This document shows, one piece after another, positions 1 through 64,000 of a stretch of DNA of 64,000 bases. The stretch is from assembly GCA_000004985.1 (NCBI GenBank), contig GG738846.1; one strand, 5' to 3'. Origin of the DNA: Naegleria gruberi (lineage: Eukaryota). A model generated the notes under the pieces. That model was not told where the DNA came from, did not search any database, and worked only from the letters and a program-made list of their open reading frames with translations. A program made the translations under genes and the position numbers. Position 1 is the stretch's first letter, and every line of letters starts with the position of its first letter.

Positions 1-880
1 TCTCTCGTGTTGCTAGGGATAGGTATTTTGAAAATGATTCTACTGAAACATCATACCCAATCCAAAAGGCGTAATCAGAAGGGTCAGATGTATTTTTCAC
101 CATTGACAAGAGAGTGATAAAAGTAATGCTAGGTAATGTGATGTCAGCATAACTCATTGTAAATCTAGTTCCGTTTGGAGCTGCTCTAGCAGTGTCCCAT
201 ATATCATTCATATCAATAGGATCCAGCACTACATCAAATGGAGCTGAATGATTTCTCTCACAATGATCGTAAAGCTCATAATCGGAACAGTACCAATAGG
301 AGTCTTCGAGGAAAGAGACAATCATGGTTTCATTAAGCTGAAACACACCAAAATTATATCTAGTGTGATCACCAATAAAAAGTGTGAGAGGAAGAGAGGG
401 ATGTCGCTTAATTTCATTCTTAAAAAGTTTGAACATGTGCTTCTCTACGAGAGCGGTATCATAAGGATCGAACCCATCTGATAATATTTCCTTCTCCGTT
501 TCGACAACAAGCATGAGTTCTTTAAGTGTGGAATGTGTAAATTGCACAATATTATCAAAACCCTTCTCTCTCACTGATGAACCCCACTTGAGCATGTATG
601 GAAGAAAACAAGATATCCACACACTTGACAATACCAGCACTGTTAATATTTCTAAGAAAGCAACCAACAATATCAAACATGTCTTGATAGAAATTTTGGA
701 ACGAGATGGAGGTTCTTGATGATGAGTACCAAATTCATCATTCGTATTGTAGACAATATCTGGCAATGCCCTTGAACGTTGCTTTTTAAGATTGCTTTTA
801 GGAGTATCAGCCATCGACTGCTGAGAAGAGGAAAAGTGTTGCTCTGATAATTGATGTGCAAGTGGATGAACTTTTGGCAT
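1..880 (-). CDS. 5' part (~293 codons) of a gene running off the left edge. The predicted protein has one N-terminal transmembrane helix (type II topology) followed by a conserved-looking luminal domain. A glycosyltransferase-like function is a guess.
   Basis: An ATG at about 880 opens a stop-free reverse-strand frame down to position 1. The ORF track lists no stop in this frame, so it must run off the edge. The protein starts MPKVHPLAHQLSEQHF..., with a hydrophobic segment ISIKTCLILLVAFLEILTVLVLSSVWISCFLPY, then ..FIGDHTRYNFGVFQLNE..WYCSDYELYDH.. Listed plus-strand ORFs 248..481 and 513..719 are antisense noise. Confidence 0.5.
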   Translation of the reverse strand, partial: MPKVHPLAHQLSEQHFSSSQQSMADTPKSNLKKQRSRALPDIVYNTNDEFGTHHQEPPSRSKISIKTCLILLVAFLEILTVLVLSSVWISCFLPYMLKWGSSVREKGFDNIVQFTHSTLKELMLVVETEKEILSDGFDPYDTALVEKHMFKLFKNEIKRHPSLPLTLFIGDHTRYNFGVFQLNETMIVSFLEDSYWYCSDYELYDHCERNHSAPFDVVLDPIDMNDIWDTARAAPNGTRFTMSYADITLPSITFITLLSMVKNTSDPSDYAFWIGYDVSVESFSKYLSLATRE

Positions 881-2022
881 TGCGAAGAAGAATGTAGTAG
901 TTATCCAATAATGGTGCTGAAAAAGTTTTTTTTTCTTCCGTGTTGGTTTGTGATTCGAGACTCAATACAATGATTCGATTCCAGTAAGATATTGAGGTGT
1001 ATTTCAATTTTTTTAAATTGTGAGAGTGTGTTTATGGTTGTGTTTGCTAGCTAGTGCAAAGACTCCCTGACCTTTATGTGCAACCTACTTCCCGCTGATG
1101 ATGATCATTATTAACAACAGTGGAAGGTGAAATGTATTAAATAAGGGGTCGAATCGACATAAACGGTCAAACAGCAAGCCTTATTAATAAGTAAAAACAA
1201 AATTATTGTACCAAAAGAAGAAGCGCATAATATTTCTAGTTGGATCTCGATAGGGATTTCCCTGCTTAATTTTTACCTTAATGAAAATATTGATAAGATT
1301 TAGAGGAAATTTAAGTAACTCTATGCAAAACCTCCAGATATTAGAAAAATCATGAAGATGCAATATCGATTGCAACAAGCAAGTAATGGAAATATTTTGC
1401 AGTAACTATTCTCTTAACTTGAGGAGACAGAGGAGGAGTAAGTGTAGAGTTCACCCTCATGAACCTCTCTGGAAAGTTCATCATAGTCCCGTATGCTTTC
1501 TTAGTGTGGCCACATACAATATCACAATTGGAAGCGATAAATCAGCAATGATAACTGCTCCTTAAATTGTCAAATGATTATTTTGGAAAATCTTGCAATC
1601 AAAAATTGTAAATTAAACTTTAATAAATTGAGTTGAACTATACATTACATATCCGTATTATACCAATAGAATGCTTTGCTATGATACACATTGTGGATTA
1701 CATTTCAAATAATTTCTTGGAAAATGGAAAATTGGAGCAGTAAGGATGTTTGGACTCTGAGTCGCTTTACATGAAGTAAAATGTCCTCATCACAAATTTG
1801 GCTGTCAAATTAAACTTAAACGGCAAAATAAAATCATTCCAAAGTATTAATATCATTGATTCATGTATTAAATTGACCGATAGTATCGGAGCAACCAATA
1901 TTATCTATTACAAGCTGAACATTTTTATTATCATCAATTTAATGATAAATATTATTATTTAAAAATGTCATCATCGACCACCCATCACGATGATGACTTG
2001 AATTCTGCACATCATTCGGAAC

Positions 2023-3420
2023 ATGAAAATAATTCTCATCACTATGTACATTCACTTAGTAACAACAACAACAGATGGTAGTGGCAATGAACAAAAGCTG
2101 AGGATATGTATGATTTCCGATTTCTTTTATCCAGGCTTTGGAGGAGTAGAATCACACATCTATTGTATATCAACAGGATTAATTAAAAGAGGGCACAAGG
2201 TTATTGTCATTACAACATCCTATGATGATCGGAAAGGTGTAAGATATTTAACGAATGGAATTAAAGTTTATTACATTCCTGTATTTAAAATTAATACATC
2301 TGCTGGCAGTGCAACATTACCGTTCATCTTTACTTCTTTACCACTGTTGAGAAATATTCTGATCAGGGAGAGAATTGAAATTGTGCATGGACATCAATGT
2401 ACATCCAATGTTTGTAATGAAGGACTCTTACATGCAAGAACCATGGGACTGAAATGTTTTTTCACTGATCATTCATTGTTTGGATTTGGAGATGAAGGAG
2501 GAGTACACATCAATAAGGTTTCTAGGTTTGTATTGAGTGAAGTGGATCATGTAATTTGCGTTTCACATACGCTGAAGGAAAATCTGACCCTTCGAGCATC
2601 TTTGAATCCATTCAAAACTACTGTCATACCACATGCTGTAGATACGAACGTATTCAAACCACTTAGAACGCACCCACCAAGAAGGGATGAAAGACTTAAA
2701 ATTGTATCAACATCAAGATTAGTTTACAGGAAGGGAGCGGATTTGCTGATTTCTATCATTCCTGTAATTTGTACAAAGTACCCACATGTGGATTTTATCA
2801 TTGCTGGAGATGGACCAAATTTAATTGAAATGACTGAAATGATTGAAAGATATGAACTATTTGACAGAGTGGAATTATTGGGAGCAAAACCTTATCATGA
2901 GATTCCTAGCGTTCTTCAAAGAGGTCACCTCTTCTTGAATACAAGTCTAACTGAGGCATTTTGCATGGCAATTTTGGAAGCAGCTAGTTGTGGACTTTTT
3001 GCTGTCAGTACAAATGTTGGTGGAGTAAGGGAAGTATTGCCAGACAATGACATGGTTTTATTGGCAAATCCAGATCCACTCTCTTTATGCGAAGCTATGG
3101 AAAAAGCCATTGAATGTCATGTTTATAATACTGACCCAATTCAAACGCATGAACGTGTATGCGAAATGTATAATTGGGATAAGGTAGTTGCATGTACAGA
3201 AGCTCTATACGTAGAATCCATGCATACATGTAAGGAGAGAGGCCTATTGGAAACCATCACATCTTACAACTCTGTTGGTTTCTTCCATGGAAAAATTATT
3301 GGACTTCTTACAACTCTGGACTATCTATTTTATCAAGCTCTTGAATACATGTATCCCAGAGAGGAAATAGATGTATGCCCAGAATTTGGTCCTTTCTACC
3401 TTAAAGATGTTAACGATTAA
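2023..3420 (+). CDS. GPI3: Phosphatidylinositol N-acetylglucosaminyltransferase catalytic subunit (PIG-A / Gpi3; GT4 family). This is the first step of GPI-anchor synthesis.
   Basis: Continuous 465-aa ORF. RICMISDFFYPGFGGVESHIYCISTGLIKRGHKVIVITTSYDDRKGVRYLTNGIKVYYIP..FTDHSLFGF..SRLVYRKGADLL..EAFCMAILEAASCGL.. is collinear with animal PIG-A along its whole length. The true start is probably the in-frame ATG near 2110 (MISDFFYP), or there is an unrecognised short 5' exon. Confidence 0.9.
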   Translation: MKIILITMYIHLVTTTTDGSGNEQKLRICMISDFFYPGFGGVESHIYCISTGLIKRGHKVIVITTSYDDRKGVRYLTNGIKVYYIPVFKINTSAGSATLPFIFTSLPLLRNILIRERIEIVHGHQCTSNVCNEGLLHARTMGLKCFFTDHSLFGFGDEGGVHINKVSRFVLSEVDHVICVSHTLKENLTLRASLNPFKTTVIPHAVDTNVFKPLRTHPPRRDERLKIVSTSRLVYRKGADLLISIIPVICTKYPHVDFIIAGDGPNLIEMTEMIERYELFDRVELLGAKPYHEIPSVLQRGHLFLNTSLTEAFCMAILEAASCGLFAVSTNVGGVREVLPDNDMVLLANPDPLSLCEAMEKAIECHVYNTDPIQTHERVCEMYNWDKVVACTEALYVESMHTCKERGLLETITSYNSVGFFHGKIIGLLTTLDYLFYQALEYMYPREEIDVCPEFGPFYLKDVND

Positions 3421-3580
3421 TTATTTATGCTTTACGGTGTAATTTTGACCACGTTGAGGTATTAATTTGGCTTGGCGGATTGTTTGCGAGAGTAGTGTTG
3501 GTGCTTTAATACTCAGATTCGTGTTGTGTTGTGGCAAAGCTGTGTGTTGAGATACAAAGAGTCTTAATTCCTTTGAGAAA

Positions 3581-5874
3581 ATGTCTTTAACGCCCAACAA
3601 CAATAATTCCTCATTCACAACTGACAGTAACAATAACAATTGGTTCTTTCCCAATTCTGCTGCTGCCAGAAGCACTGATAACTTGGTCTTTGGACACTTT
3701 CTTAATCATCATCAGAGTCACATCACGATGGATGAGCAACAACAACAACAACAACAACAGCCCTTGACCTTCACACCCATCGACATCAACTCCTCCACTC
3801 ATCACATCACCACCACATCTAAGAACAACAAGACTGATACATCTCCTCCAACCCAAAAGTCCAAGAAGAAACAAAAGGTGGCCTGTGTGTATTGCAATAA
3901 GCTACACAGTACGTATTTAGAAATTGCTTAATATCTAAATTTTCCCTCAAATCTCAGAAAAATGTGACGGTGAGCCACCAAATACCTGCTCACGATGCTC
4001 AAAGAAATCCATTCCGTGTGTTGTAAGTAGTAGTACTGTCATGAAATTTACAATTTCTCAAGTATTTACCACCTCAAAAAAGAGGTCCCAAGTCAAAGAA
4101 GAGAAAGACCACCGATGGAGAGGATGATGACTATTACTCTACAGAACTAACTACAGAGGCTCAGTTATCAACTACTGCCAACCAGAATGAACAAATTCAA
4201 CAACTCCAGCTCCAACAAGCTCAACAACAATTCAATACTCCAGTGTACTTTAATCATGGTACATCCCAACAACGTTCACAACAACTGGAACATGTAACAA
4301 CAGCTCATCAATCTCAAATTGTAGGCTCAATAGATTTGGATACCTACATATCTGAATCTCTTTTCTCACCAATATCTAATAGGGATTCCAACCAGATCCA
4401 ACCTACTTATCAATCTAGTCCATTGACTGGTCTTCAGTTTGCTGTAAATGTACATACACGAACCCTAGTTGATCAATTTTTAGAGTAAGTATTCAACAAT
4501 CGTATGCATGTGCTTACCCAAAAAAGCTCTGTAACATGTCATTCCCTTGTTGAAAAGAACATGTTAGAAAATGCACTCACTAAGGCAGTAACTTATTCAT
4601 CTGAACCAACCGGGTATCAACTCTTGACAAATATTGTATGTGCGATGGGAGCCCAAAGATTAGAGGATAGAAAGAATTGCATTGATTTTTTCAACAGAGC
4701 AAGAAATCAAGCTAGTTATCTATTTGACATGCCTTCGAGAGAAACATCATGCGCCTTAAGCTTGATGGGCATTTATGCATGTTCAGAGGGTGAAAGAATC
4801 AAAGGTCACATATACAATAGAATTGCTCTCGACATGTCCACCAATATGTGTCGATATCAGGTTGAAAATGACAAGTATTTTCACTCGCTTTCAGCTCTTT
4901 CTTTGGCAACCAATTTTTCAAAATGGTTGTTCGAGTTGAACATTCTAAAGGTGGAAGAAAATTCCATCGATATTCTACTCAAACATGGAAATAATCCTAA
5001 TCATCCCCAAGTGCCACAGATTCGTGATCTTGTGAAATCAGTTAAATCATTTATCAACTCTCAGTATTGTATGAGGAAAATTGAAGATTTGGAAAATAGA
5101 ATTAATGATATGACTCTTGTAAAGGGAAGTGAGGAAATTTCATTTACAGCCATATTGGTTTATTACTTGCTGGACTCTAGAATTGCCTCACTATCAAACA
5201 ATAATCAAGTTGAGTACATTAAACTTTTGAGAAAATTGGAAACGATTGAAAAGTATGTTGAATCAGACAAGTTCAACAGGGATGATATTCAAAAGAATGT
5301 ACACAGATTCTGCCTCTACTCTCTAAGATCAGACATTCTAGTCAAGTGTGGACTCGACAAGATGGGATTACATTGTGCTACCAAAGCAACTGGATTGGCA
5401 GCAAAGCCAACATTCTGGAAATCAGCGCCAGACATTATTCTCTTCTTCCCTGTACTAATCAATGTTAACCTCAATGTCAATGATAGTAGCATGTCAATTG
5501 AAAATTATAAGTCACTCAAAATTATAAGTTCCAAGTTTGTGGTATTGAAGTATACACTTTTTGATATGATTAGTGCAATGAATAAGAGATCAGAATTTTC
5601 AGATCTTTTGGCAACTGAGAAACAACATGTTACCTCCAGTAGTGTTTCAAATGCTACAGGTACTTTACAATTTCCAAACGATATTCCAATGTGTGAGTCT
5701 TGTATTGTTGGTCAGGATGGTTGGGATGCCTCAGCACTGTTCGAAGATGCCAATAATGAATCCTGCTTCCAGACTACTGACATTACTGAAATGTTGCAAC
5801 AATTAGGCACAGCTCATGATCATGAATCATATCAAAACAAATTGGAATCCATTTGGCAATCCATTGCACAATAA
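3581..5874 (+). CDS. Zn(II)2Cys6 (GAL4-type) fungal transcription factor with an N-terminal poly-Q/N-rich region. It has four exons.
   Basis: Hand-reconstructed exons are about 3581..3908, 3958..4022, 4063..4485 and 4558..5874 (total 2133 nt = 711 codons). Introns at 3909..3957 (GTACGT..CAG) and 4023..4062 (GTAAGT..AAG) are well supported. The third, 4486..4557 (GTAAGT..AAG), is the only acceptor choice that keeps frame. Splicing restores a perfect CVYCNKLHKKCDGEPPNTCSRCSKKSIPC = Cx2Cx6Cx7Cx2Cx6C binuclear zinc cluster, followed by a basic linker (PQKRGPKSKKRK). Confidence 0.85.
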
Positions 5875-6141
5875 ATTATCTAATGTATTTTATCAACTAA
5901 AGTAATGTAAGACTTTTATGTAGTGCAAATAGTTTGGGAGCAAATCCAAAAAAAGAAAAGAAGAAATATTCAATGCACCAGAAAGAGGTATACTAGCCAA
6001 ACTTGCTTTTTGAAGATTTTACGGATTTTCTATGAAGATCCAACACAAAGGACAGTTCTACCATTGATTTTCTTAAGTACATAATTTTACAAAATAGTGA
6101 TCATCTAAGCTTGTTGTCTGAATGTGAAAATCAAAAGGAAA

Positions 6142-6214
6142 CGCCCACCGTGGGGGTCGAACCCACGACCACAAGGTTAAGAGCCTTGCGCTCTACCGAC
6201 TGAGCTAGACGGGC
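6142..6214 (-). tRNA. tRNA-Lys (anticodon CTT)
   Basis: The reverse complement reads GCCCGTCTAGCTCAGTCGGTAGAGCGCAAGGCTCTTAACCTTGTGGTCGTGGGTTCGACCCCCACGGTGGGCG. It shows a canonical cloverleaf with a 7-bp acceptor stem, GTTCGA T-loop and anticodon loop CT-CTT-AA. There is no encoded CCA, as expected for a eukaryote. Confidence 0.9.
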
Positions 6215-6435
6215 TACATCTCAAAACATAAATTTCCCTTACTAAAGTGTCTGACCATTGTTGTCGTCCTTAACAATAAATCCCTATTTAGTTTTTTTAT
6301 CCATAAACTCAATTCTAATTGACCTATTCTTGAATTTTACTAATTAAATCAAGAGATCTCTGACACACAAGATTTGAAAAAATTAATAAAATTGTTATTT
6401 ACATTTGATGATAATTATTAATTATATTATTATTA

Positions 6436-6945
6436 TTAATTAGCACAACAATCCTCTGGTACAATATTACTAGTCATTGAGAATACAGTCCATCCAACAG
6501 TATTTCCAGCAATAACAGCCAAGAAAAGGCCCACATTATAAGTCATTGTTACCAACATTAAAAGATATCCTAATCCATTTTGAAACAAGTAAATAATTGG
6601 TTTGGCAATATACCAAGCATAGGCCATATATCTTTTTCTTGCCTTTCTTTTGTGATCATCAACATCTCTAAATTCATCATCATCCTTCTTCTTCGGAATG
6701 GTTACCTTTCTCTTTACCAAAAACACTAAAAATTGATTAAAAACAGACAAGATAAAACAAATAATAATTGCCAAAGCATATTGCCATCCCTCAGTAATTT
6801 GAACAGTTTCAAATAATAAATGTGGTACCGTTGCAGTGGCAACAAAATACATTTGCATTCCTCCCATGGTATGATTTGAGTGATCCGGCATTGTATGATT
6901 AGAGTGATCCATCATGGTCTTCATCAGTGAAATTGGTGAATTCAT
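6436..6945 (-). CDS. Ctr-family high-affinity copper transporter
   Basis: 169 aa. N-terminal Met/His-rich copper-binding motifs (MMDHSNHTMPDHSNHTMGGMQM). Three TM segments with the Ctr signature MxxxM (LMLVTM) in TM2 and GxxxG (GLFLAVIAG) in TM3. Confidence 0.8.
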   Translation of the reverse strand: MNSPISLMKTMMDHSNHTMPDHSNHTMGGMQMYFVATATVPHLLFETVQITEGWQYALAIIICFILSVFNQFLVFLVKRKVTIPKKKDDDEFRDVDDHKRKARKRYMAYAWYIAKPIIYLFQNGLGYLLMLVTMTYNVGLFLAVIAGNTVGWTVFSMTSNIVPEDCCAN

Positions 6946-7346
6946 GGTGTGATGCTGTAGTATGTATAATTATTCGTTAGAGGGGAAGGAGCAAAAAATC
7001 AAAATTGTGAATTTTTTTTTTCATCAAACTTTTGATTTTTTGCTGACAAAATATTTGTTGTTACCCGAGCGAACCCTCAAATTATTCACAAATCTTGGAA
7101 AATTGAAGTCTTGGTTGGAATTTTGCTGGCCATTCGCACATTTGGAAGATCTATTCAATCAATTTGTATCAATTTGTTGGGAATTGATTCAAAGTTTCAT
7201 TGAAAAAACTCTTTTATGGTAATAGTGGAAAAGAATTGATTGAGAGTGGTGAACCGCCTAAAGATACTTGATAGATATTTATGAAATTGGAGGAAAATAA
7301 CAATGTTATTGTAGGATTTGATGGTTTTAAGAGAGAAATACTAGCA

Positions 7347-8384
7347 TCATCTGACTGGAGCATTAGGATTGAGTGGATAGTCAGTGAATAGAGGGTATAA
7401 GGTTACTGTTTTCTTTGGACACAGAGCAATTATTGGATTATAGATAATGTTTGGGTCAAGAGCTGATTTAAAAGTCATGAAATGCAAACCATTCTTGAAA
7501 AAGTTAATGGACAAGTTGTTAAAATCAAGTGTGAGTGCATATCTATCACCTACGTTGATTGGTCCTAGATCCATTAATTGTGCAGTATCGGATTTTAGTG
7601 AGCCTTTTGATTTTACATATTGATGTTCTATTACTAGTCCAACTCCATGATTATCTGACAAAAATTGAGTGGAGCTTGTGTCACTATTGAAATTCTCAAA
7701 ATCTGTTCCAACCCCATAAACTAATCTCCAAGTATTTGCGCACAGATAATATTCCTGAATGATAATTTCATATCCCTTCAATGTAATTGGAATGTTTGAC
7801 TTGTCGTCAATCGTTTTTGTCAAGTAATAATTTTTACAAAGAAAGCAATTCCATTCCTTCACATTATTATTCCTAACAGTTCGTTTGTTGATCATAACAC
7901 CTGTATCTGATTTAATTCTTTTTGCATCATTCTGAGTTTTGTATTTAATAGATTTTAAATATGAAAGCAAATGTCTATATCCAAAACGCTCCTTCATTAT
8001 AAAATTTCTCTTAATATACGAATCTAAAGAATTTGTTGTCAATTTTTCCAATTCAATTGAATCAATTCCATTACTAAAAGTACTTGAATTAATTTCATCA
8101 ATCCAACGATTAAACAAATGTAACAATATTTCCTTCCAAATCGTATTTCTATATCCAGCAAACTCATCCTCATTATCGTTTCCCAAAATTAAAGAATGAT
8201 AAAACTTGCTAACGGTTCCAAACTTTGACAAGACTCTATCAGATAAATACATTAAAATGTGAACTCTTATTTCGAATGGAAGATCTTCAAAATTAAAATA
8301 CCAAATATTCGTGTTTCTTGTTTCCTCTTGATCCGAGGAAGAACTTTTTTCGTCTTCCGTAGTGGCTGAAGTGTTTGTGGACAT
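7347..8384 (-). CDS. F-box / SPRY (B30.2-like) domain protein
   Basis: 345 aa. N-terminal F-box-like LPFEIRVHILMYLSDRVLSKFGTVSKFYHSLI. The C-terminal half (GVGLVIEHQY..GDRYALTLDFNNLSINFFKNGLHFMTFK..IYNPIIALCPKKTVTL) looks like a SPRY beta-sandwich. Confidence 0.55.
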   Translation of the reverse strand: MSTNTSATTEDEKSSSSDQEETRNTNIWYFNFEDLPFEIRVHILMYLSDRVLSKFGTVSKFYHSLILGNDNEDEFAGYRNTIWKEILLHLFNRWIDEINSSTFSNGIDSIELEKLTTNSLDSYIKRNFIMKERFGYRHLLSYLKSIKYKTQNDAKRIKSDTGVMINKRTVRNNNVKEWNCFLCKNYYLTKTIDDKSNIPITLKGYEIIIQEYYLCANTWRLVYGVGTDFENFNSDTSSTQFLSDNHGVGLVIEHQYVKSKGSLKSDTAQLMDLGPINVGDRYALTLDFNNLSINFFKNGLHFMTFKSALDPNIIYNPIIALCPKKTVTLYPLFTDYPLNPNAPVR

Positions 8385-8476
8385 TTTTTACATTCTATTT
8401 TTAAACATTGAACTCCAAACCTAGTTTACAAAAAGTGATAATTTCTCTGATAATTTTCTTGGTGAGCTCAACCAAA

Positions 8477-9697
8477 CTAGAAACCTTCTCTTCTAAATAT
8501 CTTTATAAGTAATGCATCCACATCCAGTGCCATCTCCTCGAAAAGATTAATAGCATCCTGTTTGATATTGATAGAAGGATATGAAAATGGTGTTTGCTTT
8601 TGAAACAAACGATCCAAACAAAAATTGAACAGTATGAAATGCTTAAAGACCAATCTTACTATGGTTGCATTGGCAGCTGATAATTTAGAAACATGTTGAA
8701 CAAATGATGGAGGGAGTACCAGTTTGAAAATTCTTGAGAGGTATCGATCCAATATGGAATAAAATTGTTGCTTGATTGGCGAATTTTCATATGGGAAGTA
8801 GTCGAATGCATTCGGACCCAAATCAAAGAATATCTTAAACTGGACTTTGAAATAGGAGGAAACTGGATCAATAATAAAGTTAGTCAAAATTCCATTACTG
8901 TCAACTCCATCACAAATCCAGCCACCACTTTTCTCTACAGAACTACAAATGAATAACTTGTCATATTGTACTTCACTCCCAATATATTCCATTATTTCTA
9001 CAGTGTTTGAATAGCAACACTCAAAAATAAACAAATAGTCCACAGATTTATCCTTTGTGGTGTTTGGCTTTAAAAAGTAGGAAAGAAAATTCCTAAACGA
9101 CAAGTATTGGTGTTTCTGAAAAGATAGTCCATAGTGTTCATCTCCATGCCCACTCCAAAATATAATATTCAATGGATTTAACCCACTTTCCAATACTTTA
9201 CGGCTCGATTTGTAGTATTCCCTCGAAAAATGGTTCAATAATTCACTAGTCTTTTTAAAATCATAATTACAAATCAAATTATAATTCATTCTACTCTTAC
9301 TACGACCCAATGATGTAATCTTATATTTTTCACAAATATTCTGAACAAAATAGAGAAAGTGAAACAAATCATTATGTACATTAATAATACATCGTGAAAC
9401 AGCATCAAAATTGGATGAATAATCTTTGATAGCATTACAAATAGACAAATCACCACAATCACGTGTATCTCCTAAATTTCCAACTAGCAATAAAAAAACA
9501 TTAGATAATTGATCCGAATGATGACAATTTTTCCAATGCAAACTCTCCTCCAAGAATATATCATTTTCTCTCATTAATTGTTTCGGAAATATTTGTCTCG
9601 CCAAATTCAAAATTCTCTCCACGCTTTTTGAAGGTAAAATGAATAAATTATTATTGGTTCCTTTATCGGATGATGATAATTGTTTCCTTTTCGTCAT
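8477..9697 (-). CDS. Clan-CD (caspase/legumain/GPI8-like) cysteine-peptidase-fold protein. No signal peptide.
   Basis: 406 aa. A His block (IIFWSGHGDEHYGLSF) is followed about 45 residues later by a Cys block (YLFIFECCYSNTVEIM). This mirrors the GPI8/legumain catalytic dyad context (YMTGHGGDDFL ... FFMIDTCQANTMY). Family assignment is by motif only. Confidence 0.45.
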   Translation of the reverse strand: MTKRKQLSSSDKGTNNNLFILPSKSVERILNLARQIFPKQLMRENDIFLEESLHWKNCHHSDQLSNVFLLLVGNLGDTRDCGDLSICNAIKDYSSNFDAVSRCIINVHNDLFHFLYFVQNICEKYKITSLGRSKSRMNYNLICNYDFKKTSELLNHFSREYYKSSRKVLESGLNPLNIIFWSGHGDEHYGLSFQKHQYLSFRNFLSYFLKPNTTKDKSVDYLFIFECCYSNTVEIMEYIGSEVQYDKLFICSSVEKSGGWICDGVDSNGILTNFIIDPVSSYFKVQFKIFFDLGPNAFDYFPYENSPIKQQFYSILDRYLSRIFKLVLPPSFVQHVSKLSAANATIVRLVFKHFILFNFCLDRLFQKQTPFSYPSINIKQDAINLFEEMALDVDALLIKIFRREGF

Positions 9698-9757
9698 CTT
9701 TTCATTTTTTTAATTTTAAATTTAAAACTCTAAAATGTCTTTTATGTGATTCAACTT

Positions 9758-11489
9758 TTATTCTCCATCTAAACTTAAAGAATCTTGTGAATCACACCTA
9801 AACATCATGTTACTAGCCCTAATAGAAAGAACTGGTGGAGGCACACCATGATTAATCTTTTTCACAATGTTTGGGTCTGTATAGTCCAAATCTAGAGCTA
9901 CATTGTCCTGCATTCGTTGCTGTCTTGCATTCCGCAGCAGTTTTTCTCTTAGCGACTCTGTCTTGGTTTCATCCTCTTCATCATTGACATCCTCTTGCTC
10001 TTCCTCCTCTTCTCCGTCATCAGAATGAATGGATTTTCTACTGTTGGATCTCTGTAAATTGTTCTGCCTTGAAGAGGGAGAAATATCCTCCTCAATATCT
10101 TCCGACTTTTCCTCTTTCTTTTCAGGTTTCTCATCTTTTTCTCTTTCCAAGTTAATTAGTGAAATTTCTCTAGTAAGTTCTCTTTCCTTTAAAATGGTCT
10201 TGGTCAACTCGCTCTCCAACTCGAACAATCTATCTCTATCCCTTAGATCTTTTGATGCAGCTTCCATTCTGTAAATTATTCAAAATAAACAGTCAACCAA
10301 CTTCAACAATACTTACTCTGAATGATTAAATAACCTAGATTTTGCGCTCTCATTTCTAAATGACCTTGGAGATGTGTTGGATCGTTTAGAGCCTATTACA
10401 TTATTCAATGATGCTCTAGACTGGACAGATGCCTTGTCCTTCTTATTTAATAAATTTCTTAGTTCTGGTTTTACACTCGATGTTATTTCTGATTGTAATT
10501 GAGTCAATCTCTCAATTTCACTCTTATATCTTTGACTATCGCTCTTCTGTCTCTTCAATTCATTTTTCAGTTGATTGTTTTCTTTTACTATTTGCTTATA
10601 TTCTCTATCTAACTTGTTCAAATTATTTTGAGCATTCGTGTATAAGATCACTAATTCATCGTAGTGTTTCTTCTCACTGAGAGAATATTTAATAAATTAA
10701 ATGGTCAGATTCAAATTTAACTTACTCTATATTATTCGCAATCAGAACATCCTTCTCATAGGAATCTTTAATCATTCTCAATATTTTCCCAAATGGACAA
10801 ACCTTGATAATCTCCTCAAAAGTCTCCGAATATATCTGAAGGAATCTATTCCTAAGAACGTGTTCATTTTCTTCCACTCCTTTCAATCTCTCAATATTTT
10901 CCAACATGTGTATCTCCATCTCAACTGACAATGCTTTCATTTTGCCACTACTTATTGGTACAGAAGATGATGAGCATGAAGGATTAGCTTGATTTTGAGA
11001 GACACTAACATTAGATGAAGTGGCTGTCTTGTCCAAATAGGCATAGGGTTTTACAAATCTTTTGTAATCAACAAACCCAGGAGTCAGAGGCGGTGTTTTT
11101 GGTTTTAATGTTTTCTGAGAGGAGCCACTTTGTTTCCTATCTGCCTCTGCTGCTTCAGAGAATGACACTCTCTTATTCATTAGATTGGTTGATAATTGTT
11201 GTATAGGAGCAGTGTTGGGACGTTTGGATGCATCTTTAAATCTTGGTATTCTATTGCCGATCGTTGGAGTACTATTTCTTGAAGGATAGTTGGCTACTTT
11301 TAATGTAATTCCAAAAGATGATTCGGATCTATTAGTTAGAGTGGTAATTGGTTTAATTTCTTCATTTACATCGGGTGTCTTCCTAATCTTCTCCTTTCTT
11401 ATTGGCAATATATCGCTATTTAATTTTGTTGACAGGTTGTATTTGGTACCTGCTGGAAGAAGGTCAGAAAAGCTGTCATTATGTTGCAT
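9758..11489 (-). CDS. Coiled-coil protein with three exons and an acidic C-terminal tail. Function unknown.
   Basis: Exons are about 11489..10726, 10676..10316 and 10268..9758. Both introns have GTAAGT donors (at about 10725 and 10315) and CAG acceptors, and they join ORF-track pieces 10722..11522, 10313..10651 and 9758..10267 in frame. The first ATG is MQHNDS at 11489; the listed start at 11522 is TTG. The middle and C-terminus are heptad-rich (EIERLTQLQSEI.., REISLINLEREKDEK..). Confidence 0.6.
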
Positions 11490-12105
11490 TGTGATGATGT
11501 TGTTATTGTTTTTATTGGACAACTAATACTATTGATGCTTAATAAATTAATGGCTGTTTGAAGATGATGAGGATTTTTAAAGGTTCATTTAATGCCTTTG
11601 TTTTTAAAAAAGATTATCTTCCGTAACTGATTTTGGCGGTTTTTTCTGTTTGCTTTTTGGCGCCAACATCATGTGTTGATAGGTTTGATAGTTTCCTTAA
11701 TTGTCCAATGTTAAATATTGGTCAAATACAACATAATAGTCTCCAATTTCTTTCAAATTTTTATCCATTAATTTAGAATGATTTTGTTGTGTCTTTGCTT
11801 GTGTTTCAGACCATCAATTTCAATTCTATTACAATCAACCAATCAATCCATTCAACAAACGTGTCTTCTTTACAAAATTGTTAGGTGAATTATGCCAATT
11901 ATTTCAAAGATGAAAACACTTGGAATCTACCTTGAACAAAAAATCCCTCAATCAAATTCCTTTCAATCCTCAATAAATTGTCCTTTTCTCTTAAAACATT
12001 CTTATTGTAACTTTTAATTGGAATTTGAATTGATTCTAAAGCGCACTCAAATTTGGATAGAAAGATGGTGATTAGAAGCGTTTACTGTGTTCGCTTGTTC
12101 TTTAA

Positions 12106-13047
12106 ATGCGCTTATTGTTGCTGCATTCTAAAAAAAACATGTCTACTCAACAACCACCATTTGTATTCTATCCAACTGCATCAAATAATAATAATATGCA
12201 ACAACCAACATTTAATCAACCTCCACAACAACAACAACCAAATGTTGTCTCCGGAGGTGTTCCACAACATCCATTCGTATACTATCCACAAGTTGTGATG
12301 GGACAAAACGGCCAACAACAATACATTCTTTCTCCTCCACCAAGATTTACCCAACCAACTATTTATACTACTCCTGTTGTGATGGATCAACAAGCTAGTA
12401 GTAGTATTCCTTTGGAAAATAATTTGCAACAAGTTGATAATCAAAATACAACAAGATCATGTTCATGGTCATCATGTAGATCTAGCAAATTCTGTAAATA
12501 CGTAAAGGAAAATAGATGGTTCACTGGTCAAATTGTAGTGACAATCCTCATGGCTATCCTTTGTATCGCTGCCATTGCAATGTATCCAATGGTTGGAGGT
12601 GTTATGGCTTTCAAGATTTTATTGTCTGTTGTCTGTTGTGTTGCTGCTTATAAGAAGAAGTATTTGGCATTGAGCTTCTTCAGTGGTTCTATTCTTGTTG
12701 ATTTACTCTTGTCCTCCTTCATTATTGGTTTGGTTGGTTCTTCCAGCCATTCTGACTATAACTATGTCAATCCTGCTCTTACTCTTCCATTCCAAATTTC
12801 ATTCCACATTCTTGAATTGACTTTCTTGGTTATCTGCCTTGTTTTAACTGCAAAGATTCACAGAGAAGTCCACTCAACAAGCGTCCCAGCTCAAGAAAAT
12901 GTTGTTCCAGTTTTGTCTACTGAAACTCCAGTTGTTGCCAATACTTCCTCCCAAGAAAACTACTCTCGTCTCCAAGATGAACAAGAATCTCAACAAGAAG
13001 CTGTTCAAAGATATTACCCAAGCTTGAACAATAACAACAACCATTAA
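12106..13047 (+). CDS. Membrane protein with a Q/P/N-rich N-terminal region and about 4 TM helices
   Basis: 313-aa ORF (alternative start MSTQQPP at 12139). The N-terminus is QQPPFVFYPTASNNNNMQQPTFNQPPQQQQPNV.... Hydrophobic segments follow: VVTILMAILCIAAIAMYPMVGGVMAF, LLSVVCCVAAY, ILVDLLLSSFIIGLVG, ISFHILELTFLVICLVLTA. Confidence 0.5.
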   Translation: MRLLLLHSKKNMSTQQPPFVFYPTASNNNNMQQPTFNQPPQQQQPNVVSGGVPQHPFVYYPQVVMGQNGQQQYILSPPPRFTQPTIYTTPVVMDQQASSSIPLENNLQQVDNQNTTRSCSWSSCRSSKFCKYVKENRWFTGQIVVTILMAILCIAAIAMYPMVGGVMAFKILLSVVCCVAAYKKKYLALSFFSGSILVDLLLSSFIIGLVGSSSHSDYNYVNPALTLPFQISFHILELTFLVICLVLTAKIHREVHSTSVPAQENVVPVLSTETPVVANTSSQENYSRLQDEQESQQEAVQRYYPSLNNNNNH

Positions 13048-13315
13048 GTTATTGTAAAAATCGAACAAAACACTACCTTATAAAATAATTTCTGTACAAA
13101 ATGTTTTAAAGTAAGAAAATAAAAACCTCGATTCCTTCTTATTGAAATTACTGCAAAAGGTTGCAAATAGTCCTTGATGGCTCAGTAACTAAACATGTGG
13201 AATTAATTTTCTTCCAAATATCTGTTCTTGTTTAATCAAAACAAATAACGGCTGTGCATGTTGTTACCAATTAATCCGACACTTTTAACCTATGAAAGAG
13301 AATAAATTAGTTTTA

Positions 13316-14074
13316 TTAGTTGGTGGCAGCAGCTGCTGGAGCTTGTTGACCTTGTGGAGCAAGATTTCTAGTCAACAATCTACTTCCAATAAAGAAAACT
13401 GAAATCATGATAGTAGATCCGTACTTTTGGAAGAAGGACAATTCATTATTAACACTCTTAACACCAACAATTCTTTCCATCTTATTTTCACCATCATAAA
13501 TCAAAGTCAAAATGAATTGTTCACGAGTAGTGAAGAGGAATTGATAAGTTCCCTTTCTAGTGGCACCAGCAGTGAAACGTCCTTGAGAAGAAGCATGGAC
13601 GACTGGAGTTTGTTGATTTGGTTGTGGCTTGTGAGTGACAAAATTGAATGGAATTTCAAAGACAACTTGGTCACCTTCTCTAGTTTCAGCAACTTCTTCT
13701 TCTTCCTCAGATTCTTCCTTCTTTCTCTTGATCATCTTCAAAGATCCAGCTTGTTCAGCTTCAGTTTGAGCAAAGAGTTTGTATTCAATATCGGAAGCAT
13801 CTTCTTCAGATCCTTGTTGAGTATATGTTCCGACCAAAATTCCATCATGAAGAGCAGAATGAGTAAAATTATACAAGCCAACAACTGGGAATAATTCTTC
13901 TTCAGTACTAGCTTCACCAATGTTAATCTCCGACACTTCAACAGACCATGCTCCTTGCATGATATTATTAAAATTAAAATCGGATGCTGACTTGGTTTCC
14001 TCTTCGGCAACACAAACAACAGCCAAACAGAGAACAAAAACGAGAGCGAGGGAGTATTTGATGAATTGGTTCAT
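13316..14074 (-). CDS. Secreted or membrane-anchored acidic protein, function unknown
   Basis: 252 aa. N-terminal signal peptide MNQFIKYSLALVFVLCLAVVCVA, an acidic block (EESEEEEEVAE) and a C-terminal hydrophobic stretch IMISVFFIGSRLL. Confidence 0.5.
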   Translation of the reverse strand: MNQFIKYSLALVFVLCLAVVCVAEEETKSASDFNFNNIMQGAWSVEVSEINIGEASTEEELFPVVGLYNFTHSALHDGILVGTYTQQGSEEDASDIEYKLFAQTEAEQAGSLKMIKRKKEESEEEEEVAETREGDQVVFEIPFNFVTHKPQPNQQTPVVHASSQGRFTAGATRKGTYQFLFTTREQFILTLIYDGENKMERIVGVKSVNNELSFFQKYGSTIMISVFFIGSRLLTRNLAPQGQQAPAAAATN

Positions 14075-14556
14075 TTTTTTCAGAGTTTCAATATTTTTTA
14101 ATTTTTTAAAGCGGATTAAAAATATTTTGTCATCAGCAACTTATCGGACATGTTTATTAACATGATGAATATTCATTGAGGATATTTGTGGAGGAATAAT
14201 GTTGAATAAACTATCGGATTGTACACGTGTGAATTCCGAAAGAATTTTACAATTAAATATTATTTTAAAGAATTTGTGGTCAAGGTAAGAAAGGGCAATA
14301 AGATTCAGTTATCTAAAGCAATTTAAATTGTTTATCACATGACAACAATTTTGAAACAAAGTAAATCTTTAAGCTCCAAAACTTCAACTGTGTATCCAAT
14401 AAACCCTTTTGAAAATCAAGAATTTTTACTCTGGTCAATTACATTATTAAACCAATTGACCACAAATTCAACTCATTGTAAATTTCTGTTTGTTGAAAAA
14501 TAATTATCTTAGATAAAAACTCATATCCCACTGCTTTATCTTATCAAAATACTGAA

Positions 14557-15645
14557 TTATTTATTGAAAATAGCACCAAGAGAATATTGGTAAACACTTC
14601 CCTTATAAAAACCTAACCAACCTTCCTTATCATAAATTTCCTTAGCACACTTGACAATATTGACACGTTCAACACTTTGTTCATCTTCTGACAAGACACC
14701 ATACTGCAATCTACGTCTCAAAATCTTTAATGGTTGAACAGTGAACCTAGAAACCAATTCAGCCATAATAAACATGATTGAATCAAGAATTTCTTCAGCT
14801 TGATCAGATCCATCAGCAACAGAATCATCTCCCAATCCAAATAATCCAAAGAAGAGTTGAAGACAACGATATGAACCAGCCAATGAAGCAAAACGAACAA
14901 CTCTTTGAATTAACTTCAAATACCAACCACGATATAAAGCTCTAAAACCTTCCTTTCTAATAATCTTATTCATACAATCAATTGAACCAGTTGGATCTCT
15001 TAAAGTTGGATGAGCAATACGATGAGAACGAGAAGCTTGCATTCTCACAAACACAGTATCCCAAGGATAAGAAAATATATCTCCTAAAAGTGAAGTTCCT
15101 TGATAAATCAATTGATAGGAAGGAATTGTTCGTTGTGTAATTAAATCTCCTCTCTTGGCCAACAAGAATTCTCTTCTCAAATCTACAGAAACTAAAACAT
15201 TACGAACAACATAGGAATGGAAGAATTTCTTCAACATTCTTGCTGGAAATCCACGGAAGAAACCAGAAATTCCTTCATTAGAGAAGAGTTTTCTAAATCC
15301 TTGAAGATGATTAGTTATTGTTGGTTCCTCCTTTTCATTTGTTGCTTCTGTTGGTTCAAGAACAACTTGGAAAGTAACAGCACGGTAGAGGAAATTAAAA
15401 ACTCTATACAAGGAGAAGGAGGCTACCAGAGATGTGCCCAAAATAATATCATATGTATTGGAAAATTCTTGTTCGGCCGATTGGAAGGAATCTGGTGGTG
15501 CACCTGTTGAACTAAGTTGTGGTGGAGGAGTTGAGAATTTTGGAACAATATCAACAACATTCATTGATGAAGTAGTAGTAGTGGAGGAAGAATCACCACC
15601 GACTGGTAATTGAATCGTCACTGATGATGAAGAATTATTGGTCAT
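14557..15645 (-). CDS. Mitochondrial carrier family (SLC25) protein
   Basis: 362 aa with the tripartite MCF architecture and signature motifs PWDTVFVRMQ, PLKILRRRLQ and GFRALYRGW. Confidence 0.8.
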   Translation of the reverse strand: MTNNSSSSVTIQLPVGGDSSSTTTTSSMNVVDIVPKFSTPPPQLSSTGAPPDSFQSAEQEFSNTYDIILGTSLVASFSLYRVFNFLYRAVTFQVVLEPTEATNEKEEPTITNHLQGFRKLFSNEGISGFFRGFPARMLKKFFHSYVVRNVLVSVDLRREFLLAKRGDLITQRTIPSYQLIYQGTSLLGDIFSYPWDTVFVRMQASRSHRIAHPTLRDPTGSIDCMNKIIRKEGFRALYRGWYLKLIQRVVRFASLAGSYRCLQLFFGLFGLGDDSVADGSDQAEEILDSIMFIMAELVSRFTVQPLKILRRRLQYGVLSEDEQSVERVNIVKCAKEIYDKEGWLGFYKGSVYQYSLGAIFNK

Positions 15646-15847
15646 ATTTTTTATATTAAAATTTTTATTGTTAATTGCAAAATGAAATAATTTGAATTTT
15701 TATTGAAGCGATAAAACGGACCATTTAGATTTTGATTGAACAAGTTGGAGTTGAATCGAGTTATTGTTGAATTAATCCTCCAATCATTTCGAGATTGATA
15801 ATTGAAAGTCAAAGTTTGAAGATGTACAAAAAGAGTGAAAAAATTTA

Positions 15848-16654
15848 TTAAGCAAAGAGTGAGGCAAATGATTGTAAACTGGTTCCTCCAAGAAGAGACG
15901 AAGCTCCATTAGTGTTTTCTCTAGTGAGGGACTTTTCTTTTGGTCCTAGGAATGAAGAACCATTACTCTCGCTTTGTAAAAGGTTCAAGTGGCTATTGTC
16001 AAGGAAGATGCCATTAGATTGTTCCTTGCATGAAGTAGTTGTTGCTGTGGCTGAGTTTGGTCCAAATAGTTCGGTAAAGTTTGACAATTCCAAGTTAGAG
16101 TAGGCTGAAGAGTCTCTCTTCTTTTCTGCATTAGTTGATTGAGAGAGTGGAAGAGACATGGAAAAATCAGCATGGAACAGTTGACTCAAACCAGAGTTTT
16201 CAGTTGGTTGAAGAGAAGTTTGAGGAATGGTTTGTTCCTTCTCCAATTTGATAAATGAATCAATGGTTTGTTGAGCTAGGTGATGATGTTCCTCTCCTTC
16301 TTTGGAAGTCTTTTTTTTCTTAGTGGATTGGGTTGTCTTTTTCTTTTTGGAAGGACTGGATTGATTCTTTCTCTTCTTTGAATCCTTTGCAGTTGTTGCT
16401 TGACTTTTTTGTGAAGTGGTAGCGCCAACACTTAGAGTAGAACTTAGGGAAGGTATTAACATTTGAGAGGTATTTGGTAAGGTGGTTGGTGTTGCATTCT
16501 GTACATTTCTCATCGAGTCCAATACATGACTCACTTGAGCAAAGGATGTTATAAAGGAATTGGTTGGTCTATTGTTTGAATTGTGGTTGTTGGCAGTAGT
16601 GAGATTGGCTTGAAGATTAGGAGCAGTTACCTTATTATTGGAAACAATGGTCAA
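15848..16654 (-). CDS. S/T/N/K-rich low-complexity open frame. It may be the C-terminal extension of the upstream gene 16635..17280, reached by an unresolved frame change.
   Basis: A 268-codon stop-free frame in AT-rich DNA is unlikely to be chance. The listed start is TTG, and the frame is open upstream to about 16735, overlapping the end of the neighbouring frame. No ATG start exists. Confidence 0.3.
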   Translation of the reverse strand: MTIVSNNKVTAPNLQANLTTANNHNSNNRPTNSFITSFAQVSHVLDSMRNVQNATPTTLPNTSQMLIPSLSSTLSVGATTSQKSQATTAKDSKKRKNQSSPSKKKKTTQSTKKKKTSKEGEEHHHLAQQTIDSFIKLEKEQTIPQTSLQPTENSGLSQLFHADFSMSLPLSQSTNAEKKRDSSAYSNLELSNFTELFGPNSATATTTSCKEQSNGIFLDNSHLNLLQSESNGSSFLGPKEKSLTRENTNGASSLLGGTSLQSFASLFA

Positions 16655-17280
16655 TGGTTGTGGAACGGCAACAACAACACCTAGATTTTGATGATTGGAC
16701 TGCCTTTTTGATTGGAGGAGGAATCATACTACTGCTTCTACCAGAACTTGGAGCATTAATCTTTGGAGGAGGTGGAGCAAATTCAAACAATGATGTTGGA
16801 GTGAGTTGACTAACTACAAAAGGTAAGGCAGGTTTATCATCACAAAACACAAAATCATATTCCATATGGAATGTATCATCATCTTGATGAACACCGGTCG
16901 ATCCTTGCTCGATCTGATAAGACAATACTTCCCTTCTAACACTAGCCATCTGTACATTGATATCGCAAAGTCCCCATCCTCTATGAGCAATACATGCAAA
17001 GGAAACCTTCTTGGGAAAGATTCTTACTTCTCTCACATTAAATTGTTTAATAATAGGTTGCCATCGTTGTTTGAGATAATCGACAACAAAGGCTGCTGTT
17101 TTAGTTTCCTTGAATTTTACTCTGGAGTTTAATGTTGTTGATGATGAATTGAAGAGACACTTACTGGATGCCTGGATTAAAGCCTAGTTGGCATATACTC
17201 TGATAGAGCGCATCGGTCCTAGGCAAGAGTTGCAGAGTAAGCTTTTTGGGCTTAAATTGCAAAGGAGCTTGCTTTTTCAT
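16635..17280 (-). CDS. Hypothetical protein of about 200 aa, in two exons
   Basis: Exon 1 is about 17280..17165 (MKKQAPLQFKPKKLTLQLLPRTDALYQSICQLGFNPGI). A 43-nt intron follows (GTAAGTGTCTC...CTCCAG, 17164..17122). Exon 2 is 17121..16635 (QVKFKETKTAAFVVDYLKQRWQPIIKQFNVREVRIFPKKVSFACIAHRGWGLCDINVQMASVRR...KSRCCCCRSTTIDHCFQ*). The listed starts at 17036 and 17379 are GTG/TTG. No family recognised. Confidence 0.5.
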
Positions 17281-17593
17281 TTTTTTTTGAAATTGTTTTA
17301 AATTTTCGTAACGGCTAGGACGCCTATTTTTATTTTTAGGAGGGTTAATGTTTTTCAAAGTTAAATTACGATCTAACAAGGTATTACGTTTTAGATTGGA
17401 ATTTGATAATGATATTACTAAGATATTTGAATAATTATTTGAAATTTATTTACGTCGTTTGGATAAAGAATGTTGATGAATATAATATATAATTGTTGTT
17501 ATTTCATTGTGCAATACAGCAAAATATCAAATACGAAATTATAATAAGAATGTATTAATTATTTATATTTTTTAATCAATCACCAATAAATAT

Positions 17594-17944
17594 TTAAAAG
17601 AAAATATAGACCATATCATAAGAAATTGTCCAAAACAAAATATATGTTAATAATCCTTGTGTAAATCCTCCAAAGATAATATTTGACCAACTTGTAAATA
17701 CTCCATCAATCGAAAATGGTTTTGGAAGTACCAATCCTATCAGCACCGATGAAATCACAACAGAAACTAAAATATAAAACAAAAATCCAGACAATCCAGA
17801 GAGTCCGAAAATTCCTGCAACAATTCCAAAAACAAGAGAGATGAAAATTTTGCACTTATATACTACATTATCATTGTGTGCGATTTTATCAAGTCCAATC
17901 TTGTCGGAAGTTGATGGTGATGGTATTGCAGCTGATGGATCCAT
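17594..17944 (-). CDS. EMC6: ER membrane protein complex subunit 6 (EMC6 / Rab5-interacting protein family)
   Basis: 116 aa with two TM helices and Gly-rich packing (FGIVAGIFGLSGLSGFLFYILVSVVISSVLIGL). Size and topology are typical of EMC6. Confidence 0.55.
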   Translation of the reverse strand: MDPSAAIPSPSTSDKIGLDKIAHNDNVVYKCKIFISLVFGIVAGIFGLSGLSGFLFYILVSVVISSVLIGLVLPKPFSIDGVFTSWSNIIFGGFTQGLLTYILFWTISYDMVYIFF

Positions 17945-18196
17945 TTTTTAATTTTGAAAATTTAAAATTTATTTGAAAAATTCCAACAACAATTAATTCA
18001 TTATTACTTGATGGATTATCTGATAGGATCTACTTGGGATTTGTTCATATCGTTTGTGGACATAAGATCATCTTCATTGCCATTAATTGTGGAATAGTAT
18101 GAGAAAGAGGTTTAGCCAAACTTACTCAATCCTTAACTTGTTAGAAAGAACGATTGCGATTATTGAGCTTACTTCAATATTACCAAGTAAATAAAA

Positions 18197-19093
18197 TTAG
18201 TCAAACCAAATGTGTTGTGCCTTTCTGTTAAATACTTCTTCTAAATGTTTTAACTGTTCTTTAGCTTGGAGAATTCTTGTTCTGGTTTGGGCAACATCTG
18301 GAGGCAAATTGTGATATCTTTCAATGAGCTTTAGCTTTGGTTCGATTTCTGTTTTGAGTTCTTGAATTCGGTCATATATTTCTATGAGTGTTGTTTGTTG
18401 CACATCCAAATTATTTGAAAGAGCGAATGCTTCATTCAATTGTTGTTGCATTCCAGAAACTTGTACTTGATATTCGTGTGATTTTCTCTTTAAATATTCA
18501 ATAGTTTCTAACCTATTTTGAAGACTATCTGTTTGTTCTCTCTCAGATATTTCCTGATCGAATTGTTGATGAATTTCATTCAAATATTGTGACTTCTTAA
18601 TTAAATCAATAGTCTTGTCTGAAATGTCAATTATTGACTTTTTCAACTGATTAGATTCATCCATTACTTTATCATAATCACTCGATAAATCATACAATGA
18701 ATCCATAAATTCCCCCTGTGAAGAATTGTTCAATTTCATCATGGCAGCAACTTTGGCCAATTCATTCACATGAAAATTATTTTCTATTTTTTCATCCTTT
18801 TTTAGTGTTGAATTAATTATATGCTCCATCCTCCTACTTTCCGATTGATACTCCAAAATCTTTTGTTTATAATTATTCTTGATGGTATTGGAGACTAAAT
18901 TTTGTTTCCGATTATGTAAAGCCAATTGGTAGAGTAAATTGATGGTTACTTCATTCTTTTCAAAAGGTGGAATATCACCATCATTAATCACTTCAAATAA
19001 CCAATCATTGATGACTTTTAATTTATTATTCAGTGAGAGGGAATTGCTTGTTGTTGAAACCTCCGAAATATTGGAGAGTGATGATTCATTCAT
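18197..19093 (-). CDS. HAUS1: HAUS augmin-like complex subunit 1 (HAUS1) homologue
   Basis: 298-aa coiled-coil protein. The N-terminus KVINDWLFEVINDGDIPPFEKNEVTINLLYQL parallels animal HAUS1 (WLKKIFGDHPIPQYEVNPRTTEIL), and the C-terminus LIERYHNLPPDVAQTRTRILQAKEQLKHLEEVF parallels LESYLDLMPNPSLAQVKIEEAKRELDSIEAEL. This rests on recalled similarity only. Confidence 0.55.
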   Translation of the reverse strand: MNESSLSNISEVSTTSNSLSLNNKLKVINDWLFEVINDGDIPPFEKNEVTINLLYQLALHNRKQNLVSNTIKNNYKQKILEYQSESRRMEHIINSTLKKDEKIENNFHVNELAKVAAMMKLNNSSQGEFMDSLYDLSSDYDKVMDESNQLKKSIIDISDKTIDLIKKSQYLNEIHQQFDQEISEREQTDSLQNRLETIEYLKRKSHEYQVQVSGMQQQLNEAFALSNNLDVQQTTLIEIYDRIQELKTEIEPKLKLIERYHNLPPDVAQTRTRILQAKEQLKHLEEVFNRKAQHIWFD

Positions 19094-19174
19094 TTTTTTC
19101 TTTTAAAAACGAAAATAAAAGGCGGCAAAATATTTCACAAACTCAAAGATCATTTATCATTGTCCATTACAATA

Positions 19175-20886
19175 CTATCGTTGTCGTCTTCCACTAGAAG
19201 CTACGTGAGCCATTATCATTGGTTTGTTATTGAAAACGATCATGTACTTGCAATCTTGGAAAACCTTGACATAAATTCTCCACAATTTGTTGTGTGTGGA
19301 AAGATCCTTCTCTGTGTAGTTTGGTGGCACTTTGAGAACAATGCAACAAGCTCCAAAGTAGAGCATGTGTTCTATCATTTGATTGGCACTATTCTTTACA
19401 ACATCGGTATCAATGACTAGATTGTTCAAAACTGTGGAAGAATCCTTCTTGTTGGACTCGGTCAAATCAAGCATGATAACAGAGGAGTGTACATTGTTTT
19501 TGGTATCACACAACCAGTCAAAGAAATCTCTTTGTTCCACTGTTGAATTGAAAGAGCTTGCAGTAAAGATATTCCTCTTTAAGAGATGCTTGGTGAATAC
19601 AGAAACATTGTGCCTAGTTAATTCATATTCTTCCTTATTAGATTCAAATATTAAAACTTCAAAATTTGTTCTAGAAATGGATTGGGCATAATAGTGCAAA
19701 ATACCAACCAAATAAGTTCCCAAAGATTTTGTGTTATCCAAAAATCTGGTTGGAAAAACTCCACTATGCATCTTGATAACTCCTCCAATAAAATTCACAA
19801 TCTCAATCGATTTATCAAATGATAGAATTTGTGATTTCAATACAGTTGAGTAGTGAGCAAGATTGGTACCAAGACGAAGTTCCTTGAGGATTGATTCTGG
19901 AAAGGTTGGTCCTGATAGAGCAGTATTGTTTCCAGTTGTGTTTGAACCTTGTATTGGTAGAGAAGGATCGTCAGATTCTAAATCTTCATCGGAAAGTTTT
20001 TTAATGGCTGAATCCAACACTTTTTGCATGTTGTTTCTAATAATTGTCAATTCATTGATTTTTTGAAGATGCAATGTTCCAATGGTAGAATTATTAGTAT
20101 TGTTATTATTATAATTATTACTAGAGGTGGAGGTATTACTAGGAAGAGAGGGTGATGAAGATGAATTTACAAATTGTGCTTCGATATCTTCCAATCGGAA
20201 TTCAGAAAACTGATCAACTAGGGAATGTTCCGCATTAGATGAACCAAAATAATTGAAAAAGGAATTTACATTATTTGTACAATTATCATTACTTAGCAAA
20301 CTGTTTAGAATATTTGATTGTGGATTATTTCCACTATTTGCCAATAATGCTTGATTATTACTAGAGGTATTAGTTGATGATGATGATGAAATATTCGAAA
20401 TATCTAGAATTTGTTTACATTTTTCAATGGAGAGAATACAATCCAAGAGACCTAAATTATGAGAGTTGGTAATTTTAGAAGAGAAGGAATGATTAATCTT
20501 CTCAACAAGTGTATCAACGGCCTCCCTATCGTCATCACTTTCATCATCACTGTAGGGATCTTGTTGAGGGCGATGAGGATGATGATTAGGTTCTTGTTGA
20601 AGTTCAACTAGTTGCTCCTCCTTTGTTCTTTCTGGTCAGGAATATCTTCAAATTGTCCACCTGATTCGTCTTCATTCCAAGCATCCTCAGATCCATAGAG
20701 AAAATCTACATCAGCATGTTGTCCAGGAGGAAGAGAAATAAAGTCATCATCAAACTCTCCGGATTGACCTCCCATCATTAAATTATTATTTGTATTATTT
20801 GATGATCCAAGAAAGAAACTATTCATCATCATACTACTGCCACCATTGGGGTTGTTGTTGGTTGTATTGAAATGGTTGTTAAACAT
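19175..20886 (-). CDS. Hypothetical N/S-rich protein. The gene model contains an unresolved frame change near 20600-20650.
   Basis: The downstream frame (ORF-track 19175..20446, listed start is TTG) is open upstream to about 20640 with no ATG. The upstream frame (20608..20967; first ATG MFNNHF at 20886) ends at 20608. The two overlap in different frames. The conserved-looking C-terminal domain is ...MIEHMLYFGACCIVLKVPPNYTEKDLSTHNKLWRIYVKVFQDCKYMIVF... Confidence 0.45.
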
Positions 20887-21009
20887 TTTTTTATTTAGAG
20901 AAAAATTATCAATTTTTTGTAACGTTTTTTTGTCTTTTGAAGTGAAAATACAAAATGATCTAATCAAGACAATTCACCACAAGTTTTTGTTTTTACAGAA
21001 AGAATCTGT

Positions 21010-23081
21010 TTATTTCTTTTGATTTCTTAACTGTTCATTTTCTCGTCTGAGTCTTTGATTTTCTTCCATTAAATCCTGAACTTTTTGTTCTAATTTTGAG
21101 ATTAAATCTAAAGGAGACATATTGTCATTGGTTTTTGCTTTTTCATTCAAAAGATTAAATATGAGTTGCTGTTGGGATTGAAGACTGGCCAATTGATTTG
21201 AAAGAGATGATATAGAAACTTCTTTGGTAACACTGGATATGGATACCTTCTTCTTTGGAGCTGTGCTGCTTGGTGTTACAGCTTCTTCAGGTATCTCATC
21301 TACTTCTTTTACTTCAAAGTTTCTCTTTTTAACTTTTTTAGATTCCACAATTTGCTCATTGCTTGGTGATTCATTGGTAATTTTCTCTACAGAATCTTCA
21401 TCAGTTTCAGTAACTTCAAAACGACCTTTCTTTTCAACCTTCTTCGTAGTATTGCTGCTGGCTGTTTCCTCTTCCTTCTTGAGCTCATCTATGAAATTCC
21501 AACGACTAACAGCCTTCTTTTCTTGGTGGACTTCTTCTACGACTGAAGGTGAGTTAACTTCATCAGTTGAAAATCTGCTTGCAATTTCATTTTCTTCCAT
21601 TGGAACAGTTGTGCTCATAGTTGTTGACATGGTATCTTGCATGGAAACAAAGGTTGGAGATTCTTGTTGTGTCATGGTGAATGTAATCTTGGTTTGACTG
21701 TTTGATTTCTTAATGCCTGCCAAGAGTTTGGCTCTCTCAGCCAAAGCAGGAAGTCCATTTAGAATCACTTTCTTAATAAGATCTTTTTGTTTGACAGCCT
21801 TTGCAAAGAACTTGTGTTTTAAGAGTTGTGAGGCAAGTGGTCTCTTGGTAGGGTCCTTTTGCAAACACAATGATATCATATCTCTAAATATTTTAGAGAA
21901 TTTTCTTGTTTCTGTATCTACGAGTTGTGGTGGTTCTTGTTCCATCACAATGTACATAACTTTAACTGGAGGTAAACCTTCATAGGGAGCTTTTCCATGG
22001 GCTAGCTCAATGGCAGTAATACCAAATGACCAAATATCAGCTTTGCAATCATAACCATGAAATTGTTCCATCACTGAAAAATGTTAAATCCAATATAATA
22101 ACATATATAACACTTACCTTCAGGAGCCATCCAACATGGAGATCCAACAAAGGTTTGTCTCTTACTCCTTCTATCTCCAGACATTTCAATGATATTGGCA
22201 CTAACTCCAAAATCACCAATTCTCACAAGACCATCTTCATTAATGAGAATATTTGATGCCTTGATATCTCTGTGAATTTGGCCATTCTCATGGAAATAAG
22301 CCAAACCTTCCAAAACTTGATATAAAACGACTGATATCAATTCTTCGGATGGTAAACCCTCGTTATATTTGTATCTCATAATATCATAAAGTGATCCGGC
22401 TTCCATAAGTTCCATAACGAGATATAATTCTGTTTCATGTGTAAATGAAGTCAAATAATTTACAATATGTTCATGAAAACTTGTAACCATAGTATGAATT
22501 TCCTTTGTGATTGTTTGAAGTACATTATCTTCCAATCTTTCCAGATCCAATTTTTTAATAGCCACACGTTCATTGAAAGGAATACAAATCGCTTCATAGA
22601 CAGGTCCACTTGCTCCAAAACCAATTGGTTCCAATAATTTATATTGATCAGCAACAGTAGGATATTCTCTTCTCAGACTAGGTGAAAGAGCAGCTGCTGC
22701 ACCAACAGAAAAACCTGTTCCAATTGTTGGAGTATCTTTTGATATAGATAATGATGATGAAGCTCGAGTAAGTTGTGCAGATGGAGGTCTCATCTCCTGT
22801 TGTGGAGAAGTAATATTTGCTCCAATATTGTTTGTATTCACACCGACTGGAGTACTTGTTGATTGATTTGAAGATGTTTGTGTCAGTGTTTTCATTCCGT
22901 TGGCATTATTTGATGATGTTACAATTGAAGGAGGAGATGAAATATTTGGTGTTTGAGATGAAGGTGTACTCGAAGAGCTAGAATTTGGCAATGGAGTACT
23001 GGTACCGGATGATGATAGGGAATTAGTTTGTGGTTTGCTGTTATTCTGTAGCATTGGAGTTGATGAAAGTAAATCATTCAC
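21010..23081 (-). CDS. STE20-family (GCK/OSR1-like) serine/threonine protein kinase with a coiled-coil C-terminus. Two exons.
   Basis: Exon 1 is about 23081..22118 and exon 2 is 22073..21010. The 44-nt intron GTAAGTGTTATATATG...TTTTTCAG lies between kinase subdomains VIII and IX (...SPCWMAPE|VMEQFHGYDCKADIWSFGITAIELAHGKAPY). The kinase motifs GFGASGPVYEA, VAIKK, HRDIKASNILI and DFGVS are intact. The 5' end is uncertain: the listed start at 23081 is GTG, the first in-frame ATG is MLQNNSK, and an upstream S/T-rich ORF 23084..23329 in another frame may belong to the gene. Confidence 0.85.
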
Positions 23082-24077
23082 ATTTATATTATCAAACAGG
23101 AGAGAGGAATTGGATAGAGAGTTGAAGTCCTTTGATCGTTCATTGTATTGGTATTTAAGTCAGGAAAACTTGCTGATCTGAAGGTTGATGTTGTTTGTGT
23201 ATTTAAAAAGGCTTTTGTAGTTTGTTGTTCAATTTTGCTAGCACTTCCTGTGGTATGCAATAATGGAGGCTTCAAAAAGGTTTGTTTAGAATTGTTTGGT
23301 GTTGTTGGTGTCGTTGCAGATTGTAGCATTGAAAGAATTTTGGATTGTTGCTTGTTTTCGTCTTGTAAAAATCCAAAACAACACTCTCCAAATTAAATTA
23401 TTTAAAAAAGATCAAGTTTAAAAGAAAGCGACAAAAAATCCTCTCTATATTGATGATGCTAATTCAAACAACACATAAAAAGATCCAAGATGAGGAAGTG
23501 TGTGTTTGTGTGGCTCTTAATTTGCCGTCTTCGGTTGAGTTTTGTATTTTTTTAGAATAAAAATTTCAAAGTCGTCTCAAAAAAATCACACAACATCAAA
23601 CTTGTCTTCAATAAGGAGGTGTTTTATGGTGTTTGACTTTCCTTATTGTTTTTTGAATGTTAAGTTAGTTGTCCATCACTTGGAATTGATTGAGGGATGA
23701 TTGTTATTCATTTAAAACAATTTGGTTTGGCTGAAGATCTGTGAACTTGATGATTTTATTGAATCTTCTTATTATTAAGGTACAATTTTGGATGTTATAA
23801 AAGAGCTCTACGGACATTGATTTTACAAAAATTAGAACGGATGATAATATTGTAGAGTATTTAATCAAAGAATTGATTGTTCTTTTTGGCCCAGAATAAA
23901 TACAAACAAATAAGCGTTTAAAGCTTTGTAAAATTAAATTGTTGCAAATCATTATTGAACACATCATGTAAATATCTTCAAAAAGTGGTTTTATTAAGAA
24001 ATACTGTACAGATATTTACATTTAATTTTCTATTTAAATTTTAAACCTAAATTTTCAAATTTATTTGAAACTAAAAA

Positions 24078-24614
24078 ATGTCATCAACAATAGAATCAAC
24101 CTCATCGCCATCAACAACCTCGGAAACATTTATTCAAAGTGCGGAAGATAAATCAATTGCTGAATTTATGATTAAACAAGCAACACTCGAACAACAAAGA
24201 CTGAAGCAAAATGGAGTAGACGTTAAATTATTAAAAGTTAAGAATGTTGCCATCATTAGAGATGAAACTCCAACAACAACACCAAATACTCAACAACAAC
24301 CTTCACAAAATAAGAATAAGAATAAGAAAAAACCAACCCGAAATGTGATTAATAGAGTTGAAGTGAATACTGATTTGGATTTTGATATATTTCCTCAAAT
24401 TTTACTCTCTGCACCAGTCAAATGTATTCCAAAGCCTTCACTCAATTATGTTAATGTTATTCTCATTGGTCATGGTGATTTGACAGATCCTGCCTATTTG
24501 TGCCCATACACCTATCCAGCAGATGATAAAGAAAATAAATTACAACACTGGGCATTCATCAATAACAGTCTAAAGAGAACAGACCTTGATATTGATGCTT
24601 TCCAAGATGTTTAA
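24078..24614 (+). CDS. Hypothetical 178-aa protein
   Basis: Clean ATG-initiated ORF with a basic linker (NKNKNKKKPTRN) and a conserved-looking C-terminus ...NVILIGHGDLTDPAYLCPYTYPADDKE.. No family recognised. Confidence 0.4.
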   Translation: MSSTIESTSSPSTTSETFIQSAEDKSIAEFMIKQATLEQQRLKQNGVDVKLLKVKNVAIIRDETPTTTPNTQQQPSQNKNKNKKKPTRNVINRVEVNTDLDFDIFPQILLSAPVKCIPKPSLNYVNVILIGHGDLTDPAYLCPYTYPADDKENKLQHWAFINNSLKRTDLDIDAFQDV

Positions 24615-24923
24615 TATGATAATTGACTGAAAATAATCACACCTCTTCACTTTCTGTTCACACTGTTATGCTTTTTGAATTCAATAATTAATAGTGAGCA
24701 TTCATTATTGATCTTTCACATTTTCCGGAGAGTTGCACGCTAATGTTTCAAAAAAAAATTCTTCACAACTGTCTTGGTGTTTTGTTGCAATAATACAAAC
24801 CATCATCATTTACTCCTTAGCAAATTAAAAAATTTCTCTGCACGAGATTAGTTGTTTGAGTAATAACGAGAAAGAATTTTCACATTAGGCGAAGAGTCCA
24901 AAAGAGGAGAATAAAGAATCATC

Positions 24924-27206
24924 ATGTCCGATAGAGTGGTACTTGGTTTCATGTCCGATTCTTGTGTGAATCATCAACAAGATGAAGAAGAATTAATGAA
25001 TGATGAGGAGGAAGAGGATTTTGAATTGATGGAATGTATCAAGTGTTTTAATAAGAATGACAGTAGGAAGTTAAATGGCAATAACAATAGAAATTCAATA
25101 ATTGAAAATAATTTGACAAGTGGAGAGAGTTTTAATGGGTTTAATAATGTGAATAGGCCTTCAACAAGACCATTTGAGGATTTTTTCAATATCTTTTTTA
25201 ATTATGGAGCCAAGGATACATTTGATAATATTCAGACAAATACTGAACAGGAAAAGGTTCATCGATCATCAATTTCAAATAAGGAATATAGAAGAATAAG
25301 AAAGAAGGTGCTTGAAAGAGTGCTAAAACAATTGAAAACCAATGGGGAAACTAGTATGGTCATTCCAAAGAGGAGAGAAATTAAGGATATTATGGATACC
25401 ATGTTTGCAAGATCGAATGGGTACAGTTTAAAGGTTGTTGCCTACTCGTTTAGAAAAGTTTGGACAAAAATATTTAGAGATATTGTTGAATCTGGAATGG
25501 ATTCAAAATTGAAGACCATTAAGAAACTCTATCCAAATGATACAGTTGTATATGTTCCAAATCATAGAAGTTATATGGATTTTCTCTTGTTGAGCTATGT
25601 TTGTTTCCTTTGTAAAGTTTATCCAATTCCAAATATTATTGCTGGAGAAGATTTCCTTCAAATGATGCTTGTGAGTGATGTAATGAAACATTGTGGTGCT
25701 TTATTTATGAAGAGACAGTTCAATGATCAACCAGTTTACAAGACTGTTTTTAAGGAATATATTTGTACCTTGTTGGAGGAAGGAAGCTTTTTGGAATTCT
25801 TTGTGGAGGGAACCCGTTCAAGAAATGGCAAAACCTACCATCCCAAGTTTGGTATACTTAATCTTGTGATTGATGCTTATATGCAAAAGAGAGTGAGTAA
25901 TATTGTGTTTGTTCCAGTCTATGTCAGTTATGAATCCATGATGGAATCTCAATCACACGTACGAGAAATGCTTGGTGAATCAAAAAAGAAGGAAACCACA
26001 GCAAATATGATTACTGGACTATTGGATTCAATTACAACCAATTTTGGAGATATTGCTCTCAAGATTGGAGATCCAATTTCCTTATCATCCTTCCTTGCAG
26101 ATCCTAACAATGAAGGTTTAAGAAAGAATAGAAGAGAATTGTCATCTCAATTGGGGTTCTCCATTACCAAATCATTGAATGATAATTATACATGTCTTTC
26201 CTCTCATATTATTTCTTCATTATTATTACAATATTTGGGAGATGTTAGATTGGCAGATAAGAGATGTACAATTCCATTTTCCACGCTCATTGAGAAGGTA
26301 TCATGGCTGAAGGACGAAATCCAAAGACGAAACGTTCCTCTTTATTTAAATGAAGCTGAAAGAATGCCAAATCAAATGATTGAAAGAACATTACAAGTTT
26401 TTAAAGGGCACGTTGAAATGAAAGGATTATCCATTAGAGTGAAAAGTCCAAGAGATTTCCTCTTACTTAGCATTTACAAAAATTCTCTGGCTCCAGTTTT
26501 TACAAAAGAGTCCCTTTTATTGTGTGCTCTTCATTCGCTGAGATTGAAGGATGTTAACTTTGAGGAAATTGTCGAGTTGGAAACTCAACCATTTGATATT
26601 GAGGAATGGAAGGAGAGATGTTCAGTGTTGGGAGAATTATTAAGCTTGGAAATTCATCCTCAAGACATGTTAGATTCGAGTGAGAGATTTAATTCGACAT
26701 TATCAGATATGGAGGAAAGAGGAATTTTAACTTGTCAAAAAGTGGAAGGAGGCAAAATTTCTGTCAAGATTAATAATTTGGGATATTTTGAATTTGTCTG
26801 TTCATTGCTCTGGCCATCTATTGATACATATTCGATAATTATTGGGTATTGTTGTTTGATTGCCAACAGAGGAACTATCCATTCATTTGCTTTGGATAAG
26901 TTTGTTAAGAGTTGTCATGAATTTCTTGAAAAACTCTATCACGAAACAAGTGTGCCTTTCTATGAATCTGTCTCTGTATTGACTATTAGAAATGTTATTT
27001 CAAGATATTCCACATGGAATATTTTACATCGAGTGAGTGTGAATAATGTAAATACCATTCAAATTTCTGAATATTATGCCAATCAACCTTCAGAAATTAG
27101 AGAATGGTGGGATATTATTTCACTCTATGCCAAGTACAAGCAAAAGGAGAACTTTTTTGATTTGTATATTGACTTTGTTCCAGTGAATAGAATTTCAAAA
27201 TTGTAA
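24924..27206 (+). CDS. Dihydroxyacetone-phosphate / glycerol-3-phosphate O-acyltransferase (GNPAT/DHAPAT-like, PlsB family) with a C-terminal PTS1 (-SKL)
   Basis: 760 aa. Acyltransferase motif I HxxxxD (VPNHRSYMDFLL) and motif III (FVEGTRSRNG). Overall collinear with animal GNPAT. The protein ends ...VNRISKL*, a canonical peroxisomal targeting signal 1. Confidence 0.85.
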   Translation: MSDRVVLGFMSDSCVNHQQDEEELMNDEEEEDFELMECIKCFNKNDSRKLNGNNNRNSIIENNLTSGESFNGFNNVNRPSTRPFEDFFNIFFNYGAKDTFDNIQTNTEQEKVHRSSISNKEYRRIRKKVLERVLKQLKTNGETSMVIPKRREIKDIMDTMFARSNGYSLKVVAYSFRKVWTKIFRDIVESGMDSKLKTIKKLYPNDTVVYVPNHRSYMDFLLLSYVCFLCKVYPIPNIIAGEDFLQMMLVSDVMKHCGALFMKRQFNDQPVYKTVFKEYICTLLEEGSFLEFFVEGTRSRNGKTYHPKFGILNLVIDAYMQKRVSNIVFVPVYVSYESMMESQSHVREMLGESKKKETTANMITGLLDSITTNFGDIALKIGDPISLSSFLADPNNEGLRKNRRELSSQLGFSITKSLNDNYTCLSSHIISSLLLQYLGDVRLADKRCTIPFSTLIEKVSWLKDEIQRRNVPLYLNEAERMPNQMIERTLQVFKGHVEMKGLSIRVKSPRDFLLLSIYKNSLAPVFTKESLLLCALHSLRLKDVNFEEIVELETQPFDIEEWKERCSVLGELLSLEIHPQDMLDSSERFNSTLSDMEERGILTCQKVEGGKISVKINNLGYFEFVCSLLWPSIDTYSIIIGYCCLIANRGTIHSFALDKFVKSCHEFLEKLYHETSVPFYESVSVLTIRNVISRYSTWNILHRVSVNNVNTIQISEYYANQPSEIREWWDIISLYAKYKQKENFFDLYIDFVPVNRISKL

Positions 27207-27248
27207 TAAAACAAGTCTGTGAACTAGCTAATCGATCTTGATTGGTAA

Positions 27249-28262
27249 TTAATGATTTTGTTGTTGTTTATTCTTCAAGGCAGTGTAAATGCAATATTCT
27301 GTCTGGTCAAGCATGTCAATACATAAATCTTCATTGTTAGCCAATCGGCTTGGTAATCTCACATTCATTCTGGTAAAGTACTCTCCTGTGGTATCTTCAT
27401 AATCAGGATTTGCAAGAATATTGAGAGCATAATAAGCAGCCTTATCTGGTGATGTTATTTGTTTGAATCGTCTTAGGAAGGACATTAAATTTTGTTTAGC
27501 ATCTTCTTCACTATACCTGTGGAAATTAGTATTCAATGATAAACTTCCCACTGGATCCAATGCATTTACCATAATATTACTCGATTCTAATCTTTCAGCC
27601 ATTTCAAGCATTACCAAAATTGATGCTAATTTCGAATAGGCATATTGCTTATTAGGTTGATATTCTTTTGGTTCATTCCAGAGTTTTTCTAAAAGAAAGT
27701 TTTCATCTCTTGGATAATGATGAATTTTAGATGAAATAAATAATATTTTAGAAGCTTGATTATAATCTCTGACTCCTCTTTTCAATAATGGTACAAGCTG
27801 AGCTGTCAGATAGTATGGACTTAATAAATTAACTTGATATGTTTCCTCAAATCCATCTTGTGTTTTCTTAAATTCTGGAAGAAGTCCAATTCCAGCATTA
27901 TTAACCAGAGCATGTAAATTAGAGTGTTTTGCAGTGTATTCTTGTGAAAAATTCCGCACACTATCCAAACTTGTCAATTCCAATTCCATAGTTTCAAATA
28001 ATCCAGGTTTCTTTGGTTGTGTTTTTTCCAAATGTTCATAAACAGTATCAAATGTTAATTTCCCCTTTTCCATTGTTCTAACCGTACCAATAACATGTCC
28101 ATTCAGAGAGGTTAATAACTTTGTTAATGCCAATCCGTATCCACTCGAACATCCTGTAACAATATACTTTCTCCTCTCCAAATCAATTTCCTTGCTCATC
28201 AGCTGACGAAGCGAAATAGATTGGGGTGGATTTTTACCAATCCTACGTAATGTATTGCCCAT
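27249..28262 (-). CDS. Short-chain dehydrogenase/reductase (SDR, retinol-dehydrogenase/WWOX-like)
   Basis: 337 aa. TGCSSGYGLA (TGxxxGxG cofactor motif), NNAG and catalytic YAYSK (YxxxK). The N-terminus MGNTLRR fits an N-myristoylation consensus (MGxxxS/T-like). Confidence 0.85.
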   Translation of the reverse strand: MGNTLRRIGKNPPQSISLRQLMSKEIDLERRKYIVTGCSSGYGLALTKLLTSLNGHVIGTVRTMEKGKLTFDTVYEHLEKTQPKKPGLFETMELELTSLDSVRNFSQEYTAKHSNLHALVNNAGIGLLPEFKKTQDGFEETYQVNLLSPYYLTAQLVPLLKRGVRDYNQASKILFISSKIHHYPRDENFLLEKLWNEPKEYQPNKQYAYSKLASILVMLEMAERLESSNIMVNALDPVGSLSLNTNFHRYSEEDAKQNLMSFLRRFKQITSPDKAAYYALNILANPDYEDTTGEYFTRMNVRLPSRLANNEDLCIDMLDQTEYCIYTALKNKQQQNH

Positions 28263-28597
28263 ACTAGTTGGTGTGGTAGTAGAATAATTTCAAATTCCGA
28301 AAAAGCTTTAAAAAAACAGCTTGAAAGTGTCTTTGGTTTTCTGCTATTTTTTTTATTGTTTTTTTTATTTGAGCGCCAATCACGGAGATTTAAGAACAAA
28401 TAAGAGATTGAGTAATTTATTTCCGAATTCGTTTTCAAGCCAATCAATTTATTAAATTGAATTATTGTTTCACATTCATTCGAATTCAACTCTGTAACCT
28501 CAAACTAATTAACAACTCCTTTAAGGGATTGAGATTTCTTCATCAACCCATTATGAATTTAAATTTCAGATAAATTAGATTATTTTATTTACATCAT

Positions 28598-31306
28598 TTA
28601 ACTCAAATCCATATTGTACAAGTAAATATTATTATTCAATCCATGAGAAGCAGCAATCCAATTAAGGTATTGATAAGTATTTCCAGAAGCTCCTCCAAAT
28701 GCGGCATTGAACCAATCAACATTGGTCATTGGTGAAAAATCTCCAGCAGTAATAGTGGCATTATTATTTTGAGTTGAGCTGTACAAATCTTTTGTCATGA
28801 GACAATGTGTTGGGCTATTGTGCAGGAGAGAAAATATGACACCTGGATAGTTGAGAACGAACATTCTTTCACTCGTGGAACAGAGTCCAATTCTAGTATC
28901 AATCCAATTGGCATGCTGTTTTTCAGACCCAAATGCTACTGGATTTTGTAATTGAATTTGATTCAAAACCTTGCCAGTATTGTGAATTGACCATTCAATG
29001 AGTTTACCATCAGACCCACAAGTTAGTACAGAGGTTTCATTTTCACTGAAATGAACATTTGTAACTTCACCATCGTGAGCCTTCCAAGTCCAAAATGGTT
29101 GCTGTTGTTTTGAGGCAGTGTCGAAAATTCTCACAAACCCATCACTACCAGCAGTAGCTATCATTGTTCCGTTATGATTAAATTTGATGTCGAGTATTGG
29201 TACAGATTTTGGTTGAATGACAAACTTGTTTTCCAGCTTCATTTGGTTCAAATTGTAGCCTAAAAGCATTCCTGAAACTGATGAACTTGGTGAGCTATTT
29301 CCCCCAGCTGATGATGGTAATATTGGTACAGGTGTGTTGCTTCCAGAGTCTGACTTTTGATAGCTTGAGCAACTGACAACACAATAATCACTATTTCTGA
29401 TTGTAGATCCGCAACATGCAATAGCATTGACCTTTGGGAAGAATATTTCAGTGCAAAACTCTCCTGTACATTTTCTCTTATCCAAATCCAAAATTTTAAC
29501 CTTTCTATTGTTCAATCCACAAACTACCATATTATTGGATGATCCTTTCTTTCCATTTGATGCGCTCCACCAATCAAGACACATGGCCTTGGTTCCACAT
29601 TCATAGGTTTGAATTGAAGTAACAGAATTTGAATTATTATTTCCAGAAAGTGACCAAATTCTGACTGTATTATCCTTTGAACTGGATGCTAAATATTTTC
29701 CATCTTGTGAAAATTTCAGTGATGTGATATAATCCTTATGACCTGTAAAAACCTTGACAGGATAAACAGGTTTCAAATTAAATAATTGAATATTGTCAAA
29801 TACACTGGTTGTACTTTGTTCAGTCGGAGTTGTACTATTATTGGTTGTATTTGGTGAGCTTGGTGAGAGGGTAGGCTTTTGTGGAGTCACCAATGAGCTA
29901 TTACTGCTATTATTACTCTGCCTCACTGAGGAAATATTGAGAGAGGAGAAGGATTGATGGAAGGACTTGTTTCTAGGAGTCTTATTGCCCATTGCAACTG
30001 TCGAATCAGTATTTACGCTTTCCTGTGGTAAATCAGAAATGTCCAAAGTACTACCATTTGAAGGGATACTTGTTTCTCTTCTATTAATTCCAACTTCTTG
30101 TTCCAATTTGGAAATGTACGCCTCTGCAGCTAACAATTTGCTTTTCAGAGTTTCATTTTCACTAATTAAAACATCCAATTTCTTCTTGAGGACATTCATT
30201 CTATCTCTCTTCTCTGATTCCATCAAGAGTAGAGTTGGTTTCTCAACAGACATGATGGCAGTGGCTATGAAATTTTGTACACAAACATATAACATTTCTG
30301 CCCATTTGTGATTAAAGAATGGTTCAAGCTCTGGTACAAATTGTTCAATAATTGTCAAGACATTGGAATGTGATTGTAAGAGTGGTGCATTAGATTCTCT
30401 TCTTTCTCTTTCGGTCATACTGCCAGATGTTGAACTATCCATTCCATCCAAATTGCCAGATGATCTAGAAGCTGAATGAGTAGAAGTAGCCACGGTCTGA
30501 GCTAGCAAGTACGGCAAGGCAAACCATGGTCTCCATTCTTGTTCCTGTATTAATTCATGACCGAATCGTTCGAAAAATTCTCTACATTCTTTAATTCTTC
30601 TATTTTGTGCACAATTCACAACATAGTACTTTTTCAATGATTGTTCTAATTTTCTAATAGTTTCATAGTAGGATGATGTTGATGATGAGGCATGTCTTCC
30701 GAGGAGTGAACCAATCGGAGCCACATTACTGCTCACATTATTAGATGATGCAGAGGAAGAAGAGGAAGGCATCATCATGGATTGTGTTGAATTTCCACCT
30801 CCTGTTGATGAATTTGATGTCGTATTGCTATTCAAATCATTCACCGATGAAGAAACATTGAGTGATGAAGATGATATAACATTTCCACTCATCAAATCAA
30901 GTTGAGAACTCGAGGAAGAAAGACCACCTATTGTTGATGATGATGATGATGAAGTAGCATCAATATTAGAGGAGGATCCACCAATAGTATTACCACTACC
31001 TTGTTGTTCATATTGATCAGATGATTGTGAAGAAGCCTTTTGAAATCCACTCGATTCATATAATTTAGGAAAGAAATTCTTCTCCAAATACTTCCAATAA
31101 TCCATGAATGATTGAATATCATAGCTTTTTAAAAAGGTAAATAATTGGTCTGCAATCCTATCCGTTTGGAAAGCCTTGTTTTTATCTAATTTACGATCCG
31201 TTTCAAAATTGGTGAGAGTTCTCGTAAAACCTCTCCATGATAAATATTCCTTGATGAGTAAATCACAATGAATGATGGAATTGTCATCATCTAATTGTGA
31301 AGGCAT
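28598..31306 (-). CDS. WD repeat-containing protein 91 (WDR91)-like: N-terminal WDR91 homology region, long low-complexity S/N-rich insert, coiled coil, C-terminal WD40 propeller
   Basis: 902 aa. LIKEYLSWRGFTRTLTNFETDRKLDKNKAFQTDRIADQLFTFLKSYDIQSFMDYWKYLEKNFFPKL and EWRPWFALPYL align with animal WDR91 ([39 protein letters not shown]...YWSYLERRLFSRL; EWKDWFVLPFL). The C-terminal WD40 repeats include GHKDYITSLKFSQDGKYLASSSKDNTVRIWSL. Confidence 0.7.
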   Translation of the reverse strand: MPSQLDDDNSIIHCDLLIKEYLSWRGFTRTLTNFETDRKLDKNKAFQTDRIADQLFTFLKSYDIQSFMDYWKYLEKNFFPKLYESSGFQKASSQSSDQYEQQGSGNTIGGSSSNIDATSSSSSSTIGGLSSSSSQLDLMSGNVISSSSLNVSSSVNDLNSNTTSNSSTGGGNSTQSMMMPSSSSSASSNNVSSNVAPIGSLLGRHASSSTSSYYETIRKLEQSLKKYYVVNCAQNRRIKECREFFERFGHELIQEQEWRPWFALPYLLAQTVATSTHSASRSSGNLDGMDSSTSGSMTERERRESNAPLLQSHSNVLTIIEQFVPELEPFFNHKWAEMLYVCVQNFIATAIMSVEKPTLLLMESEKRDRMNVLKKKLDVLISENETLKSKLLAAEAYISKLEQEVGINRRETSIPSNGSTLDISDLPQESVNTDSTVAMGNKTPRNKSFHQSFSSLNISSVRQSNNSSNSSLVTPQKPTLSPSSPNTTNNSTTPTEQSTTSVFDNIQLFNLKPVYPVKVFTGHKDYITSLKFSQDGKYLASSSKDNTVRIWSLSGNNNSNSVTSIQTYECGTKAMCLDWWSASNGKKGSSNNMVVCGLNNRKVKILDLDKRKCTGEFCTEIFFPKVNAIACCGSTIRNSDYCVVSCSSYQKSDSGSNTPVPILPSSAGGNSSPSSSVSGMLLGYNLNQMKLENKFVIQPKSVPILDIKFNHNGTMIATAGSDGFVRIFDTASKQQQPFWTWKAHDGEVTNVHFSENETSVLTCGSDGKLIEWSIHNTGKVLNQIQLQNPVAFGSEKQHANWIDTRIGLCSTSERMFVLNYPGVIFSLLHNSPTHCLMTKDLYSSTQNNNATITAGDFSPMTNVDWFNAAFGGASGNTYQYLNWIAASHGLNNNIYLYNMDLS

Positions 31307-31830
31307 TATGTTGTGATCTATATTCCCGTAAAATTCTTTATATTTGTGTAATAATTTGTGTGTTGTGATGATGGAAGGAAATTAAATGAATTTTTTTAAA
31401 GATGAAAAAGTTATTAAATAAATTTAATCCAAATTACAATTGATTGTAAAAGGTAGAGTATTAATACTGCAGCAGTATTTCTAAATTATCGATTCGGCTT
31501 TGGGTTCTCTAACATCTATTATTACAAAATTATCAACAGTTGAATATTCTTTTCAATACTTTATCAGTCAAAAAACCCTTTTAGATACTTCAATGTTCTT
31601 CCTTAAAACATTGTAAAAACTCCATTTCAACTCTTCCAATGGATTGAGTTTTATATTGAGTTTTTTAAAAAAGAATCCGATAATCTACATTATCCTCCTC
31701 TTCATTTATCATTGTGTATTGTTGGCCAATAATTATTTGAGACAATACCAAACGTTAGAATTACTCTAATTCCCTCTACTGTAAATTCCAGTCCTCATTG
31801 ATTTTTTCCAAAAGCTTAAAAAACAAAACA

Positions 31831-33348
31831 ATGCTCGTTGACGATCACTCTTCTCCATCCGATCAAGAGAAGAATACCACCACAGATCAAGAAGAACAAC
31901 CACAACAACCACTGGTTATTAAAAAGATAGCCTGTATTGGTGCTGGTTATGTTGGTGGTCCTACAATGAGCGTTATTGCTACCAAGTGCCACGATATTCA
32001 AGTAATTATTTATGATATGAATCAACAACGTATTGATGCTTGGAATAGTGCCGAGTTGCCAATCTTTGAACCAGGCTTGGAAGAAATTGTCATGGAGAGA
32101 AGAGGAAAGAATTTGCACTTTACCACTGATTATCAACAAGTTGTTGATTCCGATGTTATATTTCTTTCAGTGAATACTCCAACAAAGTATTATGGTGTTG
32201 GTAAGGGAAGAGCAGCTGATTTGAAATATGTAGAATCTTGTGCAAGACAATTAAGGGATACTATTAAGAGTGGAAGAAAGATTATTGTGGAAAAATCAAC
32301 AGTACCTACTCGTACTTCTATTGCAGTGAAGAGAATTTTGGAAAGTGGTGAAAGCAAGGCTCGTTTTGATATCTTGTCCAATCCGGAATTTCTTGCAGAG
32401 GGTACTGCTATTAGTGATTTGCAAAATCCTGATAGAGTGTTGATTGGAGGTGAAGATGAAGAGTCCATTAGAGCTCTTTCATCTGTGTATGAAAGATGGG
32501 TTCCAAAGGAGAGAGTTATTACTACTAATTTGTGGTCAAGTGAATTGAGTAAGCTTGTCGCTAATTGCATGTTGGCTCAAAGAATCTCTTCAATGAATGC
32601 TATTTCTGCTCTCTGTGAAAAGACTGGTGCAGATATTCAACAAGTTTCCTTCGCAGTTGGAAAGGATACAAGAATTGGATCTAAATTCTTGCAAGCTAGT
32701 GTTGGATTTGGAGGAAGTTGTTTCCAAAAGGATATTTTGAATTTGGTCTATTTGGCTGATCATTACAATTTACCAGAAGTTGCCAAATATTTCTATGGAA
32801 TTATTGAAATTAACAATTTCCAAAGAGAAAGATTTGCTAAAAAGGTAATTCACAAATTGTTCAATACTGTCAGTGGTAAAAAGATTTGTGTTTTGGGATT
32901 TGCCTTCAAGAAGGACACTTCTGACACTCGTGAAACTTCAAGCATTTTTGTTTGCAAATCATTGTTGGAAGAACGTGCTAAAATTCACATCTATGATCCA
33001 AAAGTTACCAAGAAACAAATCATGTATGACATGAAGAGTATTATGAACGATTGCTATGATGGAGATTTCAGTGCCAAGATGGAATCATCCAGAGAAAGTG
33101 AACTTGTCGAATCGAACATTTTTGTGTCAACAGATCCATATGAAGCCATGTCTGATGCTCATGCTATTTTGGTTCTTACAGAATGGGATGAATTCAAGCA
33201 ATATGATTACAAACGAGTATTCGAAGGTATGAAGAAGCCAGCTTACTTGTTCGATGGTAGAAATATTTTGAACAGAAAAGATTTGGAAACTATTGGTTTT
33301 GATGTTTATCAAATCGGAAAACAAGAATCACATATGGCTGATTGGTAA
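31831..33348 (+). CDS. UGDH: UDP-glucose 6-dehydrogenase
   Basis: N-terminal NAD-binding Rossmann motif (IACIGAGYVGGPT), catalytic Cys region (GFGGSCFQKD) and near full-length collinearity with eukaryotic UGDH. The listed start at 31798 is TTG; the first ATG is MLVDDHS at 31831. Confidence 0.9.
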   Translation: MLVDDHSSPSDQEKNTTTDQEEQPQQPLVIKKIACIGAGYVGGPTMSVIATKCHDIQVIIYDMNQQRIDAWNSAELPIFEPGLEEIVMERRGKNLHFTTDYQQVVDSDVIFLSVNTPTKYYGVGKGRAADLKYVESCARQLRDTIKSGRKIIVEKSTVPTRTSIAVKRILESGESKARFDILSNPEFLAEGTAISDLQNPDRVLIGGEDEESIRALSSVYERWVPKERVITTNLWSSELSKLVANCMLAQRISSMNAISALCEKTGADIQQVSFAVGKDTRIGSKFLQASVGFGGSCFQKDILNLVYLADHYNLPEVAKYFYGIIEINNFQRERFAKKVIHKLFNTVSGKKICVLGFAFKKDTSDTRETSSIFVCKSLLEERAKIHIYDPKVTKKQIMYDMKSIMNDCYDGDFSAKMESSRESELVESNIFVSTDPYEAMSDAHAILVLTEWDEFKQYDYKRVFEGMKKPAYLFDGRNILNRKDLETIGFDVYQIGKQESHMADW

Positions 33349-33479
33349 ATTGGGTTTACTAGTAATAAATTAGTTATTATCGCACCAAATATTAATCCTA
33401 ATCATTAGCTTAATTGAAGAAATAATTTCTGAATCAGAGCTGTATACCTTAATACAAACTAAGGAATATTATATTCCAA

Positions 33480-33553
33480 GCAGCGATAGATCAGTTGGTT
33501 AGATCGTAAGCCTAACACGCTTAAGGTCGCGGGTTCAAGCCCCGCTCGCTGTA
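33480..33553 (+). tRNA. tRNA-Val (anticodon AAC)
   Basis: GCAGCGATAGATCAGTTGGTTAGATCGTAAGCCTAACACGCTTAAGGTCGCGGGTTCAAGCCCCGCTCGCTGTA folds as a cloverleaf. It has a 7-bp acceptor stem (one G-U pair), D-arm GATC/GATC, anticodon stem TAAGC/GCTTA with loop CT-AAC-AC, and T-arm GCGGG-TTCAAGC-CCCGC. Confidence 0.85.
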
Positions 33554-33800
33554 GCCTTTTGCTTGTCTTATCTTTATATACAGCCTTACTTTACTCCATC
33601 CTTTATTCATTTGCTGTAACCATTTGTCTCATGAAACAACATTATTTCCTTATGGTTATTTGCATTAAGCTGAATTTAGTTTTGATTAAATGTAATATGA
33701 TTGTAAATCAATTCATCAGCGAATGAACAGATGTCAACTTAAGAATATTCCATGTACTAAATTCAATATTAATTAACTAGGGAATTTATTTACAAATAAT

Positions 33801-34970
33801 TTAAATTTCTTCTTCGTCACTATCATCACTATCACTGTCATCAGAATCTTCATCAGCAGTAAATGGGAATCTCAGAATAGCAGCAATACCTGTCATATTA
33901 TTGAGCTGAACACCGGCAACGTGCATGGCAGAACACATAAAGACCTTACCATTGGTCTTTTCAACATTTTCACATAATCTCACAAATGCTGTTCTTTCCT
34001 TGAGACCACTAGATCTAAATAATTCATCAGTAATCAACAATGTGTCAATAGCATCATGCTCAGCAGCTTTCATGACATGTTTAGGACCATAGACAGCCTT
34101 ATTTGGATCATTAGCCAAGACAGTGTAAAATTCCTCCAAGGCCTTAACTTCCTTGACAGCCTTTGTATCAGCCAATCTCTTCATGACAGATTCATCTTGT
34201 AAGACTTCTTTCAATGAGTGCAAGTGTCCTGTATTGGAGTGAACACGAACAAATTTATCCTTGTGAGCCAGTAATTCCTTATTTTCCTTTTGTTGACATG
34301 TCTTGACCATATATTCAAAAAATTGTTCATTAGTAAAACCAGGAGAGGCCAACAAGACACATTTCACAATTTCAAAATCAAAATGTTGTTGAATACCTCT
34401 CATAATGGCCTCAAAGAATTTACCCAAATCATTTTCGTGAGCTTCAGCAGAATATCTCTTCTTTGAAATACTCTTTTCAACTTTTTGTTTTTCCAATGTC
34501 ATATGTTGAGAAATGATACAAATATGGGCCTTTCCTTCACTCATAATTACGGCACCCAAATCAGCATTCTTAGTCATGTCTGTAGCTTCTTCAATTCGAT
34601 CCAAAAATACTTGATCCCATCTTCCTTTAGAAATAGACAATTTTCTATTCAATTCCAAATCAAATGTGTGATATTGACCAAGTTTAATGTACTTGTTTTC
34701 AGAAATGTTTTTTCCTGAAACACGGAAAGATCCACCATTCGGATCAAAGTCAATCTTTTCTACGGCAATAGTTATTGTAATTTTGACTTTTTCATTGGAG
34801 ACGAGACCAGTGTTAGTTTCCTTTGAAACTTTACGAATGGTGGTTGCTCTCACTCTATCGTTGATAGCAATAATATGATACATGTGCCAGAAATCTTCAT
34901 CAATTTCCGGTATTAATTCAACGTAGCCTTCTCCGTCCTTTGCCGCAATATCTTTCTTTACTAATTTCAT
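33801..34970 (-). CDS. DOM34: Pelota / Dom34 (no-go decay and ribosome rescue factor)
   Basis: 389 aa. MKLVKKDIAAKDGEGYVELIPEIDEDFWHMYHIIAINDRVRATTIRKV... is collinear with eRF1-like Pelota. It has an acidic D/E/S C-terminal tail. Confidence 0.9.
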   Translation of the reverse strand: MKLVKKDIAAKDGEGYVELIPEIDEDFWHMYHIIAINDRVRATTIRKVSKETNTGLVSNEKVKITITIAVEKIDFDPNGGSFRVSGKNISENKYIKLGQYHTFDLELNRKLSISKGRWDQVFLDRIEEATDMTKNADLGAVIMSEGKAHICIISQHMTLEKQKVEKSISKKRYSAEAHENDLGKFFEAIMRGIQQHFDFEIVKCVLLASPGFTNEQFFEYMVKTCQQKENKELLAHKDKFVRVHSNTGHLHSLKEVLQDESVMKRLADTKAVKEVKALEEFYTVLANDPNKAVYGPKHVMKAAEHDAIDTLLITDELFRSSGLKERTAFVRLCENVEKTNGKVFMCSAMHVAGVQLNNMTGIAAILRFPFTADEDSDDSDSDDSDEEEI

Positions 34971-35251
34971 ATTGTTTGGTGATGATGATGATAATTTATA
35001 ATGTTATTTTATAATACTAAACGGTTTTAATGTTCTTGTTGATTGTGTGTAGATGCAATATTCTTAACTCCAAAACGTTCAAAATTCAATTCGAATTATG
35101 ATGAGAATAAAATTGTTCCTTGTTGCTGTGATGATATTTTTTAATATTTGAATTTAAATTTTTAAAAATAGAAAAAGTTTCAACTCAACTTTGAACTTTT
35201 TTCTATTTTAACTTTAGGACATGAATTAAACTCGTGTTATAAATAAGGAAT

Positions 35252-37475
35252 TTATTTAACAATTTCAATAATATTAGTTACTGGCATCAATCTGAATGAA
35301 GAGGAATTCATTGGGGATGGCCACACTGCTTCATTCTTTTGAAGATATCCTTGGAGGAATGATAATTTAGGTAATGCTTTGGTGAAGGTCGATAGAATTG
35401 GATTAGTAATCGAGGCGAGATAGGTTCTTTGGAATACCCTTTGGAGTGACCTAGATCTGTCTCCATAAACTGATGGTTGGTACCCCATTTTCTTTTCTGT
35501 ATCACCTTGAATAAAGAATTCCTCTTCCAAAAGTCCAGCCCATTTCAAATATTGATTTGTTTCTCTGAAAGTATACGAAATATCAGCTACCTTGACTACC
35601 ATTTGTAACATTAACCTCGAATCTTCTAGAGATGAAAAATCGGCCTCATCAGGATCATTACCAAGCTTGGTTCTAAATCTGTTCAAAGTGAAAGAGTGAC
35701 TGCTCATATCAGTAGCCAAAACAATCTGAATTATTGTTTCTCTTATATCCTGATATTGATCCTCAGAGAGGCCTTTGAATATATTATTTTCTTCAGAATA
35801 GAGTAGTTCAAAAGCTCCTGTAAGGTGGTGATTCTCTAGCACTGATCTGTTATTGTACAGTATTGATAAATAGCTATTAGTATTCATTTGGAAAGTGTTG
35901 TTGAAACCTGGATGATTAAAATCAAGTATTATGGCTGCTATTAAAGCTGCAAAAATTGACTCGTCCGATAACATGTATTCCAGGTCACTATTGTGGATAA
36001 AAAAGTTGACTGCTTGTAGAACCTCTACAGCTCTTCTTGAATTGTGGAAAGGATTGTTGTTATAACCAAACTCTACTTGATTTAAAAAATTGATTAGTGT
36101 TTGTTCTGGAATATCAAATTTTCTCATCAAATCATTTTCAAGGAAAATGTAGAAACCAACGGAAACCATTGGTTTTTCTGGAATCTCAAATACATCAAAC
36201 TCCCACAATGACATTTTCATCAGTGCAGATTTCAAATTAATTTGAGGATCCCAACTAGGTGTGTTCGATTTTGGTTGCTCCTTGTTTCTATTCCTGTAAG
36301 CTGTCTTTACAGTTTCCAATGTATCTTTCACTATTTCATACACCACGGTCTTCTTTTCAAGCTTACCACAAGTAAGCGCTCTCACAACACAATTAAATGC
36401 ATCGACATCGAGGTAAGAAATTTGTTTTTCCTTGATAAGGCTCTTCTTTTTGGAAAGTAGTTTAGAAATGGCCTCAAGTACTGTCATTGGTGTTTCAATG
36501 ACTGGTAATGGCTTTCTACCAATCACTGGTTTCAAAACGAGAACTGGGGTTGGAGGTGGAAGGGAATGATGTGATTTCTTGGATTCTAACATTGAAATTT
36601 GGGAGGATGAAATGATGAGAGGAGGTGGTTCATCAACTCTAAAATAAAGAATGATCAGAAGAATTGAGTAAATAGAGGACAAACTTACGCCATTGAGACA
36701 TCCTTCACTGGCATAACCACAGTGACAGGAGTTGGGGATGGTATCTTTTTCTTTTCATCTTCTTCGTAACATTTTTTACAATATTCAAGGAAGGCCAATT
36801 TCTCCTCTAATTTTTTACATCTTTTTTCCAACTTTCTTAATTCATCATGTTCAGATTCCTCAAAATTATTAAAATAAAAGTCTGCCAATGGAACCAAAAA
36901 TGATTCAAATACTTTCTCATAAAAAGTATCCATAAGTGGTTTCATCCTAAATCCTAGCTCAGTTCTTATTTTGTTGATGTTCAGTTCGACCATTAATTTT
37001 CCATTCTGTTGTGTTTCATCCAAGGTGAAATTAACTTTCTTTTTCTCAATGGCCTTTTGGAATGCTCGGAAAATCTTGACCATCGATACTTTTCCAACTT
37101 TGACTTTAACACTCAATATTTTCCTCTTTATAATATTCTCAGTTAGAGAAATTCGAGCATACTCCACAAACTTACCAAATCCTCAAATTCATAACAATTT
37201 ACAATCTTCTCAAAACAAACTTCTCCATCAACAGCAATAACAACAAGATCCTTTTCCCTCTTAATACATGAAATATAAAAATCGGTAGTATTATTTTCCT
37301 TGTCCGTAAATCGACAGAATCCAAACATTAAATCCAAGCCATTCAACTCTTCCTCAAATACTATCGGAACCTTAGCATCATAAACAACTTCCTTAGGAGC
37401 TTCCGCTGGCTTACTTGCATCAAGTGGTTTTGCCTCCTTCGGTTCTTTTGATGTAACAACGCCCATATTTTTCAA
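35252..37475 (-). CDS. 3',5'-cyclic-nucleotide phosphodiesterase-like protein. It has three exons, a C-terminal PDEase_I-type catalytic domain with non-canonical metal-site residues, and an N-terminal domain of unknown type.
   Basis: Exons 37475..37176, 37125..36689 and 36638..35252 (2124 nt = 708 codons). Both introns are 50 nt with GTAAGT donors; intron 1 has a CTAAC branch 20 nt upstream of its AAG acceptor. They join ORF-track pieces 37143..37475, 36685..37167 (listed start is GTG) and 35252..36682 in frame. The catalytic-domain blocks FHNSRRAVEV, ALIAAIILDFNHPGFNNTF and ATDMSSH correspond to YHNxxHAxDV, HDxxHxGxxNxF and ATDMSKH. Confidence 0.8.
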
Positions 37476-37776
37476 TCAATGATGATGTGTCTGCTGTCCT
37501 CAACTTCCTCAATAAATTACTTTTCAATGAGTACACTTTAACTGACAACAGTTGGTGCGTGATTTTTTTTAGATTTGAAAAAACGAAAGAAATGTACGGT
37601 TTTGGCGGGAAGCTTCATTCTTTGAACTTTGTTGAAAACATAAAGATCAAGTTCAGCCAATGGACCAATGATGTGAATGAAAATGAAACCTTTTTATCCA
37701 AACATATTCAATCCAAAAACCATTCAGAATTATATTGAAATAATAATTGATAAGCTGGTTGACAATTTTCAAAAAA

Positions 37777-38322
37777 ATGTCTGTTGGAAATCTTTTTCGA
37801 TTATCGGCTCCAAGCAATAGTAGCAGCAATGATGGAGAGAATAGTGTGATCGGAGTGGAATTTTATGTGGAATCTAATAGTGAAAATATTTCTGTTAATA
37901 ATTATCTCGTTATAGGAAAAGGAGATGATTCAATTGATGAAAAACAATTTTACACCATCAATGGTGATGGAATTTCACATAAACATGTATGTGTTCTATT
38001 GAGTAGTGTTTGTTGTGTTTACACATAATTGGAATTCTTTGTGAATTTTGTGTTATTAGTGTTCGATAATTTATGACAATTCTAGGGATGTATATATTTT
38101 AGTAAATCACAGCAAGGTAAGTGTGTGATGACATTCAAAAGATCTGATTAATGGAACTGTTTATATCCTTCAATATTTGGAAACAACAGAATGGAACATG
38201 GGCTAAAGGAGGACTTCAGAAAGTACAATTTGAACCATACCAACTAGGAGATGAAGAAAATATATTTTTATGTAGAAAGAATGTAAGAAGTGGATTTCTC
38301 TTTAAAAGAACAAGACAATAAT
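37777..38322 (+). CDS. Possible small protein (~113 aa) in two exons. Low confidence.
   Basis: Exon 1 is about 37777..38001 (MSVGNLFRLSAPSNSSSNDGENSVIGVEFYVESNSENISVNNYLVIGKGDDSIDEKQFYTINGDGISHKH), followed by a canonical GTATGT donor. An acceptor ...AACAACAG at about 38199 opens an in-frame exon NGTWAKGGLQKVQFEPYQLGDEENIFLCRKNVRSGFLFKRTRQ*. This is a beta-rich, PH/lipocalin-like guess only. Confidence 0.3.
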
Positions 38323-38557
38323 CATTGTTTTAAATAAAACCACTAGATTTGCCCTGTTTAATTGACCTTGATAATTAAATATGATCAATGTGTTTTTACA
38401 TTGAAAAGTTTATTTAAAGTTCCTCAACAATATCCAATTAATAGTGAATTATATTGAGCTAGTCTACACTAAAATTATTTACAAATTCGAAAAATAATTA
38501 GAAGGGGATATATACATGAAACTGGTGGGAATGTAGGCTAGGTACTATTACAAAAGC

Positions 38558-39442
38558 TTAGTAATTGAGAATGCGGGAGGTTGGTGGAGAAAAACTTAAA
38601 AGACCCATTTCAGCTCCAAAATATCCATCCTCTACTTTAGAATGGCAGGAGCTTCTATGGTATTCGACTTCATCTGGAAAACGGCCATTGTCCTTAGGTC
38701 TTGTTCTCAATTCAATAAGGAATGAAATGTCTTCCTGAGTAACAAAGTTTCTTCTCTTTCGTTGATCGTTTCGTAAAGAGTGAAAATCTTCATCGTCATA
38801 ACCAAAAGTACTTGGTACACTTCTTGGTTGGTCTTGTTCATCATACGAGTCCTCAAGGATGACATCATCAGTAAAGTTTAACTCATCATCGATGAGTAAA
38901 GACTCGTTAATATCTAGTTCAATTGTTGGTGGTGAAAATGTACGTGTTGGAAAAGGTGAGTGGGAAATAAAAGGGGAGAATGGAGAAATTGGAAGATCAT
39001 ATGGCTTTTCTTCTTGCTTGTTATCAGCTGGTTGTGGAGATTGTGGAAGTGAATCATCTCTTGATGCTGATAAAGGATGAGAAAAAAGAATTTTGTGAAG
39101 TTCTTCGTTGGCTAATCTTTCTGGTGTTCCAGATATGATGTTTGGTGAAGAACCATTTTCAACAATATTCTTAAATTGTCCTCCTAAAACATCAACAGGC
39201 GATGTTGGAGAAGTATCAAGAGAAGGAGATGAAAAGTTGGATTTTGGAGGATTGGTTTTCAAATTGCTAGAAGGTTTACAGAATGCCGGTGATGCTTTAA
39301 CAGGTTTTGGTGTAATAATTTGTTTTGGTCCAACAGAATTATTATTAGTCGCATAGGATGACAATAACCGTGTAGTATTTGTCAGACAAGGAGATGAATT
39401 ATAATGATGAAGACTCCTTTGTAAATAATTAGAAGACGACAT
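38558..39442 (-). CDS. S/P-rich, probably intrinsically disordered protein
   Basis: 294 aa ATG-initiated ORF rich in SP/TP dipeptides (possible proline-directed kinase sites), with an acidic stretch. No domain recognised. Confidence 0.45.
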   Translation of the reverse strand: MSSSNYLQRSLHHYNSSPCLTNTTRLLSSYATNNNSVGPKQIITPKPVKASPAFCKPSSNLKTNPPKSNFSSPSLDTSPTSPVDVLGGQFKNIVENGSSPNIISGTPERLANEELHKILFSHPLSASRDDSLPQSPQPADNKQEEKPYDLPISPFSPFISHSPFPTRTFSPPTIELDINESLLIDDELNFTDDVILEDSYDEQDQPRSVPSTFGYDDEDFHSLRNDQRKRRNFVTQEDISFLIELRTRPKDNGRFPDEVEYHRSSCHSKVEDGYFGAEMGLLSFSPPTSRILNY

Positions 39443-41040
39443 GGTACAAAATTTCCAATCGGTTGTGTTGGGTTAAAGAATACAATATCTACAAAATGAC
39501 AATAAACCTATTGTTGTGAGGAGTTGTGAGGTTGTGTGTGTAGTATCTAACTACTGGTACTATAGTACAAGGTATTGTTGTTTGTCCAATATATATTTGA
39601 TAGGCGCAATTCTCGCCACTCTATATTATCTGAATGAACAACAACAATAATTTAAACCAGAGTTTTCCACCAAGTGTAACGGTGCAGATTTTTTTGGATC
39701 CGAAGAATAAAATTAGACTCGTCAGGTGCAGGGAAAAATAAGCGCGAAACAATTTGCCAATTTTTAATTCAACGTCGCCTTCCAAAAAACGTTTTTCTTC
39801 TTTTCGCGTGTAGCACAACTAGGTGATGATCTGAAGATCAAAATGATGAATGAATGTGCACGTTAATTTAGATGCAATATTGATTGGGAAAGAAGAAAAC
39901 AACAAGGGTTAGGCTAGAGTTTCTTTTTTAAACTATTTTCGGGTTGAGTTATTTTCCTAGGACAGAGATCTCCCTTCATTGTCAATTAAAACAATAACAA
40001 ACTTTCAACCCTTGTTGTTTAGTGCATCATTGAGGAGGATTCTCTCTATTGAACAATAGTATGGGTTATGAGAGATTCAACTAAGGCACAATAACACCTT
40101 TTAAACACTTATTGTTACTCAATTATGTTAGACAACCAGTAAACAATTCAAAGAGATATTGGGTCCTTAATTACAATCAACATAAAAAGATGTTAACTGT
40201 GAATTACGACAAAAAATGCAAAATCAACCAACATTCGTATTTATTTGGAAAGTCGTTTTTGGTGATTCTTAGTTCCCTTAACGGAAGGCAAATAATTCTT
40301 ACCAAATGCATAAATTGGCGGATCAACAAGCAAGTTCATTTACTTGTTGACGCGCAGCTATATATGGAGCCAATTATTGTAATAAGCTGTAGTAATATAT
40401 TCAATTTAATCGTACTGTAATTCAATCATTTTTGAATCTTAAAATTTCACATTGTATAAATTGTACAAATGTAACAAAATGAACCACTTATTAGAATCAT
40501 TTCAATTGGTTCATTGAAGAGTTATCAGATAATGGTTGTCGACAAGTAGTAGTGGTTGGACGGGTATGACACCTTGAGGATGCTTATGGTAATTGGGAGT
40601 TTTGATATTATTCATTTATATTTATACTGGATGGATTTCTATGGATTGATCAAACGTTTTATAGTAGCATTGCCTGATCTGAACCTTGTTGTAATGATAA
40701 AGAAACTCATTTGACCTTTTTTGTTGTTGTATGAAATTTTTACAATATTTATTACAAAATTAGTTTCCTAAACAGTTCAATCAACATTTCATGGATTATC
40801 TCTGGGAGATTGGAAACTCAGTTGTTTATGATAAAGTTCAATTAGGCCTATGTATCAAGTTCAATTTCATATATATTTGATAGTATCCATTCAACAATAA
40901 TTTGCTTCAAGGATAGAGAATAACAAATTCTGTATGAAAGTCAACCAAATATCAATTTTAAATTTTCAGAAGTAAAGAAAATCAATTTCACAACTTGAAA
41001 ACAAAATATTAAAATTGAATTTTAAAATTTCCAAAAAAAA

Positions 41041-42258
41041 ATGATAAATCATCAAATTGCAACCTCATCAATCATTAAACAATTAATTACGAAAAATTCC
41101 AAGTCATCTATTAATCTCCTCTTCAAGAATGGTAAAATAGTTACGGATTTTGATGTTTCCACCAATTCTACAGATTTTTTGAAACAATTTCCGAGAGGAG
41201 CCTACACGGCAATGAGAACTTTGCATCGACACTCGGTTTTTCAATTAAAGTTTCATGTCCATCGTTTGATTTATACAACCATGAAGATGATCAATGATGA
41301 ACATTTGGAAATTAATACAAATTCACCAAAATCCGAATCACTAATTGAAGAATGTTCCATAGGAATGTATCCATTATCTTTGTTGTCAAGTGTAGAGAAA
41401 TCGAATAACAATGAAAAACATGAATTGTTTTTGGAAGAAGTTGTTAAAACTCTTGGACAAAGTATTGCGGAATATTCAATCAATGTTGATGATGAACATC
41501 CAAATGAATGTGATCAATTATCAGTGGAAGAATTAAAAGTGACTCTCTTACTCGTTTGGTATCATCAAAGAAAGAGCTCATCTGAAATTTCTACATCCTT
41601 TGATCTCTATTCACACATTACAAAGCTGGGTGAGAGACCTTCCAAACCAGTCTTTGTAGATATAGTTCCAGGAAGTAGATGCCATCTTGGAAATGCAAAG
41701 GATAGTATTTGGATTACTGAAAGAAACTCAATGTTAAATAAGAAAACTCAATCATCCAATGAAGTGTTAATGTGTGAAGAGAGTGGAATTGTCAGAGAGG
41801 GAACTAGCTCTAATTTCTTTATTATTAACAGGGATGGAAAGGTTGTCACTGCTAGAGATGGAATTTTATTTGGAAGTGTTCGAGGATTGTTAATTCCAAC
41901 TCAAGATCAAGCTCAATCCATTCTCAAAAATTCCACAGAAGAAGAATCATGTGAAACAGTTCTTAAAAGTAGTGAATACACAGAAGATAATCCAACCATT
42001 AGAGATTTATTAAATTGGAAGGAGGCATTCATAACCAGTACCTCTCGTCTCGTTCTTCCAATCAAGACCATTAATATTGCCAAGGAGTGTATCGATAACA
42101 TATTGACAAGAGAAGAGATTGAACAAGTGAAACCACATCTCAAAGAGCTCAATTCTTACTATTATTCATACGAACTTGAAAGTGTAGATCAATGTATTCA
42201 TCTTAATCAATTACTTGTAAATAAGATGCAATCAATGAGCATTCGTGTGGTTAACTAA
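41041..42258 (+). CDS. Aminotransferase class IV fold protein, 4-amino-4-deoxychorismate lyase (Abz2/PabC)-like
   Basis: 405 aa. FPRGAYTAMRTL..F.L.FHVHRL resembles the class-IV N-terminal block (GxGxFTT.R...G..F.L..HL.RL). EGTSSNFFIINRDGKVVTARDGILFGSVRG resembles the C-terminal block (E.T.SNxF.V..G.l.TP....ILpGitR). Confidence 0.65.
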   Translation: MINHQIATSSIIKQLITKNSKSSINLLFKNGKIVTDFDVSTNSTDFLKQFPRGAYTAMRTLHRHSVFQLKFHVHRLIYTTMKMINDEHLEINTNSPKSESLIEECSIGMYPLSLLSSVEKSNNNEKHELFLEEVVKTLGQSIAEYSINVDDEHPNECDQLSVEELKVTLLLVWYHQRKSSSEISTSFDLYSHITKLGERPSKPVFVDIVPGSRCHLGNAKDSIWITERNSMLNKKTQSSNEVLMCEESGIVREGTSSNFFIINRDGKVVTARDGILFGSVRGLLIPTQDQAQSILKNSTEEESCETVLKSSEYTEDNPTIRDLLNWKEAFITSTSRLVLPIKTINIAKECIDNILTREEIEQVKPHLKELNSYYYSYELESVDQCIHLNQLLVNKMQSMSIRVVN

Positions 42259-42420
42259 TCTGTAATAAAAGCCTCAACAGCTTGTTTTAGCGAGTATAGC
42301 TTTTATCTGAAGATTAAAATATGAAATATTGGGGGATTTTCAAAATATTCATCTCAATAATACTTATTATTATTTATTCAATTATTTTCAATCAATTAAT
42401 TTTCTAATTTTAATAAAAAA

Positions 42421-42636
42421 ATGGAACAACGAACACAAATTAATGGCGTCACTCAAATTTGTGATGCAACAGCTGTTCGGGAATGTTTCAAACAAAATCC
42501 AACCAATAGACAAGAAAAATGTAAAGATGTAATTGAACAATTTAAAATTGCTTGTGAAGAAAAAGCAAAGGAATTTAGGGATAGAATTGATAACAGTCCA
42601 ACAGAAAAGAATTCTTGTGGAGATTACAAAGTGTAA
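42421..42636 (+). CDS. Possible small Cys-containing helical protein (CHCH-like?). Low confidence.
   Basis: 71-aa ATG ORF with a good start context (AAAAATGG). Four Cys are arranged C-x7-C ... C-x10-C within predicted helices (ICDATAVRECF ... KCKDVIEQFKIAC). It could be chance. Confidence 0.25.
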   Translation: MEQRTQINGVTQICDATAVRECFKQNPTNRQEKCKDVIEQFKIACEEKAKEFRDRIDNSPTEKNSCGDYKV

Positions 42637-42848
42637 TCATCATCTATGGAAAAATCAACGAGTGTGGATAAAAATTAGTAATATAATACCAATAATAATA
42701 ATAATTAATAATATATTAATTTCAAAAAAAGATAACATTAAACTGAAAAAACTCCGATAAAGTAGAACATTATATTCGGAATCTATAATAAATAACACGC
42801 AATTAATAGCAGCTCAATCCAAGAAAATAATCAAAACAAATTGCAATA

Positions 42849-43199
42849 CTAATTATCCCATCCTTGTTTTTCCTCATCACGATATCTTTGACTTTCTCTT
42901 TCCAATTCCTCCTTTCTAATTCTTTCCAAGTCCTCAGGCGAAAGCCTATCATCAGCATATAATTTTCTATGAGTCTCAACTTGAGCACGAATATTATCAA
43001 TGTGTGTCAATGCAAGTCGGAATGCATCTTCTAATTCTTGTGGAGGTACATCCTTTCGGAACATGGTCGAGGCCTTTTGTTTGACAAAGGTACGTTGTAT
43101 TTCCTTTGGGAATTTATTTCCTTCCTTGAGTACTGTTCTATAGAGTGAAAGAATCCCCTTTTTACTTGTATCAAAGATGAGGGTGGATGATGAAAACAT
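42849..43199 (-). CDS. LYR-motif (Complex1_LYR family) protein
   Basis: About 116 aa from ATG 43199 (the listed start at 43235 is TTG). MFSSSTLIFDTSKKGILSLYRTVLKEGNKFP... carries the L-Y-R tripeptide followed by a downstream conserved F (TFVKQKASTMFRK), typical of LYRM/Isd11/SDHAF-type proteins. Confidence 0.7.
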   Translation of the reverse strand: MFSSSTLIFDTSKKGILSLYRTVLKEGNKFPKEIQRTFVKQKASTMFRKDVPPQELEDAFRLALTHIDNIRAQVETHRKLYADDRLSPEDLERIRKEELERESQRYRDEEKQGWDN

Positions 43200-43384
43200 T
43201 TTTTTGAATTTAAATTTTATTATTCGCTTCGTCAAATTAATCCTGAAACAGCATTAATTTCTCAATTTTTTGGTGATCAAGTATTGTTATTGTTCAATTC
43301 ACACTTTTATTTAAAATAAAGTAAATAATCAAAATTATTAAAGTGCATGGTAGCAATAAGATTCTGAAAAAAAAAATCCTTAAT

Positions 43385-44533
43385 ATGTCTACTGATATTA
43401 ACTTGCACAGTTTCAACAAGGTATTTCCCAACGGCAGAATATTTCTGTGTACAATGGTTAATGGTTTTTTTACATTCGCAATAGCAATTGCTGCACTATG
43501 TTATTACTATTTATATTCTGGGGGGACAACAAAAGTCGAAATTGTTCGTCCAGTGCTCGATAGAATTTCAATGCTCAACTCTTCGTTCTACACTGGAAAG
43601 ATTCAAAATGAGGATTTTGTAATCAAAAACGAATTCTATGATATTTTCACAAACACTCTCATTCAAATGAAAAATTGTCAATTAAGGATGAGAGGATTTT
43701 ATGGAGAGAGTGGAATTGGAAAAACAACAATGCTAAAGGAAAGTTTAAAGACTCTCAAACCATATCCATACTTTCTAATAAGTCTAACTAAAACAACAAC
43801 CATTCAAGAATTAGCCGAACGTATGAACATTTTTGTTAAGGGTATTGCAAGGTGGTCCGATATTCAAATTACAATGAATCAGTATACAGGTTTACTGAAA
43901 CAAACAGAACAAATTTGCCCAATTATTGTTATAGATAACGCCAATAGAAATACAGAGATTACAGAAAACTTTGTGAATATGATACGAGAGTACACATCAA
44001 GAGAGGTTGGGTTGTTAATTGTGGCATCTGATGGCTATTTTGATGGATTGGATACAGCAGGAGGCAGACTTTGGACATCGGAATTCTCAGAGCCATCCAA
44101 TGACTTTGGTGTTAAATATTTAAACAAGTTAAATAATATTACTGATGAACAAATCATATCGCGGGTATTGGATATAACTGGGACAAAGCCAGTATATTTA
44201 GAATATGTTAGGCATTGTATTAATACAGGTTCAGATGTGAACTATAGATGTTTACAGAAGATCATCGATGGACTGGTGTTGCATGAAATTGAATTGTTGC
44301 CAGTAGAGATACAAATAGAGATTAGAAAATTGGCTTTTCAATTATTAAGAAAGCCTATTAGTACTAATATTTCTCTACCCTATTCAATGCCGGAAGAAAC
44401 TCAAAAAAAGATATACAGGTCAAATATTTTAAGAAAAGGAAGAGGTAATGATGATCTACCAATTGTTATATTTCAGAATAGGATAGTTAAGAGATATTTT
44501 GAAAACTTGGTTGCAAAATTAAATAAAGAATGA
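43385..44533 (+). CDS. Membrane-anchored P-loop NTPase with an NB-ARC/STAND-like Walker A (GxxGIGKTT)
   Basis: About 383 aa from ATG 43385 (the listed start at 43343 is GTG). N-terminal TM helix FLCTMVNGFFTFAIAIAALCYYYLY. Walker A FYGESGIGKTTMLKE. Walker B-like hhhhDN PIIVIDNAN, then LLIVASDGY. No repeat domain follows. Confidence 0.6.
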   Translation: MSTDINLHSFNKVFPNGRIFLCTMVNGFFTFAIAIAALCYYYLYSGGTTKVEIVRPVLDRISMLNSSFYTGKIQNEDFVIKNEFYDIFTNTLIQMKNCQLRMRGFYGESGIGKTTMLKESLKTLKPYPYFLISLTKTTTIQELAERMNIFVKGIARWSDIQITMNQYTGLLKQTEQICPIIVIDNANRNTEITENFVNMIREYTSREVGLLIVASDGYFDGLDTAGGRLWTSEFSEPSNDFGVKYLNKLNNITDEQIISRVLDITGTKPVYLEYVRHCINTGSDVNYRCLQKIIDGLVLHEIELLPVEIQIEIRKLAFQLLRKPISTNISLPYSMPEETQKKIYRSNILRKGRGNDDLPIVIFQNRIVKRYFENLVAKLNKE

Positions 44534-44940
44534 ATGAGATATAGAACATTATTATCCTTGTAAAATAAACGAAAAAGCATTTTAGTCAACCACCACCTTA
44601 ATGCTTCATCTGCATTATTGTGATGCTTTCAGAAGAATTGAAATTGTGAATTTCTATTATGAGTACAATTTACTGGTGACTTTTGTGTGAAGAAACTGTA
44701 TGGTTGACTTGTCGTTTATTGGGTGTTGCTTCCTGTGTTTGTTGTTCATAGAGAAACGGAAAGCTCAAAATTTTCTTTGCATCAATCTACAGAATGTTAA
44801 CTATGACAATGTTCAATTACCACAAAAGGAAACAATAGAGTCCGTTCGTTTTACAATTATTCAAGTGTTGCACGATAGAATTCATCTTCTTTCCAGTTCA
44901 CAACATTGCAACTTTCCGGTTTAGATATGAAACCCTTTAA

Positions 44941-45522
44941 ATGGCTGAAACTAACACAATTTCACACTCAACAAAAAAAACAAATTTAACAACAATCACC
45001 AAAATGCCACCTCCACCTCCACCAACTAACATTGTTCCAATCAAGAAGGAAAAGCCAGTCGAACAACCAAAGGTTGAAGAGCTACCTGAAATTAAAGGAA
45101 TTCCACTTGTTGGCAAGGTTACTGCCAAGAAACCAACCAAGGAATACATTTATGTAAGAGAAGCCATTGGTCAATTTGATGTTTATCAAGCTTTGAGACT
45201 TTCTACTTCAGTTTTCAAGGAATTATTCGGAGTTGACTATCCAAGTAGTCGTGATTACGTAGTAGGACAACAAATTTCTCAAGTTGTCTTTGAAGGTCAT
45301 GAGTTGAATTTGATTTGGGGTCAAGATTTGAGTCAAAGTTCTAATAGTTTTTCTGCCAACTTTGTAATGACTAATTCCACCTTTGCATTATGGGAATTGT
45401 TGTGCAATAATGGATTCGAATTGAAGGATTCTAGAAATTATAATACCTATAGATCTAAAGAAAGTAGATTTGATGGAAGAAAATTGTGTGAAAGAGTTTT
45501 TGAAAGAGATTTGAGCAAATAA
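44941..45522 (+). CDS. Hypothetical 193-aa protein with an N-terminal poly-Pro stretch
   Basis: ATG ORF. PPPPPPTNIVPIKKEKPVEQPK.. is followed by a globular-looking C-terminal half. No family recognised. Confidence 0.4.
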   Translation: MAETNTISHSTKKTNLTTITKMPPPPPPTNIVPIKKEKPVEQPKVEELPEIKGIPLVGKVTAKKPTKEYIYVREAIGQFDVYQALRLSTSVFKELFGVDYPSSRDYVVGQQISQVVFEGHELNLIWGQDLSQSSNSFSANFVMTNSTFALWELLCNNGFELKDSRNYNTYRSKESRFDGRKLCERVFERDLSK

Positions 45523-45591
45523 AGCCCAACAATTGTTTCATTCTTTTTGAAATTCTTAATTAAGATCAGCAATTTTTCATCAAGATAAAAA

Positions 45592-45709
45592 GACTACAGC
45601 ACCACAGGTTCCCAAGTTGTCTCCAACCTCAGTACTGATGTGGCTCGACGATGCTTAACTTCTCAAATCGGACGGGATGAGGTGCATTCATCGTGATATG
45701 GCCGTAGCC
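45592..45709 (-). rRNA. 5S ribosomal RNA gene (copy 1)
   Basis: The reverse complement reads GGCTACGGCCATATCACGATGAATGCACCTCATCCCGTCCGATTTGAGAAGTTAAGCATCGTCGAGCCACATCAGTACTGAGGTTGGAGACAACTTGGGAACCTGTGGTGCTGTAGTC followed by TTTTT. It matches universal 5S blocks (CGGCCATAC, TCCCGTCCGAT, AAGTTAAGC, AGTACT, TGGGAAC.TG.TGCTGTAG), and the T-run serves as a Pol III terminator. Confidence 0.85.
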
Positions 45710-45927
45710 ATTCATTACCTTAATTTCCGGACAATAACTTTTAAAACCCTAGACGTTCCTTCACGAAAATGAAAAAGAATTCAACCCAACCACACGAATT
45801 ATTCTATAACGTTATTGTTAATTTGAATGATACATTGAGTAGCCAGAGTTTCAACATTGGAATGAAATTAATAAGTTCAATCGAGCAACAATGCAGGCAA
45901 AAATTTAATAGTTCATTTGGAATTTCC

Positions 45928-46239
45928 CTATTTACATCCAAATCTTATTCTTAAATCCTTCAAAAAGCAACCCCAAATAATGTAACACATAATTATTGGA
46001 TTAATTAAGGCCAACCAACTCGCCATCCAATAACTCATCACCACCAATGCTATTAAAACTCCCAAAATTCCATTAATTATTGGATAGGTAAAATCCACTC
46101 CTCTGTCCACATATCTAGGCAAACACAATGCATTCCACAAGGCATTCAGTAAAAAGATGATCACTCCCACCAAGAGAGACACAAAAATCGGAATGATGAA
46201 TGAATTTACGTAAAGTGGATATGTAAGATCTTGTTCCAT
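45928..46239 (-). CDS. Small (103 aa) multi-pass membrane protein, function unknown
   Basis: ATG ORF with three hydrophobic helices (FIIPIFVSLLVGVIIFLLNALW; ILGVLIALVVMSYWMASWLALI; IIMCYIIWGCF). Confidence 0.4.
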   Translation of the reverse strand: MEQDLTYPLYVNSFIIPIFVSLLVGVIIFLLNALWNALCLPRYVDRGVDFTYPIINGILGVLIALVVMSYWMASWLALINPIIMCYIIWGCFLKDLRIRFGCK

Positions 46240-46577
46240 TTTTTTTTAATGTTGAAAAAAGTTCACAAGATTATTGTGAAGCTTTTAAGGATTTAATCTC
46301 TCTGGATTCGAATGTTTGTGAGTGTGTTGACCTTAATTTTAATATGAAACAAGTTGAACCCCAGAAGTGGAACTCCTCCTGTGAAAAGTACTATTCTTCA
46401 GTGATTGAAGTTTTTGTGTAACACCAATTGTTTATGTTTTCCATATAATTTTCCACAAGATTACAATACTCGGAAATGAGGAAGTCTGTTTCCTTGAGAT
46501 TCACACTTTGATGAACTTCAAGTTTTCGGAAATGATAAATTCGGCTAGGTGAAACTTTAAACTATTCCCAAAAAAAA

Positions 46578-48101
46578 ATGCCTCAACATATTCCAAGCAA
46601 GTACAATAAATTCAACTCTCATCTCTCAGCCATTGATGATCTGGATGAATTTTATACGAGGAATCCATACGATATTTTTGATCGTTATTGTGAAGAGGAC
46701 AGCTTTATGGTTTTTAATAGAATAATTCCTTTCGCATTGATTCTCTATTCAGAAACTGAAAAGAAATTTATTTTCCAGAATAGTTTGATAGATGTGTGCC
46801 CTATGAATACATCTCCAAAGTATATACTTGCTCAATTTATGGAAAAATCTCGTTATAACAGATTTGGATTAATTAGGTTAGGTCAATTAGGGTTTAAGAT
46901 TGGGTATTCTTTCTTGAATCTTGTTTCTGAAAGAAAGGAAATATGTGATAGTTTATATTTGTACCACTCAACTGTTTTATCTATTCAGAAATACTCAAAA
47001 TCTAGTATTGAATTTTATGTTTCAGACAATAATAACTTTACAAATTTGAAAATTGCATTGTGTCAAGAAAATATTCTGAAAACAGAGATCATATACAAGA
47101 CGATAAAATTCTCCTCGATCCCTACTCGGTTATGGTCTAGTCAATCTTCGCAGGAATCAATAGCAGTTTCTCCTCAAATTATTAGAAATGGTCACAAAGA
47201 GAACATTTATTTAGACAACTCAATCTCTCTATTTCATTACAAAAATGATACCCAAAATATTGAATCTATTTGTTCACATGAATTTGAGCATCGTTATATT
47301 TTATTAGTCAATCAGAATAACAATGAAATTTTTATAATGAGCTTCCTTGACACTCTTGAATTTTACAAAATGGAACCATCACCATGTTATAACACATATG
47401 AAATGAAACCAGTTCATTTTGAAAACGTTGAGGAAATTAACGTAACAAACAAGGGTGTAACCTCATGTCCTTTAACAGGTAGCAAATATCTGGTATTTTT
47501 CTATAGGTACGATGATGATGATGAATCTAACATGAAAAATGTAACATATCAGGAGTTGTTTACTACTGATAAGGGGATGTGGATGCTCGTAGATTTAAAC
47601 TCAAACAGTGTCGAGAGGGTTTATCCAATTATTTATGATTTAGAGAAGGAAAAGCTACCTATAGTTTCATCTGATGGTTTCCAAACAGTTACAAAAAGAT
47701 TAACAAGAAGATGGATCCATATGCAAGATGGTGATTTGAATGGTGGGTGTACTGATTCTTTTTTAATCGATGGCACCAAACATTCTAATGGCCCCTTTAT
47801 CAACCATGACCCTATTTCTCCAATCCGATTCTCTGATGGATTTCTACCAGAATATTCATCCCTATTTGCATTTAGACCATTTCCATATAATTCTGAACTA
47901 TTTCAAGTCCATTTATCATTTCCTTTCTGTAAAGATTATTCAGACTATAAGTACACAAAGAAGGATTTAGACAAGTATGGATTTTCCTTTAGATTTTATT
48001 TCAAGTTTTATGAGGAAGCAACTTTTACTTTATTTGAAAGATTATTGGAATTTGAAAGAGAAGGTCAATTTTCAGATATCTCAATTTCAAGTGATAAATG
48101 A
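46578..48101 (+). CDS. Hypothetical 507-aa protein (orphan)
   Basis: ATG ORF with a good start context. No recognisable motif. The high-AT, N/K/F/Y-rich composition is typical of lineage-specific genes. Confidence 0.5.
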   Translation: MPQHIPSKYNKFNSHLSAIDDLDEFYTRNPYDIFDRYCEEDSFMVFNRIIPFALILYSETEKKFIFQNSLIDVCPMNTSPKYILAQFMEKSRYNRFGLIRLGQLGFKIGYSFLNLVSERKEICDSLYLYHSTVLSIQKYSKSSIEFYVSDNNNFTNLKIALCQENILKTEIIYKTIKFSSIPTRLWSSQSSQESIAVSPQIIRNGHKENIYLDNSISLFHYKNDTQNIESICSHEFEHRYILLVNQNNNEIFIMSFLDTLEFYKMEPSPCYNTYEMKPVHFENVEEINVTNKGVTSCPLTGSKYLVFFYRYDDDDESNMKNVTYQELFTTDKGMWMLVDLNSNSVERVYPIIYDLEKEKLPIVSSDGFQTVTKRLTRRWIHMQDGDLNGGCTDSFLIDGTKHSNGPFINHDPISPIRFSDGFLPEYSSLFAFRPFPYNSELFQVHLSFPFCKDYSDYKYTKKDLDKYGFSFRFYFKFYEEATFTLFERLLEFEREGQFSDISISSDK

Positions 48102-48451
48102 GACATGGTCTAGTGAAGGAATTAAAATTTGGTTTGGCTACTATTCAATATAGTGATTTGATTTATAGGTTTTTTGGAGATTTAATGGTCAGGGGAAGAA
48201 CATTTGGAAGGCTATTTGACAATTCAGAGAATTTACAATCACAATTCCAAGCAGTAACAAAAAATTTTGTTAAAAAAAAATAAATAAACAATTTAATCTC
48301 GGAAATTCCGAATTCCGAAAAAATTCCGTTTTATTAATAAGTGACACCCATAATAATCATAATCAAAGGTAGGATCGAAATATAAAATTTAAACTGTCAA
48401 AAATCTGACCGATTTCACTTCATACCATACAAATAACCAATACTTCTTAAA

Positions 48452-49225
48452 ATGCTACAACAATCAAACTTTAAAAGATTGAGAAGAAATAGTGATAACT
48501 TTGAAACAACCAAGAAGAGGAAGGTATTCAATGAAAGTTCTCAAGAAGAAGATTTCATAGATGATTCTGAGCAAGTAGTGTTTTCTCAATATTCACAACA
48601 ATCAGATGATGAGGAAGATCAAGAAGTAGCCAGTTCAGATGATGAATATGACATCCAAGAAGGAGAAGAGGAAGAAGAAGAACAAATTGAGGAAGCTGAA
48701 ATACCAAACAGAATAATCAATGTGAATGCAGAGGAGGATGAGTATCACTTTTCACAAGAAAGTGAAACTCCACCCACTGAAACAGCTCAACGAGTTAGAG
48801 CTTCAGGCTCCAGTGGAGAAGGTACATTGGATGTAAATTTGCAAAAGGGATCATGTGAAAGATATGTGCGAGCAATTTTGGGCAACTTTGTGGCACAATG
48901 TTGTGATCAAGAATTAGAGGAGAAAATTAATCGGGAAATAGATGACCAGCAATATCCCATTCAATATTTTATCAACACATTCAAGAATCATTTCTGGATT
49001 GAAGATGATTTTGAAAAGAGTGAGAATGCAATTAATTGTCAATGTTGTAATCATTCCCCTGTTCGTAATTTATTTATTGTAAAGAGTAAGGGTGATTATA
49101 CAGATCCAATCTATGTTGGCTGTAAATGCGCACTGCTTTTTTATCTAGATGGAAGTGATAATAGACAAGAAACTAAACGAATGGTAGAGGAGAAACTGTA
49201 TAACGTAAACAGATTTTTTCAATAA
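48452..49225 (+). CDS. Acidic protein with a C-terminal Cys/His cluster (possible zinc-binding module)
   Basis: 257 aa. A long D/E-rich N-terminal region is followed by ...CCDQ..., INCQCCNHSPVRNLF and YVGCKCALLFY. Confidence 0.45.
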   Translation: MLQQSNFKRLRRNSDNFETTKKRKVFNESSQEEDFIDDSEQVVFSQYSQQSDDEEDQEVASSDDEYDIQEGEEEEEEQIEEAEIPNRIINVNAEEDEYHFSQESETPPTETAQRVRASGSSGEGTLDVNLQKGSCERYVRAILGNFVAQCCDQELEEKINREIDDQQYPIQYFINTFKNHFWIEDDFEKSENAINCQCCNHSPVRNLFIVKSKGDYTDPIYVGCKCALLFYLDGSDNRQETKRMVEEKLYNVNRFFQ

Positions 49226-49970
49226 TATGACAATAAATCGTTTCTAAATTCATAAATATAGTTCTTGTTTCTCAGATTTGCAAGTTTTTCCTTCTTTCTA
49301 ACCACCATATAATTTACATAAATTTCAAACATGCTGTCCATATTGGTGACAGGAGTGAAATGGCAACTTGACACCCCCAACACTGTATTCAATTAAATGA
49401 ATAAACTTCCTGAAAAGATGTATCACTGTTATCCATTTAACATTGTAATAAAACCAAAATGTAAATATTCAATAATGCACAGTTGATTATTTTTCTTTAT
49501 TATCTATTAAACTTCAAGTTCAATTCCACATCCTACATAAATTTCAATGTCAATAATGTCAATTCTGCTGTTTACTTCATGTTAAACTATATCAAAGAAG
49601 TCATATCTTAAAACAACAAACAACGACCATAATTCAGTTTTCAAAAACCATTCACCCAAAAAGGTGTTTAAGATGTGTTCGTATGCCAGAATTTGGTCAA
49701 TAATCAAAGTGGTTGTTGCCCTCCTTCTCAATTTTTTCCTGTGAGGATACATCTGGTATGATTTCTCGCTCTGTTTGTTTAAAAGAATTTCACAACCTCT
49801 TAACAAAATTTACATAAGAATTGGTTGAAACAAACTTCAAAATCTTCGAATTGACCAACACTCTATCACATTTCCTCTCCATTCAAGAAGGCAGTTCGTG
49901 AAATGAATCTTCTGATTTACTTGGATATACTATATAATACTAAACAGTAGTATTTATTTTGTTTCAAAAA

Positions 49971-50876
49971 TTAAATTTCAAATATTAAATCTTGTCTAAA
50001 ATTATTTCCCTCAATTTGTGGATGTTTAGAAGAAAGGTATCCTAATTGATTTCCTGCCACAATAATTCCATTTTCAGTTTGTTTCACAATCGAATAGTGA
50101 GTATGTCCATAAATCCACATGATAATTGGTGATTTGATTAAAGAACTCAAATCACTTGCAAATGCATGATTGTAATGTTGAACTTTCAAATCTTTCGTGT
50201 GCTCATATTGAGGAGCTCCAACTCCACTCATCATTGGTGCATGATGGGTACAGACAATCACTTTCTTGTTTTTGTGTTTTTCCAATTCATTACTCAACCA
50301 TTTCACATCCTCTTGGAAAAATCTGACAGTGTCAGTGACATGTAAAGTTCTGGATTTTCCATTTTCCATAATTGAAATTAATCTATAGTCATTCAACGAC
50401 TTGAATATATTTGAGAAGGATGTTGTGAAATTGTGAAATTTTGAAATTTTGACACCTACATTCTGTACCACCTGAAGTGCTTGATCTGGAACATGACTCC
50501 ACAGAGTACATCCCAGGAACACAACTTGCTCTCCATCACCATTAATTTCTACAGAATTTTGATAGAGAAAATGAACATTTGCGAATAAATTGGCCAACTT
50601 TTTCATTCGATCCACAGATGACCAATAATCATTTCCATAGAATTCATGATTGCCGGCCACAATAATCACATCCCGATACTTTGCAGAGCAGTACTGCAAA
50701 AAATCCGAATAGCAATCGAGAAATGGATTTGCAATATCACCAGCAAGAATCAGCACGTGACCAATTTCCTTTCCACTCAATATAAAATTACCAAACTTTT
50801 CCTTGAATTTCAAATTGAAATCATCAAAGGAAGGAAAATGTTCAATGTGCAGATCGCTCATAAATTGAATTTTCAT
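49971..50876 (-). CDS. Calcineurin-like metallophosphoesterase
   Basis: 301 aa with the ordered metallophosphatase motifs SDLH (GDxHG-like), GDIAN (GDxxDRG-like), GNHE, then CTHHAP and GHTH. Confidence 0.8.
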   Translation of the reverse strand: MKIQFMSDLHIEHFPSFDDFNLKFKEKFGNFILSGKEIGHVLILAGDIANPFLDCYSDFLQYCSAKYRDVIIVAGNHEFYGNDYWSSVDRMKKLANLFANVHFLYQNSVEINGDGEQVVFLGCTLWSHVPDQALQVVQNVGVKISKFHNFTTSFSNIFKSLNDYRLISIMENGKSRTLHVTDTVRFFQEDVKWLSNELEKHKNKKVIVCTHHAPMMSGVGAPQYEHTKDLKVQHYNHAFASDLSSLIKSPIIMWIYGHTHYSIVKQTENGIIVAGNQLGYLSSKHPQIEGNNFRQDLIFEI

Positions 50877-50985
50877 TTTTTTTAAGATAAGATTCGTTAT
50901 TATTGCAATAAAAGATTTTTTTTAAGATAATTCAATTTTACAAAAAATCAAATGGTTCAAATACCTTTCGAATAAGAAGGAAAAA

Positions 50986-51103
50986 GACTACAGCACCACA
51001 GGTTCCCAAGTTGTCTCCAACCTCAGTACTGATGTAGCTCGACGATGCTTAACTTCTCAAATCGGACGGGATGAGGTGCATTCATCGTGATATGGCCGTA
51101 GCC
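50986..51103 (-). rRNA. 5S ribosomal RNA gene (copy 2)
   Basis: Identical to copy 1 except for one transition (CGAGCTACATCAG versus CGAGCCACATCAG). It shares the upstream flank TTCATTACCTTAATTTC and the downstream A/T-run. It lies in direct orientation 5.39 kb from copy 1. Confidence 0.85.
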
Positions 51104-51271
51104 ATTCATTACCTTAATTTCTGAAATATAAATCAATTCAACCTTCACCAATTCTCTCTATTTGCAAATCTCGAAACTATCACAAGTTGATTTCTTCAAA
51201 TTTTCTCTATTTACTTACTATTTAAAATAATAATAAATCAATTCTTCCTATATTATGAATTTTTTGAAAAA

Positions 51272-52213
51272 ATGTCATCAAGTGAAGAAGGCCTAAATCA
51301 TTGTTGGGCAATTAAATTCGGAGGAAGTTCAATCACTCACAAGGGAGAATTACATTCACTAAATCATGAAAATATTAATTGGTTGGTGGAACAAGTTCGG
51401 AATTTGTATCGAAAGAATTATAAATTTATCATCATTCATGGTAGGTAATTTTGATAAATTGGAATATATATATTGAGAGAGGCAACACGACAATTAGGAG
51501 CTGGATGTTTTGGACATTTTGAATGGAGCCAAGTCAAATCAATGAAACAAGATTTTGCCAATAATTTGGAAAATATTAAAATTAAAGTTGTGGAAACGAG
51601 ATTCTATGTCAAGACATTGAATATGGAAATTGTAAAGAGATTGGTGGAGAATGGAGTGCCAGCTCTTACTGTTTCTCCGATGGAATTTGGAGATTTATAC
51701 TCGAGTGAATTTAAGGGGAAAATTCAAAAATTATTAAATGATGGATATATACCAGTAATGCATGGTGATTTAAATTTTAATGTGAAAGAAGAATTCCCAT
51801 TCTCAATAACCTCAGGAGATACTATATTGGACGTTTTATCAGAGCAATCCATATCTCATTCTAGTATTTTCATTTCAGATGTTTTTGGAGCTTTTCTTAA
51901 TTGCCCAAATGATGAATCAAAGAATTGTGAGTCTGTTGCTATGAAAAATGGACTCATTAAAGCAATACAGATACAAGAGAATGGAGAAAAAGTAATGGAA
52001 TTATATGAAAGTTCAGCAACAGAAAAGAATGGGGAAATTACAACTCAAGTTGTACATAGCCATGATGTTACAGGAGGATTTGAGAAGAAATTGACTTGTG
52101 CATTTGATATAGCCAAGAGAAGTCAAAATGTCTTCATCCTCAAAGCCAACACTCCAAACCTTTTCAATATTGTGGAAGGAAGAGAATTTGTTGGGACAAA
52201 AATATTCAAATAG
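51272..52213 (+). CDS. Amino-acid-kinase family protein, isopentenyl phosphate kinase (IPK)-like. Two exons.
   Basis: Exon 1 is about 51272..51440 (MSSSEEGLNHCWAIKFGGSSITHKGELHSLNHENINWLVEQVRNLYRKNYKFIIIH-G). A 57-nt intron (GTAGGT...TTAG) follows. Exon 2 is about 51498..52213. Splicing reconstitutes IIIHGAGCFGH, the HGGGxFGH signature that follows the KxGGS P-loop-like motif in IPK and fosfomycin kinase. The in-frame stop TAA at 51446 lies inside the intron. Confidence 0.7.
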
Positions 52214-52477
52214 TTTTTGTTCGCAAGCAGTTCATTTAAATTTATTGAAAGCTGCGGACTAACAGCTAATCCTAGGTGATTAATAAATAGCTGGTTGAAT
52301 ATCACTCGCATAAGTGAAGATTCATTGGAAGCAAGCTCAAAGAAAGAAAAGAAAAGTCCTATTTACTTTTCAGTATTAACATTTCGTGTTAATACTTCCA
52401 AATAGATAGGACACTCTTTTTTTTTGTTTGAACTTAAAAAGAGTGTTTGGTTTAAGGATTGAGTGATTGCAATTTGT

Positions 52478-53500
52478 TTACACCAAATTAGTGAAGGAGA
52501 AATTATTTAACCAGGTGTTATCTTCACAGGTAGCAGTGTAAGAAATAGCAGGGGAAGTATTTTGAGGGGAGGATGGTTGTTTTCTTTGGAAGAAATGGAT
52601 ATTTGGAGTATGTTTTTCGAAAGGAGAGGTGGAAATTCTAGCGATTTGTTTTGGTGGAGATCTTTCAGGAGTCTTTGGAGCAATTGGTTGTTGGACTGGT
52701 TGTTGTCTAACTTGCTTGTTGGTCTTCTTGAATGTGTTTACCCATTGTTGAAGATCGGCAAGGAAAGGTTTAACAGGCCAAAAATTGCCTCTTGCTTGCT
52801 TCCTGATAATTTCACCAATATTAAACCAGGAAATTTGAGCAATTTCCTTTCTGGTTTGGGTGAGGAACTTGGTAGATGAAGGAATGTTTGGAGCAATAAA
52901 AAGTTTAACTAATTGTTCGTTGAATTGTCCTTCAAGGAATTGGTCTTTCAAAATATATTGAGAGCAATCAAAACCAACTTCTTCTCTACCTTCTCTGACA
53001 GCACAAGCGACTTCTTCTTCATTCTTGTTAATCTTACCTCTTGGGAAAGACCAAGACTTGGAGTTCCATCCCTTGACTAGGAGAATATTTTCCAAGGTTT
53101 CATCAATTAAAATAACACCGCATACAGGTACGCTAGTCTTGTAATTGATAAAGGATTGAATGTGTTCATCAACAGTTTTTTGGTATGGTTGGAGGAAAGG
53201 GCAGGCAAGGAAAACCTTATCGGCGAATTGGTGGAGGTTGAATTTAGGAAGGGAAGGATTTTGTTCTCTATAAAAATCCAAATAGAACCAAAAGGCTTCT
53301 TCAATTTGGAAGAAGAGACGGTCAAAGTTTTCGTGTTCTTCTTCAGGACAATTGAGAATAAATTTAACTACTAGTTCATCCATAATTTCATCGAGAGATT
53401 TGACTCTAGTAGGGGTTTCAACTTTTCTAGCATCTTCCTTCGAATTTCTTCTTGGGGATTTCTTAGAAGGGGACTTTCTAGCATTATTCATTCCTGACAT
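52478..53500 (-). CDS. DCP2: mRNA-decapping enzyme subunit 2 (Dcp2): Box A plus Nudix hydrolase
   Basis: 340 aa. The N-terminal Box A region LDEIMDELVVKFILNCPEEEHENFDRLFFQIEEAFWFYLDFY matches Dcp2. The Nudix box is GKINKNEEEVACAVREGREEVGFD (GxxxxxExxxxxxxREuxEExGu). The C-terminus is Q/P-rich. Confidence 0.85.
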   Translation of the reverse strand: MSGMNNARKSPSKKSPRRNSKEDARKVETPTRVKSLDEIMDELVVKFILNCPEEEHENFDRLFFQIEEAFWFYLDFYREQNPSLPKFNLHQFADKVFLACPFLQPYQKTVDEHIQSFINYKTSVPVCGVILIDETLENILLVKGWNSKSWSFPRGKINKNEEEVACAVREGREEVGFDCSQYILKDQFLEGQFNEQLVKLFIAPNIPSSTKFLTQTRKEIAQISWFNIGEIIRKQARGNFWPVKPFLADLQQWVNTFKKTNKQVRQQPVQQPIAPKTPERSPPKQIARISTSPFEKHTPNIHFFQRKQPSSPQNTSPAISYTATCEDNTWLNNFSFTNLV

Positions 53501-54980
53501 GATGATGATGGTTTGTTTAGAGTTAGTATAGACAATGAGAGTTTGTGTAGTTTTGGTGGGAAAACTATGAAATGATTAAAAACGGGGTTATACAACGTAT
53601 AGACCAATGTAGAGGTGTGTGGTGGTAGGTAGTTTTAGGGAAAAACCTGTAGCGAGATGAGAATGGCGGTTTAAAAAAACGAGCGCTGAAAAATACTATT
53701 AACTAGCTCTAGCTTATTGTTCATATAGTGAACGTATGTTGAGAGAATTTTTTTTTGTTGTTTTCGGTTGAGTGCAAAACAACGCTAATTTTAAATCTTT
53801 GCGTTGCGAAATCTCCTGCTGCTATGAAACAACGCCTCGCAACGTGTGTTGTTGTGTTTGTCGGTTGTTGTATCTTTGAATCTCGCATACAACTTTGCTT
53901 GGTGTTGATGTGAGTCATATTTGGGTCATGGATTCTCTTGCTCCTCTTTCGATAATTTGATAAGACGCAATTTTGAAGAGAATGTCCCAATGAGAGACAA
54001 ATCGTTGCCTAAAGATCAATGGCAAGTTATTATTAGCAGAGAAGAGTGACAAATTCAATGATGAACATCACATCCAGGAAGGAACATAAGAAAACTATTT
54101 TTGAGCTTCTAATTGTAATTTCGGAATGCACGGAAGACATGTACAGTTGTTGTCATTACCTCCTAAAACCATATTTCGATATTGAACATCAATCAACTTT
54201 ATTATACATCAATGATAGTTTAATTGATAAATACAATCATTCAACCTCAATTGTTGGAAGAGAGGTTTACATCATGATTGGTCAATCATTATTAGTTACA
54301 AAATTTACCTTATGATGATTTTGTAATACACCTTATCATGTTATTTACAATCTTCAAATTTTCGGTTGGAAGGTACCATTTCTTCCTTATACAATCAGCT
54401 GAAGGTAGATTTGGAGATTAATGCTTCGCGGTTGAGAGAGTTGTTCAAAATTACTAATAAGGAACTTTCAAATATACAATGCTACGAATGGGTTGATCAA
54501 GAACTAATAGCAGTTTTAGTAAAAAATTTGAATAGGTGAGAGAGAATATCACAACATTGACAGTGAAATCCAAAAGTTCCCTTTTGTTGATATTCAAACT
54601 ATAATGGGCGTGAAACAATTTATAACCATTGAAGTAGTTGGAGGAGAGGATTCAATCATGACTGAGATCACTCTTGAGAACAATGGAAAGGCCTCTATTG
54701 TTCATTCATGCTTATCTATAAATTAAGAATTGTGCTTATTTTGATCATTACGTTGTAAATGAATTACTACTATATTAAATATTGGTTAAAAACAGATGTT
54801 GAACTGCATAGAATAGAAGGGTGACTGTTGTAAGGAAGAATAATCGACTGTTTAGTAAACCTATCATTAAGGACATTCGAGTACAGTATTTTCCTGTAAA
54901 AATTGTTTTATTTCTTCTGGGATTGTTCACATTTGCATCTTACTTGTTGTGATTCTTATCCTTTGATGGTTTAAGAAGCA

Positions 54981-56019
54981 TCAAAAGTTGTTTATCCCGT
55001 TCTTCTTGTTTCTTTTCCATTCTTCAAGATTCTTTGAAAGATTATTAACACTTTCAACAAACTTATCGATACCCGAAAGGATTAGGTTATTTTGTTTTAA
55101 CAATTCGAGTGCATCTATTGTTTCAATGCTCATCTGCAGACTTGGTGTGTTTGGTAACCTTATCACTTCCATATCTTCTTCATTCCCTGAATTACGAATT
55201 TTCTCCATCACTAACTCTTCTTTTAATTGAGAATCTTCCTGAGACGAATCAGTTTTAAGGAGAATTCTCTTGGATACGTCCCATTTATGAGGTCCTGATT
55301 CTTATGGTTGGGATTCTTTTTGGGAATCACTTTCTTCTTGTTTGGCAAATTGATTGGTTTCCACTATTTGAGAAACTGGAGTTATTACTTCATTGAAATG
55401 CTGTTCTTCTTTCATATCCCATTCATGTCGAGTGATTGTTTCATTCATACATTCAATCTTATCAACATCCTCAAGGATTGTAGTGTTAATTTGAGGTTCT
55501 CTTTCCTCTTGAGGTGGGGTTTTGGCCTCCACATCTTCATTCACTGATTTATGAATTTCCTCAATCACTGACTCTTCTTTTAATGTTGTTGCTATAGTTG
55601 TTGTTTCAAGTGCTTGTTTCTTCCATTTCTTTTGATTTCTTTGGTTTCTTCACAACATCCTCATCTCTGGAGAAGCTTAATAAAAAACTGTCAAGATTGA
55701 ACTTACATGTTTGCTCTTCCGCACTCATTTTCGAACAATTCTAATAGTTTCATGCATAGTTCACTCTTTTCCGTTTTGGTCATGCAAAGTAATTCAATAA
55801 GGTTCTGGGGATGTGTTGATACTATTCAATCAAGTTAAAGCACATCGTTGCGAACAAATCCTCATCTTTAATTTCCTTTCTCAAGTTACATTGTCCAAAG
55901 ACTTTAAAAAGGAGATTGGTATAAATCTTTGGTTTGTTTAATACTGCTTTGATTTCATGATAGCGTTGATTAATCTTCAAAAAGGAAACCGAAAGAGTTT
56001 GATTTTTCCATTCTTCCAA
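54981..56019 (-). pseudogene. Fragmentary, repeat-containing coding remnants. They are either a degenerate gene or exons of a multi-intron gene that I could not reconstruct.
   Basis: Three short minus-strand ORFs (54981..55211, 55302..55568, 55822..56019) have GTG/TTG pseudo-starts. Two of them are about 80% identical DNA copies spaced about 360 bp apart (MMEKIRNSGNEEDMEV... versus MIEEIHKSVNEDVEAK...). The frames are open beyond the listed starts but lack ATG. Confidence 0.25.
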
Positions 56020-56577
56020 AAAGGAAGAAGAGACGCATTTCGATTAAAAAGTTCACAAGAATATCACAATCCTTCATTTCATCATTGGTGAAAATTCGAA
56101 TGTACTCTCTTGTTATTTTCTTCTTTTCTTTCAAGGTCAGAGTGTGGTTCCTTCACTTTCTTTGAGGTTGTTGTCGAGCATTTTTTTTAAGGCTTGTTGT
56201 GATTTTCAATTCGAGAGGGAAGAAGAAAAAGAATGGTTTAATGAGGTTCAAAATTATTGATACAATATCTGATCAGCTCTACTGATTGGGCTCTTCTATT
56301 TGTTAGTATGGATGGTAGTGGAAGAGTTATCTGTTTGGTTCAAATTTTACATAAGACCCAAGTAATGTCCCAGCAAAAATTGGAAATACTATTAATCCAT
56401 GATGTGATATTGATGTTAGAATGGTCCACTTTTGATGGTAGGCTAGGTCCAAATGTTACAATGAAGGCAGCACTAATCAAAGATAGTAGAAACGTGATTT
56501 CATGAGTAAAAAAAAATGCACTAGAGGTTTCTTCTTCTTGTTATTGACCTATTTTCTGCGATCACGTTTAAAAAAAA

Positions 56578-59400
56578 ATGTCAAAGCCTATTCGATTCAC
56601 ACAAACACGAAGATCTTTCATCACTTCCAACAACAACAATGATGACTGGCTTGCACCATTGCTTGCCCAAACAAACATGCCCGAAGGCAACTTTAAAAGA
56701 CCATTGGCAGTGGGTGGTACTTTTACGAATGGTGATAAAACATATAAAATCATAGAGATTTTTGTTGAAGGAGGTCAAGCAAAAACATTCAAATGTTTAG
56801 ACAGGTACAACAATATTGTGGTGGTAAAATTGCTTCCTTGTGAGAATGTGTTATCGTATGGAGATTGTATAGAATTCAACTTGTCACTTTCTAATGAAGC
56901 AAAGAGAACATTTTCACGATATATTATCTATCAGATGGATGGATTTACAGTAACAATCAATAATTCCGAAAATAATATTGATGAACAATATATTTGTGTT
57001 GTTACAGAGTATTGTAAAGAAGGCTATTTGAATGTTATAGGTCATTCTTTTGACATAACCATCTCACTTGTATTACAGTTTATTTTCCAGAGTGGAATAG
57101 GTTTAGATAAATTACATAATGTTGGTTTTGTTCACATGGATTTGAAACCAGAGAATTTATTCATAAGAGAATTCACACAACACAAGATTCTCTTGGTTGT
57201 TGGAGATTTAGGAATAGCCAGAAAGTTCCAAAACCAAGAAGAACAAGAAGATGGTGAGTACTACTGGGGTACCGAAGGCTACAGAGATCCAATTTATAGG
57301 AAATGTGGTACATTTTCTTCTTCATGTGATGTTTGGGGCATTGGTGTAACTTTTTTGGAGTTTATTTCAAAGAAAAGGATTAGTACTGATTTTGAGACAA
57401 TGTCAGAAATAGAGAGACACTGGTATATTGAATTATTATTTGCTGAAATATTATTAACCAAACCTAGAGAACAAGAAGAATGGTCTATCATCAAATATAT
57501 TGTTAAAGGAATGTTAACAGAAAACATTGACAAAAGATTAACCATTTTGGATATCTTTAGAACTATTTTTACAGAAGCAGTTAATGAAATAGATTTTGCA
57601 AGCAATTTCCAAAGATTGAAAGATGTTTTTAGAATGAATGAATCTGTGGTTATTTCATGTCTACATGAAAATGGTATGAATTTAAAATATGTTGATGATG
57701 GATATTTAGATAGAAGAGATATTATAGAAATAGCTGTCTCTCAAAATGGTCTCTCTTATGAATATATCAAATCAAATCACAATCAATTCATGTATGACAA
57801 AAAAATAATTCAAAAAGCTTACCAAAGTAACCCAGCTGTTCTTAAGTTCATTCCAGAACATTTCCACAATACTGAATATTTGGGAAATGATATGCGACTA
57901 AAAAATTCAGACAATCAAAGTATTAGCATAATTGATAGTAATGATATAAGTATCATGATGCACAAAGTTAAAATAGATGGAATGTACTTAATTTCAGCTT
58001 CAAGTGAATTAAGAAATACCTATGAACTTGTTAAGGAAAGTGTTAAATCTAGAGGGATATCATTACAATATGCCTCTGATGATCTTAAAAAGAAGTACGA
58101 AATTTGCGACATTGCTATTTCTCAGAATGGGTTGGCTTTGGAGTTTGTTGATGAAAGTATAATAGATGACAATTTGGTGCTTAAGGCTGTGAAAAATAAT
58201 GGGATGGCGTTACAGTTTGTATCTGATATTTGGAAAACCGAAGAAATTGCCCGAACCGCCATTCGTTCCAAGGGAAAAGCTATTCAGTTCATACCAAAAG
58301 ATTTGTTAGATCAATATGCAGTGATTTTATTTAATGAAAATCTCGAAAGCATGTTCGTATGTTTGTTTGTGCAAGGATGGGAATATGTTGAAAAGTGTAT
58401 TCGAAATTATGGCGGTAAGGTAGACTATTTAGAAGGTATATTACTAAGCAAATCAGAACTGAGTACCATTGTATTAGCTAGTGAACAAGGTGATTCAAAT
58501 GCACAATTTAATCTTGCAGTTATGTATGAAAATGGTGAAGGAATATTACAAGATTATTCAAAAGCATTTGAATGGTTTTTAAAAAGTGCTGAACAAGGTG
58601 ATTCAAATGCACAATTTAATCTTGCAGTTATGTATGAAAATGGTGAAGGAATAGTACAAGATTATTCAAAAGCATTTGAATGGTTTTTAAAAAGTGCTGA
58701 ACAAGGTTATTCAAATGCACAATTTAATCTTGCATTGATGTATGATAATGGTATTGGAATATTACAAGATTATTCAAAAGCATTTGAATGGTATTTAAAA
58801 AGTGCTAAACAAGGTGATTCAAGAGCACAATTTAATCTTGCATTGATGTATGAAAATGGCAAAGGAGTAGAACAAGATTATTCAAAAGCATTTGAATGGT
58901 TTTTAAAAAGTGCTAAACAAGGTGATTCAAATGCACAATTTAATCTTGCATTGATGTATGAAAATGGCATTGGAATATTACAAGATTATTCAAAAGCATT
59001 TGAATGGTATTTAAAAAGTGCTGGACAAGGTTATTCAAGAGCACAATTTAATCTTGCATTGATGTATGAAAATGGTATTGGAATATTACAAGATTATTCA
59101 AAAGCATTTGAATGGTATTTAAAAAGTGCTGAACAAGGTTATTCAAATGCACAATTTAATCTTGCATTGATGTATGAAAATGGTGAAGGAATATTACAAG
59201 ATTATTCAAAAGCATTTGAATGGTATTTAAAAAGTGCTGAACAAGGTGATTCAAGAGCACAATTTAAGCTTGCAGTTATGTATTATAATGGTGAAGGAAT
59301 ATTACAAGATTATTCAAAAGCATTTGAATGGTTTTTAAAAAGTGCTGAACAAGGTAATTCAAGTGCACAATTCAAAATTAAGGCTTTAAAGATGGAATAA
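56578..59400 (+). CDS. Protein kinase (TKL-like, atypical catalytic motifs) with a central ~40-aa repeat region and a C-terminal array of 8-9 Sel1 (TPR-like) repeats
   Basis: 940-aa single exon. Kinase core: VVVKLL (beta3 Lys), HMDLKPENLF (catalytic loop, non-RD), VGDLGIA (DLG instead of DFG), GTEGYRDP. The middle region has about 6 repeats of the form NG(M/L)(A/S)L(Q/E)(F/Y)(V/A)(S/D)D...AV(K/S)(N/Q)NG. The C-terminus is 9x (S)NAQFNLA(V/L)MYENGEGILQDYSKAFEWFLKSAEQGD = Sel1 repeats. Confidence 0.9.
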   Translation: MSKPIRFTQTRRSFITSNNNNDDWLAPLLAQTNMPEGNFKRPLAVGGTFTNGDKTYKIIEIFVEGGQAKTFKCLDRYNNIVVVKLLPCENVLSYGDCIEFNLSLSNEAKRTFSRYIIYQMDGFTVTINNSENNIDEQYICVVTEYCKEGYLNVIGHSFDITISLVLQFIFQSGIGLDKLHNVGFVHMDLKPENLFIREFTQHKILLVVGDLGIARKFQNQEEQEDGEYYWGTEGYRDPIYRKCGTFSSSCDVWGIGVTFLEFISKKRISTDFETMSEIERHWYIELLFAEILLTKPREQEEWSIIKYIVKGMLTENIDKRLTILDIFRTIFTEAVNEIDFASNFQRLKDVFRMNESVVISCLHENGMNLKYVDDGYLDRRDIIEIAVSQNGLSYEYIKSNHNQFMYDKKIIQKAYQSNPAVLKFIPEHFHNTEYLGNDMRLKNSDNQSISIIDSNDISIMMHKVKIDGMYLISASSELRNTYELVKESVKSRGISLQYASDDLKKKYEICDIAISQNGLALEFVDESIIDDNLVLKAVKNNGMALQFVSDIWKTEEIARTAIRSKGKAIQFIPKDLLDQYAVILFNENLESMFVCLFVQGWEYVEKCIRNYGGKVDYLEGILLSKSELSTIVLASEQGDSNAQFNLAVMYENGEGILQDYSKAFEWFLKSAEQGDSNAQFNLAVMYENGEGIVQDYSKAFEWFLKSAEQGYSNAQFNLALMYDNGIGILQDYSKAFEWYLKSAKQGDSRAQFNLALMYENGKGVEQDYSKAFEWFLKSAKQGDSNAQFNLALMYENGIGILQDYSKAFEWYLKSAGQGYSRAQFNLALMYENGIGILQDYSKAFEWYLKSAEQGYSNAQFNLALMYENGEGILQDYSKAFEWYLKSAEQGDSRAQFKLAVMYYNGEGILQDYSKAFEWFLKSAEQGNSSAQFKIKALKME
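58483..59397 (+). repeat. Tandem array of about 8.5 near-identical 108-bp units encoding the Sel1 repeats
   Basis: The unit GAACAAGGTGATTCAAATGCACAATTTAATCTTGCAGTTATGTATGAAAATGGTGAAGGAATATTACAAGATTATTCAAAAGCATTTGAATGGTTTTTAAAAAGTGCT recurs head-to-tail with only a few substitutions per copy (for example GAT/TAT, GCAGTT/GCATTG, GAAGGA/ATTGGA). Confidence 0.8.
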
Positions 59401-59448
59401 CATAAAATCCGTTAACCATTTAATTTTTCACCATGTTTGTTTTATTAT

Positions 59449-62400
59449 TTAAATAAAGAATGGATTGTATGGATTTTGTAATAAATTTGGCAAGTTTTCA
59501 GATTGTGCTTTGAGAATTAAATTTGATAAGTAATTGTAATATTCACTTGGGAATGATTGGCTCAATTGTTTCATTAGGTATTTACTGGTATAGTAGAGAA
59601 TGGTTGGGTTGAATTTCTCTTGTTGTAATAAATTCTTGAAAAAGGTAATTCCACCAATAGATTCCAATACATTAACAGACTTGTTACATTTTTCAATTAT
59701 TAAAATTAGTAATACAGAACAAATAGATGACAATTGGCTTGATTGTTGTTGATTTGAATGCAAACTTTCGAATAAATAGTACAATATACTAATACTGATA
59801 TCTTTCAATAAATAAAAAGGTATTGTCAAGTATCCATTCAAAAACATTTCACACATATCCAAATTAAATAATTCATTAGATGATTTCAATGAAGACTGAA
59901 GAGAATTAACAATGGAAATAAAATCAAACACAATATAAAATGATTTGATGAGAATGTGTAAATTAGTCTCTTTTCTGTTAACAATACATTCTAATAGAGA
60001 TTCATTAATATTCTTAATCATAATCTTGACTAGATCGCCATGTGTTGTACATTTTGATTTGAATAATTGAATCTTCTTTTCCAATAAATTCAAATAGAGA
60101 ATTCTTACTTTAGGATTTTCATGATTAATCATATCTGTCATTAATTGATTAAGTTTCAATTTCAAATCTTGATAATATTTTGGTGTAAGATTATCATAAT
60201 CTTCAAAGAATTTGATAAAATTGAATAATACCAATTCACCTTGTCTTAAATCATCATCACTTTCCATAAATGTTGATGATGAATTAGTTGTTGTTGAATT
60301 TACACTACTACTAGCCCCATTAAAGGAACTATTGAGACCACTACCAGTAGTAGCATTGCCACCGCCACCACCAATACCAGAACCACTCATGTTTGGTCCA
60401 TTGGAAGTAGTATTAGTAGCACCTGTACAATTAAAGATTAAATCTTTAATAATTTTTTCAAATAAATTAATATTACTCATGTTCATATTATTTAAAATAT
60501 TTGTTGTGTAATTTTTAAATTCAGAGTTCAAGTATTTACAAGATAATTTTTGTAATCCAATAATAAACTTCATTAAATTATCAATTTTGAAAAAGAATGT
60601 TTCGGATTTTACAAAGTTGGTGTATAAGAATTTTGTGAATAATTTTACAAAAGTATAATGTTTGTCAACGTTTGGAATAAATTTGAATAGTAAATGTAAA
60701 TATAAAGGTAAATTTGATTGATCAAATATTAAAAATAAATAATCTTTTTGGAATGACTCCATATCTGGTAATTCCAAATTAATGATATAATCAAATATGA
60801 TTAAAAATAAATTATACTTGCTATTTAAATTTAACAAGTGATTATATTCTGTATAAAGTTGAATAATGGAATATATTGAGTTTGGTAATTTTTTAAGCAA
60901 ATTATTTTGATGATTAATTTGAAATGTTAATAGAGAAATTAAAATATCATAACAATTATATTCCTCATTAAAATTACTCAGATTAAATAAAATCAAATCG
61001 AATACAATTCGAACATCCAATTGATCAATTAATAATTGAGGATTTAACTCAATTATAATGTTATTATTCAAATTAATATTTGTGTTATAAATAATAAAAT
61101 GATGATACAGGAAATAAATTAAAATCTCACTAATCTTGGTCTTGATAAATGAATCGTTATGGTTCATTGTAAAATAAACCAGCGACATGTCGCAAAACTT
61201 GGAAAACAAATCAGAAATTACAAATTCAATATTTGGAATATTCTGATAGAGATTGAATAAATTAGTAACATAATAATAAATATTGAATATCAGTTTGAAA
61301 ACATAATAAATATTGGTATTATCATTGGTATCTAACATTTCCAAAAAGAAACTATTCAATTGCTTCATAGTTAATTTAGATTGATCATTTCCATAAATAG
61401 TGTGTGAAATCATTACTGTAAAGAATAGGCAGGCATCATTTAACTTGATTTCATCGCCATTAGAATTTATAATTTGATTCAAAATAGTATTGAACTGATC
61501 ATAATTTTCAATAATAGATTGAATATACAAGTCATTGTTATTCTTGTATTCATAATATTGTTCAATGTATTGTGATAGATTTGGAAGCAAAATTTCATCA
61601 ATATTATTCAAAACAAATTCTTCATGTTGAATTTCACTCTTGATACTTTGAATTTGGTGTTTAATAGTATCCATATTTTCAATATTTAAAATCTTGTTAC
61701 TTTTATCAATTTCTGCTTGTTTATCTTCAAATTTAGTAAATTTTCTAAATTGACTTCCAAAATAGATGAAATCCATGATAGTTTGATCAATTTCATTCTT
61801 TGAATCACCTCCAATGGATGCACCTCCTAATGATGTGAATGATGATGATTTTTCATTTAATGAGTAGTTATTATTTAATACATCATTATTTAATAATCTA
61901 TTCTTGTATAAATAATATTCAAAAACTCTTGAAGTTAATCCTGAAATTCTCTTATCATAATTTAACATGTTTAATATGAGAGTTTGATTTTTCTGTAAAA
62001 TTTTAATTAAATGCCTATGTAAATATTTAATACAGAATTGTAATTGTGTTTGTAAATTGGCATTTAAATGTTTTTTTGATAAGCCATCTTTACAATAGTA
62101 ATAAATATTTTTATATTGATCCAATAATGAATCATCCCTCTTGAATGTTGTAAGAAAGGTCTTTAATAAATATAAACAAATTAATAAAATTGATACAGAA
62201 TCTTCATTCTCTTGCATTCTTTTCAAAATCTCCTTATAAATGTAAACTTTACTGTTTTTATCATTGTGATATTTGAAAAGTAATTTGAGTGAATATGAAT
62301 TTTTAAAGTAAATATTACTATGTTTCGTATTGTTATTGTTATTCAATGCATTATCATATAAAACATATTCATTATTCAATAATTGACTATTATTACTTAT

Positions 62401-63336
62401 TAGAGTACTAGCACTTCCAATAAATGATTGAAATGTATTTAAATTTCCACTATATGAATTAATAGAAGTTGAATTATTTCCTCCAATAAAACTTCCACCA
62501 AGTGTCGTATTACTTGTCAAATTTGATGAGCTCGAATCAGAGCCACTCATCGATGTTAAGTGATTATAAATAATATTCATTGATGAATGATGTTGATTAT
62601 TGAGAACAATATTATCCTTTTTAATTATACTTGTCAATTCCTCAACTAGATCATGAATTATATTTTGAATGAATAAACTTTTAGGAGCATTCTTTGTTTG
62701 ATCCTTTACATAGGTAAGTGATGATCTCAAATTATTGGAAGTATGAGTAATGCCATTCAGGAAGGTTGGATCCATCATGAGTAACATGATATCATCGGAA
62801 TCTCCTCCATTTGCAGAGGAAGTAGGTGCACTTCCTCCACTCAAATAATTATTACTTGGAGTACCAGCAGATGATGTAAAATTGAGACTATTTCTTGGAG
62901 TGGTCACAGAGGAAGGTGATGAGAATAGATTTGTTGTAGGTGATCCAAAGTTGGTTGATGATGTAATCACTCGAGGAGATTGATTTGCATTATTATTAGT
63001 ATTGGAAGGTGAATTGAATTTTGTATATTGTATTGGAGAATTGGGTTGTTGGAAGGGAATTGAGGAGGCTGTTCGGTGGTGTAAATAGTGTTGCATCTCA
63101 TTGTAGCCTGAGAGTGATCCATTCTCAAAGGAGTGTCTTCGGTTAGGATCATTGTGATGACTATTTAAATATTGTGATGAGGAAGCTGCAGTTGAGGATG
63201 GAGGTGGTGGTGCATTTTGAGTTGATGTTGGTTGGCCATTATTTGTAGTGGGTGTTCCAAAAGCAACACTCGAATGAGTAGAGGCAGATGAAGAGGATGG
63301 TGTGCCAACAAGTCCTCCTTGTGGATGATGAGACAT
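59449..63336 (-). CDS. Large (1295 aa) hypothetical protein. It has an S/T/P/N-rich N-terminus and a very long N/I/L/Y-rich helical body, possibly an alpha-solenoid.
   Basis: Uninterrupted ATG-initiated 3.9-kb ORF, which is itself strong evidence of coding in about 75%-AT DNA. No family recognised. There is an internal Gly/Ser/Asn-rich linker (GSGIGGGGGNATTGSG). Confidence 0.55.
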   Translation of the reverse strand: MSHHPQGGLVGTPSSSSASTHSSVAFGTPTTNNGQPTSTQNAPPPPSSTAASSSQYLNSHHNDPNRRHSFENGSLSGYNEMQHYLHHRTASSIPFQQPNSPIQYTKFNSPSNTNNNANQSPRVITSSTNFGSPTTNLFSSPSSVTTPRNSLNFTSSAGTPSNNYLSGGSAPTSSANGGDSDDIMLLMMDPTFLNGITHTSNNLRSSLTYVKDQTKNAPKSLFIQNIIHDLVEELTSIIKKDNIVLNNQHHSSMNIIYNHLTSMSGSDSSSSNLTSNTTLGGSFIGGNNSTSINSYSGNLNTFQSFIGSASTLISNNSQLLNNEYVLYDNALNNNNNTKHSNIYFKNSYSLKLLFKYHNDKNSKVYIYKEILKRMQENEDSVSILLICLYLLKTFLTTFKRDDSLLDQYKNIYYYCKDGLSKKHLNANLQTQLQFCIKYLHRHLIKILQKNQTLILNMLNYDKRISGLTSRVFEYYLYKNRLLNNDVLNNNYSLNEKSSSFTSLGGASIGGDSKNEIDQTIMDFIYFGSQFRKFTKFEDKQAEIDKSNKILNIENMDTIKHQIQSIKSEIQHEEFVLNNIDEILLPNLSQYIEQYYEYKNNNDLYIQSIIENYDQFNTILNQIINSNGDEIKLNDACLFFTVMISHTIYGNDQSKLTMKQLNSFFLEMLDTNDNTNIYYVFKLIFNIYYYVTNLFNLYQNIPNIEFVISDLFSKFCDMSLVYFTMNHNDSFIKTKISEILIYFLYHHFIIYNTNINLNNNIIIELNPQLLIDQLDVRIVFDLILFNLSNFNEEYNCYDILISLLTFQINHQNNLLKKLPNSIYSIIQLYTEYNHLLNLNSKYNLFLIIFDYIINLELPDMESFQKDYLFLIFDQSNLPLYLHLLFKFIPNVDKHYTFVKLFTKFLYTNFVKSETFFFKIDNLMKFIIGLQKLSCKYLNSEFKNYTTNILNNMNMSNINLFEKIIKDLIFNCTGATNTTSNGPNMSGSGIGGGGGNATTGSGLNSSFNGASSSVNSTTTNSSSTFMESDDDLRQGELVLFNFIKFFEDYDNLTPKYYQDLKLKLNQLMTDMINHENPKVRILYLNLLEKKIQLFKSKCTTHGDLVKIMIKNINESLLECIVNRKETNLHILIKSFYIVFDFISIVNSLQSSLKSSNELFNLDMCEMFLNGYLTIPFYLLKDISISILYYLFESLHSNQQQSSQLSSICSVLLILIIEKCNKSVNVLESIGGITFFKNLLQQEKFNPTILYYTSKYLMKQLSQSFPSEYYNYLSNLILKAQSENLPNLLQNPYNPFFI

Positions 63337-63671
63337 TTTTTGGTGACTTTTGAAAGAAGATGGTATATAATAATAGTATTACATGTCTCTCTAGTTATTA
63401 ACAAACTCTTGCAAATATATTGTTGATGAAAATTGATAATAATAACGAGCAAGAAGAATTACAAATTAATTATAAATATTTTAAATTATTATTATATTTA
63501 GGAGTGGAAGAGTGTGTTGTGTGTTGTGGGAAGTTTTGGGAAGTAATAATTGGGAGGGAGAATGAATTTAAATCTGATGATGATGAAATTATGTGAGAAA
63601 ATTATCCACAAACACGAATATTTAAAACACAATCATCATCATTGTCATCATTATATTATCTGGGAGGAAAT

Positions 63672-63956
63672 TTAGAAAGACTGAGCAGCAGCGGATTCCA
63701 TTTCAATCTTTTCAAATTCAGAAACAATAATATTTTGCAATTGCATGCCAAGGTATCTATCAGATTGCTCCAACATCTTCTTAAGTTCGTAATATTCTGG
63801 ATTAATTGGTTCAGCAGCGGAATAAATAATATAGGCAATAGCAGCCCATTCAGCTAAATGTTTAAGAGATTCCCAATTCTTTTCAACTTTCTTGGTGTTT
63901 GGACCAAAGAATTCACGATAAACAAAGTTAGTGATAGGTTTTAATGGATTGAACAT
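63672..63956 (-). CDS. Small (~94 aa) hypothetical protein, possibly membrane-associated
   Basis: ATG at 63956 (MFNPLKPITNFVYREFFGPNTKK...). The listed start at 63977 is TTG. There is one hydrophobic helix WAAIAYIIYSAA. Confidence 0.35.
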   Translation of the reverse strand: MFNPLKPITNFVYREFFGPNTKKVEKNWESLKHLAEWAAIAYIIYSAAEPINPEYYELKKMLEQSDRYLGMQLQNIIVSEFEKIEMESAAAQSF

Positions 63957-64000
63957 TTTTTTCAATTCAATCAACAATAATTTTTTAAAAAGATTGAATT

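Follow-up and report, generated by a model that had tools for sequence, protein, structure and literature searches.

The window analyzed here is a 64,000-nucleotide stretch of Naegleria gruberi DNA with a GC content of ∼33%. Its ORF list contains an uninterrupted open reading frame (ORF) on the plus strand at positions 24924–27206, which starts with ATG and encodes 760 amino acids. This ORF is a complete single-exon coding sequence for the N. gruberi glyceronephosphate (DHAP) O-acyltransferase (GNPAT). It ends with TAA at 27204–27206, immediately next to a second TAA, and all ORFs antisense to it encode ≤ 71 amino acids. The product is identical (100%, full length) to XP_002682608.1, named “glyceronephosphate O-acyltransferase” of Naegleria gruberi and encoded on a 1.0-Mb scaffold; the same protein is registered as EFC49864.1 and as UniProt D2UZ07. 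An unrecognized 3′ intron, which would have displaced the true C-terminus, was ruled out by three observations. The stop codon of a convergent gene on the minus strand (27249–28262) lies at 27249, only 42 nucleotides downstream of the ORF; the orthologues in N. lovaniensis and Willaertia magna also consist of a single exon; and the orthologous proteins end collinearly in -SKL in five of five cases.

The surroundings of the gene were also inspected. The upstream plus-strand ORF at 24078–24614 has no Pfam match, and neither a sequence resembling fatty-acyl-CoA reductase (FAR) nor a further acyltransferase-coding sequence occurs elsewhere in the 64-kb window. The possibility that the gene is a mis-modelled FAR-GNPAT fusion (FARAT) with a hidden upstream FAR exon was rejected, because a tblastn search of the whole window with the FAR domain of the N. 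gruberi FARAT gave chance matches only (E > 2). The neighboring ORFs are of the eukaryotic housekeeping type (HAUS1, kinases, a WD40 protein, UDP-glucose dehydrogenase, an eRF1-family protein, PDEase, PIGA, Dcp2, and others), and no lipid-metabolism context was found among those of the window. The convergent gene at 27249–28262 encodes a short-chain dehydrogenase/reductase (SDR), and it was considered as a possible acyl/alkyl-DHAP reductase. However, it is POR/RDH-like in a PDB sequence search, it lacks a type 1 peroxisomal targeting signal (PTS1), and its adjacency to the GNPAT gene is missing in N. lovaniensis and Willaertia and is kept only on a near-identical, N. gruberi-like metagenome contig. 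A functional link between the SDR and the GNPAT was therefore rejected as evidence.

The 760-residue protein has the domain architecture expected of a GNPAT-type acyltransferase. A PlsC-type acyltransferase domain (PF01553; residues 199–335, positions 25518–25928, plus strand) was detected with an E-value of 5.5e-23 and a score of 81.7 bits (cut-off, 23). It is followed by a GPAT_C domain (PF19277; residues 346–702, positions 25959–27029, plus strand; E = 1.4e-40), which covers profile positions 2–342 of 344 and corresponds to the helical C-terminal region common to PlsB, GPAT1/2, and GNPAT. All four catalytic motifs are intact, in the family patterns HxxxxD, GxxFxxR, FxEGxRSRxGK, and xPVxxxYE, and the residues that are invariant over an alignment of 47 homologous sequences are kept. 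Motif I, HRSYMD (25563–25580), lies within the VPNHRSYMDF sequence already pointed out in the initial annotation and contains the catalytic His/Asp dyad, H214 (codon at 25563–25565) and D219 (codon at 25578–25580), both conserved in ≥ 90% of the 47 homologues. Motif III, FVEGTRSRNGK (residues 293–303, 25800–25832), includes E295, G296, R298, S299, and R300, which are invariant in the 47 sequences, and P331 and Y336 of motif IV, VPVYVSYE (residues 330–337, 25911–25934), are almost invariant. Motif II, GALFMKR (residues 258–264, 25695–25715), is a clade-specific form of GAFFxRR. The FARAT of Tetrahymena has GAFFTKR here, so the lysine at the altered position also occurs in a relative that is cited as experimentally bifunctional (PMC13012113).

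A structure model of the protein was calculated with AlphaFold2 from the alignment of 47 homologues (mean pLDDT 83, pTM 0.83). It matched human GPAT1 (8e4y) over the full length, with an E-value of 2.9e-31 and a TM-score of 0.76 normalized to the target. The only solved relatives found by sequence were this structure and a 901-residue glycerol-3-phosphate acyltransferase (9vuq). The model is confident from about residue 120 on, and its pLDDT is < 50 for residues 1–77 and 95–115. The N-terminal region of residues 1–115 (24924–25268, plus strand) is acidic, Asn-rich, poorly conserved, and predicted to be disordered. It contains 23 Asp + Glu against 11 Lys + Arg and is therefore unlike a mitochondrial presequence. 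In all, ∼145–200 residues precede the acyltransferase region. The first Pfam match starts at residue 199, the FAR module (PF07993 and PF03015) gave no Pfam match anywhere in the protein, and no FAR domain is present at its N-terminus. No convincing transmembrane segment was found either; the best 19-residue Kyte–Doolittle mean, 1.63, falls within the catalytic fold.

The protein ends in ...VNRISKL, a canonical PTS1 (Ser-Lys-Leu, 27195–27203, plus strand), as the initial annotation had reported; the tail that forms its context is IDFVPVNRISKL. No PTS2-like motif was found in the protein. Of the 42 ORFs of ≥ 100 amino acids in the window, no other has an ending of the consensus [SAC][KRH][LM], for which the chance expectation from the amino-acid composition of the window is 2.3e-3 (6e-4 for SKL itself). 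The five heterolobosean orthologues, from N. gruberi, N. lovaniensis, N. fowleri, Willaertia, and an environmental relative, all have the -SKL ending, and the residues just before it vary among them (VNRI, NYRI, YNRI, PSRT, and TQRV). PTS1-like tripeptides also terminate ∼100 of the 120 nearest homologues; in this set of the best 120, the counts were AKL 26, PKL 18, SKL 17, ARL 16, SRL 8, AKM 5, PKI 4, and ANL 2, together with further types. The members of the set that have no PTS1-like end look like fragments or bacterial sequences, and the bacterial relative P0078 ends in -DQI. In the AlphaFold2 model, the last ∼9 residues are an unstructured coil (mean pLDDT of the final 10-residue block, 62), which is compatible with an accessible PTS1 tail. 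Given the conserved signal, we infer that the protein is peroxisomal. PEX5 is present in every species of a published panel, including N. gruberi, peroxisomes have been documented in heteroloboseans (PMC7549135), and a 2022 comparative study reported a PTS1 or PTS2 on the ether-lipid enzymes DHAPAT, alkyl-DHAP synthase, and FAR of Euglenozoa and also of Naegleria.

We then examined the position of the protein in its family. The closest sequences are the orthologues of an environmental relative (P0005, 63% identity), N. fowleri (55%), N. lovaniensis (54%), and Willaertia magna (52%). Beyond these, phmmer bit scores over the same 250 residues (144–394 of the N. gruberi protein) were 207–212 for heterolobosean FARATs, 174 for the Tetrahymena FARAT, 171 for the bacterial relative P0078, 158–165 for animal GNPAT, 153 for 9vuq, 125 for Escherichia coli PlsB, and 107 for human GPAT1. 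In a neighbor-joining (NJ) tree of 538 columns rooted with E. coli PlsB, the eukaryotic GNPAT and FARAT proteins were united against PlsB-type sequences with 94% bootstrap support. The stand-alone proteins of Naegleria and Willaertia formed a 100% clade with a long stem (0.59), which adjoined the heterolobosean FARATs, including that of Percolomonas, with 58% support. A second, short alignment of 241 columns was rooted with a fragment of human GPAT1, which represented the GPAT1/2 type; here the split between GNPAT/FARAT and GPAT1 plus PlsB had a bootstrap value of 58%, and the position of the Naegleria clade within the ingroup was unstable. The distances to the outgroup in this alignment were 1.52 for the Naegleria/Willaertia clade and 1.26 for the heterolobosean FARATs. 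For the relation of the two N. gruberi paralogues to each other, we relied on a published maximum-likelihood (ML) tree, which groups both with the FARAT of Neovahlkampfia (support 99.9/99; bioRxiv supplement). With the bit scores and the published ML tree in agreement, the protein is placed by its sequence within the eukaryotic GNPAT/FARAT clade, apart from PlsB and GPAT1, as the initial annotation had proposed. Its bit scores with the NCBIfam models of PlsB were far below the equivalog cut-offs (220.9 against 610 for NF003441 and 219 against 618.5 for TIGR03703).

The protein was also compared with known enzymes. Animal GNPAT is likewise a stand-alone protein of ∼670–760 residues with the acyltransferase and GPAT_C domains, motifs I–IV, and a C-terminal PTS1 (-AKL, -ARL, or -SRL in the animal sequences among the matches). 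The collinearity with animal GNPAT noted in the initial annotation was borne out over ∼680 residues, and the search aligned 77% of the query at 27% identity. However, the identity of animal sequences to the N. gruberi protein is only ∼23–27%, and the latter begins with an additional stretch of ∼115 residues that is disordered and acidic. The FARATs (Tetrahymena TtFARAT, Dictyostelium FARAT, and N. gruberi EP00686_P015591) share the PTS1 ending and are the nearest relatives of the acyltransferase half, but they carry an N-terminal fatty-acyl-CoA reductase module of ∼480 residues that the present protein lacks, and its branch is much longer than theirs. Mitochondrial GPAT1/GPAM and bacterial PlsB have the superfamily, the domain pair, and the fold in common with it. 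They are, however, less similar to it (107 and 125 bits, compared with 158–212), have no PTS1 (E. coli PlsB ends in -GEG), and lie outside the GNPAT/FARAT clade with its 94% support. The ER-type GPATs (GPAT3/4 and yeast Gpt2/Sct1) are membrane-anchored acyltransferases without a GPAT_C region. A placement with these enzymes is not supported by the architecture of the N. gruberi protein, which combines a GPAT_C domain with the lack of a convincing transmembrane segment.

The ether-lipid context suggested in the initial annotation, together with its question of whether an alkyl-DHAP synthase (AGPS) partner exists, has been answered in print. A study that appeared first as a bioRxiv preprint (2025) and then in PNAS (2026) screened 376 eukaryotic genomes for FAR, GNPAT, AGPS, and PEDS1; according to it, AGPS, FARAT, and PEDS1 are all encoded by N. 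gruberi (PMC13012113). In the same work, FARAT's FAR activity and its GNPAT activity are localized to the peroxisome, and the separation of FAR and GNPAT is regarded as essentially Holozoa-specific (PMC13012113). The N. gruberi FARAT (EP00686_P015591) has 1,145 residues, with FAR at 2–477 and GNPAT at 474–1144, and the protein studied here is listed as EP00686_P014679 (bioRxiv supplement). In the Foldseek comparisons given there, residues 51–736 of the latter match residues 2–673 of human GNPAT with an E-value of 4.6e-35, and the value against human FAR1 is 4.9, i.e., there is no FAR domain (bioRxiv supplement). As the genome encodes a FARAT as well, the present gene is most aptly called a FAR-less paralogue. 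It is a second, fast-evolving GNPAT that has been kept in Naegleria and Willaertia. In the published ML tree, the branch of the stand-alone N. gruberi GNPAT (1.87) is about four times as long as that of the N. gruberi FARAT (0.47; bioRxiv supplement). Since the stand-alone proteins branch with heterolobosean FARATs, they are not orthologues of the split animal gene, and their lack of FAR appears to have arisen independently; judged by these sequences, Naegleria and Willaertia represent an apparent independent case of the FAR/GNPAT split.

Selection on the gene was estimated from the near-identical N. gruberi-like allele on the metagenome contig ERZ929261, the pair of N. gruberi and N. lovaniensis being too divergent for this purpose at 54% amino-acid identity. 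The allele differs by eight synonymous and no nonsynonymous substitutions, over ∼454 synonymous and ∼1,826 nonsynonymous sites, and by a single additional His codon within the disordered N-terminal part. This result points to strong purifying selection on the stand-alone GNPAT gene, so its long branch reflects past divergence, not decay.

Based on these results, we consider it likely that the gene encodes a peroxisomal DHAP acyltransferase of N. gruberi (GNPAT/DHAPAT, EC 2.3.1.42) that is imported by PEX5 and is predicted to make 1-acyl-DHAP. The protein would be synthesized in the cytosol, and PEX5, the PTS1 receptor, would bind its free C-terminal -SKL and mediate its entry into the peroxisome. 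Inside, the His214/Asp219 dyad of motif I, together with motifs II–IV, would transfer an acyl chain from acyl-CoA to the sn-1 position of DHAP. The resulting 1-acyl-DHAP would pass to AGPS and on to ether lipids and, with PEDS1, to plasmalogens; once reduced, it could also supply ester glycerolipids. We infer the acylation of DHAP in peroxisomes from the clade and the PTS1. To our knowledge, there is no sequence rule that separates DHAP-using from G3P-using members of the family, so it is solely the phylogeny that suggests DHAP rather than G3P as the acceptor. The initial annotation had further pointed to peroxisomal DHAPAT as the committed entry enzyme of ether-lipid synthesis in animals. The assignment to the GNPAT-type family stood, but the FARAT contains a second GNPAT domain, and the 760-residue protein is therefore not necessarily the entry enzyme. 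With a GNPAT domain already supplied by the FARAT, the stand-alone copy may not be the main route into ether lipids, and its long branch and altered motif II could indicate a change of function. As a tentative scenario, which we regard as possible rather than probable, an ancestral FARAT was duplicated and one copy dropped the FAR module to become a stand-alone GNPAT, convergently with the split in Holozoa. The fast-evolving copy would then have specialized, for example in acyl-DHAP for ester glycerolipids or in another acyl-chain pool, with the FARAT serving plasmalogens.

Other explanations of the gene were weighed against the peroxisomal DHAP acyltransferase. A peroxisomal enzyme that uses G3P, or both DHAP and G3P, and feeds ester glycerolipids instead of ether lipids would agree with the catalytic motifs, which are common to PlsB and GPAT1, with the match of the fold to GPAT1, and with the 221 bits obtained with the PlsB model, and a FARAT in the same genome covers the entry step of ether lipids. 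We nevertheless regard this explanation as unlikely, because the protein nests within the GNPAT/FARAT clade and its score is far under the PlsB cut-off of 610. The stand-alone GNPAT might instead be a neofunctionalized or regulatory paralogue, which arose when a FARAT was duplicated and lost FAR, and which then evolved rapidly toward another acyl donor or acceptor or toward a non-catalytic partner role such as stabilizing AGPS. Mammalian GNPAT does stabilize AGPS. The branch lengths, the stem of 0.59, the larger outgroup distances, and the clade-specific change in motif II would fit such a history, but every invariant catalytic residue is kept, selection is strongly purifying, and all orthologues have kept the PTS1, and we judge it rather improbable.

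The initial annotation had taken the host for a fungus and related the gene to the lipid metabolism of AM fungi; a fungal peroxisomal DHAPAT would imply an unsuspected acyl-DHAP/ether-lipid pathway in fungi. The only observation in its favor is the AT-rich composition of the window. In contrast, the product is identical to a protein of N. gruberi, a heterolobosean amoeboflagellate, its nearest relatives are from Naegleria and Willaertia, and the metagenome contig carries an almost identical allele, again next to the SDR gene. Because of this identity, the statements on fungi do not apply, and we give a fungal origin practically no credence. The peroxisomal DHAP acyltransferase is the reading that we retain.

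The gene had been recorded, named, and assigned to its family before the present analysis, and the partner enzymes and the PTS signals on the ether-lipid enzymes of Naegleria were likewise on record. The name glyceronephosphate O-acyltransferase dates from the annotation of the N. gruberi genome, and in this respect little changes. The stand-alone copy is listed in the tables of the preprint, but it is not discussed in the main text. The accession of the gene was not found in the supplements of PMC9512073 or of the PNAS version, and a full-text literature search for its accessions gave no match. The addition made here is a modest one: a second, stand-alone, fast-evolving GNPAT beside the FARAT in Naegleria and Willaertia appears to have gone unremarked in the literature. 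With two GNPAT domains, one in the FARAT and one in the stand-alone protein, N. gruberi represents an undiscussed exception to a FAR/GNPAT split confined to Holozoa. N. gruberi is known to oxidize lipids preferentially, and its peroxisomes have been proposed, from predicted targeting signals, to share in this oxidation. A peroxisomal acyl-DHAP step could therefore be of interest to researchers of Naegleria lipid metabolism, as lipids are the preferred fuel and the pathogenic sister species shares the gene.

The gene that encodes the predicted stand-alone DHAP acyltransferase (GNPAT) in the window is flanked on its 3' side by a convergent gene for a short-chain dehydrogenase (SDR) of the classical type (adh_short; 337 aa; 27249..28262, minus strand), and just 42 nt separate the two stop codons. 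A PDB sequence search returned protochlorophyllide-reductase/RDH-like enzymes as the best relatives of this SDR, and its C-terminus, which ends in -QQNH, carries no PTS1. The adjacency of the two genes is present in the near-identical metagenome contig (ERZ929261) but absent from N. lovaniensis and Willaertia. Immediately 5' of the GNPAT gene, on the same strand, lies a 178-aa ORF rich in Ser, Thr, Asn, and Lys (24078..24614, plus strand), for which no Pfam match was found, and a tblastn search across the entire window detected no FAR-domain similarity at this position.

The GNPAT genes of Naegleria and Willaertia are intronless, whereas the 63%-identical orthologue on the environmental heterolobosean contig (L004) was called as three adjacent genes (221..2624, plus strand). 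Gaps of 32 and 38 nt separate these three same-strand calls, a pattern that points to either a pair of very short introns or frameshifts in the assembly.

A second FAR-like protein of N. gruberi (P0124; 354 aa), annotated as "predicted protein, partial," is encoded outside the window on a 530-kb scaffold. In the FAR-GNPAT fusion (FARAT) of N. gruberi, the FAR domain shares 43% identity with P0124; when the two are compared by eye, the P0124 model apparently lacks a stretch past the Rossmann motif. This protein could represent either a stand-alone paralogue of FAR or a poor gene model.

Elsewhere in the window, a 1295-aa ORF (59449..63336, minus strand) with no Pfam match at E ≤ 1e-5 covers the most AT-rich stretch (60001–62000, 23% GC). 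At 21010..23081 (minus strand), a protein kinase domain is split between a pair of ORFs with a 4-nt overlap, with kinase profile positions 1–167 in ORF 22071..23081 and positions 172–263 in ORF 21010..22074; this looks like a single kinase gene interrupted by a short intron or a frameshift. In the 940-aa protein encoded at 56578..59400 (plus strand), a kinase domain is accompanied by DUF4116 repeats in five stretches and Sel1 repeats in eight, which is an unusual architecture.

Follow-up and report, generated by a model that had tools for sequence, protein, structure and literature searches.

The two 5S rRNA genes in the window analysed here (a 64-kb stretch of DNA corresponding to about 128001-192000 of scaffold_2 of Naegleria gruberi NEG-M) are very probably independent and functional-looking members of the multigene family of nuclear 5S genes dispersed through the genome of this amoeba. 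Rfam finds two 5S copies within the window, both on the minus strand and both covering RF00001 model positions 1-120: copy A, at 45591..45709, scores 105.4 bits and carries a C at position 68, and copy B, at 50985..51103, scores 102.7 bits and carries a T at that position, against a gathering score of 38. The initial annotation had recognised a pair of near-identical 5S genes in direct orientation on this strand, and Rfam confirms them as full-length genes one transition apart; the loci were placed correctly, with the 3′ ends off by 1 nt, and the 5′ flank described as shared is indeed present but extends over 18 nt rather than 17.

The extent of the similarity between the copies is sharply defined. 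Self-comparison of the window by BLAST pairs 45587-45727 with 50981-51121 in direct orientation, an alignment of 141 bp with one mismatch (99.3% identical), and the repeat search places the copies 5394 bp apart. This common unit consists of 18 nt of upstream sequence, the 119-nt gene and a T-run, the latter read from the sequence as a T5 tract of the Pol III terminator type at the 3′ end of each gene (45587..45591 for copy A and 50981..50985 for copy B, both on the minus strand). The sole difference is the C/T transition at 5S position 68 (45642 versus 51036 in the window, minus strand), which in the Rfam alignment turns a C-G pair into a U.G wobble. Outside the unit the sequences around the two copies are unrelated, with identity ending at -18 on one side and at the T-run on the other, and their settings differ as well: copy A is intergenic, between two convergent ORFs, and copy B occupies the divergent promoter region between a metallophosphoesterase gene and an amino-acid-kinase gene.

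Both copies have in fact been catalogued, and the pair is an ordinary, already known feature of this genome. The proteins encoded in the window match NAEGRDRAFT proteins of N. gruberi NEG-M exactly, and Table S1 of PMC3369914 lists copy A as R33895 (scaffold_2 173590-173706) and copy B as R33610 (scaffold_2 178984-179100), with a coordinate offset from the window of exactly 128000 and the same spacing of 5394 bp. That study reported 279 putative 5S genes in N. gruberi, provided with an internal control region (ICR) and an upstream TATA box and unlinked to the rDNA unit (PMC3369914). From the positions in its Table S1, which does not give strand, we computed that 264 full-length genes are spread over 113 scaffolds with none in tandem, the smallest gap between two of them being 1.1 kb. 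Adjacent pairs no more than 6 kb apart number 35 in the same table, compared with about 5.7 expected under a Poisson model, a six-fold excess, and 66 of the 264 copies (25%) have a neighbour within this distance; close 5S pairs are therefore routine in N. gruberi. These genome-wide positions bear out the dispersed arrangement that the initial annotation had considered, and in place of a special block bracketed by 5S genes they leave what it had named as the plainer outcome, merely two dispersed 5S genes. Copies A and B do not differ from the rest of the family, of which they are listed members with the same T-run ending, apart from the label “tandem” that Table 1 of PMC3369914 gives to the N. 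gruberi arrangement. The coordinates in that paper themselves show a dispersed arrangement with loose clusters rather than a tandem one, and the window likewise lacks a tandem 5S rDNA array, in that it holds two copies in 64 kb separated by a spacer of 5.3 kb of unique protein-coding DNA. Across Naegleria the 5S RNA is near-invariant, and changes at its variable site are compensatory.

Dispersed 5S genes are also found in Neurospora crassa and Schizosaccharomyces pombe. In Acanthamoeba castellanii, about 100 dispersed copies are distributed across most chromosomes (PMC9528979). Although these three organisms belong to separate lineages, their 5S genes resemble those of Naegleria in being single Pol III units among Pol II genes, with a homogeneous RNA-coding part, unrelated flanks and short TATA-like upstream elements. 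Yarrowia lipolytica similarly has about 108 dispersed 5S copies outside the rDNA (PMC2566860), but these include tRNA-5S dicistronic units, whereas neither copy A nor copy B has a tRNA gene immediately 5′. The only tRNA genes that ARAGORN and Rfam find in the window lie at 6142-6214 and 33480-33553, and hence A and B are stand-alone 5S units.

On this reading, each copy would be a self-contained Pol III unit, comprising an A/T-rich upstream region with a TATA-like element, a short proximal stretch, the 119-nt gene with its internal control region and the T5 terminator, and each sits in a different intergenic spacer amid unrelated Pol II genes; we infer that both are transcribed. Their near-identity may be understood as the product of strong purifying selection on 5S rRNA, to which concerted evolution through gene conversion across the family would probably contribute. 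On visual comparison with the consensus given in PMC3369914, AGTTAAGC agrees with box A, and the box C region, GAGGTTGGAGACAACTTG, is two positions off; the same study found no TFIIIA in the N. gruberi lineage. Farther upstream, candidate TATA-like boxes can be assigned to TTTTAAAA at -37 to -30 of copy A (45739..45746, minus strand) and to TTTATATTT at -29 to -21 of copy B (51124..51132, minus strand), and these differ from each other in both sequence and position.

The shared upstream stretch merits separate consideration. The 18-mer GAAATTAAGGTAATGAAT occupies -18 to -1 of copy A (45710..45727, minus strand) and is identical in copy B (51104..51121, minus strand); a search of the window allowing up to three mismatches finds no further occurrence. 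It is not conserved in the 5S genes of N. lovaniensis or in one environmental Naegleria 5S gene, and in the orthologue of copy B in a sister strain (contig L001, about 98% identical to the window in DNA) an 82-nt indel takes the place of the sequence from -8 to -89. An apparent 13/18 match to the 18-mer on that contig proved to be mostly the retained AATGAAT, the remaining positions agreeing at a non-significant 6 of 11. That the 18-mer is not conserved in other Naegleria species and is broken by the sister-strain indel weakens the proposal in the initial annotation that it is a promoter element, which nonetheless stays viable, and favours a species-level proximal element or a conversion tract over the end of a mobile element; it may be a proximal promoter or start-site element particular to this species, or else mark where a conversion tract ends. 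The minimal conserved unit of these two copies, from -18 to the T-run, offers a ready hypothesis as to the Pol III proximal promoter of N. gruberi. It is also worth observing that identity at 18 of 18 positions with abrupt loss at -19 exceeds what a loosely conserved promoter needs, and could record a recent copying or conversion event.

How the two members came to lie so close together is a question of origin, and an answer in terms of local copying is compatible with their membership of a dispersed family. One possibility, which we advance tentatively and consider less likely than not to hold, is that the pair arose by local copying: a minimal unit of about 141 bp, running from -18 to the T-run, would have been duplicated or inserted over a short range into an adjacent intergenic spacer, its source being either the partner copy or another family member close by. 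The sharp edges of homology at these two points and the excess of close 5S pairs noted above speak for such copying, as does the lack of conserved 5S positions around the homologues of Dcp2, the metallophosphoesterase and the 507-aa protein in N. fowleri and Willaertia; N. lovaniensis does have a 5S gene near its metallophosphoesterase, yet the gene context differs. However, neither unit is flanked by a target-site duplication, a poly-A tail or another insertion scar, and the single-base difference between the copies is as compatible with selection or conversion as with recency. Furthermore, the orthologue of copy B is already present in the sister strain, which is about 2% diverged, so that the copying event, if there was one, was not very recent. 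The evidence from position is also less telling than it appears, because gene order is scrambled between Naegleria species and unconserved 5S positions therefore say little. No 5S gene occurs in the Dcp2-anchored loci of N. fowleri, Willaertia and two environmental contigs, and these loci have no neighbouring genes in common with the window; with synteny generally absent, they are uninformative on 5S-mediated rearrangement.

If local copying had been repeated, it would yield the loose clusters of single 5S units 1-6 kb apart that are observed across the N. gruberi genome. We regard as doubtful the broader proposition that Naegleria 5S genes are non-randomly arranged in such clusters among Pol II genes through repeated short-range copying of the unit, with the present pair as one such event. 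Were it true, it would represent a distinct mode of propagation for Pol III genes, and the clusters could act as chromatin boundaries or as recombination substrates.

It is improbable that copy B, with its T at position 68, is a decaying pseudogene or silent copy and that copy A alone is functional. Its Rfam score is slightly lower, position 68 falls, by position only, within what we take to be the intermediate-element stretch of a Xenopus-type ICR (+67 to +72), and the sister-strain orthologue combines C68 with the 82-nt indel in the upstream spacer. Against these points, copy B departs from copy A by a single transition in 119 nt, one that keeps the pairing as a G.U wobble, and it retains an intact 18-mer, TATA-like box and terminator. 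The 5S RNA of N. lovaniensis also has U at this position, and its U68-A108 and G69-C107 pairs indicate that the site tolerates change.

Between the copies lie 5.3 kb of ordinary chromosomal DNA with three annotated lineage-specific or conserved genes, and the description of this stretch in the initial annotation as made only of orphan genes holds for one near-orphan and fails for the other two. NAEGRDRAFT_77880 (46578..48101, plus strand) encodes a 507-aa protein that homologue searches assign to a Naegleria-restricted family, with relatives in N. lovaniensis, in N. fowleri and in N. gruberi itself (an old paralogue, 38% identical over the full length). It is conserved in the sister strain, where the coding sequence is 1.3% diverged, compared with 4-5.6% in the adjacent intergenic DNA, with a pN/pS of about 0.4, and it is an intervening gene that lies outside any 5S-related element. 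NAEGRDRAFT_61782 (49971..50876, minus strand) encodes a 301-aa calcineurin-like metallophosphoesterase (Pfam PF00149; phrog_1649, 113.7 bits) with orthologues in N. lovaniensis (47%), Willaertia (41%) and Acrasis (36%), spread across Heterolobosea and beyond. Horizontal acquisition of this gene, raised by the phage-like PHROG score, was rejected, as its closest relatives are heterolobosean and thus indicate vertical descent. The near-orphan is NAEGRDRAFT_61781 (48452..49225, plus strand), a 257-aa protein whose middle part is acidic and whose C-terminus is rich in Cys. It has no Pfam or PHROG match, and an exhaustive HMMER search returned nothing beyond a strain variant and a single repeat protein (residues 196-242); the Pfam matches of P0255, the sole distant match of this ORF, proved spurious and repeat-driven. 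A 103-aa hydrophobic ORF at 45928..46239 (minus strand), likewise without Pfam or PHROG matches, is a doubtful gene, and the portion of it covered by sister-strain contig L002 is 3.8% diverged, like intergenic DNA.

It is very improbable indeed that the 5.3 kb form a cassette, whether mobilised, acquired or segmentally duplicated, with copies A and B as its terminal direct repeats: the direct orientation and near-identity of the copies, the lineage-restricted genes between them and the good score of the metallophosphoesterase against a phage family, together with its giant-virus homologues, could be read this way, but Pfam and PHROG searches of all ORFs in the block match nothing except the metallophosphoesterase and hence no transposase, integrase, recombinase or reverse transcriptase, the repeat search yields no significant repeat apart from the 5S unit, so that, with direct reading of the flanks, LTRs, terminal inverted repeats and target-site duplications are all lacking, the GC content of the block is uniform with its surroundings, self-BLAST finds no second copy of the block in the window, the heterolobosean affinity of the metallophosphoesterase and the old paralogue and Naegleria homologues of the 507-aa gene elsewhere speak against acquisition, and 5S pairs at such spacing are frequent genome-wide (Table S1). 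At least part of the block is present in the sister strain too, the right boundary lying on L001 and the 507-aa gene on L002. The likeness to composite elements and segmental duplications bounded by direct repeats is limited to two 99.3% identical direct repeats bracketing several genes; here, in contrast, the repeats are 141-bp housekeeping genes, with no mobility machinery or target-site duplication, and the block is single within the window. The suggestion of a segmentally duplicated locus is unsupported, with homology confined to the 141-bp gene unit, and so is that of the ends of a mobilised segment, which find neither mobile-element genes nor terminal repeats nor a distinct composition to accompany them. 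Since 5S spacings of a few kilobases with ordinary genes between are common in N. gruberi, there is no indication that the segment is mobile or duplicated, and the value of the result lies in correcting a plausible-looking “mobile cassette” to a routine, known feature of a sequenced model amoeba.

A scan of metagenomes with a 33-nt 5S core returned two contigs only, one Naegleria-like (L007) and the other from an unrelated GC-rich organism (L008), too small a set for a logo of the upstream motif. Finally, unequal recombination between the direct 5S repeats could in principle delete or duplicate the genes that lie between them.

The window contains two 5S rRNA genes of eukaryotic nuclear type on the minus strand, copy A (45591-45709) and copy B (50985-51103), each of which aligns with positions 1-120 of the Rfam 5S_rRNA model (RF00001), at 105.4 and 102.7 bits, respectively, against a gathering score of 38. 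The initial annotation had recognized both genes and is borne out by Rfam; its lengths were right in substance but off by one nucleotide (the gene is 119 rather than 118 nt and the shared upstream flank 18 rather than 17). Immediately 3′ of each gene are five consecutive T residues, the standard stop signal for RNA polymerase III. A BLAST search of the window against itself yields one repeat pair at this locus (45587-45727 and 50981-51121), recovered in the repeat search as family D1 with a spacing of 5394 bp. The repeated unit is 141 bp long with 1 mismatch and comprises 18 nt of upstream sequence (GAAATTAAGGTAATGAAT), the 119-nt gene and the T-run; similarity between the two loci ends right at its edges. 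That mismatch is the single transition noted earlier, C in copy A versus T in copy B at 5S position 68 (window 45642 and 51036, minus strand), and in the Rfam alignment the T converts a C-G pair to a U.G wobble.

The pair is an already known feature. A search of the N. gruberi genome reported 279 putative 5S genes, described there as lacking linkage to the rDNA unit and as carrying an internal control region, with a TATA box upstream (PMC3369914). Table S1 of that study lists entries at scaffold_2 173590-173706 and 178984-179100 (PMC3369914); their spacing, 5394 bp, matches that of the window pair and their offset to the window is exactly 128000 (2 x 64000), hence both genes were already catalogued. 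When Table S1 is parsed and entries of at least 110 nt are kept, 264 remain, distributed over 113 scaffolds, and by the published coordinates no two of these lie less than 1.1 kb apart. The family is therefore dispersed and not truly tandem; Table 1 of the same paper gives "tandem: Y", whereas its own coordinates hold no tandem array (PMC3369914). Membership in this family supports the proposal of a dispersed 5S arrangement: the initial observation is real and that reading of it is correct. Adjacent genes no more than 6 kb apart form 35 pairs, whereas scattering at random over 41 Mb would give ~5.7, and 66 of the 264 genes have a neighbor within that distance. Given this frequency, a 5S pair with protein genes between its members is a routine N. 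gruberi motif rather than a peculiarity of this locus. Genome-wide, neighbors 1-6 kb apart are thus in roughly six-fold excess, a loose clustering of single 5S units among Pol II genes. Analogous dispersed 5S families occur in Neurospora and S. pombe. Others are known from Acanthamoeba castellanii, with about 100 copies (PMC9528979), and Yarrowia lipolytica, with 108 (PMC2566860); half of the Yarrowia copies are fused to a tRNA, whereas neither window copy is. The closest match to the window pair is the published N. gruberi family itself (PMC3369914).

The best-supported reading, which has the observed unit structure and family statistics behind it, is that each copy would be a self-contained Pol III unit with a TATA-like box, a proximal element, an internal control region and a T5 terminator. 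Each copy occupies its own intergenic spacer: copy A is flanked by convergent ORFs, and copy B lies within a divergent promoter region, ~110 bp from the start of a metallophosphoesterase gene. We infer that the copies are transcribed and that gene conversion takes place; homogeneity would be kept by selection on the 5S rRNA together with concerted evolution. When both copies are aligned with one from N. lovaniensis and one from an environmental Naegleria-like contig, the RNA is nearly invariant: the environmental sequence differs by 1 nt, and at the very site that varies, N. lovaniensis has compensatory substitutions (U68-A108 and G69-C107). The 18-nt upstream stretch has no third occurrence in the window, even with up to 3 mismatches allowed, and is not kept between the aligned species, which have in common only A/T-rich sequence that ends in GAAT or AGAT ahead of +1. 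TATA-like runs lie farther upstream at differing positions (-37 to -30 in copy A, -29 to -21 in copy B). The copy B orthologue of a sister strain about 98% identical to NEG-M has C68, the copy-A allele, and an 82-nt indel (window 51105-51187 versus 3048-3053 of the sister-strain contig L001) replaces its positions -8 to -89, taking away most of the 18-mer and the TATA-like run. The leftover 13/18 match consists mainly of the retained AATGAAT, so the 18-mer need not be complete. The indel junction (ENA ERZ929261 contig) shows short microhomology. The perfect identity of the 18-mer in NEG-M is compatible with two readings: a proximal promoter or start-site element that operates at species level, and a gene-conversion or copying tract whose edge lies there.

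Compatible with self-contained Pol III units, the pair could conceivably have originated by short-range copying of the minimal 141-bp unit which, if true, would also account for the genome-wide excess of close pairs. The larger duplication envisaged in the initial annotation is unsupported, as self-BLAST detects no duplicate of the intervening block, whole or in part, within the window and the similarity of the two loci stops at 141 bp. Equally unsupported is a mobilized cassette: the block contains no transposase, integrase or reverse-transcriptase domain and no GC shift, a repeat search and reading of the flanks revealed no terminal inverted repeats, long direct repeats or target-site duplications, and the right boundary (Dcp2, amino-acid kinase and copy B) and the 507-aa gene of the block are present in the sister strain. 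Dcp2, the metallophosphoesterase and a homologue of the 507-aa protein served as anchors for comparison with N. fowleri, N. lovaniensis, Willaertia magna and environmental contigs, and none of the loci so located has a neighboring gene in common with the window; these species show reshuffled gene order in general, so the absence of synteny is not attributable to the 5S genes. Only the N. lovaniensis locus has a 5S gene, 3.6 kb from the metallophosphoesterase orthologue and among unrelated genes. In principle, the direct repeats might mediate deletion of the block; there is no sign of such an event.

The window (~33% GC) has long, intron-poor ORFs encoding typical eukaryotic proteins (Dcp2, PIG-A, GPAT, pelota, a mitochondrial carrier and a LYR protein), and its PIG-A and pelota ORFs exactly match annotated NEG-M proteins. 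So do three genes of the block: NAEGRDRAFT_77880 (507 aa, 46578-48101), NAEGRDRAFT_61781 (257 aa, 48452-49225, plus strand) and the metallophosphoesterase NAEGRDRAFT_61782 (49971-50876, minus strand). The description of the block as made of orphans holds insofar as the metallophosphoesterase alone has a Pfam match and the 257-aa protein is a near-orphan, but the metallophosphoesterase and the 507-aa protein have homologues. Those of the latter are confined to Naegleria (a full-length N. gruberi paralogue at 38% identity, N. lovaniensis and N. fowleri). Its ORF is intact in sister-strain contig L002 (ENA metagenome), with 1.3% divergence versus 4-5.6% in adjoining intergenic DNA and pN/pS of ~0.4, and on this comparison is a real gene under constraint. 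The metallophosphoesterase scores 113.7 bits against the phage protein family phrog_1649 versus 44.6 against Pfam Metallophos; the proteins closest to it come from Heterolobosea (N. lovaniensis 47%, Willaertia 41%, Acrasis 36%), with remoter members in other amoebae, fungi, rotifers and giant viruses (moumouvirus, Tupanvirus), a pattern that indicates vertical descent. An exhaustive HMMER search with the 257-aa protein returned only a strain variant and one repeat protein, the latter matching just the Cys-rich C-terminus. The ~47-aa Cys-rich module there (residues 196-242) occurs 13 times in this 1010-aa protein (P0255) and may represent a small zinc-binding repeat not described before. The 103-aa ORF at 45928-46239 is doubtful as a gene; over the stretch that L002 covers, its divergence is 3.8%, similar to that of intergenic DNA.

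Elsewhere in the window, the Dcp2 coding sequence (52478-53500, minus strand) is identical over all 1023 nt in NEG-M and the sister strain, compared with 21 differences in 939 nt of the adjoining amino-acid-kinase gene and 17 in 513 nt upstream of Dcp2. GenBank annotates only a partial 217-aa Dcp2 (EFC50074.1); the full 340-aa ORF is present, with box A and NUDIX domains, and orthologues match it end to end. The ORF at 56578-59400 encodes a 940-aa protein with a protein kinase domain, DUF4116 repeats and Sel1 repeats, the last encoded by a tandem array at 58482-59372 (plus strand; 108-bp period, copies 91-95% identical). A 1295-aa ORF without a Pfam match occupies 59449-63336 (minus strand), and the GC minimum of the window, 23%, lies at 60-62 kb.

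Follow-up and report, generated by a model that had tools for sequence, protein, structure and literature searches.

The window analysed here, a stretch of 64,000 nucleotides of Naegleria gruberi DNA, contains on its + strand what is in all likelihood a two-exon nuclear gene for a full-length member of the isopentenyl phosphate kinase (IPK) family, 294 amino acids long and with the amino-acid-kinase fold. Judged from the sequence, we put the probability of this reading at roughly 0.85. The N. gruberi gene adds one more, unremarkable member to a known family, and its only novelty is that the reference annotation cuts off the catalytic N-terminus. What follows from it is a correction of the gene model, in which the reference protein XP_002682615.1 is to be extended by 71 N-terminal residues and the gene by one intron.

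Structure of the gene and its intron

The start codon of the gene is the ATG at 51272. Exon 1 (51272..51440, + strand, 169 nt) encodes Met1 to His56 and provides the first base of Gly57. It carries the motif K15-F-G17-G18-S-S (51314-51331, +) as well as K24. A predicted spliceosomal intron of 57 nt follows (51441..51497, +; GTAGGT...TTAG, phase 1). Exon 2 (51498..52213, +, 716 nt including the TAG stop codon) finishes Gly57 and encodes A58 to K294, with H63 (51515-51517), P142, G146, the DVTGG motif of residues 246-250 (52064-52078), K254 and G289-T290 on the same strand. The spliced coding sequence amounts to 885 nt, i.e. 294 amino acids and a stop codon. The intron splits codon 57 as G|GA and thereby interrupts the HGAGCFGH signature formed by residues 56-63 (51437..51517, +). 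After splicing, the junction reads ...KFIIIHGAGCFGHFEW..., corresponding to ...KFIIIH-G-AGCFGHFEW..., which rebuilds IIIHGAGCFGH. An earlier note on this DNA had proposed these exon and intron coordinates, the motif KFGGSS in exon 1 and a splice junction that restores the His-containing signature. All of them are as it described, with KFGGSS located at residues 15-20 of the 294-aa protein.

Read without splicing, the frame continues as IIIHGR* and ends at the TAA at 51446-51448. The length of the intron is divisible by 3, yet it contains in-frame stops. Use of a second candidate donor at 51445 would leave the frame broken. Removal of the 57-nt GT-AG intron would join exon 1 to exon 2. Exon 1 would supply the N-terminal KxGG phosphate-binding loop and K24, and exon 2 the remainder of the HGAGxFGH loop, including the His63 that is specific to IPKs, together with PVxHGD, SGD, DVTGG and K254. 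The splice would thus bring back all residues reported to be conserved in IPKs.

Four independent lines of comparative evidence lend indirect support to the putative intron. In three relatives the IPK orthologue is a single uninterrupted ORF, namely in N. lovaniensis (contig L003, 4001-4966), in a N. fowleri-type contig (L004, 4001-4987) and in a third, heterolobosean-like contig (L005, 1685-2575). The intron therefore appears to be specific to the N. gruberi lineage, the motif being contiguous elsewhere. Exon 1 alone matches an intronless orthologue (P0003) with E = 2e-15, and the full 294-aa protein aligns with the IPK of N. lovaniensis at E = 2e-89, ungapped at residues 56/57; both values are far better than chance would give. 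A comparison between strains was made with a N. gruberi-like strain that shares about 98-99% identity with the window and comes from metagenome ERR1078381/PRJEB11402 (contigs L001 and L002). In this near-identical strain (L002) the intron carries 6 substitutions and a 2-nt deletion within 57 nt (about 14%) while retaining GT and AG; the exons differ at 6 of 169 positions in exon 1 and 7 of 716 in exon 2 (1-4%). Eight of the 13 coding differences are synonymous, and codons 8-56 of exon 1 hold four synonymous changes and no non-synonymous one. Since a 2-nt indel would be intolerable in coding sequence, the deletion supports an intron at 51441-51497. Finally, the conserved GAGCFGHFEWSQVKS lies 5' of Met72, the first in-frame ATG in exon 2, and the frame is open from there back to the acceptor. 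The ORF holding exon 2 opens only with a TTG directly after a stop codon. Because GAGCFGHFEWSQVKS has no ATG of its own, an upstream exon is needed.

The current reference model (XP_002682615.1 / EFC49871.1, NAEGRDRAFT_61783, "predicted protein", 223 aa; 51542..52213, +) corresponds with exact identity to residues 72-294 of the spliced model. It begins at Met72 (ATG at 51542) and is therefore truncated, being without K15, G17, G18, K24, G57 and H63. If this annotation were right, the locus would encode a 223-aa product from Met72, or the intron would be retained with a stop at the TAA at 51446, leaving a dead fragment or a decaying pseudogene. The 223-aa model is the sole model in NCBI, UniProt and EukProt, and the spliced product turned up in none of the collections searched: the exact 294-aa sequence had no match in a collection of 15 billion proteins, it was absent among the IPK homologues found by protein search, and a 30-mer across the spliced junction gave 0 matches in JGI metagenome contigs. 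A literature search on N. gruberi intron statistics returned nothing usable. A truncated product or pseudogene is, however, hard to reconcile with a frame that stays open 5' of Met72 and encodes a conserved segment lacking an ATG, with an exon 1 conserved in intronless orthologues, with strain differences in codons 8-56 that are synonymous only, and with the intactness of every invariant residue, several of which a protein starting at Met72 would lose. We consider the truncated reading very unlikely and retain the two-exon gene.

Family membership and conserved residues

By profile, sequence and fold searches, the predicted protein is a member of the IPK family. The Pfam model AA_kinase (PF00696), which the earlier note had put forward as a check, matches residues 13-271 with 82 bits and bears out the amino-acid-kinase fold. 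The IPK equivalog model of NCBIfam (NF040647, IPPK_Arch) gives 141 bits (E = 3.9e-41), which exceeds its curated cut-off of 120. In contrast, the models for argB, FomA, proB and [LysW]-aminoadipate kinase reach 15-21 bits against cut-offs of 151-550. For the curated models of FomA, glutamate 5-kinase and N-acetylglutamate kinase the scores are only 16-21 bits (FomA model NF000338, 20.5 vs 550; proB, 16.6 vs 186; argB, 21.2 vs 151.3), which places the protein outside these three families. A sequence search of the PDB yielded seven distinct significant matches (1.4e-21 to 3e-11), all seven of them IPKs, with FomA at E = 0.074. An AlphaFold2 model of the 294-aa protein, built from a 14-sequence alignment, has a pLDDT of 88.8 and a pTM of 0.87. 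When this model was compared with the PDB by Foldseek, the best 33 matches were all IPK structures, and TM-scores normalised to the IPK structures were 0.72-0.84. Glutamate 5-kinase, FomA and N-acetylglutamate kinase, which have the superfamily fold PF00696 in common with the N. gruberi protein, are weaker fold matches and appear from rank 34. A profile search retrieved 1074 proteins at E <= 1e-10, and all named ones among the 120 matches listed are called isopentenyl phosphate kinase. Profiles, PDB matches and Foldseek thus agree with the original assignment to IPK and set the protein apart from glutamate-5, acetylglutamate and aspartate kinases and from FomA. From its family, the enzyme would be expected to transfer the gamma-phosphate of ATP to isopentenyl monophosphate (IP), giving IPP, and probably to act on DMAP too.

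The hallmark of IPKs is a catalytic His (H60 in M. jannaschii) that is unconserved in other amino-acid-kinase families (Dellas et al. 2013, PMC3857490) and that is present in the N. gruberi protein as H63. Table 2 of the same paper gives 11 invariant residues (K6, G8, G9, K15, G54, H60, P140, G144, D213, T215 and G216) and three near-invariant ones (K221, G253 and T254), all in M. jannaschii numbering. Their counterparts are present in N. gruberi without exception (14/14), as K15, G17, G18, K24, G57, H63, P142, G146, D246, T248, G249, K254, G289 and T290. The first 12 were mapped by pairwise alignment to structure 3k4o, with a query whose N-terminus had been swapped for that of M. jannaschii from the paper's supplement and which is the real window sequence from residue 49 onward; the positions of G253 and T254 fall past the printed end of that alignment, and their assignment is based solely on the multiple alignment and the C-terminal GT motif. 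G57, whose codon is split by the intron, corresponds to the invariant G54, and all sequences in the 14-sequence alignment share G57, G59, G62 and H63. The catalytic His and Lys, which the earlier note had named as a check, were found through these two alignments. The protein has all the catalytic and binding residues of IPKs, and its IPK fold is predicted with confidence. A lineage-specific insertion covers approximately residues 195-243, and residues 231-250 are modelled at a pLDDT of about 50-58.

Among known kinases, archaeal IPK structures are the best matches in both sequence and fold (M. jannaschii 3k4o, M. thermautotrophicus 3ll9, T. acidophilum 3lkk/3ll5, Ca. Methanomethylophilus alvus 7lnt and Thermococcus paralvinellae 8u0k). 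Common to archaeal and Naegleria IPKs are the fold of the amino-acid kinases, a KxGG loop, a HGxGxFGH loop that holds the catalytic His, and the elements PVxHGD, SGD and DVTGG...K. Nevertheless, identity to the characterised archaeal enzymes is only about 19-24%, the Naegleria protein exceeds them by about 30-45 residues and has extra sequence inserted after the P193 region and before DVTGG, and unlike its archaeal counterparts the Naegleria gene is eukaryotic and intron-bearing. Eukaryotic IPKs (those of Arabidopsis, Trichoplax and Branchiostoma, and those predicted in Lottia and dictyostelids) are 28-31% identical to the N. gruberi protein. They share with it a sporadic distribution, the presence of mevalonate-pathway genes alongside and identical conserved residues. 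Those of Arabidopsis, Trichoplax and Branchiostoma have reportedly been characterised by Dellas et al. 2013 and Henry et al. 2015. The orthologues of N. fowleri (XP_044561994.1) and N. lovaniensis (C9374_001769) show 45-48% identity over near full length and have the lineage-specific insertion in common with N. gruberi. Their genes are uninterrupted, whereas the N. gruberi gene has the 57-nt intron inside the signature and a database model of 223 aa.

Membership in the family leaves some room for a kinase acting on another substrate, such as longer prenyl monophosphates, another alkyl phosphate or a phosphonate. The substrate range of the family is compatible with this, as fosfomycin is the substrate of FomA, and PDB titles name DMAP and other alkyl monophosphates as accepted by natural or engineered IPKs; "phosphorylation of an IP-like substrate" is allowed for in PMC3857490, and the insertion is specific to Naegleria. 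Against it, the score exceeds the cut-off of the curated IPK equivalog, that of FomA is negligible, the IPK-specific His and the remaining conserved residues are all there, and the seven homologues whose activity Dellas et al. measured (PMC3857490), three from archaea, one from a bacterium and three from eukaryotes, all proved to be specific IPKs. A different substrate is thus distinctly unlikely, and a genuine IPK is the reading that we prefer.

Host, evolutionary placement and the earlier absence call

The earlier note took the sequence to be fungal and held that a fungal copy would be notable. The host is Naegleria gruberi, a heterolobosean amoeba, and this remark is therefore inapplicable. 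A neighbouring ORF in the window, for UDP-glucose 6-dehydrogenase (31798-33348), is 100% identical to the NCBI entry "predicted protein [Naegleria gruberi]", with the next matches in Willaertia (77%) and Acrasis (67%). Residues 72-294 of the kinase are likewise identical to N. gruberi XP_002682615.1, and its nearest relatives are those of N. lovaniensis and N. fowleri. For a fungal IPK speak only the AT-rich sequence (GC content of the window, 33%) and the short intron, neither of which is specific to fungi, and we give that origin practically no chance.

A neighbour-joining tree, a simple method, was calculated from 24 sequences and 268 columns, with plants and fungi unsampled. In this tree, the four heterolobosean IPKs form a clade (100/100 bootstraps). 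The clade joins Lottia (an animal), Tieghemostelium (a dictyostelid) and one unnamed sequence (98/100) and stands apart from the named archaeal and bacterial IPKs. The tree argues for a place of the N. gruberi protein within the eukaryotic IPK group and not for a recent transfer. Within the limits of its sampling and method, it offers no support for recent horizontal acquisition from archaea or bacteria.

In Table 1 of PMC3857490, the column "Species with no IPK" includes Naegleria gruberi, and neither the IPK alignment nor the extra-sequence supplements of that paper contain a Naegleria entry. The IPK screen of that study demanded the His signature, which is cut off in the truncated model; we infer that the truncation probably accounts for the listing of N. 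gruberi as a species without IPK. UniProt has automatically named the orthologues of N. fowleri and N. lovaniensis, whose sequences came later, "Isopentenyl phosphate kinase", so that an IPK in the genus was already in the databases. In the open-access literature searched, Dellas et al. 2013 (PMC3857490) is the only paper naming both IPK and Naegleria. With the corrected gene model, N. gruberi, and with it the Heterolobosea, would count among the scattered eukaryotic groups that have IPK and no longer among those without it. This slightly favours an IPK in early eukaryotes with many later losses. More generally, surveys that score presence or absence by signature residues fail where gene models are truncated.

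Physiological role and genomic neighbourhood

The earlier note pointed out that IPK completes the alternative mevalonate route. The decarboxylase homologue of N. gruberi speaks against such a role here. The eukaryotic MDD alignment of PMC3857490 (supplementary file 7) includes a N. gruberi homologue of 386 aa, and in that published alignment it keeps the classical YWGK (Tyr18/Lys21) and SSAS motifs. At position 21, phosphomevalonate decarboxylases (MPDs) carry Leu, Met or Tyr (PMC3857490), and the features by which the MPD type was judged are the lack of Lys at position 21, an Arg at position 27 and Ala or Thr substitutions. These motifs make the N. gruberi MDD homologue look more like a classical enzyme than an MPD, and a classical mevalonate route is therefore probably present. 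In this respect N. gruberi differs from most archaea, which are without a classical-type MDD (PMC3857490). At the position of S. epidermidis Ile27, the N. gruberi homologue apparently has a His (YWGKEN--EAEHIPLN), although the count may be one column off; this position is Ile or Asn in the MDDs of other eukaryotes and Arg in phosphomevalonate decarboxylases.

In plants, IPK re-phosphorylates IP that Nudix hydrolases make from IPP and thereby tunes sterol and terpenoid output (PMC6779861). Given the classical-type MDD homologue, our best guess is that the N. gruberi enzyme would likewise serve re-phosphorylation of IP, i.e. salvage and homeostasis of the IP/IPP pool beside the classical mevalonate pathway, which we regard as likelier than an alternative route. 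A search for literature on the Naegleria mevalonate pathway found nothing usable, and eukaryotic IPK is not treated in Hoshino & Gaucher 2018. Should the MDD homologue act as a phosphomevalonate decarboxylase, IPK would be the last step of a true alternative route (MVAP to IP to IPP). The retention of IPK in at least four heterolobosean lineages or strains would fit such a role, as would the apparent His at the Ile27 position, where MPDs have Arg, if the residue is not miscounted by a column. Nevertheless, Tyr18, Lys21 and the SSAS serines are those typical of classical MDDs, and plant IPK coexists with a full classical pathway and serves IP recycling (PMC6779861). A true alternative route is accordingly unlikely, and salvage is the role that we favour.

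It is improbable, if conceivable, that Naegleria, including the pathogen N. fowleri, needs IPK to provide a substantial part of its IPP. Such dependence could arise through a cryptic phosphomevalonate decarboxylase activity of the MDD homologue or through heavy recycling of IP. Mammals are not known to have an IPK. If the dependence were true, the enzyme would be a selective target in the sterol and isoprenoid metabolism of the brain-eating amoeba, and Naegleria would be the first non-plant eukaryote in which the IP branch matters physiologically. The practical significance is modest unless IPK is important in N. fowleri.

No isoprenoid genes were found near the IPK locus. Upstream lie a metallophosphoesterase gene (49971-50876, -) and a divergent 5S rRNA gene (50985-51103, -), the latter 169 nt 5' of the IPK start codon. 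Downstream, 265 nt from the IPK stop and convergent with it, follows a Nudix gene of the Dcp2 decapping type (DCP2 box A and NUDIX domains; 52478-53500, -). A functional link between IPK and this adjacent Nudix gene was considered and set aside, as the neighbour is a Dcp2-type mRNA decapping enzyme and the adjacency is missing in N. lovaniensis, where the IPK neighbourhood is unconserved. The tail-to-tail arrangement is probably a coincidence.

The 5S rRNA gene next to IPK is one of two dispersed copies (45591-45709, -, and 50985-51103, -), 5394 nt apart. Both lie inside a 151-nt repeat that is 97% identical between the copies and comprises the gene and about 28 nt of its 5' flank. The metagenome contigs L001 and L002 (ERR1078381, PRJEB11402) match the window at 51187-54363. 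Compared with the window, the near-identical strain has an 82-nt gap in the spacer between 5S and IPK (51108-51189); its 5S end fits the other 5S copy better, and that end may be an assembly chimera. No paper was found in a literature search for PRJEB11402.

Elsewhere in the window, three ORFs at 59449-63336 (-), 46578-48101 (+) and 4504-5874 (+), of 1295, 507 and 456 aa, had no Pfam match at E <= 0.001. An ORF of 940 aa (56578-59400, +) combines a protein kinase domain with five DUF4116 repeats and eight Sel1 repeats, the latter nearly identical among themselves. A tRNA-Val(AAC) gene (33480-33553, +) adjoins the gene for a 389-aa protein with eRF1 domains 1-3 (33801-34970, -), which is possibly Pelota/Dom34-like. 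A tRNA-Lys(CTT) gene is located at 6142-6214 (-).
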